From Spizellomyces punctatus DAOM BR117 (lineage: Eukaryota): a stretch of 64,000 bases of DNA. Numbering within the stretch: position 1 is the stretch's first letter; the number at the start of each line of letters is the position of its first letter. The stretch lies in assembly GCA_000182565.2 (NCBI GenBank), contig KQ257450.1. One strand, written 5' to 3'. The notes under the pieces were generated by a model. That model saw only the letters and a list, made by a program, of their open reading frames with translations, was not told where the DNA came from and searched no databases. A program made the position numbers and the translations under genes. Shown here in pieces: positions 1 to 64,000 of this stretch.

Positions 1-1
1 A

Positions 2-79
2 GAATATCTGTTTAAACTAGTTGAATCTATGCCTAGACGCATGCAGGCTGTGGTAGATGCCAATGGAGCTATTGACTAG
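2..79 (+). mobile_element. C-terminal fragment of a Tc1/mariner-type DDE transposase (element continues left of the window)
   Basis: Frame 2 reads EYLFKLVESMPRRMQAVVDANGAID*, matching the typical Tc1 C-terminal pattern LV.SMP.R..AV....G. Confidence 0.75.
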
Positions 80-197
80 ACTAGATTAGTTCACGTGTTA
101 TCACGTGGGGTCACCAGTTTATCTGCACACTTGCTGTCCCTCATCAGCGAGTCGTTCATGAACTCTACATTATCACCACTGGTTCCCCCCATCAACC

Positions 198-1156
198 ATG
201 GCTTGTAGCAAGTATGAATATGTCAAGGTCGGTGCTCTGCGGTCGTCACATTCATCCCGGTATGCTACACCGCGAGAAGGCGCTATCCAGCAGACGGCAA
301 ACAGAATCTAATATGGTAGTTATGTAACCTCTAGTTGTTTGAACAAAACATTACCCTCCTCCCAAATACCTGGCTTGTTGTCCGAGTCGACGGTCACAGC
401 TTTCACCGGTTTACCTCAGAACACGATTTTGCAAAGCCAAACGACATTCGCTCCTTACAACTCATGAACTATGCGGCCCAGCGCTGCATGCAAGAAATGC
501 AGGACATTGTTCTCGCCTATGGTCAATCAGACGAATTCAGCTTTGTGTTTCGCCGATCCACAAACTTGTATAAGCGTCGAGAGGCAAAGATCACGAGCAC
601 CTTGTGCAGTTTATTTACTTCCAATTTTATCTTTCATTGGAAACGATTTTTTGCGGATCTGGAGCTCAAGTATCCACCATCCTTTGACGCCCGCGCGGTA
701 TGTTATCCAACGGATCAGAATTTGAGAGATTATATGAGCTGGAGGCAAGCGGATTGTCATATCAACAACTTGGTGTGTGCACTTAATGTCGCGAATGCTC
801 GTAAAACGGAAAGTCACTAACGGAAGGTCTTTCCTTAGTACAATACTGCGTTCTGGTCCTTGGTTCAAGATACAAGCAATCCACGAACAGAAAGAGAAGC
901 TCAAGCCATCCTGAAGGATACGGATTCCGCAGCTAAAAATGAGCTTCTTTTCACTCAGTATGGGATCAACTATAACAAGCTCCCAGAAATTTTTCGCAAG
1001 GGCTCGACTCTTTTCCGCCGACTAAGTGAAGTGGCGGCGTCGACACGAGATGGTACTTCGGAAGTCAAGAGAACCAAGAACCTAGTCGTAGTAGAACATG
1101 GCGATATCATAGGAGACAAGTTTTGGCAGGAGAATCCACAGATTTTATCAATATGA
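198..1156 (+). CDS. THG1: tRNA(His) guanylyltransferase, 3 exons
   Basis: MACSKYEYVK|LFEQ...VVRVDGHSFHRF, YGQSDEFSFVF, PSFDAR, WRQADCHINNL|YNT, GINYNKLPEIFRKGS; GT-AG introns 228-334 and about 773-838. Confidence 0.95.
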
Positions 1157-1222
1157 TTGATAGTAGCAGATAGTTTGTATATAGTATATGTACATGTGGC
1201 ATGGTCGACATCTCGATTGTGT

Positions 1223-4200
1223 CTAAGAGATTAGATTGAAAATGGCAGGTAGGCACAAACGTCCAGTAATCCCACGGACCAGGACAAAGTGCGTGTGCTC
1301 TCTACCGGCGCTGGCCAAAACATTGAAATTTAGAGTGCAGTTCCAGCGAATAATGTGACTACCGCTGACACTTACGATTCGCATTCCTGTACAATGCGAT
1401 GTAGTCCAGACAATTTGCAACAACCCAGAGCTTGTCCATGTCCTTGCGCAAAGGAGAATCGTCCGGTTGTGATATAGCCCACGATAGCTGAAGGTGGTGG
1501 TATCACATCCAAGAGTTTTTGTTCTTCGTTGACACTACAATCATCACTATTTTTCTCCACAGCATGTTTCCAAAATTCATATTCTTTTTCCGTTGCGGAG
1601 TAAATGATACCGCGTTCGCCCGGCGTTCCTCTTCGTAACATGGTTATGCGGACTCGAACCAGCATGTGTTCCATGGTATCAAGAGTTAGGTTGACGAGTT
1701 TGTTGGGGATTTCATATCGGTGGCGGATTAGTCGTACTACCTCCTCCATCAATAGTTGGGGTAAAGCCTCGACTGAAGCTGAACTCAGAGCAGTTCTTAA
1801 GTAGCTAATCAAGCGCGGACTGTTGATGACGTGGTATCGGCCATATGGTCGAGAACAGATACCGGAGAACCTCTGGGCACAGGCTTTGTTAGTCTCTGAA
1901 GCAGTACTGCTGTCTCTGCTATGTTGATCGCGACCCGAATTCGGTTCTTCAACGTCCATCATATCGTTGGATTGTTTCTCTTCGCCTTTTGAATTTGTCA
2001 CACCATCAACTTCGGTGCACACACCCACAGGTACTACCTCGTCATCAATCGCTTGCGGACTGGCCGGCTCTAAACCAACCAAGTCCCAGAAAGGTGGTTC
2101 GAAAGGCGACTTTACTCCATGAGCTTTGTAATTCGGTTTCTTCCCTTGGGGAGTGCGCTTCCACGCTTCTTCCTCTTCATGCCGCACCCTGTCTGCCCAA
2201 GCCTCGTACGCTGCGGTCTCCGGAAAATCATACGGGAAGCAGGGCAAACCAGCCTCGAAATGAAATGAATGCCGGTCGCGGAGACCTGCAACGCGTACAC
2301 CGGCGAAAACGAGGCTCTTCCAAACATCCATAGCCCATCCCTTGGGAAGTACAAGATCCCATCCGGCTACGAGTTCTCGAACTTCTTTCTGAACTTTACT
2401 CCCGGCTTCCTGTATAAGATAGTTACGCTGGAGGAGAAGGATCGGCACGTGCACGTCATGTGGTAGAGGCTGGAGTGCTGTTCCTGGAATAAGCGCCTGA
2501 TGATGCTATCAGTTGACAGCTCCAATAGGGGACCCTTGACGAACAATGTTATACCTGCGCCCTTCTCGCGTTCAAATCACTCTCCGTTGCTTTCCCGATA
2601 AGGCTAGCTTTTCTGATCGCAGGATCCCATATCGATGAGTCCGCTACACCCTCGGGCCATGCCATGAGACAAGTGTTAATATCGGCCTCAACTTCAGGTG
2701 AGATCCTGCCATTCCGAGGCGGCATCTTCGGTGGAAAGCTTTTCAAGTTCCACACATTAACAAACCATCATAATGATACCCAATGCATATATGGTTTTTA
2801 GTCCATACCTCAGACGAGGGTCGTGGATAGTCAAGCCGATCGCGACCCCTGGAGGCAGTGATGCAGAGGAGCGTAACAGTGCAAGCTTCGCCCATAGCTG
2901 TGACCGCATTCAGAACAAGACTGCTTTTATGCGCGTAGATTTACGGAAATTGTAACACACCTGTCGAGCTGCCATGTTTGTTGTTGTCCCATCTGTGGAC
3001 ACGGAGTCCTCAGACACTTTCATGATGTGGTGCAAAACAGCGTGGGTCCTGGGTCCGGTCAACTCAAATCGAACAAGCTCGTCGTAAAGTGAACAAATGG
3101 TCACCTCTGCGGCGGATAGAAGGTAAGCATGCATGTAATAACCCAGCTACGTCATTCAAGCCTACGTTCAATTATCTGGCACTCTTTGGCCACTTGCAGC
3201 AAAAGGTCGTGTACATGTTCATACACGGCCGGATGAAGCCAGAGCCACAACCTTCGGCCTTCATCATTCCGTCCGTTACGCGGCCTCCATAAAAACGTCG
3301 CAGGGGCTATAGCCGACTTGGGGTATTGTAGGTAACCGTAAAGATATGTCATACCTTGGCGACTCCCTTCAATGTATCTTCACGCCATTCAAACGAATTG
3401 AATCGCAGAGAAAGTGTTCGAATACTGCTTACCTCGCACTTCCAATGGATGGAATGGTTGGATCAGTGATGTCTCGCAGCAGGATCTGCAACAGTTGCTC
3501 AGGTCCCGAGATCTCGATAACTTGAAAGTAAGAAGCGTCGTGGACCAGACATTGGTTCTTTGCGGCCCGGAAAGAAGCGCGAGAACTCTTGTCATTCGGA
3601 TGCTCGGCCAATTTACAACCCCAAAGTTCCACCATCTTCATCCTTTTAGCGTGCCATACGTGTGTTTCCAACCACCTCTTTCCCATTTGTCTCCGAGCAA
3701 AGTCCTGCGTAGCTGACTTTGTTCTGCGCCTCTTTGGACGGGTGGGTGGTTTCCCCTTCTTCTTTTGTGGCCCTCCCGGGTCCTTTGCAATTTGCGCCAG
3801 CGCCTTTTCTCGCAATCGCTGTGGAAGGCGCTTCACATTATGGCTCGCAGCCCTCCGCCGCATATATCGCGGAACAGTTTGAAAGACTCGCTGAACCCCA
3901 GCGTTCTCAGTTGAATTTTCCAAGGCTTTTTGCAGTGCGCTGATTTCAAATGCCCGAGCTTCGGCAAACTCGACCACGCTTATTGGTCGCAGAGGAGTTT
4001 CACTACATTGTGCCGTACTAGTTTCCGCACTAGATGTCTCTTTATTGAGACCCTGAGAAAGTTCTGGTGTTGTTGTATCCCGCTCTTGTTCTTGTTGAAT
4101 GTGGATATGTTGCCGTGCTTTCTTTCGTTCTTTTGCCGACCCACTTGCAACACGCTTACGGCTCCCGATCCCCTGTTCCGCAGCCGCAATAACTTCTCCA

Positions 4201-4262
4201 GGCCCTTTCCTCTCGCCTGTCCCATTCCTCCGTGACTCTTTCCCACCACCTTGTGACCCCAT
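1223..4262 (-). CDS. POP1: RNase P/MRP subunit POP1, multi-exon
   Basis: FAEARAFEI, FQTVPRYMRRRAASHNVKRLP, WLETHVWHAKRMKM, HDASY, RFELTGP, GWDLVLPKGW, PCFPYDFPET, GYITTGRFSFAQGHG motifs. Confidence 0.93.
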
Positions 4263-4459
4263 GTTCGCTTAGATCTCCGTCCGTGATCTGGATTCTTTCC
4301 CATAGCAAACGATATTTCGTAAGAGGCTTGTCCAATCACGTGATACCACCCATTTCTTCATGGCTGGTCACCGTCTTGTAGCTATTCAACCAAGCACCCG
4401 AACGGCATCTTCCGATTGTAAATCCTCAACTTTCGCGTGAATTGGACAAGAAACTAAAA

Positions 4460-5162
4460 ATGCAGTCTCGTCTCGGTCTTTTCGCCGCTCGCATGGCACA
4501 GCGCCGTACGATGAGCACTACCCCATCCCGCATCGAGTTCCCTCCTCTCGAAAAGGTCATGCTCAAGGAAAGCCATGAAGCTCGCAAGCACGCTGCCCGT
4601 AAGTTGCCCGTCTTTTTACTTGTTCAAACTGTACGGTGCAGCGGAAGCTGGGCATTTGTAGTACTATAGTGGTGCTATTAAAGTCTGGACCTTGTGCCGT
4701 GTGCTCAGCCGGAAATCGCTAGCTTCCATCAGAAACATATAGGACCCGACTGACTTGGCATTTGTCTGTTTCTCTGCTGTTTTCTTGACAGACGCCGTTT
4801 CCTCCTGGAAGAAGATCAACTTCTTCCTCGTTGTTCCCGCCCTCGCATTGGTTTTGCTGTACACAGGTCCCACCGAGCTCAAGCACATTGCTCACCTGAA
4901 GGAGCATGCTAATGAATGGGAAGGGTTCCCTTACATGCGGAAGAGGAAAAACGTGCGTTATTAGTCCATATTCTGTATTTTACCACCTTTCTGACTTTGA
5001 GTGTGATGACAGGCGTTCCCGTGGGGTGACGATAACTTGTTCTACTTCCCCAATTCAAACCCGGTAAGTTCTTCACGACCTTCTTTAAACTATATTGAAA
5101 CGCCCTAGTGATGCATTCGTATCTCATACGTTACATAGAAACCGGAGGCGGCTGAAGAATAG
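4460..5162 (+). CDS. COX13: Cytochrome c oxidase subunit 6A, 4 exons
   Basis: Mitochondrial presequence, then HA..AVSSWKKINFFLVVPAL (TM helix), FPYMRKRKN|AFPWGDDNLFYFPNSNP. Confidence 0.88.
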
Positions 5163-5585
5163 GGTCTTAGGAATAGCTGCCCAAAATAATAGAATGGTTT
5201 TATGCGGTGGACTGGACGGCTTAAACGATTGGAGAATCTATGCTCAAGGTGTAGATCTTCCTTATTCCGAACAAAATACTATCACAGATTAGAAAAGACT
5301 TCATAACTGACTGCGTGTCGATCCCGGTTTATTATGATGGGTTTTGTCTGGACGAATTACATTGCGCAACTGAGGCTCGCTGATTTAGACGCATGATGTG
5401 CCCGCTGTCGCTCGGATCCATCAAGATTTACTGACGCCTCCCATTTCATGTCTCAATAGATTTGTATACCACAATATCGACACTTCGAGACTGGCCATGT
5501 ATGCCTGAGAGTCCAGAGCGATGGCTTCTAATTAATAGTAGCATAACAGCCAATGGTGGATAAAGTTGGGGTGTAAGGGTGCAAT

Positions 5586-6229
5586 TCATGCTCTCTTCCA
5601 AAACCGTATGTGCTCATTATCGACAATACCACCGCTTGCTTCTCCTTTCTCTCGTGTGATATGCAGGGTTTTCCCCATCTTCGGGTAAGTGCACTGATCA
5701 TGGGAGTTGCGCTCTCCACCCAGAAGATAGACCAAATCTTCGGTTCCCGTGTTTACGAGCATATGCGCTCGACCACTGCGTTTAAAGCCGAAGAAATCTC
5801 CAGGGCCGATATCCTTTGTCTCAACTTCTACGTCGTCCGCAGTGCGTTTGTCGACCCCGGCGCCGAAGTCACCCTCGAGCACAGTCATCTCAGCCATACC
5901 ACGTCCAGAGAGAATGTAGATCCATTCTTCGTCGCCAGTGTGCCAGTGAAGAACTGTACTACGGCACCCAGGGGGGACGCGCACCAAATGAACGCCAAGA
6001 TGCTCGAGAGAGACTCAGCGCACTACCAGTGAACCAAGTACTCGACATGAAATACCTCAAGCCCGACAATGTCCCCAAGTGACAAAGTGTTTCTTTTGAC
6101 CTCCTTATCAAGAAAATGGCTCCGTTCCTCTGGCTTTAGGCGCGCAATGGTCTCAGCGGACAACAGGGGATGACTTTGTCGGTACGTGTGGGGAAGAGGT
6201 CCGTCCGCCACTGGCGTTTTTGTGGACAT
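5586..6229 (-). CDS. Cupin (RmlC-like) domain protein, COG3837-like, one intron 6003-6055
   Basis: LSLGDIVGLE|HLGVHLVRVPPG..STVLHWHTGDEEWIYILSG ... GDFFGF...AHMLVNTG.EDLVYLLGGER; cupin metal motif HxH..E..H. Confidence 0.85.
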
Positions 6230-6450
6230 GAAGCACTTTCGGGCGCGGTTAAGTTGAGAGAAGAGCGATTGCCTGCGACCGTTTTTGAGGGCTATGCACC
6301 AGCGTTGTAAAGGACACTCTCCATGACAAATGCCACAAAGGCAGCGCTACTGCTCCTCAACACGTTCGCCACCTGTCACGTGATCAAGGACATGAAGCGA
6401 AGGTTTCTGTGCTTCTCTTCAATTGTTGATCGTTCATTGTTGTGAACGCC

Positions 6451-7644
6451 ATGGAGACTTTCGAAGATGGCTTGTTTGGGGAGGTGGACTCGCAAGATGA
6501 GCACAAGATGGACGTTGATAACGGGGAGAGCACAAAGATCAAACCAATGATGATGGACGAGGACGAGGACGCAGAGGAACTGGGGCTAGACAATGCAGAC
6601 ACGCAGGTCTGGCTCGTAAAGGTGCCAAAGTTTCTAGCAGAAAAGTGGGCCAGTGTGGAGATGGAAGATCAAGAGTTGGGAAGTATAGATGTCCCAGCAT
6701 TCAAGTAAGTCTATTTTTGGTGGGGCGCCTTGCGACTGTTGCGCTTACGCTAAAGTGGTGTTCACTTGAAGGAAAGGGTTACTAATGCAATACCTTCGTT
6801 GCGCTTGACCCGTGGTTTCCTCTCGGTATTTTTATAGTAGCAGCAGTCGGAATTTCAATAACGGTACCAGCAACAAAGCGAGCGTTCACCTGCCCGCGCA
6901 ACCGTGGGCCGATGACATCCCAAAGAACTACACGCTCACCTTCACAAACCTAAAACCGCAAAGCGAGTACATCTTCACTGAAGATACCTCGACGGGTCGC
7001 GCCAAAGAACTCGTGGGCAAGGTGATCCATGAAGGGACCATCGCTCCAGTCATAGATGACGATTACCGACAGCTGATGCAACGACGTGCACAAATGGTTA
7101 GCGACAAGAAGCGCAACATTAAAATGATTGATGTGAAGGGAGACAGAGGACATACATGGATTACTCCTGTTAACGACGTTATAAAAGAGAAAGGCTTTGG
7201 ACTCATGGTGGGTATACGACCTACCTGGTCTATTCATGATCTCTACTACTGTGACTAATGATGATCGTAATTCAGGCAAGAAAGAAGCCACAACAAGACA
7301 AAAAGGAGAGAGTGGAACGCACGGAGCTCGTCAATATGATATTTGAGGCTTTCCAAAAGTACCCTCACTGGACCTTTAAGGGCCTAGTGGAGCGAACGCA
7401 GCAGCCGCAAGCATGGCTGAAAGAAGTCTTGAATGATCTTGCTCTCCTCCACAAGCGCGGGCCCTATGTTGGCACCTACGAGCTAAAGCCCGAGTTCAAG
7501 GGACGAGGTGGTTCGACTGGTCCGGAAAACTCAGAACTGGGGAGCAGTGCAGGGGACGCAACAAAAGAGAGCAGAGGAGAGGCTGAAGAATTGGATGATA
7601 GCGGCGACGAACTGTTTGATGAAGCTGATGAGGAAATTCTGTGA
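6451..7644 (+). CDS. TFG2: Transcription initiation factor IIF beta subunit
   Basis: VWLVKVPKFLAEKW, IPKNYTL, C-terminal winged helix IFEAFQKYPHWTFKGLVERTQQPQAWLKEVL...YELKPEF. Confidence 0.93.
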
Positions 7645-7743
7645 AGGCCGTCAATGTATATATATGTCTTTTTAAATAAGGCGCTGCTTCATACCAACTA
7701 GAATCAGTGCAGCAGGCTGGGAAATTTGGGATGTGGGTGTCGT

Positions 7744-7769
7744 AGGGTTAGGTTAGCGTTAGCATTAGG
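7744..7769 (+). repeat. Degenerate TTAGGG-like short array upstream of METTL2
   Basis: AGGGTTAGGTTAGCGTTAGCATTAGG seen directly in the intergenic region. Confidence 0.55.
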
Positions 7770-7870
7770 TGCAATGCGATGAGATGCCTGGCACGTGCCC
7801 AGCGTTCTTGACCATCTGAAATTCGTCTTTTGCAAGCCAAAATACATGTGATCTGGTAAAAAGAAAAACA

Positions 7871-9418
7871 ATGTCCGACCAGCCTGTCGCATCTGCCGTA
7901 GCTCCAGCAGATACAGACGAGAGTGGTTCACAAGCATCCCTGATATCCAGACGACCTGAAGAACTGATAAAAAAAGCAGTTTCCAGCGTGAGCGATTTCG
8001 GAACAAGATATCTTCAACATGAAGAGGATGTTTATAATTTTAACGCCTGGTATTGTTAGGAGTTCTCCAACGTTTTACGTAGCAGTCTGAGGTGCTGAAA
8101 TTGCGTTGGCAGGGATAATGTGACATGGGACGAGGAGCAGGAGCGATCTGCATTGGAACTGATTGCAAAACAAGCAGAAAACAAAGTGCCTGAGGGGATG
8201 CGAGAAAAGTACGAAGAAGAGGCGCCGCAGTTTTGGGATCAGTTTTACGCAAAGAATGCCAACAGATTCTTCAAAGATCGGAACTGGTACGTCACGTCAA
8301 TGGTGATCTGTCGGCAATTCGCTTGACCGCCCGTACCGTTACAGGCTACGGGTAGAGTTCCCAGAGATCTTTGAGGGTTTACCGAAGGATTCATCGGTAC
8401 TGTGACTGATTAATGATTCGGCCGTATGCTGCAATTGCTTTTTCCGTGACTCTCTGACACCCCGCCTCTCAGGAGCGTTATAACGTTTTTGAGATTGGAT
8501 GTGGAGCAGGTAAGGCACACTGTCGTATGTAGCTTTCTTTGCTAGATATTCAACATTATACTTGTCTTAGGAAATACGGTTTTTCCTTTGTTGAACGAAG
8601 CTGCTAGTTCCAATGTCTTTGTATATGCCTGCGATTATTCCAAAGTCGCCGTGGATGTGGTCAAGGTATTGTACTATATGATGCAGAGATTAATGCGAAA
8701 TGAAATAGAGCTCATAAATCGTAACTCAGAGTAATCCAGAGTATAATGAAAATAAATGTCATGCGTTTGTTTACGGTAAGCGGTCCCCGACACTCCCTAG
8801 CGGAATGAACTGTAATATCAATATCCCGATTACAGATATAACATCAGAGCAGCCTCCAGACCTGGAACCTGGCTCGATAGACGTTTGCATTTGTATATTT
8901 GTGTTGAGTGCAATCCATCCAAGGTGAGAATACCTTTTGCCGTCTTGTTTTGCCTGGACCATAAACCAATTCTCCCATAGTTCCTGGGAAACTGCTGTCA
9001 GAAATATCTGGAGGGTACGCAGATCACATTACCTGCAGCAGATGATCACGTAAAAGTGCTGACTTCCTTTTTCCAGATACTGAAACCTGGAGGGTTACTA
9101 TTATTTCGAGGTAAATGGTCGTTATCTAGCTGAGGATTGGGACACCTTTCGTTAATGGGGCCGCTATGAACAGACTATGGACGGTATGATCTTGCACAAC
9201 TCCGATTCAAAGGTGGTCGGATGTTGGAAGAGAACTTCTATATACGTGGAGACGGAACGAGAGTATTCTTTTTTGATCAAGCGGACATCTCCAAGATGTT
9301 TAAAGATTTTATTATAGAGCAAAATGCTGTAGATAGACGGCTGATTGTCAACCGGTCGCGTAAGTTAAAAATGTACAGAGTATGGTTGCAGGGAAAGTTT
9401 CGAAAGCCGACAAGCTAA
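7871..9418 (+). CDS. METTL2: tRNA N3-methylcytidine methyltransferase (METTL2/Trm140 family), many short exons
   Basis: FGTRYL...VYNFNAW|DNVTW, FWDQFY....[72 protein letters not shown]. Confidence 0.92.
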
Positions 9419-9830
9419 CTGCTATGACGGGCAACTGCAATACATATCCCTCGACACTGGTTCTAATCTTAGTACTAGTCAATTTGTTGACGACTGTACA
9501 AAGGCACCCTCCCCTATTCCACCTGTGACATTATTGGACTATCCCAAGCGGTGACCAGTATAAGTTACAGTGAGAGGTGTGCTACGACACAGCGATCTGA
9601 TCTGTCGATTTGGTAGTGCAGTCGCGCTCTTGAAAAAGTCTGTGGAGAGTCGAAAACGAATGTAATTTTAAATATATACGTGCATTTGTTTACATTCATA
9701 CGTTGCGTTTCTTCTGGTTAATAAAATGGTTAAATATGATTCGATTTTGTAATTGGTGTAAAGTGGTTAGATATTTTTCCATCAAACCCAGTTCCTTTCC
9801 TGGTCAATCACCGTTTTCCTCATTATAAAA

Positions 9831-10857
9831 ATGGTTTCTTTTGTCTGGTATGTTATTATATTCATATTTGGGTTGAGCATGACGAACAGAGTTTTTGATT
9901 GCTATCAATTAGCGACTACTGTCAGGAAACCCTTAAAAAGGCAAAGCTAGATCAGCACAGAGGACGCTGCCGCCAAGCCCAGTACACATGCATAGGTACG
10001 GGAGATCAGTGTCTTGCATGATCTTGATCCAGAATGCTGACTATTACTACAGACTGCTCCACCACATTCCAAGGTACAAATGTAAGTATAGACGTTGGAT
10101 CCATGTTTGCAGAACTTCAACCAATTCGTATTGGGCTTGCCTTAGTACCGGGCGCATACTTCATGCATTTCTGAGGCGGAAAAATATCAAGGTGCCTTAT
10201 ATAAAGGACCGAAAAAGGTGAGGATGGTGCCGCAGATTATACTCGTACCCCTGATCGCTCATATTAGCGGACGACGAAAATAGCAGCAAAATCAGCAGAA
10301 TAACAATGCCAGTGTGAAAACCGGCAACAACAAGAACGAGGGGAAGCAGACCAATGGGACGAAGGAAAACATTGCGAAAGCACCAACATCGGAGTCATTG
10401 ATATCTCAGATTAAGAAATCGGAGAGAGCAAAAACTGCACAAGCCTCTTCCGAAACAGGATCAAAACGACCTAGGGAGGAGGTGACGGAAGACACACCAG
10501 ACGAGGGAAAGAAGAAGAGAAAGTCGAAGAAGGCCGCGGCGGAAGAGTCTGAGGCGTCACCGGACCTGGCGCAGGATGCAAACAATGTAGATGTGGACAA
10601 AACAAAGGGTGTGGTAGAAGCTGTGTTAGCCGTACTAAAGAAGGTAAGAACGGTGGTAAGGTCTGGCCGATCACCCCATTGTTGGTAATGACATGCCGGT
10701 GCAGAACCATACGATGTCGATCTCAAAACTACGAAAGAAAGTGGTGAAGAAACTTTCCAAGGAATATAAAGGGACGAACCAGGAGGAATTAGAGCAAATG
10801 TTCTACGATCATTTGGTGTTGACATATCAGAATGGGACTGCATCCATCAAACAATAG
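9831..10857 (+). CDS. LYAR: LYAR-type C2HC zinc-finger nucleolar protein
   Basis: Spliced MVSFVC|DYCQETLKKAKLDQHRGRC..AQYTCI|DCSTTFQGTN|YRAHTSCISEAEKYQGALYKG, followed by a Lys-rich tail; stop TAG at 10855-10857. Confidence 0.88.
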
Positions 10858-10927
10858 ATTTGCATGCAAGAGTTATCTACAACAACTATCTTTTGCTAAT
10901 TGTCATTTAATAAATTCGCAACGGGTG

Positions 10928-11938
10928 TCATCGACGCTTCTTCTCATCACGTTGAGAAAATGAAAATCCTCCTGGTGGACCTTTTCGCTTGCGTGCCAGC
11001 TCGTCTTGTATAATCTGCTCCACTGCGGATACCTTCTTTCCCACCAAATCCGTTGATGAGGTACCTCCATTTTCCGGCGCTCGTGATGAAGTTGCTGGCG
11101 TAGCTGTTTTCTTACTTGCCATGGCAAGTGCGTTCAGCTTTTTTGGCTCAAATTTCTTGAAAGGTTTTGATGCGAATGTTGTCTTCAATTGCAGTTTGAT
11201 TGGCTCTTCGGCGGTATCTCGTTTGAGTTCGGTTGCTTCCTGGAATCACATTTAACAAAATCAGGATGGCTAAATTTTCATGATCCTCGTCCTTGCCAAC
11301 TAACCTGCTCCTGCTCAGCCGCTTGCTCTTGTGCCTTCTTAATTTGCTCTTCAAGAGCCTTTTGAGTTCTTTCCTCATCTGTTCTTTCCATCCGCTCCTT
11401 TCTTTGTATAGCTTCTTGCTTGGCTAATGTTTCCGGGCTTCGGTCAATCCACTTTATGAACCATCCCTTGGGTGTTTCATCTACCTCGCACAGTCCTTCT
11501 CGTCCCAAATGCTTTACGAACTCTGACAATGATTGCCAATGGGTTGAATTCATGTGCAGATGGTGTCGATCTGAAATATACTCCTGGTATACCAGATTCG
11601 CATGTACACGACGTGTGCCATACCGACGAGAAAGAAGCTTCATGAACTCCTGCTGAAATTCCTGCGAATAGGTGTTCATGAATTTGTGCGGGGACTCGGC
11701 AAAAAGCTGCATTTGTCGCAAGTGGCCCTCGGACGCACAATGACATTTGAAACCGTTCTCATCCCGACATTGTTTTTCGCACATTTGACAGTACCACCGT
11801 AACTTTTGGAGGCCCTTGGCCTTTATTCTGTTGGCAATAGCCTATACAACAAGAACAGGTTCGGGATCAGCTTCGATCAACGTACGTCGCTCTTCATATC
11901 TTTTTTACCTTTGGTGTTAGAAAGTTGTCGGCCCCCAT
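10928..11938 (-). CDS. KIN17: KIN17/Rts2 DNA/RNA-binding zinc-finger protein, short form
   Basis: MGADNFLTPK|AIANRIKAKGLQKLRWYCQMCEKQCRDENGFKCH, HHLHMNSTHWQSLSEFVKHLGREG, GWFIKWIDRSPE. Confidence 0.92.
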
Positions 11939-12308
11939 TCTGATGTCAGTCTCTCCTTATCCGGTGGTAGCAGTAACGCTGTTGATGCTCACAGGGATAT
12001 TCAAAGGTTTGCGCAGGCGAGTTCACGAAACGTGGCTGCTGACGATCACTAATCACGTGATATCACATGGTACCGTGTGACTCCCATCTCATCTTCCGTA
12101 TGGCCAGCGCTTCCTTTGCTGGACGTTGGAGTTCTTCGTTGGCCGGCACAACCCAACATCCTTCGCTTAAAGTCTTACTTTACTGATCACAGGTTGGGGT
12201 GTGGTTGTCATTCACTTTCTGAATCTGCTGTTTATCGTTAACCGCGCGTTTCTTTTCCAGGTTTAAAAGGACTTTCGCCTGTGACGGTTCCTTTAGCTGC
12301 CGGCAAAA

Positions 12309-15115
<2,807 letters not shown>

Positions 15116-15323
15116 CTTCTTGTTCTGACACTGATTCATGTAGTATAACCAGCCCTTTATAAATAAACATTGCATAAGGACTATTGCTCCTTCGTATTTC
15201 GATCTTCTTAGACTTTGGCTTTACTTACGCTGTGGTGTAGTTGCAAAGAGCGAGACTAAGCCACATAACTGATAACCCATGTTGTAGAACCTCAATGGGT
15301 TTCATATCTCCTCAATCTCCATC

Positions 15324-16407
15324 ATGGCAGTCGACAACGGTCTGACAGAAGAGCAGCGAGCAAAGGTAGTGAATAAAGCCATAAGTTCTTTTGTTACCCT
15401 GCCGCGGGCTGGTTGATGAACAGCATCGTTTTCGGGAGTGTCAGTTTGAAGCGGACGGCTATCTTGTCATCCGCGACTTCTTCACAGCAGATGATATTGT
15501 CAAGTTGCGAAATCGCGCACAACATTTACTGGAAGAGTTTGGTGCGTATTGGATTACTGTACCAAAGCTGTATTCTCGGTATTAACTTTGGTTCCAATAT
15601 CTAGATCTCGAAAGCCATCCCAAAACTACCTTCTCGACTGGTGAAAAGGTATTCCACGGTCAAAAACTGTGGCCAAGCTCAATGTTTTGACCAAGAGCTA
15701 CATAGACGGACCATGTTGGAGATGATTACTTTTTGAACAGCGGCGATCAAATCCGCTTCTTTTTTGAGGAGGATGCCTTTGATCAAGACGGTCGATTGAA
15801 AGTGGACAAAACCCGTGCTATCAACAAAATCGGCCATGCCCTTCATGAAAAGGATCCCGACTATAAGAAGTTCTCAACGCAGCCAAGAGTGAAGGCCATT
15901 ATCAGAAGCCTTGGATTTAAAGATCCGCAGATCTTGCAATCAATGGTCATCTTTAAACAACCTCGGATTGGGGGCCGAGTTCCACCACATCAGGATTCGA
16001 CCTTTTTGTACACAGAACCACTATCTGCTGTGGGATTATGGTTTGCATTGGAAGATTGTACACCTGACAATGGGTGTATGTACTTCGCACCTGGATCGCA
16101 CAAGACAGTGCCCATCTACAAGCGATTTGTACGGAACCTGAATGGCAAAGGAACCGGTTTCCGAAATCTCATTGAAGAACCAGTAGAAGAACCTCCAGAA
16201 ACAGACTACGTCTGCGAGCCAACGCCTGCCGGATCATTGGTTTTGATTCACGGTTCGGTTTTGCATAAGTCAGGTCATAATTTGTCGGATAAAAGTCGGT
16301 GGATTTATACCTTTCACTGTATTGAGGGGGCCGCAGAATATCCTGCTGATAATTGGTTGCAGCCTACGAGCAGCATGGCATTCACAAAACTGAATGATGT
16401 CATTTAA
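15324..16407 (+). CDS. PHYHD1: Phytanoyl-CoA dioxygenase domain protein (Fe(II)/2OG oxygenase)
   Basis: FEADGYLVI, YFLNSGDQIRFFFEE, INKIGHALH, LQSMVIFKQPRIGGRVPPHQDSTFLYTEP (HxD), VLHKS.HN.S.KSR.IYTFH. Confidence 0.92.
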
Positions 16408-16524
16408 AATACAGTTGCTATAGTGTCAAGAACAGTGCTTTGCAACCTTTCTTGCAAGTACCATCTACTATAGCGGTTCACAGAAATCATGACATGACAG
16501 GATTGAGAAAAGATAGATTTGATA

Positions 16525-17656
16525 TTACAATTCCAAATCTAACAAATCGGCATGGTCCGTATGAGCTCGATCGGGCTCTTCCTTTTTGGGTGATGACAAT
16601 GGTTGGCTCATAAAGGTAAAATGTGAAATGACATCTGAAACCTCGTCTGATGCTGTTGTGATTATGCGAAGAAATAAGAGAACAGATGTAAGACCAACTT
16701 CATGCCCAGTACCAGAGAGTGGCGGTCTTATGTTACCTTTTTCTTCTGCATGTGTGTCAACTGCATGGCCTTGTTGGAACAGCAAACTCGCGCGCATGTG
16801 GATGTCTTGAGGTACAGGTGGTTCGTGCGGCCTTGCGGCGTTGTCGGAAGCCATAGTGTACTTTGATACACGTGAAGCGTATGATATAATCTCGTTAATG
16901 TTCAATGGAGCTGTGAAGTTAACGGGTGGTAATGTTAAAAGAGGCGACGCATGTACGTTCCTAATGTCTTTCGTTTCCTACCTTCGTGTGCCTTACTCGC
17001 TGCTTCGATTGTTTCCTTGGCCACGGTCACAAGCTCCTCCAGATCGTCCTGTTTTTCCCCCAGACGTCGTGAAAATTCCATGATCCCAACCTCCTGGTCC
17101 AATAACTGTAGTCGGACGCTCTCTATTTGGCGTTGAGTATTCTGGTGCTGCTCTACTTTATGGAATACCCGGCCGGTGTGAGTGAGACCTGAACTCTCCA
17201 CTGTTTTGTAGTGGTATTAAAGTGGTCTCATTGTATACTCACATCGGTTGACAAAGTCCTGTAGCTGCGAGTCCAGGGCCAAGAGCTTTCGTAAAATCTC
17301 GGTGGGGTGCTCAGGCACTGTGGTATTGGAATTGGATGACTGCATAGATACATAATCAGACGGCCGATCTTCTTCATCGGATGCAGGAAGGAGAGTTTGC
17401 AGGGCATCAAAAGGTTCGTCCGACAGAGGTTCTAGCTCAGAGGGCGGTGGTAACGGTGAAGGCTGTGCGAGTGCTTCGAAGCTGACAAAGAGCTCTTCAG
17501 TCAAAGACAGATATTTGGGAAAGATCCTAAGAGAAAAAGGTTAACAACTTTCAGATATCGTCCGTTGGAGTAAGATATTTACCTGTCCGCGGCGTCTGCT
17601 ATCGTTTCTCGTGTGTCCACATCTTTTGAATCTTGTTGCAGCTGCGGATACGGCAT
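16525..17656 (-). CDS. MED4: Mediator subunit 4
   Basis: Coiled coil, then INEIISYASRVSKYT and PPVPQDIHMRASLL, acidic C-terminal DLLDLEL; typical Med4 layout. Confidence 0.72.
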
Positions 17657-17922
17657 TTGGCAACCTGCCAGGTGATACAATGGAGAAGACCACTCAGTGA
17701 GCACATTAAAAGCAGATAATCCAAGAGTTTCCGCTATACTTTCGTACCTTTTGAGTGCGAGTGAATTGCAGTGTAGATCGTTGAGAGTCACCGTGGGGCT
17801 CGGCGCGCTGACATCCTGGTAGATGAGTCAGACTTCGCTTCCCTTCTCGTTTAACCTTCATTTCCAACTTGCATACTGAACATTCTTTACATTGCCCATT
17901 ATATTATTACTCTACCGTTCAA

Positions 17923-19787
17923 ATGGAAGATATTGAAGAGCCTGCTGAGATTGTAGAACCGGGTGAAATTGCAGAAACGGGAAATCTCGAGGAACCCATG
18001 AACGATGCCCCGCCCATGATCTACATGTATAATTACGACTTTGGAAGAGACCCTTCTTTAACGATATCGACAGGAAGTGCATTGTGTGGCCCTGTCGTCC
18101 TATCGACGGACGATGCTAGCGCTGCTCGCCAAGTAAATTTCTGCAAAGGTCTGAAATGGTGCGTGGTAACTCTTGAAGCCTCGAGGTTGTTTTTGTTCCT
18201 CACAAAGTATAGAATTTACAGGAGTCCAGATGGGACGTGTCTTTTGAGTAGCACCAACGACAATATCCTTCGACTATATGAAAAGTAGTTGAGTCTTTGA
18301 TTTCAAATTCTTGTTGATTGCGCATCTGATCGTTGTAGATCTGCGGAGATAGTCGATTCTAGCACTATACTTGGCGACACCCTTACCTCTGCCATCGCAG
18401 TGAAAGAAGCGGAATCCATTTATGACTTCTGTTGGTACCCGTTTATGACCTCTGCTGGTAGGAACTGTCTTGTGCAAGGGAATCAACCGAGTCGGTAGTA
18501 ACGAGCCAAATCTAGATCCTAGCACCTGCTGTTTCCTCACGAGCGTGCGAGATCATCCCGTACATCTTTGGGACGCCTACACGGGGCAAGTGAGTACACT
18601 GACATTTTTGGTCCGCTTAAAGACGGTAATATAACCTCTTGCTCTCTTCTAGTTACGCTGTTCGTATGCGGCCCACGACCATCTTGATGAAGTTCAAGCA
18701 CCAACAGCGTTAGCCTTCAACTTGGATGGTACAAAGTAAGTGTACAAGTTTTTTGAAATTAGAAACGATCAGCGTGAGCAGATTGCTCATCCAACTCATG
18801 TAGACTATATTGCGGTTTCAACAATCTGATCCAGATTTTTGAGACACAGCGGCCTGGCAAGGACTCTGAGCGCAGGCCCACAACTCCGACTAAACGAAGC
18901 AGAGAGGGACAAAAAGGTGAATTCTTTCTATCGCATCGAATCCGCATCTTTCAATGGACTAATAATATAAAGGAAATAGGCCTGATCTCATCCATCGCTT
19001 TCAATCCGGACCGTTCTGGCATGTATGCTGCAGGATCATTTTCAAAGAATGTGGGACTCTATGACGAGCGCAACGATGAGCTACTCGATTTGATGAAGCT
19101 GGGGGATGGAGGAGGGATTACACAGGTCTGTATGGCCCCTCGTCCTCCTGGGTGAATCTGCTGTAACTTTGTCTCTTCTATTGATCAGGTTCAGTTCTCG
19201 ATGGACGGCTGTTATCTCTTCTCGGCATCACGAAAGAGTGATGAGATCCAATGCTGGGATATACGGAATACAGGCGAGATAATTGCACGGTATCAGCGAA
19301 AGGGAGACACAAATCAGCGTATCAACTTTGATCTTGATCCTTCCGGGCGTTACCTGAGCACTGGAGATCAGGTATGTCTCATTTGCCCTGACAAGTGTAT
19401 TGTCATTTTATCTTATTGACGGCATTGCAGGATGGACGTATTTTAATATATGACTTGAAAACGCACGAGCTGGTAAAGGAATTTCAAGGGCATCGAGGTA
19501 TGGCTAGTCAGTTGCAGCTACTCAAATGTGCAAGTTTCCTGATAGCGTAAACGACAGACACAGTAAGTGCAGCCGGCTTTCACCCCTCCCTACCCCTGCT
19601 TGCCAGTTGCTCTGGTCAACGAAGAGACCTTTTGAGTGGCCAACTCGTAATGGACGGTGATGGCATCGAGTGTATAAGAGAAGATGACGGCACCTGTATC
19701 CCCATTGATAGTCGAGTATGTATATGGGGCTTGCCCTACCATTACGACACGCCCATGGAAGAATCAACATTATCTGGAGACAGCTAA
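17923..19787 (+). CDS. WRAP53: WD40 protein TCAB1/WDR79 (telomerase Cajal body protein 1 family)
   Basis: NFCKGLKW|SPDGTCLL, ESIYDFCWYPFM, RDHPVHLWDAYTG, GLISSIAF, IQCWDIRN, TNQRINFDLD, FHPSLPLLASCSGQR. Confidence 0.9.
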
Positions 19788-20065
19788 ATTGCAAACGGTG
19801 CACAAAAGCCGAAGGAATCCTGTATTGGCTGTAGCGGGGTCCCTCAGTGCGGTTTTACTTAAACCAGGGTCTTGGACTCTATGTGAGGTCATTTGATAAA
19901 ATATCGCATGCGAAACATATCATTAGATTAGAGAACAAAGTTTTATTTTTCTGTGTGGTGGTCCTTCTCTGCGCAACTCTGCTACAGAAACTGTGTGATA
20001 AAAAGGTGAAACTACCCTCAGCTTTACAAAAAAGACTATATATAACCCATCTGCGTACGACATCC

Positions 20066-22365
<2,300 letters not shown>

Positions 22366-23011
22366 AACTGTAGAGTAGTAAAGATGCAAAAACAGACCCC
22401 GGGGAAAGGTCAGCAACAGTCGTCTGTCTCCAACTCTTGGGCGGCAGATCACTGCGTATCTACATTCGTAAGAAAGCACAAAAGTACCTGCAACGGTATG
22501 GAATGCAAGAGGCTAAAAGACAGTGTATTTCAAGAAGGAAAATGTACAAGTCCCCGCACTTTACAAGCCAAGGATGACGATCACTTGGCTGCCCGACGAG
22601 TGCGGGAAAGAGCCAAAAGCGAAAAAAACAAATCGCTATTTGAACCTTTCCCCCAGCCACAGCTCACGTGATCTACCGCGTCAGTGGCGTAGTAAGGCTT
22701 CACAAGCCAGAACCGCCCAACAAACAAGGACTCGTCCCATTCGTTTTCCATCCACATTCGCAACCTACTTCCTCCCCCTTCGATCAGGGTTCGGAGTGAC
22801 GAAATATCGCTACCAGGCTACGTTGTACTCGACGTCAAGATTTCTATTGAACCGCAGCGGTAAAGTTTCTCTGAAAAGGAAAAAGAACTCGTGGCCTCGA
22901 CATTGCCATCCTTACCAAAACAAATATTCTATAGCAGTTCTCCGCAGTGCCATCAAATATTGTAGAGTCTTTGAGCCATTGACTGCATGAAGGAATAGAC
23001 GAATTAGCAAC

Positions 23012-26000
23012 ATGCATTGCAAGCTTGTAACTCGGGCGCTTTATGATTATGAGGCGCAGGAGGCTGAGGAGCTTTCGGTGAAGGAAGGTGATTTGCTGCT
23101 AGTAACGGACGATTCAGATGCAGAATGGTGGAGAGCCGTACAGAAGCCAAGCGACACATTTGGGGACAGCCAAGAGGGCCTCATCCCTGCCTCGTATATT
23201 CAAGAGGTGCGTACACGTCACATATACTGACATCCGTCAGGTTGAGCGGAGAACTCTGAAATTGATATTTTGAATTCACAAGGCCGATCCATTGGCAATT
23301 ATGAGAAGTCTGTATCAATACGATGCCTCTGCCCCAGAAGAAATTAGCTTTCCTGAGGGAGTGGAGATACGTTTGTATGAGATGAACGATCCAGACTGGT
23401 GGTTTGGTCAATATGAAAACTCCGTTGGACTTATCCCCGCGACCTACTTGCAGACGGAGGTACCGTACAGTTATTTATTCATCTCTGAACGCAGCATGTG
23501 AATCTCACCTGGTCTTCCCTAAAGGACGACATTGGGAGCAACGAACAAACTTATGAACCTCAACCCGATCAGTACGAGGAAGTTGCACATGCTCCTGAAC
23601 CGACGCATGTCCATCCCCCTGAAGTGATTGCTGAAGATGCAGAGGCACAGAAGCAACAGCTGCTATCCGCTCTTGGCGGACTAGGATTTGAGAAGCCAAA
23701 GACGGTTGTGCATCGGTCGATAGAAAACATGGGCCCACAAGATATTAACTACTACAGCGTCACGGTATGGCAGCATCATTGTAATCAGAAGACTGACTAT
23801 CTGGTTTTGAGACTTGATATTACCTTTCTATCTTGACAGGAGGTTGATAAAAAGAAGAAAAAGAACAGTCGCAAAGGCTTCATGGGTATCAGTGATGACT
23901 CTGTGATATATTTTGTGGCCGATGACAAGGTAATTGGAGTTCTTTTATTATGTACCAAGCTCGACTCTCATGAGATAGTTTTAGACAAAGGATATATTGA
24001 TGAGATGGGAGATGAGCGAGCTCACCAAGTTTACTGAGAAGAAATCGAAAAAGCTTATTCTGGAATTTGGAAGTGACGAGCGCCAGTTTGAAGGAGAGAA
24101 GGCTGATATTCAAGCGCTTCTTGCCCGGTTGCAACATGTGCAGAATAAGGTATTGTATACTGTGAAAACATTCTCTTTCTCGATGTTCCTATCTAATGGT
24201 TGATTTATCTTGCAGAAGAAATCCTTGAGTCCAACGGCTGTCAATCCTCCACCTCCCATTCGCACCAACACGACACCTCAACCGTCTGCCACGCCATCCC
24301 CAGTCCCTCCAGCGCCTGCATTTCCTGTGGCTCTTCCCCCGAGATCGCCGCAACCGGAGCCCAGTCCTGGAGGCCATGGGCCGAAGATTGCTGTGGCTCT
24401 CTACGATTACGAAGCTACAACCGAGGATGAGCTCACGATTCGTGAAAATGATAATCTGGTGGTCTTGGATGATTCCGACGAGGAATGGTGGCGTGTGCGG
24501 TTGATTTCCAAGAAGGGACGAGAGGGCCTAGTCCCAGCATCGTACGTTCAGGTAAGGGTATGCATACCTTTTGTCAAAGAAATTCCATGATCTGATCTGT
24601 CAGGGAAACAGCTCAAGCAGCGACTAGCGGAAGATGGAGTCGGGGGACCTGCCGCGAAAAATGAAGACCTTGAACGACAGCGCTGGGAGCAGGAAGAGGC
24701 AGAGCGGAGGCGCCGAAATGAGGAAGAAGAACGCAAGCGAAGGCAAGAGGCCGAAGAGCGACGACGAAGAGAACAGGAAGAGGAGCAACGTAGGAAACGT
24801 CAAGAAGAAGAAGAGCTGCAGCGCCGGCGGAGAGTGGAGGAGGAGCGTAAGAGGAAGACAAACGAAACGGAAGCTGCTCGTCCTACTCTTCCAATGCGCC
24901 CTGCCGCTGGCATGCCTGACCCTCCACAGCGTCCCACGCCTGCAATACCCAGTGCGCGGCCATTTAATGTGGGACCCATTCCTCAGCGACCCGTGCGCAC
25001 CGGCGATACTCCACGACCACCTTTGCCCGATCGCCCCCCTGTGCCTGCTTCACGACCCAAGACGGAAGATGCATCCACATCGAAGGCTCAGGGGAAGACC
25101 GACGGGCAAGAGAAACCGAATCCAGCTCACTTGCGCACTTGGACTGATCGTACAGGTTCTTTCAAAGTCGAGGCACAGTTTCTTGGTGTGGCAGATGGAA
25201 AGGTACACCTTCACAAGACGAACGGAGTGAAGATCGCTGTCCCTTTGGCAAAGTTGGACCCCGACGACATTGAGTATGTCAGATCAACTCCTGGAAATGC
25301 CAATATTGAAGTCCCTGCCGCGACGCAAACAGCGCCTAGACCCTCACAAGCTCAACAAGGTCCAAGTGTTGCCACCTTGGCAGCGGCTGCTAGTATACGA
25401 CCAAAAACACCCACCACAGACAATATTGTGTACAACGGGTTCGATTGGCGCGAGTTCCTGATTGGAGCGGGGGTTTCGGCAGGCGATGCCCTCATTTACG
25501 CACAAAAGTTTGTAGGGGAGCGGATGGATCGTACTCACTTGGCAGATCTGGATCGTGAGCTGCTTAGGAACCTGGGAGTGACAGAAGGAGACATTCTTCG
25601 CATCAGGAAAGCTGCAAGCTTACCGGCGACAACCCCCGCTAATGTCGCTGCAGCTAATGATAGGGAGCACGCGGCGTTGCAAAGCAATCTACATATATTG
25701 GGGAAACTGGCTGTAAGTTAATGAGTACGTTATACACTTTTGCGGCTTTGAAATAAATACCTCTTATAGGGAGACGCTAAGCACGGAGTGCCTCGCCGAC
25801 GTGAGTGTGCTAGTATCTGATGTCGCATTTGTCCTTTTACTGATCTCGTATGTAATAGAATCGAGGTCCGCGTCCACGTCTGGGCCGCCGAATATGCAGG
25901 TCATCCAACATGCAGCTGACTTACTAAAAGCTAACAGCGACCAACGAAATCGCCGTGGATCTCCGAACCCATCACCTCCTGGAACACCAAGCGGTCGAAC

Positions 26001-27615
26001 ATCTGCGCGGTCCTCATTCTCCAGTTCGCCCGCACCTGGAGGTGCTACCGGAAAATCCGGACCTGCCTCAAACAATGATCCATGGGCTGTTCCGACAGCT
26101 ACAAGAGTGGCGACTGTGGCTGCCTCGTCTACGCCGAGTGCCAGTGCCGCTCCGACACAGCAGACTCTGATCGCGCAAAAGCAACAACAGGAAGCTCAAC
26201 AAGCCCTCCAGCAGGCACAACAGGCGCTTGCAAAAGCACAAGAGCAAGCCAGGCAGGCTGCCCAAGTTCAGGCGCAGGCTGCTTTAATTAAAGCACAAGA
26301 AACTGCAAGACAGGCTGCGTTAATTCAGCAACAAACCCAACAAGCCCTACTTGCCGCACAGCAAGCGGCAGTTCAACGTCCAGCAATGCTGACTCCTGCC
26401 ATTGGAACACCACTTGGGACACCACAGATACATACACCTTCACCTTCACTTGCTCCAAGGCCTGCATCCTTGCCACCACCTCTCATACCTGCCTCATCTT
26501 CGACTACTGCATTTGTACCTGTTGGTGGTGGTGCCAGGCCCTCATCTGGAGTAGGGCCGAATATGGGGTTGATGGGCCCGAATATGCAGCCGATGCCAGC
26601 GTCGAATGCGCCAAACTTTTCGGGTACGGGAAATTTTGGAGGGGCACTCCCAAACAGGCCGCAGTTAATGGGTAACCCTCAAGGCCCAGCATCGTTTGGG
26701 CAACGACCAGGTACAGTTTACCCAAATTGCGCTTGTGACTACCGTTTCACTCATTGATGTATATTTCTAGATGATAAATATTCGGCTTTGAAATCTCTCG
26801 ACCCGCTGGCTCCTTCTATGTTTACTCAACCTCCTCCATCAAGTATGTTCCTGTTGACGTTCTTGCTAACGATCATATCCAGGCGCTAAACAATTTTGAT
26901 TTGTTGTACAGTGAGCACCAGCGCACGACCTATGGGATTCAGTGGCGGTATGCAACCACAAATGTCACCAGCTATGAGCGGAACGGGACTCCCCAGCCCA
27001 GCCCTGTCCTTGTCTTCAAACAACTCGGGTTTCCATGGCATGTCGGGCATGTCGGGGGCTATTCCTTCAGGGACCTCTACACCCAACAGTTTCGGGAGCA
27101 ATCCAGGCACTCCAAGCATGAACTTTCTGCAAGGTGTTGCTCGCGGACCTACCTCTGCGCCAAATGCAGGGGCTATGCAATTTGGAGGGGGGCCCGCTTT
27201 TCAGCAGCCGCAGCAGCAGCAGCTGCCGACGATGCCAAGTAGTATGCCGGGTATGAGCGGTGTCAACATGGGCGGTTTTCAAGGAATGCGCCCGATGGGA
27301 GGGATGGCTCCGATGGGCACAAATATGTCAAATATGGGAGGCATGGGACCGATGCAAGGAATGTCAAATGGAATGGGTGGAATGGGTGGATTTGCCCCAA
27401 ATGGTATGGGCGGAATGAACATGAATACGATGCCAGGTGGTATGGGTGGAATGAATGGGATGCCGAATGGAATGCCGAATGGAATGCCGAATGGTATGCA
27501 AAATGGTATGCAAAATGGTATGGGGCCGAATGGTATGGGGTCGATGGGAGGGATGGGGATGGGAGCAATGGGAGGTATGGGCATGAACAACATGGGGCAG
27601 CAAGGTTTTAGGTAG
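23012..27615 (+). CDS. SLA1: Endocytic adaptor Sla1 (3 SH3 domains, SHD1, SAM-like SHD2, low-complexity tail)
   Basis: Three SH3 motifs (ALYDY...EL..., WW, GLIP..Y); SHD1 RTWTDRTGSFKVEAQFLG..DGKVHLHKTNGVKIAVP; SHD2 FDWREFL..AGV...LGVTEGDILR. Confidence 0.92.
27454..27525 (+). repeat. Coding minisatellite, about 6 x 12 nt, encoding NGMP/NGMQ in the SLA1 tail
   Basis: aatgggatgccg aatggaatgccg aatggaatgccg aatggtatgcaa aatggtatgcaa aatggtatgggg. Confidence 0.9.
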
Positions 27616-28122
27616 CAGAGTGTGACATAGATCCTTATATTTAGACAGGATGGTTTCTTTTTGAAGAAATTATTGAACATTTTCGGGATTTTAAATTCAA
27701 ATCTTGACGACCATGGCAAGACATGCAGCTGCCATGAAGGACTTTCATCATTCTGAATGTATTGGGTCTTGCCATACGACGCACAGATACTACCATATAT
27801 TGCTGCCATGCATTGCTGCCATCCCGCATCAAGCACCGTAAAACAAAGCTGTTTTATTCATCTTGGCACAATTTCGCAGATGCTGAATGGGATGAAAAAA
27901 GATTGTCGGGACCCGTCGGAGCGTGATCGTCTCCTTCGCCGGAGCGTCGACATCACTTCCTAATGAGCCCCCGTTTTGTTCTTGAGTACGTAGGGAACCA
28001 AGTTCCCTCTGGCAATGTTACGCTATCTTTTCCACAGCAGTAACACTGTGGCTGCACTCGATTGCTTTTTAAAGAAGAAAAACTGGAAATCGCAAGAATT
28101 CAACGCTCTTTTATAGTCAATA

Positions 28123-28354
28123 GTTGCCATGGTAATGCTAAAGCCAATGGGAACCTTTTCACGTGTCGTGGCGCGCGATCAAGCTTAGTGTGGAGGTGAT
28201 TGAAAATGGCACTAGGACCCATTATTATCCGGATTAATCCAGTTAATCATATCGCATAATCAGCACCCCCATCTATCGCTCAGATTGGTGTGGCATGCAT
28301 GTAATGTTTTTTTTTTTAAACTGCGGTGAGGCACATGCCAAAGGTCTATAAAAG
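28123..28354 (+). promoter_or_regulatory. Putative promoter: X-box-like, CCAAT, E-box and TATA box
   Basis: GTTGCCATGGTAAT 28123-28136, CCAAT 28144, TCACGTG 28159, GGATTAATCC palindrome 28231, TATAAAA 28347. Confidence 0.55.
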
Positions 28355-28426
28355 GGGGACCTTCCCTCTTTCCTCTTTACCCATCCTCGACTCGCAAAGC
28401 ATCTGCCCAACACATCTCAGTCCATC

Positions 28427-28650
28427 ATGAGAATGCCGCTCTGGTGTCGAGGACCTCGCCCACCCGACAACAAAAACAACATAACCCCTTGCAAACGCTG
28501 CTACTACTATATTGCTACGATCGCAGGTATGCATTATCTTTGTATTTTCCTATGCGTATTCCGAGTCTAATTCTGGTTTAATTAGTATCTGAACTAAAGA
28601 ATTTCGGAATCAAGGGCTTAGTAGGATTTCTCTCGTGGTGGTGGGCTTAG
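28427..28650 (+). CDS. Putative spliced small ORF, 54 aa, unknown function (intron 28527-28585)
   Basis: atcATG start about 80 nt after the TATA box; intron GTATGC...CTAAT...TTAG; product MRMPLWCRGPRPPDNKNNITPCKRCYYYIATIAVSELKNFGIKGLVGFLSWWWA*. Confidence 0.5.
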
Positions 28651-29185
28651 TTACCCAGTTAGAAACAACCGTAATGTATTGCATGTGTAATTGGGCCTAG
28701 TGGTAGTTAGCTTTTCACGTACCCCAGTTCAACCCAGGCTGGAACCTGTAGCCAGTTAGGATAGGGGTGGGACTCGTTTGCAGGATAGGTTATGAAGGGT
28801 TGGACAGGCTGGCTAATTGTACATTAGAACCGGCTGTAGCGAGTTAGGAAGGAGAATTTGTCCCTAGTGACATTTTCTACCACCTGCACACTATGAAGAA
28901 CGCTGTTTGAACGTAAATAAACGCCTGCAGGATGAAAGGTTCTGATGGAATGTGGAATGTGCGTCGTCTTGCCTTTATATTTTTGAAGGTTTGGGCATCG
29001 GGAATTGCCATGGAATGACATAAAAGTACCAGTTTGTTGTCCAAGAAAGTATATCCATCTTCAGCACTTTTTAATGGAACTGACATAATCTGGCTTGTTG
29101 ACATGGCAACAGGTGAATTGTTTTTGAATTTCGCGTAGCAAATGCTGACGAGCTACTCCAACAACCACCATTATTAGCACCAAAC

Positions 29186-30284
29186 ATGTCAAGACCAGAA
29201 CACACAGCACCACCAGAAATAGTGAGCTTGTAAACATTCTATTGCTTCCAATTTGGTAGTCTTACTCACCTGGGATATTAGTTCTACAATGAGACTGAAG
29301 CCTCAAAATATACAAACAAGTAGGTTTTGTCCTCACGTTGCTCTCTTATTCAGCGCATTTTGCTAACATTTCCGCAAAACAGCTCACGAATAGTCTCCAT
29401 TCAAAATGAAATGTCTTACCGAGCGCTCGAGCTGCTGGCTCTTCCAGAAGGAGAGCCAGCGTTTGTACTGGATATTGGTTGTGGGTCTGGTTTGAGTGGA
29501 GAGGTTTTGGATGAAGAAGGCCATTTTTGGGTCGGTCTGGATATCAGCGATTCCATGCTGGAGGTGGCCAAAGAGCGGGAAGTGGACGGAGACCTGTTTC
29601 TGCAAGATATTGGTCAAGGATTGGGATATCGACCTGGAACATTTGATGGAGCAATCAGGTAAGAATGATGCCCGCGTGGATTGCACATTGTTGAAGCGGG
29701 CCTGATCGCACTGTCTCGCCTAGTATATCCGTTCTACAATGGCTCTGCAATGCGGACAAGACCGTCAATAACCCCCGTGCTCGCCTGAAGCGTTTCTTTA
29801 GCACCCTCTATTCAGCCCTAGCTCGTGGTGCGAGAGCGATATTTCAGTTCTACCCAGAAAATCCTGACCAGATCGAAATGATCATATCCAGCGCCATGCG
29901 TGCCGGTTTCACAGGTGGACTGGTGGTCGATTTTCCCAACTCTGCCAAAGCAAAAAAATACTATTTGTGCCTATTTGCCGGATTCAAAGACAATGCTGGT
30001 TCTAGTCCCGCATTGCCCAAAGCCCTCGGAGAGGGCGATGAGACACCTGGACATATCACATATGGTTCAAATAGGTACCAATAACTTTGCTTGTTTCATT
30101 CCATGATGTTTGAATGCTAAGATTTCGTCGTAGGATACGGGAGCGGCGAAAAGGAAAAGAGCAGCGAAAACCGGTCAAGGATAAAAACTGGGTCTTGCGC
30201 AAGAAGGAACTCAACAGGACAAGAGGGAAGGAAGTGCCAGCGGACTCCAAATACACAGCACGTAAAAGAAAAATCAAATTTTGA
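29186..30284 (+). CDS. BUD23: 18S rRNA m7G methyltransferase Bud23/WBSCR22
   Basis: [83 protein letters not shown]. Confidence 0.96.
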
Positions 30285-30412
30285 TGTATTTTTTAAGAAT
30301 AAGTATTATTTATGATTAGGCATCCGTTCCCAAACGTCGTTCCAACAACCTCCATCAAACTCTTAATGGTTATATACAAAATGTTGAGCGCACAAGCTGA
30401 GCCATTCGCTGC

Positions 30413-31093
30413 CTATCGTGAGGCTTGTGATCTGCTCAGGATTGCTTTGGCACCTTCGACGATCAATCGGTGTTCAACTTTATGTATCCGATCTTCTAAT
30501 GTTTCCAAAGTGTCTTCTGGCAAAATAGGAATCCTTTCCTGCAGAACGACCTCGCCCCGATCGACTTCCGGTATAACTTTATGCACCATCACACCCGTTT
30601 CCTGTATCTTTCCCTCTTTATATGCACTAAATGCACGCTCGATCGCATGCGCACCGTCGAATGCTCCCGGGAGAGCAGGATGCAGATTGATGATTTGCCC
30701 CGGAGGGAACTGTTGCAAGAAATCTGGTGACAGAATATGCATCCATCCCGCAAGGACAATAAGGTCTGGTGTATCAACAGCGGTCGTCCCATTTGACGAG
30801 CGGTCCGCTTCCGATCGCGACTGTGCGAGCCAGTTCTTTATCCTGGCGGCCACATCCAAATCAAAGTCTACCCGAGTCTTTCCCGCATCCTTGAACTCTT
30901 TAAGAGTCACTGTCATGGTCGGAATTCCAGCGTTTGCTGCTCGCGTTAGTCCATATGCTCCTTTCCGGTTTGAAACTACCAAAGCGATCTCTGCGTTCAG
31001 CGACTCGCTTTGTACAGCATCAATTATCGCTTGCAGGTTTGAGCCATTGCCCGAGATGAGCACCACAATGCGAGGTTTCGTTTGCGTGGACAT
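30413..31093 (-). CDS. ADE8: Phosphoribosylglycinamide formyltransferase, intronless
   Basis: RIVVLISGNGSNLQAII, PDLIVLAGWMHIL, INLHPALPGAFDG, TGVMVH.V..EVDRG. Confidence 0.95.
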   Translation of the reverse strand: MSTQTKPRIVVLISGNGSNLQAIIDAVQSESLNAEIALVVSNRKGAYGLTRAANAGIPTMTVTLKEFKDAGKTRVDFDLDVAARIKNWLAQSRSEADRSSNGTTAVDTPDLIVLAGWMHILSPDFLQQFPPGQIINLHPALPGAFDGAHAIERAFSAYKEGKIQETGVMVHKVIPEVDRGEVVLQERIPILPEDTLETLEDRIHKVEHRLIVEGAKAILSRSQASR

Positions 31094-31242
31094 TTCGTGA
31101 CTCTGGTCGACGGCAGTAAAGAGGGGAACTTGAGTGCAAGCATCTGTTGCGGGCATCTATTGTTCATCTGCGAAGTTGCCATGACAACAAGAGACTAGAC
31201 TTATTGAGATCACCTTTGCACTTGGATCTTGCACCTAGTGCC

Positions 31243-33027
31243 ATGTCTTCCCAATCTAGTTTTCCACCCGCTTTTCTTGAAATATTACCCAACGTCCGTT
31301 CTCTGACGATCTCGATAAATGAATCTCCGGAGCGGCTACCTGTAGAGAAGTTAAAATTCCAAGAAAAGAGCATTTCGTATACCCCCAACGAGCAAGATCC
31401 ACCGCAGATCCTTTCCCTCCCAGTATCCATAGACCCTCGCTCCGCCACAACCACTGTAAAGTCGGAGAATGTTGACTTGAAATTCTCATTGCGCTCTTCC
31501 CTGGACGATTATAAATCACGTTCAGCGACAGACCCGGGGGCGGCAATAAAAGCTTTTCAAGGGCTCACTCAAATTCATTGCCAAACTTGTAAAACAGCTT
31601 TTTTGCCAACGTCTTCACCCGATGAAGCATCAGAGCAAGCACATCATTTTCGACGCATCATCGACATGCCGTCAGAGTATTGGCATGAATTGACAGACTG
31701 TTGGGCCTGCCATAGAGAAGATTACTCGCAATTACCGGGGCAGAAAGCTGGTGTCATCCTTGCGCAGCGCCATGCAGTGTTGGTTGCGAGAAGCTACGTG
31801 GTACTGCATCCCGAGGATGTGGATCTGCCGCGCCTAAGTGTTGATCTCGCAGGGGCAAATAAGGTGCGTTTTGCAAAAGCCTCTTGTCCGCATAACGGAA
31901 GTAATAGAAGAGGGATGTCGCTATTGAAGACTGTCCTGTCGATACATTCTTCCCATATTGAATCTCTGTGCAAATACGTCCGCGTCTATAGTAGTGGGCG
32001 CTGATCTACTACCTCAGAGAACATTTCCACTTTGTCAACGGTGGATGGAATGCCTGTTCCCCGCAATTATGCTTCTGAATATGTCTGATCGCTTCTTTCT
32101 TTTAAAACCAGGGCTCGCTACGGTTGGGCCGCTACGCGCCGGCTTTATGTGCTAGTTGCCAACAACCAGTTGGAGAGTGTTATTTTGATGAAATCCCCCA
32201 AGATGCCACCAATATCGCCGAGCACATTCGAGGAGTGAAGCTTTTCAGATATTGGGTGGATTTTGTGGTAGCAGATACTGCATCATCCCCACTCACCACT
32301 GAAAAGGACGCTTTGAATCGTACATTCGTCAGCTTTTTTGCGGATGATCTATTGGAATCTGCGGATGCCCACGCGAGTTACCGTTTTATAATCCAGACTC
32401 AAGGGTCTGATGAACCGCGATTATTGGTACGTCGAGCCTTACCTCATATACACGCTGTCATTGGATCTGGAATTAAGATTAGTCTAGTTGTGGATACTCA
32501 ATTGGAATATGGCAGTCAGCACCAATACGCCAGTACACGACATATTAGACCCAACGATGGATGCGACTTCTCTCGAAAGGGTACTCTCTATTTACACTCA
32601 AAATTTAGGACATTCGGAAAAGATGCATCCAGGTGAAGTGTCAATGTCATGTCTTTTTTTTGTTTTGTGGGTGTGGCGTCCCCTTCTATTCTGCAGCCAT
32701 AGCCGAGTCATTAGTATTCTTATACGACTGTCAACGTTTGATTTGTCTCAGCAATGAAAATTCTATATCTCGATTGTTCACAATCTGTAACGTCCGCCCA
32801 AGAGAGGTATGTCGCACAAGAAGCGATTTAGCCTAGTTTGTCCATTGGGTTAAAGCGTATATCGTAGTATCGTAACCTCTTGGCGAGGCAATGGACAGGT
32901 GGAAAGTATAAGCCTTCATCCATCTCTACATGACCAAGTTTTGACGGCGCTGCGAGTTAGCACGGCATATTTACCTCCTGCAAAGCGGGATCTGAATGGG
33001 TTTAAGGTTGGTTTTATTTTAAGATAG
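31243..33027 (+). CDS. HECT-like E2-binding protein (HECT_2 family; UBE3D / yeast Ipa1-like)
   Basis: IHCQTC, DMPSEYWHELTDCWACH, LCASCQQPVG, LLESADAHASYRF, LWILNWN, AMKILY, C-terminal STAYLPPAKRDLNGFKVGFILR*. Confidence 0.82.
31895..32026 (+). ncRNA. Intronic box H/ACA guide RNA; 5' pocket complementary to the U2 snRNA branch-pairing region (snR81-like)
   Basis: Lies in a 248-nt intron (31864-32111). Hairpin 1: GGAAG/CTTCC lower stem, pocket AGAA...GATAC, H-like box ATATTGA 14 nt downstream. Hairpin 2: TCTCTG/CAGAGA followed by ACA-TTT at 32021. Confidence 0.72.
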
Positions 33028-33343
33028 TGGTATTAGGTAGCTGGGGCAGTATTCGTGTTGGCGTTCACCTGTACCGTTGTTGGTGGTATTGCCCATATTT
33101 GCACTTCCACTCCTATTGGAGCTTTATACTCAAAATTCTCAAAAATAAAAAAAAGAATTCTCCTTTCCCTTAATGTGTGTGTGCGGACCTCGCAGGTACC
33201 TCTCACCTTTTTCATAAAATTGGTTCGTTCGCTAGTAGCATTCCGCAATCCAAGGCCAAGCCTTGACAGTATAGGAGTATCTGCTCAACACTTGAAGAGA
33301 TACCGGGATAGCACCCATAGGTTTCAACCACACAAATATTATT

Positions 33344-34923
33344 TTATACATTAATGACACGCGACAGTTTCTGTATGCGATTCAACAACAAGTCGCCCTG
33401 CTTGATGGTCGACTGATATTGCGCGTTTTTCGCATCAGGCCGATTAGTTTCCACAATCCCTCCAACCTTGTCAATCACTGCATTTAATCGACCAGCAGCA
33501 ATGTACTTTGACAAGTCGCTAAAGCAACTTGTGAGCATGTGAGCTGGTAAGTATATATCACTCAAAACATACCTATCAATCCACTCCTCGGTCACACCAA
33601 ACGAATTCGCCATTGACTCGATACTCAAACTTCGGTAAGATTCCAAAAGTTGAGCATACACCGCAATCCGCATTTCTCGTACATAATATCGGTAGTGCGC
33701 ATTCAACAACCGGTCTACTTTGATGGTTTGCTCAATAGCGGCTGACGGCAGGTTAGTGACCAAGTGCACGAGCAATCAACGACAAAAAAGTGCTTACCAA
33801 GAGACTGGAAGAACTGCGAGTAATGACAGTTATATAAAGAGTTGGCAAAATCTGACAGATTCGGGATTTCGTGTAGCACTTCCAGAATTTCAGGAGCGTT
33901 GATCACCTTTCCGAAAGGATATGAGATACATAAGGGAAGAAATCATTTCAGCTAAAATGGTGAAACCTACCTTGGCTTTGAAGTCTGGTCGATTGAGCGT
34001 TAGGGCGGCAGTCAACACTGTGTACTTGACAAAGTCCTTGTATTCCATAAGCTCGGTTGAGGTGAATGTTGCCAAGGTATCCAAGAACAGATTGACGGCT
34101 CCTTTGAAGTCACGAATTGAGATACGATAAATGCCTTCGTACACCTTCAGCCGGTTCCGACGGTCCCAGTCTCCCCCTTCTTCGATCAAACTGAACAGAG
34201 AGCATTAGACGGGTAATAACCAGACAAGCTTAGCGGAGGAACGCACGTCTTTGCTTTTTCAATGTTTCTGCTGATGAGCTCATTGTCGCGGAAGAAGAAG
34301 CCAATGCGAATTTTGGCAAACACCAAGTCAATCCGGTGCCCTAACGGACCAGTCTTTTCAAATGCAACTCGATAAGCGGAAAGTGCTTTTTCCTGCAGCA
34401 AAGTTGCGTCAGACGATCAAGTTGCCGTTAATGTCCTGCGTAAAATACTACGTTCCGTCTAACCTTATCACCAATTTTGGCCAGATACTGAGCTTTTGCA
34501 ATCAACGCATCGCTGATATCTGTCTCGCCCAAGTTTTTCTCCGCATCCTCCAACTTTTCGTCCAATCGCTTCAATTCCTCTTCATTGGCTGTCTGCATTT
34601 GGGAGAGTAAACCGTTGTCTATGGGGAACCCAAACTCCTCGCAAAACAGCTTGTAGTATGGCGCCATGTCTACACATAAAATGTTAACACTTGGAGCGCT
34701 AATGAAAGATACGCATACGTACTATCAGCCTTGATAGCTTCAAATAGCTTATTCTTGGCCTCTGCTTGGAGCTCTGTCGGCCCAGCGCCGAGAATGAAGT
34801 GATAATGGGCAAGGTCCAAATTTGGAATCTGACAAAGCGTGCAAAAGAACTTAGTGGTTGAAAAACGCCAGCGACCTACGTGCACCCAAGCAAAGTCAAT
34901 ACCTTCGGAATGACCTCGTTCAT
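33344..34923 (-). CDS. RPN7: 26S proteasome lid subunit Rpn7
   Basis: [87 protein letters not shown]. Confidence 0.96.
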
Positions 34924-35229
34924 GTTGCCAAATGTCACAGTAAAGAAGTCGTCAGATGATGGATGAGGTAGGGGGATCTTAGGAATGTCTTAGCTTGCTG
35001 CAGGACGCGTTGCCGACGTTAGCCGCGTCATCCATCGTCTGCTATAGCAACAGGTTGCTTGTGCCCGTTTTCAAAATACAAAACGCAGAACCCCGACTCA
35101 ATTCGAATGGAGGATATATTTAAAACAATGTATGCCAATATATGGATGTGCCATATCCCAACGAATTCGATGATAAATGTAAATGTCCGCAATAAAAAAT
35201 ACGATAGGAGACTCTTGCATTTCGTTGCC

Positions 35230-36831
35230 TTACGGCCTAGCGCCAATGGGACGGTATGGGATCCGCAGACAGGATATGCCCAAATAAGTACAGAAACGAT
35301 CAATCACAGCGAGAGCCCAGTGAGCATATGAAATGGTAGCATACGCGAAAAGGGCGTAGATGTACAGCGATTCCCCAGCCGGGGATAATATTGGTCCACT
35401 GCCAATCAAATGTCAGCTGGTGTGCCATCTGCTTCAATATGAATGCGCTATCATACCTTCTAACGATGAGAGGAACATTTGTAACAATGGCGCCAAAGAA
35501 AACGGGGGTCAATAGTCCCCAGTACGTCGGATAATCACTGTGAGTAACGTGTGCAAGGATGATTGCAGTCTACATGAACCAAAAAAAAAAAGTGTCATGA
35601 GAGTCGGAGACGAGGGGATGATTCCATTCACACTGGTACTCACCGCAATTCGTCCAAACACCAGACCCATTGTCATTATGAAAACGATCAGATGTTTATC
35701 CAAAATAAAAGAAAATGGCGAGCCGACCCAAAAGTAGATGGCTGCCATATACAGTGCAAATGGTGTGATCTGGCCATATGCTTCAGCCACACTCCGTCCT
35801 TTGCCACGGCAAGCTTCGTAAACACGGTAGATACTGGAATCAGTAGAGGTGTTAATATCCCAGATTGAACGAAACGGGCACCTGTCCACGCACCTAACAG
35901 GCACCTGAGTGAATGCCATCATTGCTAACATGCCTCCCAGCATGACATTGATTAGAGGCCAGTCTCCCGGAACAAAGTTCGCAAGGAATGGTGATGCAGC
36001 AGAAACCTTCTGCCACCATATTCCAGGCCCATAAATTCCCGAAGCGATGAGCAATCCCACCGCAATGATCAATCCTTCGGTAGGCCCATTGATATACCCA
36101 AGATAAAGAGATCCTGTGTGATAGTTCTCCCATGTGGCGAAGAAGAACGTTATGGTCGCCAGAGAGTGCAAGAGCACTGTGTACCAAGTCAAGCCCATTC
36201 CCAATCCGGCCGCCTGAACAATCGTCCCAAATGCGCAGTTTAGTGAATCTACGCCGTGATCAAAGAGTTCGCCGAGGGGAGAGCTGCTCCCAGTGCGCCG
36301 AGCCTGCTTTCCGTCAACGTTATCGAACGTCGAGTACAACCATATTCCGAGAGCAAAGCTTTTTTTACAGAATCAAACACCTGGTCAGCTTGGATCCCTG
36401 CATCACGCTATGAAGTATTAGAGCGGTACCTGAAGTAGATCCATGAAGGGCCAGGTGTTGCCAAGTCGGGAGTGTAGATGAGGACAATTGCAACGTTGGC
36501 CAGAACAAAGAAAAATCCTAGAAGAGTGATCAGGTTGGGTCTACAAGGCGGCGATCGAATCAGTACACATAGCCATCGCCACATCGCTGCTTGCAGAAGA
36601 ATTGCGTACTTACGCGAGCCACAATGGGAATAAGGTGGTGCAAAACTCCCAATAAGGGCGAAGGATATACCGCGAAACGGGCGACTATAATGAGGCAGGT
36701 CAATCAGTGACGGAAGACCCGATCACCAAATTCATCTCGAAACGAACCTTGTCTATAGACGAGTATTTGTATAGTCTCAGGTTTCTTAATGCCTCGTCAG
36801 AGACATAATCTTCCCTCGAAGGGAATAACAT
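35230..36831 (-). CDS. EPT1: Choline/ethanolamine phosphotransferase (CDP-alcohol phosphotransferase)
   Basis: LRLYKYSSIDK|SPVSRYIL, PLWLA|PNLITL, YSTFDNVDGKQARRTGSSSPLGELFDHGVD, NGPTEG; last exon ends FCTYLGISCLRIPYRPIGARP*. Confidence 0.92.
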
Positions 36832-37413
36832 TCTATACACTAGAGATCTGAAAGTGGAAGGTACTTTTGATGAGGCGCATACTCCCAAGATCGTGATCCA
36901 TCTTCTTTTGGTTTGAGCCGGAGGTGCTGCACCTTTGGCATCCACGGAGGATCGGATGCGAAATGACAAAAGAAGCCAACCTTTTCCGTATTCTACCAGC
37001 GTCCTTTATATCCTGTCTATGAGGGTCCTTTCTTCCCCCACGATTTTGTCGCGCAGGTCGCCGTCGCTTCAATGCGACCGACGGGTCTTGAGGAGGTTTA
37101 CTTTGAGCCGCCAGCGTGACGAGCGGAATGAAAGACGTGCCGGCACGTGAGGGTAGGGAATGAGTTCTCGAGGATCTTCCTGGTCAGGAGCACGGAGGAG
37201 CCCGACCGTGTGGAATGAAATTCGAGAGATGCGGGCGTTTGGTTGGCGGAAGACGATGAACGATCCCCAGCCTTTAAATACCCTGCTCTCAACAAAAGCC
37301 AAAACGGCGTTGTCCTCCCAAAGTCTTTTTGGAAAAATAAAACGCATTGGGCAGAAACGGAAAGAAATTTCAAATTGGTTACAACCAACGTTCGGATCGT
37401 TCGGACATTTGGC

Positions 37414-37431
37414 AGGGTTAGGGTTAGGGTT
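37414..37431 (+). repeat. Interstitial telomere-like motif (AGGGTT)3 just upstream of the ORC3 start
   Basis: AGGGTTAGGGTTAGGGTT seen directly. Confidence 0.8.
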
Positions 37432-37454
37432 TCTTTTGCAACTTTAATGTTGAC

Positions 37455-40400
37455 ATGACCATCCACCAAGCAAACACGGCCTTGTTTGAGTCTGTTTCGG
37501 AGGTACCTGCTGCACTCGTACGCTTGCAACTCTCCAGGACCCAATTTTCAACGTTATTGTTGACCACATTTAGGGTACATTCCTCGTTTTGCCAAAGACA
37601 ACGCGAGCGTCAAGTACCCCATCCGTAAAGAGATCAAAGCAGAAATCGCCCAAGAATGGTACGGCGAGTCTCTAACCAGTCCTCACACTGGCCACGAGCC
37701 TCTCACCGTGTTATTTGGTATAAAGATAGTTTACTGCGAGAATGTGAAGGCTTCCAACGACTTTACGGAGGCCAGGAACCAGAAGCGCTATGCCGTCAGA
37801 GATTTCGCTGCTATAAACAACGATGGAGAGCAATTGAGGAAACTATCAATGTAAGAAACGCTAGTCGGAGCGAAAGCAGGTTTCGCAGTAATATTCAAAT
37901 CTGACTGGCACCCGTGGAACAGAGAGTCCTCGTAAAGCACAACTCCCAAGCCATCGACAATATTGTAGATTTCGTCAATAACGCCTATGCAAGCATTCAA
38001 TGCAGTGCACAGTATGTATGTAATTTCTTGAAGATCAATTGGAACAAGCTCATGAAAATGGCCGATAGATCGCTGGTCCTCCCTTTCCGTGAGGTGCCAA
38101 CTGGGTTGATCTTCGCCGGTAATAAGGACGGAGTCAATCTATTCAGCTAGCGTAATCTCATTTACTTATGCATTTTTGCAGGAATCAACATTCCCGACCA
38201 AGAACTCCTTTTCTCCCACGTAACCGCAAAGTTGACCCAGAACACCTGTCATTCAGTAGCTATCCTACCTTCGAGAGAGTGCCTGACTCTCAAGACTACC
38301 GTGAAATCGATGATAGAACAGTTCTTGGACATGCGACCTACAGTAGCGGAAGACCAGATGGAGGTCTGCTTGTCTCAACTGGCTTAGTCGGTACCCCGAT
38401 ATGCAACTCATTTACCTGATCGTACACACGTAGAACAATAACCAGAATGGGAACCTGTCATCCTACCAGGTTGGTCAAAAGGCGAGCCCTGTTTGCTGCA
38501 GACATGGACAACTGACACAAGCCTTGATTTCAGCCACGCATAAAGGCTCCAAATTATGATATGCAAATCTTGGCTGACTGGCATCGTGAACGAAATAGCC
38601 GAGGACATTTGGTTGCGATCATACCCGATTTCGAATGCTTTGATCCTATTGTAATCCAGGATCTTATTAACATCTGCAGGTTGGTGTGGCACGTTAATTC
38701 TCGCATATATCCGAGAGTCTAACTTCTAGTTCTGCTCCAAAGTGAATATCAAGGCACCTTGCCGTTTGTCTTTATATTTGGTGTCGCAACTTCCATTGAG
38801 GCGTTGCATCAAAGTTTACCGCGGGCGGTGCTGTCGTTGCTTCGGATGGAAAAGTTCAAATTACAGCACTCGAATGATTGCATTAATGCTATCGTGGAGG
38901 AGGTAAAGTTACGGATCACAGGTACTGCGGACAAATGAACGAGATCTGAAAAAGGAGTCATTTGCAGCTTTTGTTGAAACCTGAGATAGAATCACACGAA
39001 GGCTGCGTTGGGTTAAAGCTGGCCCTTGAGCCTTATGAGTTGCTCATCAATAGCTACCAGTTGCACACATTGTCTGTCGGCGGATTTGTGCGGGCGCTGA
39101 AGGTACGTAACGACAGGGCGAATGTGGATACTGCCTCTGATTCTGACGGGATTGCAACAGTATGCCGTGATGGACTATTACTATTCGAATCCACTGAGCA
39201 TACTGTGGGATATGTATGCAGCAGATCGCAACGATCAGATGCAGGATATCTTGGAACCGGAGCATATTATTGATATACGGCTACTGAAATCGTTCAAAAG
39301 GTACCGTAGCATATCTGTTTTACACCTTGCATTTTGAGGCGCATTCAGTTGCCCGAGATTGAATTTAATCCGTGATGAAGATATATCGAGGCACACGCAA
39401 AAACACATCCAGACCACGTGGCCCGTCTGCTTCTCAATGACACCGTTGTAAAGGCCTGGCTTTCTGAATGCTTCCAAAGGATCGTTCGATACCAGATCCG
39501 CTATCATGCGGCGTTGTGTTGCGTATTGGAACTTCAGAAAGCTCTCAATAGTCCCAGTTTCAGCCGATCGAAGCGAGTACTTCATATGATGGCCCTCCAA
39601 GGAGGCTTTGTTGAAACCGAGTATATGAGTGCAATCATGCTTTTGTTGAGAAAGCGGAGCATTCTGGAAACAAGGCAGTACCTGGAAGGTTGCCTCGCAG
39701 CCCTGCAACAGACCAATAGTTCCTCTGATGCCTGTCGATTGGAATGCGCGGCAATACAGAAGCTGATGGAAGATCTCAACGAATTTGTCGATTCGGATCC
39801 AGATAGTAGCGAAAGCGATGAAGCAGATTCGTACACTTTGAAGCATGAACGAAAGCGGGCACTTTCGTTGGCTTCAGGAAGTCGAACTACCAATGTATCT
39901 AAACGCTTGAAGCCAATTGTCGAGCACGTAAAAGAGGGCACCACGCAAGCTTTTCTGAAACGTGTTTCCGATTTCTTGAAAGAGTTTCTCAGGTGTGAGA
40001 GTGTATCGATGGGGGTAAGCTAGCAAGTTTGTTGATGTCGTATTTTCTTTCTAGCGACGCTACCAAGTGTTATAAGAACCTGCCATTACATGAGGTGGTT
40101 TATTACTCCAATGCCGCGCGCCTGAAAAAGGTACTTTGCTGTGCATATAGCGTACATTCATGTGTATGGACACTTACGGTCCCTTCGTTAGGCATTTCAT
40201 CCTCAACCTCGAGCGGTCATACAGACCGCGTTAGGCCAAACTCGGCATTACCTCAAATGCGATTGCTGCCCAACAACCACCAAAGGCGACGACACAATCA
40301 GTCATACACTACAGGACTCCAGCATCGCGTACAGGCTATACTTGGAATGTGGAAGGATGATCAATCTCTATGATTGGTTTGTGGCATTTGGGGCGATAGT

Positions 40401-40551
40401 GGAGAAAGAAACAGAGGGAAGTTCACTGGACCGAACTGATATTCAGGCGCGTTTCATCAAATCAATTGCCGAGTTGCAATTCCTTGGGTTTATCAAGCCG
40501 ACAACGCGAAAGACAGATCATGCAGTGCGATTGACGTGGGGGACAGTGTAG
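37455..40551 (+). CDS. ORC3: Origin recognition complex subunit 3
   Basis: ESVSE|GTFLVLP N-terminus, EVPTGLIFAG|INIPD, LPFVFIFGVAT, C-terminal DSSIAYRLYLECGRMINLYDWFVAF and ELQFLGFIKPTTRKTDHAVRLTWG. Confidence 0.9.
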
Positions 40552-40647
40552 ACCTGAACAAAACCGAGTATTGCTGTAGCTATGCTAGACTTTTCCGTAT
40601 GTTAGGTTATTGTAAATAAGCGCTGGTGTGGACGTTGAGATATAACT

Positions 40648-43279
40648 TTATTTGGTCCGACTTTTTTTCAAAGAGGAATCTTCTCCCTGTCTCGTGTCTT
40701 CACCATTTAGATTCTCAGTCGCGCTTCTTATTCGACCACCCTGTTGACCTTTTCTTTTGGGGCCGTTTTTCCACTCGAAGAAATCACAACGATATTCGCC
40801 CACCAGACGCCTGCTCTTGGGGACAATTACCGATTTTCCTTCGAAATTGAGTAGACCAATGTCCGACGGTCCAACGGGTCTGGCGCACAGATAAAACATT
40901 CGTCCCTGATTCGGACCAGTTTTATTTACTACCCATTCCTTGGCCGGCTCGTCATGCCAGCACTTGGGTATTACTTTGGGGCGCATGAGAGAGCGCCATT
41001 GTGATGCAGCGTTTGGGGTCGACCATGTGCCAGCACTGGACGTGGAGTCTCCCTGATCAAGGTCCGTGGATGAATTTGGAGATGCCGACATAGTGCCTAG
41101 AGTGGTAGGTTGAGAAAGCCTTCCAGTCGTAGGGACGTCCAAGTCGACACCAGGATCTGAGGAGCAGGCGAGTGGGTTCTCGAAAAGTGGTTGTGCATCT
41201 TCCAAGGATGGAGGTGTCTCCAGAGAGGTCGATGGAAGATCTTGAGTGGCGTCGCACATAGGTTCGCCCACGATGGGTTTCGCCGTACCGGCGGTCGTCG
41301 TTTTTGGCAATAGAAAGGAGCTTATTGATGACTGTCCCTGACTTGGGGGTACCTTGACCCCGACTTTGATGGCCTTCTGTTTTGATTTTTGACCCTTTCT
41401 GGTTGGGGCCCGTAATTTTGAGGGTCCACTTCTGGCAGGGAGGGTTGATTGCGACGGTTGTGCATGCACTGCGGGCGGTGCAGCTACCGAAATCGTTGAT
41501 GGTTGTGCGCACGACTCGGAAGGCGGAGTCGTTATCTCCAAAGTGCCCCCCTTCCCGTTCGTTGCAATGATTGTCTCTTTTCTTTCTTCCTGTGTAATTC
41601 CGCCCGACCTTGTCTCTCCCAACTCGGTAGTCGACCCTCCGGAAAGGCTAGTAGACTTTTTATTGAAAAAGCTGCTCAGCTTCTGTTGCTTCCCGGTAAA
41701 CTCATCCCAGAATTTTGCGCACAGTCGAGGAGGATCTCTTTTATCGCCAGGCTTCCAATCGGGTGGTGCCATCACGTTCTTTAAGCAATCTCCGTTGACT
41801 GGGTTGGTGTCGTGGAACGTGACTGCAACAGGACAGTGATCGCTTCCCATAATATCTGCTTCTACTGTGGCATCTGCCATCCATGGAATTAGTCCTTCAG
41901 TTGCAAGTACATAATCTATGCGGGTGCCTGCAAGAGTTGTCAGTTCAAGGTCAGAACCAAGAGCGACAATAAAACGTTACCATAATTAACTGGTCTAAGG
42001 GAGAGATCAGCTTAGTCTTTTATATACGAGATACAATGTGCTCATTGGTAGAAGGATACCCACCGCGCATTCAGCAGCGTATTCCAGCATGTAAAAGCTT
42101 TCTCCTGTGTTGGATGGAAATACCGAAACATGTCATACATCGGTCCGCGTGGCTGTACCAATTCATGAATCCATCTCCGGGTGGGTGTTTCATGGAAGCA
42201 TGATATCCCTAGATCTCTCATGCTCTTCCTTGGGTCACAGTGATCAATCTCTTGATGAGTTGTGTTCACCTATATCAAAACCTATTAACTACAGTGAGAT
42301 GAAGCCTCACGCTTGGGTGCTATACTTACATCTCCGACAATAACGACTTGTCTACCTCCGGCAATCAAAGCCTCGATCCTTAGCCGTATAGCATGATAGA
42401 ATCTGCACTATGTCAAAATTCCCCTGTCAATATCTGACAGCTGCCAGCAAAATACACAGTACTATACAGACTTGAATCGGAAGGCCTGTCTCTCCTCTGA
42501 CGGGTCATCCACTGGAAAGTAAATCTAGAATGACCCCGGTAAGTTATTACAGCGAGGAAATAGTTACCGTAAGATCCATACCATTCTGACGTACGTTGAT
42601 TAATACAAATAGGCGATGATCCGTAATAACTACTCTCCCTTCGCTATCTAACTCAAGCAGCTCGGCAGGCGAAAATTCGTGCCACAGTTGACCATAACAT
42701 CCTATTTTGGACTCGATGCCGGACGATTTTGAAAGAAGTCCGCTAAATCCCTCCTCGGCCTCGATTGGGGTATAATCAGTCCTCACATAAGTGGTTACTC
42801 CCGAGTATCCATGCCTTCTCTGTATAGTTCAATGTCAGATACAAGAGCCATGAGTAAAATTGCCGCTGATCGCCACTTGCCTTTGGATACGAAAAGAAGG
42901 CATCGTACCCAGGTACGAGGGCAAGGTCTGAATCAGTGCTGCTTCGAGTGATCTTCATTTCCTGAAGACATATTATGTCTTTGCCAAACTCAACGTCAAC
43001 CGGCTGTCCAATGAATCTCGATTGACAAAACATACCTGCGTTTAACGCCTCTATAATCGTCTGATAGTTCTTGTGCTCACACCATGGGTGATATTGCTAT
43101 TGGTAAAAGCATCTCAGGTGGAGGCGTAGACCCAAATAGCACGGTTTCCCGGTACTGAGAGAAATGCACACATACCCGTAGCGTGCGAACCGACTGGAGA
43201 ACATGAAAGTAAACATTTGAGCTAAGCTGCATTGATAAAGGTAGCTACTCACGTTCACATTCCAAGAAAGTATGCGCAT
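40648..43279 (-). CDS. APN2: AP endonuclease 2 (ExoIII family) with C-terminal zf-GRF
   Basis: MRILSWNVN, DIICLQEMK, GYSGVTTY, LDSEGRVVITDH, FTCWNT..NARPVNYGTRIDY, GSDHCPV, PIP-like QQKLSSFF, C.HDEP....V.K.GPN.GR.FY.C.RP...C.FF.W. Confidence 0.95.
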
Positions 43280-43461
43280 CGCAATGCCATCAGGGTGCTG
43301 CACTGCACACCAAAGGTGATGAGATTGCTCAAGATCAAAAGGCCGAGCAGAAAGTGTTCAATACAGTGATGGTGGCACAGTCATGGAAAGTCCTCATTAT
43401 GTCATGAAAAGACGATCCCACACATTTGTAAACGCTGCCATACTGCCCCTCATCCCCACAC

Positions 43462-43959
43462 ATGAACTTTATATACGATCTCACTCGTCGCCTCTTCAAC
43501 ACCCCGGGACCCGAAGAAATGTCAGCATCCAAGGAACTTGTCGAGAAAGCCATCAAGGAAAACAAAGTTGTGGTAAGTTTAATGCGTTGGCAAGTTGCTG
43601 GGGCAATCCGTGGTTTGACGTGCTCTTCTGCAGGTATTCTCCAAGAGCTACTGTCCGTACTGCAAAAAGGCCAAGAATTTGCTGGATTCACTCGGCGTCA
43701 AGTATGAGCTTTTTGAGCTAGACGAAAGGCCGGACGGTCAGGCAATTCAGGAATATTTGAAAGAAAAAACTGGACAGCGTACTGTTCCGAACATTTTTAT
43801 CAAGGGTCAACATATCGGTAAGTCGAGAGTATGGAAAGCGGTTGATATCAATCCCTCCCTAACGGACTGATTCTTTGTTGGTTTTGCGTCACAGGCGGAT
43901 GCGATGACCTTCACGCAGCGCACGATAGTGGTAAATTACAGAAGTTGCTTGATCAGTGA
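43462..43959 (+). CDS. Dithiol glutaredoxin (CPYC)
   Basis: VV|VFSKSYCPYCKKAK, TGQRTVPNIFIKGQHIG|GCDDL. Confidence 0.93.
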
Positions 43960-44244
43960 GAATAGACCATCTACATATTGCACATTATATGTCCTTATGC
44001 ACGAAAATCATGATGTTGTAATAGATATTGCTGTTTCTTTGCAATGATAGCTGCATGATAAGGGGCTCCAGCACCAGATCTGTAAATGCGTGCAATTGAA
44101 TCGCGTCTGGCAGCAAGATCTTCAATTAGTTGCCGTGCAGGACATTCCCCAAGTTTGTTTGTGTATTGTGTCCGTCAAGGAGGCTGCTCATGTAAACTCT
44201 TGTCGGGAACTGTTCTCCATAACGTATTCAACCTCCAATGGCTC

Positions 44245-46507
44245 ATGGAGTCGACAGCAGTGCAAAGCCCGCTCGGCTCACCCACTGAAGACATCCAGTT
44301 ACCTATGGCAATAGCATCGAATAACCGGCAACTTACTCGACAGCAATGGCGGAGACTAAGGAAATACCAACGTCGCAAAGAAATTCGCCGTTCGGATGCC
44401 AGAGCGAGAGATGCTCGAAAGGAACAAGGTTGCGGTCACAGTCTGTCTATGACGGCGGCGCCAGCCGCCAGCATCTTCTAATACTTGTTTATTTTCAGAA
44501 GCAACTGATCCAGTGCTTATTGCTAAAAGACTACAAGAGGAGAAGTTATTGGAGGAAGAAAGGTATGTTGTCAAGCGCGGGATTCCAACGGCTCGAAACC
44601 TTCGACGTCATGAGGAATGTACTTGCAAAGACCGTATCCGCCCCTGATATGCTTTTACCTGTCTTCGACAATGCTTCATTATATGGCCGTTCATTCGCAT
44701 TTATCCTTAACTTCCTCTTGATCGGCGTTCTCTCATCAGACAAGAACAGAGAAGACGCTATGAAGCGCGAGAGCAACAGTTTGAGCTTGCCGCAGCTCAT
44801 CGACGCCGTTTGGAAGAAGAGAAGGCGAAGAAAGCGCAACAGGAAACGAGCATGGTCGGCAAATATTTGCGCTCTTCAAACTGTGATATCCATTACTCAT
44901 GTTGATGAGTTCTTAGAAAACCTTGGACCCATCACTGGGGATGTTGACACAAGCTGTACCAGGAGATTTGCCCGCTTCGGCAGCCATCGTATGTAATGCC
45001 AGGGCAAATCAATCCATCCTGTCAGATCGTCAAACGACCATTCTTTCGGTATGTATCACTCTAAATGCTAGCCATGTTTTATGACTTCCTGTAGTTTACT
45101 TACCGCCATTTTAGCCATTAGAGGCAGGCCGGTTAGCTGCAGCAAAGTTTCTGGAATCTTTGAAGTCAAAGTCTGCCTTGAGCAAGAATGGCATTTCACC
45201 AACCGCTGAGGAATCCGAAGAGCATAATACCAGAACCATAACCGCGCGATTGGATGAGGAGCCTACCAAGGCGCCTCCAACTCCGCAATTGCATTCTCTT
45301 GCTGCAGAACTGAAGGAAAAGGTACTGTAATTTCGTCAGATTCCCGGCTTGGCCAGTCCTAAGATGACTTAAAGTCGGGTATCTGCAAACAGGCGTTACT
45401 TGTATGTGCGTACCATCAGAAAACTGGTTCTTGTCGCTTCGCGGAGTTTTGTAAACTACGCCATCCGGAACCAACAATAAAGAACACCCTGGTTATGAAG
45501 AATATGTTTCAATTTCCTGGAAAACAGACGGCAGGAGATGAGGTTGGTGCAATGTGTGGATGTGATGTCCTGCGCAAATGTTGACCGAAGCTATCATCCT
45601 GGGCGATAGTACACAGATGAAGACGAGTATTTCAGTGCCTTTTACGAGGATGTGCATGGGGAGTTTGCTAAGATCGGTCGTCTCACTTGCTTCATGGTAA
45701 GGAAGAACATTATACTTCCAATAGTGCGATTTCGTCAAAGAATCTTAAGGCGGAATTAATAGGTCTGCCGTAACGAGGCGGTGCATCTAAGAGGCAATGT
45801 CTACGTCCAGTATGCAAAAGAGGAAGATGCTATATGTGCACATAAAATCATGGACAGACGATGGTTTGGAGGACGGCAACTGTCGTGCGAATTTGTCCCT
45901 ATCATTGAATGGAACCATGCGATTTGTGGTAATGTCCGTGTCGGTAAACAATCACCTTCGAGTTGCACAATTTATCTTACATTCTAGGTCATTATGAGCG
46001 AGGTCGATGTACCAACCCGAACTGCAACTTTTTTCATGCTTTCCAAAATCCAGGCGGCATGTATCGTATTTGTAATTTTGGCAACACTGGCGGTGGTAGC
46101 ATGGGAGTGGCGAAAGTAAAGCATAATGAACATGGGGCGCAAGGGAAAAGTGATTCGCGATCCTGTGAGGTCAAGGACCCTAGCAGGGAGAATCAAGGTG
46201 ATAAGCCACCTGGTCAAAGTGTCAATCAGTCGGATACAACGAAAGAAGTCAAAGAAACGCACAAAAATGTAACAAACCCTCACATTGTGTCATCGGTATG
46301 CTCATCTTGGACCATATGTCGGCGGAAGCACAGTCTCACCCTCCCAATTGAACGTAGGAAATAAAACGAAGAACGGAAAGGGATGAGAAGTCGGTGAGGA
46401 AGCGTGGTGACAATGAGCGGCACAAAACGGCAACCCGTAAACGGCCGCGAAGCCGGTCAAGAAGTCGTTCTGCGTCACGGCGTAGAAGTCATCGGCGCAA
46501 ACGATGA
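44245..46507 (+). CDS. ZRSR2: U2AF35-related protein ZRSR2/Urp (minor-spliceosome factor)
   Basis: Charged N-terminal coiled coil, CCCH finger CAYHQKTGSCRFAEFC..RH, UHM FYEDVHGEF...VCRN..HLRGNVYVQY...RWFGGRQL.CEF, second CCCH finger, RS tail. Confidence 0.88.
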
Positions 46508-46779
46508 CAGGGTGACAGAAGGAAAACAGTCAACACGGAACTGATTGTCCTTTGGAATAGTTTATAGCCACATACGGGCGATATAGACTAACTTAATTGA
46601 GTGTCTGAAGTAATAACTACGCCATGCGGTGCTTGCTCTCATGGGCCAAGCAGCAGCCAATGGGTCTCTTGGCTCTCTGAACAACCATTCCAATATGTTT
46701 ATGTTTACTTGTTTTGCAAAGAGATACAGCCAGACACTGCAAAATAAATAATTACAATTAAAAGGCAGGGAAATGGAAT

Positions 46780-47692
46780 TTATGTACGAACAAAGAATGC
46801 AGGCGCCCCGTTTGTTCTTCGCGCTGACGAGAAATTTGTTGGACCTATTAGAAACAATAGCGTCAGAGGCAAGCTGTTCAAAAACGGTGCGATGCAAACG
46901 GAGTAAGACTGACCATCTGCCCTCTTGATTCTGTCACCAAACAGTTGCCGGTTTCGAAACTCCAACACTTTCATATCCGCTGCAGAAGGCTTTGATATCG
47001 CATTCCTAGCCACCACCCTGAAGCCGTTCACAATATATTCCCCAGAAGCCGCAGATTTCTTTCTTCGTCGCTTCTGTGGCTTCTCATCATCGGAATTATC
47101 ATCAATCAATCGTGTGTGTTTGCCTGCTTTTGGTGATTCTTCCTCCCCTTGATCTTCTCTTTCGTCAAGCTCCTCGGCTGCTTGTAGTAGTTCGTCGGGC
47201 AATCTGGTGAGGCCGTCAGCAAGACGGGACTTTTTTTCGGCATGTTGCGCGGCTAAGCGGGAAGTATGGGCACGGCGCTTTGCCTTTTCTTCCGCTTTCT
47301 GTCTGTGGGGACGTTAATGGTCAGAGCACAGAAAAGTGCTTAAATGGGCCAAAAACATACTTCTTCTCCAATTCCCGAGCAACCTGGGCCGCGGACAACG
47401 CATCCTCTTTGGCAGCTTTGATGGAAACAGCTTCCGGTGCTTCCTCAACTTCTTCCTCGTCGTCCTCTGATGAATACACAATTTCGTCCGAGTCGTAGTC
47501 TGGGTCCTCTTCGTTCACTGGCGTAGAGCTTTCGCTTTGAATGATTCCCTCGTCGGTTTCTGGTTCAGGTGAAGAGCGTTCTTCTGATTGCTCTTCAAAA
47601 GACGTACGCTCAGTATCCTTGACGAGACTTTCTTGTTGAGCATCTTCTTTCTGTGCTTTCCCTTTTAAAGTTGATGCCTTGCGTCGTCCCAT
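46780..47692 (-). CDS. Small acidic/basic nucleolar protein, NOL7/Utp16(Bud21)-like
   Basis: Acidic tract, then EEAPEAVS, a coiled coil, RLPDELL, and a basic C-terminus FRNRQLFGDRIKR. Confidence 0.55.
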
Positions 47693-47879
47693 TATTAGTT
47701 CGGTTATTGCACTGCAGACTTACATTTACAGAGGCTGCTTATACCATGGCCAAAAAGAAGTAAAGTCACGTGGATATGCTTACGTAGTCATACTCACCGA
47801 CTTGAAGTTATCCAGGTTGTCCGATGAGAGCAATCTCCAAATACACAGGATCTATTGATTGAGCGCAAGGAATACTATC

Positions 47880-50800
47880 ATGCAGGTTCTCCGGAGAGCT
47901 GAACCTCGTGATGTTCCGGGGATTGTTCGCCTGGTGAAAAGAGAGAGCAACGGTGGCAAAGATGACCTTGAAAAGACTTTGAAACGACGCTTTGGCGAAG
48001 ATTTTGATATCGCTGAGCTAATGTTCGTCGCTGAAATACTGGCTTATATTGGTTTCGAAGGTACTTACTCTATGCTCCCAGTGATACCTGTCCCTTCAGC
48101 ATAGTCGGCACCGATGCAGAAGATACGCAGATCTATGGTTTCTTGGCACTTTGCAATGGCCCACCAGCATTCATGGACAAATCTGGCCAGTTTAAGGGGG
48201 ATAGTGAGGCCGCAGAGACTGCTAGAGGAGATTGGCCGAAATGGCTGAGGAGGTGGTATGACAGTCCTGATGTACAGGTTAGCATATTAGATCGAAGGAA
48301 TGGGCGAATGTCCTTCTTCTTTGCTGATACTGTGTTCGGAGCAAGGTTCACAATACCAAGTTTCTGGCTTTTTTTGTGGCCGATCCTGATCATTCCCTCC
48401 CATTCCTCGACGAGGCGCTCACAACGGCGTTCACACTTCTCCCGAATCTCTCCTACATCAGCTATCTTCTTCCCGAACAGTTGGTTCTCTTTCCCCCTCT
48501 CTCTTCGGCTCGATACCTCCCTTCCACCTCAGAAGAAGCCAAGCACAAGAAATCGTCCCGTCGTCGTCTTGTTCGGGGTCGTGGAAAGAAAGGACCTGCA
48601 AAGTACTTTGTGGAAGCACCCTCCTTGACTAACAGCGCGACGTTTGCCTTGTGGATTTGCGCGAGGAAGGATGTGCTACCCATATTGAAAGTGAGAAATG
48701 CGAGGGTAGAGGATGCCGATGATCTTGTGCCAATGTTCAGAAAACAAAAGGTATAAATCAAATCCTGCGGCGCTTTCATCTCGCGCTAGATCTCTATCAA
48801 TTTGACAATCATCATCCTTTTCACAGATCATTAAAGAAAAGGACGCAGACTTTTACATTGCGAATCTCTTGGAGTCAAAGACGGGTCACACACGCACGTT
48901 GGTAGCAGAGGTAAAATAATTGAGGTATTCTGCACAAGTAGTACGAGCACTCATTTTTCTTCTATTGTCCTGTTCAGGCAGATGGCGAGGTAGTGGGGTT
49001 CATGAGCTTCGATCGAAACATTCAGCAACAAGCACTCGTGGACACTTTTCACTTGGAAGCCTTTGATTATCTGCTCAAAGGTAAGCTGCTAGTTCTGATA
49101 GTTAGTAGCTCCTCCCGTAGTTAATACTCCATGTGCACACACAGAGGTACCAGAACGCAAAAAATCTAAAGCTACCACACCAGCTTCAAATAAGCCAGGC
49201 TCAGCTAGCTTATCGCTTGGTCCTGCGTCACGACCGCTGTCCGGGGTAACAAGTGGGCTGGAATCCCCAGCCATGACACGGCCTGGGACCCAGGAACAAG
49301 AAGGATACATCAATTCACTTGGGACAGCCCCCATAACCCCACGCTCTGATTCTTTTGTACGTCCAATGTCCCCATTCTTGCCCTCATCCCCAACCAAGCC
49401 TAGCTCTCCTCCGTCACCGTCAAAGCCGCAAACCCCCATTACCCAAACACCGAACGCCTTTTGTATCTCGCTGTTCTCAATGGATGATGCTTATGCCAAG
49501 CAGTCCATTGAGTTTGTTAAGACGGCGTTCACGCATTTGTTCCCCGATTTGGATTACTGCGTCGTAACGGTTCCCACTACAGCACCCGAGATGCCACTTT
49601 TGAAAGATTTCGCTAGCGTTCCTGCAAAGGCAGGAATGACAAGTTTGTAAGTTTCAATGCGGAATTGTGCGTTGATTTTATTCACACTAGATTAACCCAC
49701 CGCCATTGTAGGCATTGTTTGTATCTGATCAACCGCTTTGGTATTACGGAGCCCGTATCTGTTCAACGCGCAGCAGCTGAAGACCGTATCGAGGTTGATG
49801 CGTTTTTGGAAGACGTGTCAAGCAAAGAGAATATTCTCTCGGTATTTGACACATCTATTCAACCCGGCACGCCAACCATTGCCCGTAAGTGCATCGGGCA
49901 AGTGCTTAAAGGATCTGCATCTAACATTCAACGTATTTCAACATATGTAGCAAAGCACCACTCATTTACAATACGTTATTCGGAGCAACTCATTGGACTA
50001 GTTATACTTGAAAGTCTGCATGATGTCAAGCCCTATACCGACCAGTTTGCCATCCATGATTTCATTCATCCACGGTTTTTGCGAGCTGATGCGCCGATCG
50101 TTTTGAGGCATTTTCTTGTCAATCCGCTATTTGAGCATCAAGCTCGGTGGGTTTTTGAAGTATGTGATTTGCTTATGTACAATACCTTAGCTGGTAGGCT
50201 TGAGCGAGAGTATTTAATTTTGGCCCACATTTTTGTAGGAGCTATTTCGAATCACCGGCAGCAAGTGCTTTATCTACCCAGTGCTTGGGTCCAGTGATTC
50301 TGCTACCAAAAAGATTGCCGTGAGGGAACTTGCCCCAGTCAGACGCAGGAGAGAGTAAGTTCTCTGTCATGCAGTCGTCTCTCCGTACCCAGTATGTAAT
50401 AGTTCCCGTATTTCAATGAAAAGGATCCAGTTTCCAGGCAATCTTCGCGATGGCAAACCTGTTCCACCGCCTTTCCGCTGCAGCCTTCAGCTCATTACGA
50501 CAGCCCTATTGCATGAGCCCAAGATCATGGTCAATACGCGGATTGTCGTTATAGGAGGCTCAGATACTGGTATTGCCTTCATAGAGAATCTGGTTTACGT
50601 AGGTCTTGTGTTATTAGGCTGCATTTTAGAAGCACTCACTCATGCGGTTTTGCTAGAACCCGCACTTGTGGTTCACAAACCTGACACTCGTCAGCATGGA
50701 TGGTGCTCCGATCCCTGACGAAAAGGATGGGGATGTGTTTGTCAGCCATCGTTGCTACAGTCCCACTGAGTAAGTTAGTTCTGATCATCTTTTATTATGT

Positions 50801-52974
50801 CTGCATTCGGATATCGTATTTACTTTTTGAAAAGACTGGATCAATTAGGTTTACCGCATTATGTCAAAATCATTCGCGGATCAACCGACGAGATAGATAG
50901 ACTAATGAAGCGGGTGCATTTGACCAATGGGTCTTTTGTAAAGTATGTTTGTCCACACAGCTCTTCTGCTGGCTCACCGCGAGGACTTAATGTCCGTTTT
51001 AATCTCCGAAAAATAGTTACGACTATCTCATTCTTACACCCGGTCTCCAGTTTTCTGTTGCAACACTGAATGAAGAGTTGGCGGATACTACTGGAGTCTA
51101 TGCGTTGAACCGGGAAAACGCATTGGAGGTGAATGATGCGATAGATCACGCGCTGATGGACTCGAGTGCCTCCAAGATTGTTGTGTAAGTATCATAGTAT
51201 ACAGCATTTTTCTTTGTGATGATATGCGCAAAAGAATAAACTTTCGTATAGCTATGGACGGCATATACAGGCGTACTCGGGAGTGCAGTGTAAGTCTTCG
51301 TCTTTACACAATAGCTCTGTCGCAAATCCTTGTCCATTGCCTTCTCATCCGCATATTCAGTGCTTTTGAGCAAAGGAGTATCACCTTCGCGAATCGTTCT
51401 GGTCGTCCCGCCGTTACGGGTACCAGCAAGTTGCTTCAACAACGGGACCGTGGATGAAAAGGTAACAGTTTAAATACTTATCATGCACGCGATGCTGACG
51501 TTCCGGTTTGCAGATACATGCAGTGTTGGACAACCTTGGGGTGACGGTTTACCGGGGATGGTCACTTCTCAAATGGGAAGAGGAGCGTGATGCGCTGTCG
51601 GCAGTGCATCTAAAGGCAAGTGTTTGGACGATTGCGTTCATATTTTTGACAACAAGTTCCAATGCGTATCCTCTGCCAAACAGTCCAAAAGCGATGACAT
51701 GCAAACTCTGATTTGCGACACTTCACTCTTCCTCTACGCGGATGAGCGATCTGTTGTTCCTGATACTTTCAAGTCAATCAACGATAGCTGCTTGGTGTTT
51801 GATGGGCGACTGGTCATTGACAAATACTATCGGACGCAAGATCCGTTTGTGTAAGGATTGTATGCTGGACGCCACATTCATATTCACAACTCACATTGTT
51901 AATTGCGTCTTGATGAAGGTATGCTGCGGGCAGCATCACCAAGTATTCGAGTCGGTACCAAACAAAGTGGGCGCATGAATACTCTGACTCGAGAGAGGTT
52001 GGCCGAAAGGTGAGCTCATGTGCTTTTGATACCTATGCAAAAGAGCTGCGCAAGGTAGAAAACTGATCGACTTGCAATGGCTGTACAGCTGGCGGACTTG
52101 CTTCTGCCGCTGTTTGATCCAACTTGTCTGCCAAATATCCTTGTGGAAAATGACGAGATACTTCAGTTCGAGGATGCCAAAAAGACTTTGACGCTACTAC
52201 CTGGTCAGTCCCCTCCCATCAAAGGCTCTGTTCGTGTCGATTTCTTCTTATTAATCACTAAAACTTTATAGGAGACCTTTTTTACTTTCATTTCGATTGC
52301 CCGCGGCTTCCAAGTCATACACTCGAGTATCGCAAGCAACAAGGAGCTTATGTAAGTGATATGTGGATGCAAATAGACCTGCAGCATCGTTGACAATTTC
52401 TTTGCATCCAGGGCCGAGATCTTGTCCTTGACACCTTGGATGTTGCAAGCTGCAAAGGCAGCTATTTCCGCATTCACGTGGATCCGATGGGATATATCCG
52501 GTCGCTAACATATCTTGGGCAACAGACAATTCCAATTGATAACATTGTCACATTGTATGGAATGCATGAAAAGTACTTTAAGCGACTCGTGGCAAGATTT
52601 GACGAAGGCATTATCACGGACTTTGCAAGGTGAGCTGGACTGCATACTACCATACGTCAACATACCATCCATCTTACTTAACCATGTATAGCTATCTGAA
52701 TGAGCCATGGGCGCTGCCGTTATACTATGACCAATTTCCTGAATGTTTGCGAGAAATCCGGCAAGAGCTTTTAAACCTCCGATATAAAGAAGGTGATGAG
52801 ATTGGAGAAGTGGTGGAGACATTGGCAGAACATGCGGAAGCCAGAACAGATGTACCGGACGAAGAGCGCAAGAATCTATACAAGGCATTTGATAATGCAC
52901 CTGGACGCAAATCCTTTGATGATCGGATATTCAAGTACTTGTTGGAGACCCAAATCTATAATTCGTATCCGTAA
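47880..52974 (+). CDS. CFAP61: Cilia- and flagella-associated protein 61 (calmodulin/spoke-associated complex), many exons
   Basis: LKVRNARVEDADDLVPMF, NAFCISLFSMD, LFPDLDYCVVTVP, HEPKIMVNTRIVVIGGSDTGIAF, INDSCLVFDGRLVID..YRTQDPF|YAAG, SYLNEPWALPLYYDQF. Confidence 0.9.
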
Positions 52975-53533
52975 AATGAAGGTGTGAATTGATATAAAAA
53001 AAAAATAATAAGTACCGAAAACTGTAAATAACTCTTGGTGCATCAATGTTCATATGAACCGTAAAGCACACTGGTTGGGGTTGTCAACTTGTAACTCGCA
53101 TGACTCGATCTCCGTCGCTTACCACTCCTACCACTATTAACCAGTGGGAATCCACACTGCAACTGAGATTGCAACCAGCAATTTAACGTGACTGAGAAAA
53201 TATAACCAGTGACTGTGCGCATTCAATTGCATAAATTCCAGTGCAACCAGTCTCTTGGGTTGAACCATTGGTTAACCGTGTTGGAGTGGAAAGTAAAGTT
53301 TGAATGAGTCATCATGAACAAGGTTTTGCAGCTTGTTTTGAAGAGCGGCGCTTTACAGATTGTACAGTTGTAGTTCCGATGATCGTGAACAGCGGCTGTG
53401 TCGGCCAAGAAGAAAGGAGGAATTCTTGCTTTAGAGAAGATTCAAGCAAAGCACATTGCAAAAGTGCTACACATAAAAAGAACTGCCGTCCAGCACTGCT
53501 TCTGTCGTCTGCTAGCGTCCTACGCTTTCTAAA

Positions 53534-55805
53534 ATGGCTTTCCAGGCTTATATGAGGTGGTCGTTGCTTGTAGCTTTCTCTTGCGGGTTCCTTGCCAATG
53601 CGCAAGACTCACGGGCGACGTTGGGTGAATTTGAGGTCATCTCTGAAAACTCTGGTGTGGTTGCAGGTGAGTGAGTGCTTAGTCGCGCGTCTCTCTCGCG
53701 TAGCTGCGTGCATCAACCTAACAAAGCAACTTGTAGTCCACTTGGCGCTCCTTCCAGAGGAAAAAGTATTCCTTTCAGAGAGATTTCACGAGCTGCCCAC
53801 CGCATGGAAGCCGTTTATTAACGAGACAACGGGGCTGAAGCCTAATGAGTATTGGAATCGCGATCAAGCACTAGCTGACTGGGCAGCGAATGCTTCGTAC
53901 TGGAAACCAAACAAGAATTGTGTTGCTGCCGGGTTTTTGACAGATGTGGCAGAGTTTGATATCAAGTCAAATAAATTCGAGTTGAAAAAATATCCATTTG
54001 ACGGTGATCAAGGATATAGTTTCTGCAACGGGATCGCCCAGATGGCGGATGGAACGTTGCTGGTTGCGGGAGGGGATGCCAAGTTTGAAGCACCGCTAGG
54101 ACCGAATGGCGAACGTATTACCACGTGAGTACTGCATATGCCCCGAGATAGCATGGTGACAAGTCGCCAAGGTAATTTAGGGCTAACACTTGCATGTCTT
54201 AGTGACGGCCGACGTGATGTGCGGATCTACAAGGATGGAGTTCTTACCAAGGTTCCGACGGCTCAGATGCCGTACATGGAGGGACCCGGTCAATGGAAGA
54301 ATTATAGTGGAAGATGGTACCCGACTGTTATTACTCTAGCCAACGAAGAGTACGTATACGTCGCTCTCTTCCTGTGCAATAATTTGTACTTATGGCGCTC
54401 AAACTCTCAGCGTGATGATTCTTGGCGGACAGAAGATTTACTATGAACCGGGCAATCCCATTGCCGACAATCCTACGTATGAAACGTACCGAACGGCCAC
54501 ACGAACCTTGGATCCTCCTGTCCGTGTCGAGATACTTGCCAAAACATTTCCTGTGAACATGTACCCAATTGCATATGTCTTACCATCATCCGGAAACGTT
54601 TTTACCCTTGCGGGCAACATGTCCGCTATTCTCGACCCGGTAGCCAAAACTGAACAGCATCTCGTTGATCTTCCCAAGGACGGCATCATGCATAGGAGTT
54701 TTCCTTTCTCTGGAACCAACTGGCTCAACCCGTTAACTCCTGCGAATAACTATAAACCAACAGTCTGGATTTGTGGTGGCACCAATATGACAACCACTCA
54801 ACAGGACCTGGCGAGGGACGGTAAAGTGTCTCCATGGTGGGACAATTGCAGCCAATGTTTGGCTACGTCCCGGTGCTATTCCATTGAGCCCGAAGCAGCC
54901 AATGCGCAATGGGTACCTGAAGAGATGCCCATTGCTCGGAGTCAGCCCATGGCCATCAACCTTCCTGGTAAGTACTGCCGCCGTGGAGATTTGTGGGAAC
55001 TATCCTTAATACTATACCGTTAGACGGTACCATAGCCATATTTGGCGGGTCAGGAAAGGGACATCAAGGTGGAGATGCTGGCATTTGCCTCGCCTCCGCA
55101 CCAACGAATAAAGTCGTGCTCTTTAACCCGGGAGAGACCGACTCTTCCGAGCGATGGAAAATTGGCGCAGAGGCGCAAGTACCTCGTCTCTACCACGCCA
55201 GTTCAGTCCTGCGCACCGACGGCTCAGTTCTTCTTGCTGGTAGCGACAATCAAAACTTTGCCAATATTCGATCAGACCCTTACGAGCTTCGTCTAGAGGT
55301 TTACCGGCCACCATATTTCTTCATCCCTAACCGTCCAGCGCTGAATCTCGCTGCCGCACCCAAGACTTTGCGATACGGACAGCAATTCATTGTACCTCTG
55401 ACCAGCGATGTGGGGGCAACAATTCGTAACGTTAGCATAATCCGTTACGGCAGTTCCACCCACACTCTCAATGTCGACCAACGCCATGTCGAACTAAAAA
55501 TCCTCCAATGGGGAAAAGGAAAGCTTTTGGTCCAGTCTCCTCCCGGTGCAAAGGTTGCTCCTCCTGGGAACTGGATGTTGTGGGCTGTTGATAACCGAGG
55601 CGCCCCAGTTGTCCAATCCGCAACCATCAATTTGCGGGCAAATAATACTGGTGAAAATGCAGTATGGTCTGACTCTGACAGCATTCAGCCAGATCCTCTT
55701 CCAAAGAAGAGCAAGAACTCAAATGCTGGGGTGAACATTAAATATAGTAGCGCCAATGCGCTTGGGATCGCTGTCGCGGGGAGTATCTTGCTTGGTCTAC
55801 TATGA
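53534..55805 (+). CDS. Secreted, probably GPI-anchored copper radical oxidase (glyoxal oxidase-like, AA5_1)
   Basis: Signal peptide MAFQAYMRWSLLVAFSCGFLANA; FCNG (Cys), RWYPT (Tyr), RLYHAS (Tyr/His), STHTLN.DQR (His), APPGNWML; hydrophobic C-terminus. Confidence 0.9.
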
Positions 55806-56027
55806 GCTCCATATTGATATATAGATAGAGTAATAGCTTGTATAGTGTATTTCTTACTTTTGCTATTTCGTTTTCGAATAAACAATACCGCCTGAAGTCT
55901 TGTTGAGTTCAAGTCCGCTGCGCGCAGTCGTTGGAAACTGTGCCACAGGTCGGGGAGCCTTTCGTTCAAAGCGACTCGAGGCCTTCCTTTGTCTTATTTC
56001 TTTCATCGCCAGCCAGAATTGCCAATC

Positions 56028-56519
56028 ATGTCAACGCAAGCCTACTCGTCACCTTCCAAAGTCTCATCATGTAGCCACGTACATCGACTCTTTGTTCTCC
56101 TGCTCCTCATAGTGTCAATCATTCTCGTCACGGTCCCGCCCGCACATGCAAAGAATCCAATCAACTACAAGTCGGAGCATTCCAACTATGGCGACTTTCA
56201 CAAATATGCTCAATCAGCCCGCGAGCACCTCGTAACTCAGGACCTCTCTCAGGAACCTTTACCGAAAAGCACAGAAGAAGAAGACCTCTACTACTTCTTT
56301 TCCTTACACGATTACAATGAGGATTCTCACCTTGATGGCAATGAGCTCATGGCCGCCTTCACTCAGGCGGGTGAGATGCCTCCTGTGGGAAGCAGACTAT
56401 CTCGGAAGGATTTGGAGGAAATGATTGATCATGCACTGGAGGAAGATGATACAGACGGAGATGGCAAGATTAGCTGGGAAGAGTATTTAGCTAGCCAGTT
56501 GTATCATGACGCTGAATAG
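56028..56519 (+). CDS. Secretory EF-hand protein, MCFD2/Ssp120-like, intronless
   Basis: Signal/TM segment, then YFFSLHDYNEDSHLDGNEL and EEDDTDGDGKISWEEYL EF-hands. Confidence 0.85.
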   Translation: MSTQAYSSPSKVSSCSHVHRLFVLLLLIVSIILVTVPPAHAKNPINYKSEHSNYGDFHKYAQSAREHLVTQDLSQEPLPKSTEEEDLYYFFSLHDYNEDSHLDGNELMAAFTQAGEMPPVGSRLSRKDLEEMIDHALEEDDTDGDGKISWEEYLASQLYHDAE

Positions 56520-56959
56520 AAGGAACACAAGAATAGGCGAATCTTTTATGTGGCAATGAGATTATTTGCACATGTACACATATATTGCGAAGAGTTCTGA
56601 GAGTGTTTTCCAGCGAGGATCATCGCGATGACATGACCATCCGTGGAGGTGACAAATGTGTGGATTAAGATGACGAGGACGCTGAAAGTTGCGAATCCGT
56701 ACAAACAAAGGATAATTGCTTTTGGATATCGCTTACAATTCGATGGAAAGTTTAATGTTTGAGGGATGAACGTGTCAAAACACCAAGAAAATCCTATTTT
56801 TGGCCCAGATACACGACTTAGCTTGCTGTGCTGCATCCGTTGCGCCAGAGTACAAAAGTCGTAGATTAGACCTCTTAGATGTTAGAGTATATCGTTCCCG
56901 CAAGGTAAAAAAGCAATAGACACCACTCTCAACTCCAATACGCCAAACGTAGTTTCATC

Positions 56960-58418
56960 ATGTCATTCCGCTTCCTTCTTACCTTTCTCATCGCCGCTCT
57001 TCCATCTGCCACAAATGCCCTTCCGCCATCAACTTCATACGACTTGATAGGTTACTGGGGCCAAAATCTGGCAAAAAATCAGTATCGATCTGTAGCAGAC
57101 TACGAACCCCCTTTGGCAACATTATGCCAAACCACAAATTACACCATCTACCATATCTCGTTCATGTACCTTCACTTTGATGCTACGGGGTTGTCCGGCA
57201 TTGACTTGGACTACCACTGCCAATGGCCTACAAATAAATTCAATGGGTACCCGAATCCGACAAAAGGGATTAATGTCCTCAATTGTCCTGATGTGGGCAA
57301 AGATATTGCGGTATGTCAGGCGTTAGGAAAAAAGGTGATGATTTCTATATGTGAGTGACGACAAGAGATGATATGCTAGCTCCCGCTCAAGAGACTAACA
57401 AATTGTTATTTAAAACGATTTGGTATATAGCTCCGCAAGATTACCTATCCTCTCAAGATGATGCCATAAGGTCTGCCACAAACGTGTGGAATCTCTTCCT
57501 AGGTGGATCCTCCACCTACCGGCCTTTTGGCAGTGTCGTTCTCAACGGCATTGATTTGCGGATATGGAACAACGACCCAAATCCACAGTACTATACTACA
57601 TTCATCTCAAAAATAAAAGAGTTTATGAATGCGGATACAGGGAGAAAATATTATATCGGAGGTAAGACTTTCAAAACTTTATCGGATGGTAGTTGCTTGT
57701 TCAAATTCTGATATAAATGTCTACAGGAACAACCCTTTGCCAATATCCCGACGTTCTTCTTGGGGGTTCAAACAGACCATCCACACCCCTCGCAACCATT
57801 CCAACGCTCTTTGACTACCTATCACCCTACTTCATCTCTTCACCAAATATTTGCGGCTGGAAAGGGAATAACGCTGGCTTCTGGTCCTTTATCAATCAAT
57901 GGTCCGCCTTTATTGCGAGTTTTACTCCGAATACGAAACTCTTTGTGGGTCTCCCAAGCTGGTATACACCTGAATGGGTAAATGCTGCAGCTGGAGATTA
58001 CATACCACCCAACGAACTATACGATATGAATGTCATACCGACACTAAAGAATCTAACGGGATTCACGGGATTTTCTCTAGTGGACACTTCATTTGACGTT
58101 CATAACCTGCCATGCTCCAACTTTCCCAACCGTCGGTTTTCAGACGTCTTGAACGGCCAACTCTTGTTGGATGCCTCTGCCGCTGGAGTAAATACTCCTG
58201 CTGATCAAAAATGCCAGTTCAGAAATCAGACTGTAGGAGGGACAACCGCAACGACAACCACAAAAAGCAGCAGTACAGTCATTAGAGATGATAACAAATC
58301 ATGCATCTTCTTGGGAACATGTCCAGACTCTTCTGGATGGGGAATCGGAGCGGGGATGACTGTCTTTAGTCTAATGGCGCCAGCATTGTTGATAGTCATA
58401 ATGGGTGCTTTCTTTTGA
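56960..58418 (+). CDS. Class III GH18 chitinase-like protein with degenerate catalytic motif, predicted GPI anchor
   Basis: Signal peptide, GYWGQN, LATLC, CPDVGKDIAVCQALGKKVMIS, VWNLFLGGSSTYRPFGSVVLNGIDLRIW, KLFVGLP; Thr-rich stalk and hydrophobic tail. Confidence 0.88.
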
Positions 58419-58681
58419 GCATGCTGGAGAATCCTTGTCTCCGATTCATCTCAGTAGAATGGCCCTTGAGTGTGATCTAGAATATAGAGCGCGCAAATAC
58501 CACCAACTCTTATCAAAAGTCAAGCAAAAAGTTTTCCACTTTGGTGCCGTAGCACCTAAAATGATTGTAATATTTGAACAGAAAGTGAACAGCTCCTCCC
58601 AGCTCCCCGAAATCGTACAGGCAACCGGGAACGACAAACATGTACAAACATCTAAGTCGATGAAAATTATGGCCCCAACGC

Positions 58682-59461
<780 letters not shown>

Positions 59462-59545
59462 GCTGATCCACGACGCCGAGGGAGAAAAAGGGAAGGTTCA
59501 ATCGCAGGACGGCGACCAACATTTTCTTTCAGTCGCTTTGCAATT

Positions 59546-59586
59546 ATTCACGTGATTATGTTGCCATCGTTACATTCACGTGATTA
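59546..59586. promoter_or_regulatory. Duplicated 13-nt E-box (ATTCACGTGATTA x2) flanking an X-box-like element in the RPS9/F-box divergent promoter
   Basis: ATTCACGTGATTA at 59546 and 59574; GTTGCCATCGTTAC between them (59560-59573). Confidence 0.7.
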
Positions 59587-59658
59587 GAACGAGTAAGCAG
59601 TTTATCCGCTCGGTACATGCTCCCCAACTGGTGTGCAAGGGTGTGCATCTACAGGCAG

Positions 59659-60651
59659 ATGGACGAGATGCAGAGTTACGAGAACAAGACCATCAGCTCT
59701 TTACCGCCTGAGCTGCTTTTCCGGGTATTTGGCTACCTCGATGCGGATTTCCTAGCTCGCTGCGGTGCTGTTTGCAGAGGATGGAATGCTTTGGCAAATC
59801 ATGATATCTTGTGGAAAGAACTGTGGTACGTAGGGTTTAGAAAGGGCAGTTTTATCAACAGCACCCGCTCACCAGTGCAATGATGTAGCCGAAAGCGATG
59901 GGAAAGACTTCGCCATCTCCCCCTCGCAATCCATCCACGAGTGGACTTTTCAGATCCAGACTTGGCGCGAAGTTTAAGTGTGGCCGAGGTTTTGGATATT
60001 TTACGGCGACGTGGAGTGAATCGTCCACGAGGGGCACTGGAGAAATCTGACTTGCTCAAGCTACTACACGACACCAGACCCTCAGGGAGCCCTCCTGGCC
60101 GCTGGACGGGGAAATGGTCAGAAGGATAAAAAATACGCAATTTTCCTGTAATCGACTGACGCATAGCTTTAGGAAGAGCAGCTATATTGTAGCGGAACTG
60201 GATCTTGACCGGACTCGGTTGACATTCCATGAAGTGTCTAGTATGGAGTGGAAATTCGAGGTTGGTGGAAACTGCTTGGTTCACAAGGACATTGTACATC
60301 TCATTGTCTGGTTAGTTTACGTCCGGAACAAGTTGGAATTACATGATGGATGGGGAGGGTCAACCGAGCACCACCAAGGCGCTTTTTCGCGCGGATGGAG
60401 TCTACGTAAACCCTGCTCTCCAGGTTGACGGCTTTCGCTGGCGGATGACACCTTACGGGGGCGTCCAGGTGGAGGATTATCCTCCTCACAGGCCGCAGAG
60501 AACGAGAGACGGTGGTTGGGTAAAGTGTTAATCATGATTTCGAGTTTCGAGATGACATTCTGACGGTAAACGCTTCTCTTTGTTCTTTAAGATCTTGTCG
60601 AACGGATATTTCACTTATAGATCAATAGATAGAGGGACCCCAGCGGAGTGA
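59659..60651 (+). CDS. F-box protein
   Basis: ISSLPPELLFRVFGYLD..FLARCGAVCRGWNALANHDILWKELC F-box; helix-extension-helix-like segment; C-terminal VQVEDYPP...R..DGGW. Confidence 0.8.
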
Positions 60652-60806
60652 GTGTTCCCAGTGAAGTGATACCTAGCGCGTAGTCACAGGAAATTTTAAT
60701 AGCCTTGTATATTTTGGAAGAGACCCCCTATTAGAGCCGCGTTAGTGTAGACGTTGAGACGTTGAGCGGAAGTGCGAAGGAAACCTATGAGCATATTCAA
60801 GTGTGC

Positions 60807-62802
60807 TCATTGCTTCATCATATTGGCCTTTGCAAGCAATCGCTGAAAGCCACAACAAGAGTTGGTACATTAGCAGATGCAGATGACGGGTGCTACATAT
60901 CAAACTTACCTCCGCCCATTTCACAACCGGCTATCATACAAAGACAAACATCAGCTTCCAATGTTTGACGCTAGACCGCGATTAATCCATCGTACGCACC
61001 ATATCAATCATCTTTCCGTCCAGGTTGAAAGCGCCAATGCCCTTCTTCATGTGTTCTTGGTAGCCTTCCACAATTTTTGTAGCCCTCTCAATATCTATAG
61101 GGGACATCCAAATCTACGGATGAGCCAATCTATCAAAAGTCATGGAAAATGTAATCAAACCTTTCTCTGAAGGAGAATAGATGCGCTGAATCGTCTCGAG
61201 TTGCTTTGGGTGTATTGCTTGCTGCAATCAACTCGTCAATCCCAAATTCGATCACTCAAGCTATTTATGACACGTACCTTGCCTGTAAAACCCCATTCGC
61301 GACCCTCGCGGCACTCTTCCTCCTGCAAGATGCCCAGATTAGCACCCCCAATCACCGTATGTGGGCGGGTCAAATTACAACTCACCAAAATATCCACGTT
61401 CTGGTAATCGACGCAGACCTACAAGATACCAAACGAATTATTTATCAAAAATTGGTCAATGTACACGGGTAGATTGGTTTGCTCGTACCATATCGATCGC
61501 CTGCAACCCAAACGCGCTAGCTGCGGTGGCAACACGCTGACGCGCGTACAAAAACTCTTGACGTGAGGGCGTGCGGATGAGACCTGTATCTGCCGCGTAG
61601 TCTTCAGCTGCACTACATATTTATAAACATGAGACTCCAACCGGTTGCGTGATTCTAGCGACATACATACAATACCAGTCCGTCGATACGGGGATCAGCT
61701 TGTGCAATTCTTCAAACAAGGATTGACAATTAGTGCAAAGCAAGGCGCATCGAGCGACGAGGTCACGTAATTTCATACTCTCGAATATTCATGATGCCCA
61801 AGGCACTTTCGATGCAGGCTAAAATACGTATGTTTGCTCGGCTGGTGGACAAGGTCAGCCTACGTTATCACGCAGTTCTGCTGAACGGCTCAGTACCTTG
61901 ATTCGGGCGCTATAGAATCAATCATTCGTGACACAAACTCAAGCTCCTTGGCAGATTGCACCTTTGGTACCACTAGTGCGTCTACATATTTTGATCGTAG
62001 CTAAAGTCGCCCACATGCATTACTATAGCGGAAAGCAAGGGCTACAAACCACAGAGAGTTGGACTTACCACGACACTCAGGTCATCCACTTCCAAACCAG
62101 ATCCGACCGCGTTAATACGTACGGTCTTTTCGCTCTTACCGACATCATGTTGCTAACCGCCCGCCACAATTTATCAGATCCTGGCGTCAAGTCGGAATGA
62201 CAATCGATGCACATTCTTACCTCAAGTGCCTATCAATCCGAAGCAGCTGGATGTTAATACATGGATCATTTACTTTCGCACCAACCCAACATACCTGAAA
62301 CACCAATTGTCTGGCAGTTCCTTTTCGATTTACGGGGACGGAATCTTCGAGGTCGTAAATAATGCTATCTGCATGTGACCTTGCGCGAGCTATTCAATTT
62401 CCGTTCGTCACTTCCTTATTGTAGTGGTAAAGAGACGTGTAAGGAGAACAAATGCCTGGCTTCAGCGAACACATGAATGCATCTAGTGCAAGTATGTACC
62501 AGGAACTTTTCCAAGGAAAGAATACGCCGATAGAGAGTGAGTGTGAAGAATAGAATGAGGGTCTCTTTCAGCACCAGCAGTACCGAACCGACATCCTTCT
62601 CCTTCCGTCTTCTATTACCATAGAAAATAGCCCTCCGCGCTCGCTCAGCTCTTGTTACGGGGCTTGAACCGTCCAAGGTCTGCGCTGGTGTTGAATAGCT
62701 GTGTTGTGATATCCCTAATAATGGCGCTCGGAATCGGAAAGCGCTACGCGCTGGCGGACGAGAGGTCTGCCTCCAGCCAGCCAGGGAGCAACTTCGCAGC
62801 AT
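60807..62802 (-). pseudogene. CLYBL: Citrate lyase beta-like / citramalyl-CoA lyase with one +1 frameshift (pseudogene, recoding event or sequence error)
   Basis: RRAIFY|VP|GSDERK ... [frameshift near 62380] ... ADSIIYDLEDSV, VRINAVGSGL, VVPKV, ACIESA.G, F|AAEDY, AIDM|VC, GFTGK|QAIHP, DGKMIDM|P; all other exons in frame. Confidence 0.75.
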
Positions 62803-62914
62803 CTCTTGCACCAGTCTTTATGGGTGGTATCAAATGGAAATGAGCAATCTTGGACAATGTGGCTGCAGAGTGACAACATCAATCAAGTACAGTAGGTGAC
62901 ACGTGATTCGGCCT

Positions 62915-63786
62915 TTATGTATTGAACATCCCCCTCCACTCTTGCTTGCTTTTCTCCTCCAGCTCCTTCAATCTACCATCAACACTATTCAACTCTGCCC
63001 TTATGCCTGCATCCTGTGGTGCGAGTTCCGCCGCTCTATAAAGATCCGTACGTGCTTTCTCGAGGTTATTAAGCTTGTGATGCGATTGTCCGCGGCGAAA
63101 GTACGCCTGGATAAAGCAATTACAGTAAGAGACAACCGTAACCATTTGCATAGATGAGAACAATATTACCTTTGCATTCTGAGGATCTATCTTGATGACC
63201 TTGTCGCAGACATCAAAAACCTTTTCGTATTTAGACTGCTTAAGATAGCATGCTACCGTAGTCATAGTATGAGCTCTTGATCCAGTCGATGATAGCTAAT
63301 CCCAGAACATTGTGGAAGACTTACCGGCCATGTTACTGTAACAAGCCTTGAGGGTCTGCAAAATAACAATCGCCCGACGGCCTGTCAGCTCGGCTTCTTC
63401 CAACATCAACAATGACGGCCGTGGATGCTCACATCTGCAATATCCTTCTTAACGTTCTCCTCTAGGCTCTTCCCGGGTACAATAGACGACATTGAAGAGT
63501 TGTCCAGCCCGGTCAAGTAAAGTACTGCCTTTTCATTCGTTTGTTGGAAACCTGTTCAGTATATCCAGAGTACGGTGGTACAGGTTGGGAAACATTGGCA
63601 CCGAGAGCAGTACCTGGTGGTAGCAACGAAGAGCTGCTCACGGGAAAAATGGTTAAGAATGCATGCAATATCCGGAAGCTGAGGGCAAAACTACGAACCC
63701 TGGACAAGGTTCCCATTTTTGAATTCCACGTTTCCCTTCTCTTTCTCCTCTTTTCCTCTCCCAAGCTTTTCTTCGACACTGGCCAT
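62915..63786 (-). CDS. Small TPR protein, TTC9-like
   Basis: MASVEEKL...KEKGNVEFKNGN..A|LRCYHQ|AVLYLTGLD, CYSNMA|ACYLKQ..YEKV...C.KV...DPQNAK|AYFRRGQ. Confidence 0.8.
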
Positions 63787-64000
63787 CGCGCTTTGGGAGT
63801 CGTATCGAGGACAAGACCAAATGGAAAGCCAGATGAAAGGAAAGAGAGATCGTTGCGGAAGCAAGATGAGTCCAGCAATTTTTCACGTGACCGTTCAGAA
63901 GCTTCTTGTTGGGAGTCAACCAATGACTTAAGTCTGAAAGGCATGGGCTACATTTGGTATTTGTCTTTGGAAATACTTTAGTTTGCATAGGGCTTTCTGG

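What the first reader, a model, noticed from the sequence alone, without database searches (positions are those of the whole stretch)
31895..31961. Intronic H/ACA guide RNA predicted to pseudouridylate the U2 snRNA branch-pairing region
The 248-nt first intron of the UBE3D/Ipa1-like gene folds as hairpin-hinge-hairpin-ACA. Hairpin 1 has lower stem GGAAG/CTTCC, upper stem GAGGGATGTC/GACTGTCCTGTC and pocket strands AGAA (31906-31909) and GATAC (31941-31945). These pair with conserved U2 5'-GUAUC-U-G-UUCU-3', leaving the U equivalent to yeast U2 Psi42 unpaired, 14 nt from an H-like box (ATATTGA, one deviation from ANANNA). Yeast snR81 guides this site with its 5' hairpin. The scaRNA-binding factor WRAP53 is also encoded in this window.
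Basis: partly seen in the sequence, partly recalled or inferred. Interest (0 to 1): 0.8.

Follow-up and report, generated by a model that had tools for sequence, protein, structure and literature searches.

The report
Intronic H/ACA guide RNA for U2
An intron of a chytrid fungus gene very probably carries a small guide RNA of a well-known kind that directs one uridine of the U2 splicing RNA to be turned into pseudouridine; this kind of guide has not been described in this group of fungi.

Summary
Intron 31864-32111 of a UBE3D-like gene holds a 130-nt hairpin-hinge-hairpin-ACA element (31897-32026, + strand). The gene's protein is identical to one that NCBI names from Spizellomyces punctatus.

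Evidence for:
- Folded alone, its minimum-energy structure is the canonical two-hairpin H/ACA shape, with pocket-to-box distances of 14 and 15 nt.
- It is the only site in the window, on either strand, that passes my structural H/ACA filter. No site passed in 63 shuffles.
- The hairpin-1 pocket (AGAA / GATAC) is exactly complementary to U2 GUAUC-UG-UUCU in the correct geometry. That gives 9 bp; the published minimum is 8.
- Ten RNA-seq reads lie mostly inside the element, none on exon 1 or the rest of the intron.
- Vertebrate SCARNA4, plant snoR104 and an arthropod-like intronic hairpin have nearly the same pocket design.

Evidence against:
- The H box deviates at one position (AUAUUG).
- No Rfam family is reached.
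- I could not obtain this species' U2 or the relatives' introns.
- Hairpin 2 has no identified target.

Verdict: a credible new member of a known kind, and function is not proven. Confidence 0.6, interest 0.4.

The parts
31243..31863 (+). Exon 1 of the host gene, a UBE3D-like E2-binding protein (PF09814)
   Evidence: The translation is 100% identical to P0003, which NCBI names SPPG_00742 of Spizellomyces punctatus DAOM BR117. Pfam PF09814 is precomputed for the hits.
31864..32111 (+). First intron, 248 nt, GTGCGT...CAG, phase 0. CTGAT at 32085-32089 looks like a branch site by its letters.
   Evidence: Sequence. ORF frames on both sides. The junction LAGANK|GSLRLGRY in P0003.
31897..32026 (+). 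Predicted mature box H/ACA RNA, 130 nt. The ends are inferred from the foot of hairpin 1 and from ACA + 3 nt; they are not mapped.
   Evidence: MFE = centroid = two-hairpin H/ACA shape, -35.3 kcal/mol. Only site passing the structural filter. Read depth of 1-5 is confined to about 31905-32014.
31897..31953 (+). Hairpin 1: lower stem 31897-31901 / 31949-31953, pockets 31902-31909 and 31941-31948, upper stem and loop 31910-31940
   Evidence: Folds alone into this shape. The upper stem has 10 pairs with two bulges. Its two outermost pairs are not in the MFE of the isolated upper segment.
31906..31909 (+). 5' pocket guide arm AGAA, complementary to U2 UUCU
   Evidence: Exact reverse complement.
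31941..31945 (+). 3' pocket guide arm GATAC, complementary to U2 GUAUC
   Evidence: Exact reverse complement. It starts 14 nt before the H-like box.
31955..31960 (+). H-like box ATATTG, which matches ANANNA except G at position 6. The alternative ATTGAA at 31957-31962 also has one deviation.
   Evidence: Sequence. It aligns to AuAauA of the snoR104 consensus and to ATAGTA of L001.
31963..32020 (+). Hairpin 2: lower stem 31963-31968 / 32015-32020, 5' pocket TGCAAATAC 31969-31977, upper stem and loop 31978-32005, 3' pocket CTACTACCT 32006-32014
   Evidence: Folds alone into this shape. No target identified.
32021..32023 (+). ACA box, directly after the lower stem of hairpin 2 and 15 nt after the first 3'-pocket base
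   Evidence: Sequence. Filter output.
32112..32426 (+). Exon 2 of the host gene. The next intron starts with GTACGT at 32427.
   Evidence: ORF frame. P0003 sequence. One read begins at about 32112-32113.

Best explanation
The intron encodes a box H/ACA guide RNA of about 130 nt (31897-32026, + strand).

Inferred mechanism, from the established biology of intronic H/ACA RNAs:
1. The RNA is released from the spliced intron by trimming and is protected by the Cbf5/Nhp2/Nop10/Gar1 proteins bound to its two hairpins and its H and ACA boxes.
2. U2 snRNA pairs with the pocket of hairpin 1. GUAUC pairs with GAUAC on the 3' side and UUCU pairs with AGAA on the 5' side.
3. [quoted passage not shown]
4. 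Cbf5 isomerises that U, which is the equivalent of yeast U2 Psi42 and vertebrate Psi41.

Hairpin 2 has a canonical 9 + 9 pocket. I could not identify its target.

Shown here: the anatomy, the complementarity, the uniqueness in the window, and a few reads confined to the element.
Inferred: processing, protein binding, and the modification.
For: 1. The 130-nt element's MFE and centroid are the canonical hairpin-hinge-hairpin-tail shape. The pockets are 8 + 8 and 9 + 9 nt and the pocket-to-box distances are 14 and 15 nt. The minus strand does not fold this way (z = +0.53).

2. My structural filter finds 1 site in the window on both strands, which is this one, and 0 sites in 63 dinucleotide shuffles. 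Single ACA hairpins are at chance level: 6 in the window against 2-13 per shuffle.

3. Both guide arms are exact complements of the U2 motif, and both pairs flanking the unpaired U-G are present. The composition-based chance of these 9 bases at fixed pocket positions is 4.6e-6.

4. For this same U2 site, yeast snR81 still works with 4 + 4 or 3 + 5 pairs, the minimum is 8 bp, and the flanking pairs matter most (PMC6049503, passages).

5. RNA run X7 (raw reads, about 6% of the run read): 10 reads were laid on 31700-32300.
- Depth 4-5 at 31910-31951 and 1 out to 32014.
- Depth 0 on exon 1.
- Depth 0 on the intron flanks 31868-31888 and 32036-32098.
- About 1-2 on exon 2.
This is not the pattern of intron retention.

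6. The same pocket design appears in three other places.
- The Rfam consensus of vertebrate SCARNA4, a verified Psi41 guide: cUAAGaA...GAUACaa-ucCuCC (PMC5733568).
- The plant snoR104 consensus: Ccc-GAUACAA-UCUUCC-U-AuAauA.
- L001, an intronic hairpin in a GMP synthase gene from an arthropod-like contig, with a different upper stem.

7. It lies on the sense strand of a confirmed intron.
Against: - The H box is not canonical: AUAUUG has G where the consensus has A. ANANNA is a recalled consensus.
- Only 9 guide-target pairs form, 7 of them A-U. The computed arm duplex energies are -2.9 and -0.4 kcal/mol.
- The base of hairpin 1's upper stem is weak, with two pairs and then a bulge. My first filter version rejected the site for that reason.
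- No Rfam family reaches its gathering score. The best hit is snoR104 at 15.4 bits against a cut-off of 40, with E = 6.7 and 1.7.
- A bacterial coding sequence that merely matches my search pattern scores 20.2 bits on SCARNA4. Weak hits of this kind therefore prove little.
- Folding z-scores are modest.
- The RNA evidence is 10 reads (7 first mates, 3 second mates), 6 of them only partly laid. No ends or joints were reported and the strand is not resolved.
- I could not fetch U2 of this species or the orthologous introns of relatives (see Tried and rejected).
- Hairpin 2 has no identified target.
Confidence: 0.6

Rival explanations
1. It is a real, stable H/ACA RNA, but the U2 match is coincidental. 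Its true target or targets lie in rRNA or another RNA, or it is an orphan.
For: The guide-target duplex is minimal, at 9 bp and mostly A-U. I could not obtain rRNA or snRNA sequences of this species to look for better matches. Hairpin 2 has a canonical pocket with no known target. Many H/ACA RNAs act on rRNA; yeast snR81 itself also guides a 25S site (PMC6049503).
Against: The 9 bases sit exactly where a guide for this U2 site needs them, including both pairs flanking the unpaired dinucleotide. The chance of that is 4.6e-6 per fixed site. The same arms occur in the verified vertebrate guide SCARNA4.
Confidence: 0.17
2. It is an ordinary intron whose sequence happens to fold into two hairpins. 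No functional small RNA is made, and the reads are debris of the excised intron.
For: Modest folding z-scores. A deviant H box. No Rfam family reached. Only 10 reads. My filter thresholds were set after seeing the candidate, and the first version missed it.
Against: 0 of 63 shuffles produced any site passing the filter. Reads cover only the element and not the other 118 nt of the intron. On top of the architecture there is exact two-armed complementarity to a U2 site known to be guide-dependent.
Confidence: 0.15
3. The hairpins are a structural element of the intron that acts in cis on splicing of the host pre-mRNA, for example by shortening the effective distance between splice sites, and not a trans-acting guide.
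For: The element fills 130 of 248 intron bases. In the whole-intron MFE, other pairings compete with hairpin 1.
Against: This does not explain the ACA and H-like boxes at 15 and 14 nt, the symmetric open pockets, or the U2 complementarity. The whole-intron fold is no better than shuffles (z = -0.71).
Confidence: 0.04

Closest known systems
snR81 (Saccharomyces cerevisiae box H/ACA snoRNA)
   Same: Its 5' hairpin pocket guides U2 Psi42, the same uridine in the same U2 motif, with the unpaired dinucleotide U42-G43 (PMC6049503). It has the same two-hairpin H/ACA design.
   Different: The Rfam searches of the candidate region listed no family other than snoR104 and mir-1784; I did not check that an snR81 model is in the library. 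The snR81 family was traced only within the genus Saccharomyces (PMC5824354). I could not test its second function (25S Psi1051, 3' pocket) here. I recall snR81 as longer and independently transcribed; I did not check this.
SCARNA4 / ACA26 (vertebrates, Rfam RF00423)
   Same: It is a verified guide for U2 Psi41, equivalent to yeast Psi42 (PMC5733568). The consensus of its hairpin 1 as printed shows the same layout: a 5' pocket ending in AAGAA, a 3' pocket GAUACaa, a pyrimidine-rich lower-stem strand ucCuCC, then the H box.
   Different: The candidate does not reach this model at E <= 10. It has no UGAG motif (the CAB-box consensus is recalled). Its 5' pocket pairs over 4 bases; by the consensus, SCARNA4's could pair over about 6.
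snoR104 (plant box H/ACA snoRNA, Rfam RF01220)
   Same: It is the only snoRNA family hit for the candidate. The aligned stretch CGAUACA-UCUUCC-AUA-U-AA covers the 3' pocket, the lower stem and the H box in the same register, followed by a second hairpin and ACA.
   Different: The score is 15.4 bits against a gathering score of 40, so this is not a statistical match. The Rfam model lacks the 5' pocket strand, so its U2 guide function cannot be read from it. I found no paper stating its target: one search listed 2 papers, of which I saw only the listing. The hairpin-2 pockets differ.
scaRNA:PsiU2-38.40.42 (Drosophila, RF02667) and the metagenome locus L001
   Same: This is a Drosophila guide for several U2 positions including 42 (PMC5733568). 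L001 is an intronic hairpin in an arthropod-like GMP synthase gene. It has lower stem GGAAGA/TCTTCC, pockets CAAGAA/GATACAA, and a canonical ATAGTA box 14 nt after the first 3'-pocket base. It weakly matches this model at 19.2 bits.
   Different: I found L001 with a pattern built from the candidate, so the shared letters are partly imposed. Its second hairpin is followed by ACT, not ACA. The candidate itself does not hit RF02667.
pugU2-43/44 (Schizosaccharomyces pombe box H/ACA RNA)
   Same: It is a fungal H/ACA guide for neighbouring U2 positions. It was found by the same logic, searching for the conserved 3' pocket arm complementary to this U2 region and then for the 5' arm and the box (PMC5473140).
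   Different: It uses a different target uridine and a 3'-terminal pocket. It lies downstream of RPC10 and not in an intron.

Membership tests
Box H/ACA guide RNA (class) | Hairpin-hinge-hairpin-tail secondary structure with an internal pocket in at least one hairpin | tested here: met
   The MFE and centroid of 31897-32026 are exactly this shape, with pockets of 8 + 8 and 9 + 9 nt. It is the only such site in the window and none appeared in 63 shuffles.
Box H/ACA guide RNA (class) | H box ANANNA in the hinge (consensus recalled) | tested here: inconclusive
   AUAUUG at 31955-31960 has G in place of the last A, and AUUGAA at 31957-31962 has U in place of the middle A. That is one deviation either way. 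The aligned boxes in L001 (AUAGUA) and in snoR104 (AuAauA) are canonical.
Box H/ACA guide RNA (class) | ACA box directly after hairpin 2, three nucleotides from the 3' end | tested here: inconclusive
   ACA at 32021-32023 directly follows the lower stem. The 3' end of the RNA is not mapped, and reads stop by about 32014.
Box H/ACA guide RNA (class) | 14-16 nt between the top of the pocket (the target uridine) and the H or ACA box (rule recalled) | tested here: met
   14 nt for hairpin 1 and 15 nt for hairpin 2.
Box H/ACA guide RNA (class) | Accumulates as a stable small RNA bound by Cbf5/dyskerin, Nhp2, Nop10 and Gar1 | tested here: inconclusive
   Of the 10 reads, most lie inside the element and none lie on the rest of the intron. 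That is too few to define an RNA. Protein binding cannot be tested with these tools.
U2 Psi42/Psi41 guides (function shared by snR81, SCARNA4 and the SCARNA15 5' hairpin) | Two-sided pocket complementarity to U2 around the target U, at least 8 bp, with the flanking pairs formed | tested here: met
   GAUAC/GUAUC and AGAA/UUCU are exact, giving 9 bp with both flanking pairs present. The 8-bp threshold is from PMC6049503. I took the U2 motif from the finding; I did not see the U2 of this species.
U2 Psi42/Psi41 guides (function shared by snR81, SCARNA4 and the SCARNA15 5' hairpin) | The U2 position is pseudouridylated in a guide-dependent way | not testable with these tools
   This needs Psi mapping of S. 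punctatus U2 with and without the element.
snoR104 (RF01220) | Score at or above the Rfam gathering threshold of 40 bits | tested here: not met
   15.4 bits, and 0 gathering-level matches in the window.
SCARNA4 (RF00423) / scaRNA class | Rfam model match, and a CAB box (UGAG, recalled) in an apical loop | tested here: not met
   No SCARNA4 hit at E <= 10. There is no UGAG anywhere in the 130 nt.
snR81 family | Sequence or model homology to yeast snR81, and a 3' pocket for the LSU rRNA site (yeast 25S Psi1051) | not tested
   The Rfam searches listed only snoR104 and mir-1784, and I did not confirm that an snR81 model is in the library. No rRNA sequence of the species was available. The family is reported only within Saccharomyces (PMC5824354).

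The most novel reading that the evidence does not exclude
Hairpin 1 is the chytrid copy of one ancient U2 guide hairpin inherited from the common ancestor of plants, animals and fungi. The same features would be shared by plant snoR104, vertebrate SCARNA4 and the arthropod-like L001:
- the same AGAA / GAUAC pocket
- the same pyrimidine-rich lower-stem strand UCYUCC
- the same 14-nt spacing to an AUA-type H box

On this reading, RNA-guided pseudouridylation of this U2 position predates the split of these groups. The genus-restricted yeast snR81 would be a strongly diverged or replaced descendant. Together with the TCAB1/WRAP53-like gene in the window, it would also suggest that early-diverging fungi keep a scaRNA-type system.
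Probability: 0.25. Interest if true: 0.55.

Novelty: new member of a known kind. Interest (0 to 1): 0.4.

Why it matters
U2 Psi42 (vertebrate Psi41) lies next to the branch-site recognition sequence. H/ACA guides for it are known in budding yeast, vertebrates and flies (PMC5733568, PMC6049503).

In fungi the yeast guide family snR81 could be traced only within Saccharomyces (PMC5824354). How other fungi modify this position is therefore largely unknown. My full-text search for Spizellomyces plus snoRNA listed 7 papers, and none is about such an RNA by title or abstract start.

A chytrid guide with a pocket design like SCARNA4 and plant snoR104 would give a concrete, testable candidate in an early-diverging fungus. 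It would also bear on whether this guide hairpin is ancient. It does not overturn anything, because the mechanism is the textbook one.

Tried and rejected
Own genome. None is held. I therefore could not fetch the species' U2, its rRNAs (for hairpin 2 and for alternative hairpin-1 targets), or paralogous copies.

Sequencing runs. No RNA holder listed. Of 9 rows, the 6 holders (X1-X6) are of unrecorded kind. X8 and X9, which carry the same species label and are held as contigs, laid 0 records. The tool warns this can be false, so it is not evidence either way.

Rfam.
- At gathering level there were 0 matches in the window.
- At E <= 10 the only hits were snoR104 (15.4 bits) and mir-1784 (14.7 bits).

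Orthologous introns. The protein searches named relatives: Spizellomyces sp. 'palustris' at 90%, and Phlyctochytrium, Gaertneriomyces, Geranomyces and Fimicolochytrium at 40-44%. No tool gave me their DNA.

Pattern scan. I spent the single metagenome scan on the pattern AGAAGN{18,45}CGATACANTCTTCCNATA.
- It returned 3 loci. One (L001) looks like a real eukaryotic H/ACA hairpin. Two (L002, L003) are a bacterial coding region.
- The same pattern gave 5 chance matches in prokaryote genomes. Two of them (L006, L008) are the same bacterial gene as L002 and L003.
- That bacterial gene even shows a chance lower stem and scores 20.2 bits on SCARNA4. L004 gave no snoRNA family.

Deep homology. I considered treating the snoR104 and L001 similarity as proof of deep homology and rejected that. 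The shared letters are partly imposed by my pattern and partly dictated by the shared target.

Earlier findings of this scan. Nothing turned up by place, by sequence or by words.

Literature on the snoR104 target. One search listed 2 papers; I saw only the listing, and both looked unrelated. The search and the passages of PMC10473218 did not give it. Supplements are closed. Those of PMC2396436 (predicted spliceosomal RNAs, including S. punctatus) and of PMC5824354 may hold the U2 sequence and chytrid H/ACA families.

Hairpin 2 against the 11-nt U2 motif. I checked this by eye and found no two-sided fit.

First version of my structural filter. It required the upper stem to close in isolation. 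It missed the candidate and flagged another site (ACA at 60296, H-like ATTCCA) that failed the second version.

WRAP53 gene. Pfam scans of 30 long ORFs found no WD40 domain, and my first WD regex found nothing. A looser regex and PDB searches then located the gene.
Full report
**What is there**

The window's UBE3D-like gene (+ strand) starts at 31243. Its first exon ends with AAG at 31863, and the reading frame resumes with GGC at 32112. The exon-1 translation is 100% identical to a public protein that NCBI names SPPG_00742 of Spizellomyces punctatus DAOM BR117. That protein reads ...LAGANK|GSLRLGRY... across the junction. So 31864-32111 is a confirmed 248-nt GT..AG intron in a chytrid fungus.

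Downstream of its range there is a second hairpin (31963-32020), followed directly by ACA (32021-32023).

**Structure**

- Each hairpin folded alone gives a lower stem, a symmetric open pocket (8 + 8 and 9 + 9 nt) and an upper stem.
- The 130-nt element 31897-32026, folded as one piece, has exactly the two-hairpin H/ACA shape as both MFE and centroid, at -35.3 kcal/mol.
- The opposite strand does not fold this way (z = +0.53).
- The distance from the first 3'-pocket base to the box is 14 nt for hairpin 1 and 15 nt for hairpin 2.
- Thermodynamic stability alone is not special. For the element z = -1.53, with 17 of 200 shuffles folding as well. For the whole intron z = -0.71, and in its MFE other pairings compete with hairpin 1.

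**Is it more than chance?**

I wrote a structural filter with these requirements:
- ACA preceded by a hairpin whose own MFE shows a lower stem of at least 5 bp, pockets of 4-12 nt, an upper hairpin of at least 7 bp, and 14-16 nt from pocket top to box.
- An ANANNA-like box with at most one deviation, 0-6 nt upstream.
- A second hairpin of the same shape before that box.

In the window, on both strands, 6 ACA sites have a single such hairpin and exactly 1 site has the double arrangement, which is the candidate. In 15 + 48 dinucleotide-preserving shuffles of the window, single hairpins occur 2-13 times per shuffle and the double arrangement occurs 0 times.

Two caveats apply. I set the thresholds after seeing the candidate. 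A first version, which required the upper stem to close when folded in isolation, rejected the candidate. The reason is that the two outermost pairs of hairpin 1's upper stem (31910-31940 and 31911-31939, followed by a bulged G) form only in the context of the whole hairpin. The base of that stem is therefore weak. The element is unique in the window.

**The guide**

GAUAC (31941-31945) is on the 3' side of the pocket, directly under the upper stem, and is the exact reverse complement of U2 GUAUC. AGAA (31906-31909) is on the 5' side, directly under the upper stem, and is the exact reverse complement of UUCU. This leaves U-G unpaired at the top of the pocket.

This is the correct geometry. The S. 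pombe U2 guide was found by searching for a 3'-side arm complementary to this same U2 region, then for a 5'-side arm and the box (PMC5473140, passages).

The target U is the one that snR81 modifies in yeast (Psi42, unpaired dinucleotide U42-G43). For this very site, 4 + 4 or 3 + 5 pairs suffice, 7 do not, and the two pairs flanking the dinucleotide matter most (PMC6049503, passages). The candidate offers 4 + 5 pairs including both flanking pairs.

The composition-based chance of those nine letters at fixed pocket positions is 4.6e-6. My own rough inference is that, even allowing for on the order of a hundred known Psi sites and a few registers, this stays near 1e-3.

On the weak side, seven of the nine pairs are A-U, and the computed arm energies are small (-2.9 and -0.4 kcal/mol).

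**RNA evidence**

No indexed run is on record as RNA for this stretch. One raw-read RNA run with the same species label (X7, about 6% of it read) gave 10 reads on 31700-32300, 7 first mates and 3 second mates, 6 of them only partly laid.

- Depth is 4-5 at 31910-31951, 2.5 at 31952-31972 and 1 out to 32014.
- Depth is 0 on the 164 exon-1 bases.
- Depth is 0 on intron bases 31868-31888 and 32036-32098.
- Depth is about 1-2 on exon 2.
- One read begins at about 32112-32113, the first bases of exon 2.

This pattern fits a small RNA that outlasts its host transcript. It does not fit intron retention. But it rests on at most 7 fragments, shows no ends, and does not settle the strand.

**Comparison with known families**

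Rfam reports nothing at gathering level. The only snoRNA family at E <= 10 is plant snoR104, at 15.4 bits against a cut-off of 40. The aligned part is nevertheless instructive: CGAUACA-UCUUCC-AUA-U-AA covers the 3' pocket, the lower stem and the H box in the same register.

I then scanned with a pattern made of the letters shared by the two. It found 3 metagenome loci and, as a control, 5 loci in 596 billion bases of prokaryote genomes.

- Two metagenome loci and two control loci are one bacterial response-regulator-like coding region. By chance it even offers a lower stem, and it scores 20.2 bits on vertebrate SCARNA4.
- This control shows two things. First, weak Rfam scores on pattern-selected sequences are not evidence. 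Second, through the printed consensus, the verified vertebrate Psi41 guide SCARNA4 (PMC5733568) has the same design: a 5' pocket ...UAAGaA, a 3' pocket GAUACaa, a lower-stem strand ucCuCC, then the H box.

The third metagenome locus, L001, lies in an intron of a GMP synthase gene whose last exon is 79% identical to beetle proteins. Its features are:
- lower stem GGAAGA/TCTTCC
- pockets CAAGAA/GATACAA
- a 10-bp upper stem of unrelated sequence
- a canonical ATAGTA box 14 nt after the first 3'-pocket base
- weak matches to snoR104 (28 bits), SCARNA8 (21 bits) and Drosophila PsiU2-38.40.42 (19.2 bits)
- a second hairpin followed by ACT, not ACA, so its own status is uncertain

The candidate therefore works like snR81's 5' hairpin and like SCARNA4. 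It is not a demonstrable member of any Rfam family.

Yeast snR81 itself was traced only within Saccharomyces in the survey of fungal snoRNAs (PMC5824354).

**scaRNA or snoRNA?**

[quoted passage not shown] For a third piece it is a collinear weak match (E = 0.78, ranked third).

But the 130-nt element has no UGAG motif (the CAB consensus is recalled). In flies, neither the CAB box nor WDR79 is needed for snRNA modification (PMC3884663). The gene is context, not evidence.

**Open points**

- The H box deviates at one position.
- Hairpin 2 has a canonical pocket (UGCAAAUAC / CUACUACCU) but no target I could identify.
- The U2 and rRNA of the species, and the orthologous introns of other Spizellomycetales, were out of reach.

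**Verdict**

I put 0.6 on a functional H/ACA guide for the U2 Psi42-equivalent, 0.17 on a real H/ACA RNA with another target, and about 0.2 on no functional RNA.

It is a new member of a known kind. It is useful because no such guide is described for early-diverging fungi, and because the shared pocket design hints at an old origin. Mechanistically it is ordinary.

Noticed in passing
window about 17,960-19,790 (+): A multi-exon WD40 gene. [quoted passage not shown] Pfam scans of the long ORFs had not shown it.
   Followed up: partly
L001:840-965 (+), metagenome contig: An H/ACA-like hairpin with the same U2 pocket (CAAGAA / GATACAA) and a canonical ATAGTA box, in an intron of a GMP synthase gene whose nearest named proteins are from beetles. 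The second hairpin is followed by ACT instead of ACA. It gives weak Rfam matches to snoR104, SCARNA8 and Drosophila PsiU2-38.40.42.
   Followed up: partly
L001:1017-1079 (-): A weak box C/D-like match (SNORD19, 22.6 bits, cut-off 35) on the strand opposite to the GMP synthase gene, about 60 nt from the H/ACA-like element.
   Followed up: no
window 31969-31977 and 32006-32014 (+): Hairpin 2 has a well-formed 9 + 9 pocket 15 nt from ACA, but I could not assign a target. An alternative upper stem (TAGTAG 31988-31993 with CTACTA 32006-32011) competes with the canonical fold.
   Followed up: partly
L002:1823-1932 (-), also L003, L006, L008: A bacterial (planctomycete-type) coding region matches the guide pattern by chance and scores 20.2 bits on Rfam SCARNA4. 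This is a warning that sub-threshold H/ACA hits can come from coding DNA.
   Followed up: yes
window 1372-4268 (-): A POP1 gene (RNase P/MRP protein subunit: POP1_N, POPLD and POP1_C domains). It is another RNA-processing gene in the window.
   Followed up: no
window 12517-15041 (+): Adjacent ORFs with amino-acid kinase, N-acetylglutamate synthase-type NAT and semialdehyde dehydrogenase domains. From memory this resembles the fused fungal arginine-biosynthesis (ARG5,6-type) gene.
   Followed up: no
window near 60150-60300 (+): My first, differently defined H/ACA filter flagged a double hairpin ending in ACA at 60296 with the H-like box ATTCCA. It failed the second filter.
   Followed up: partly
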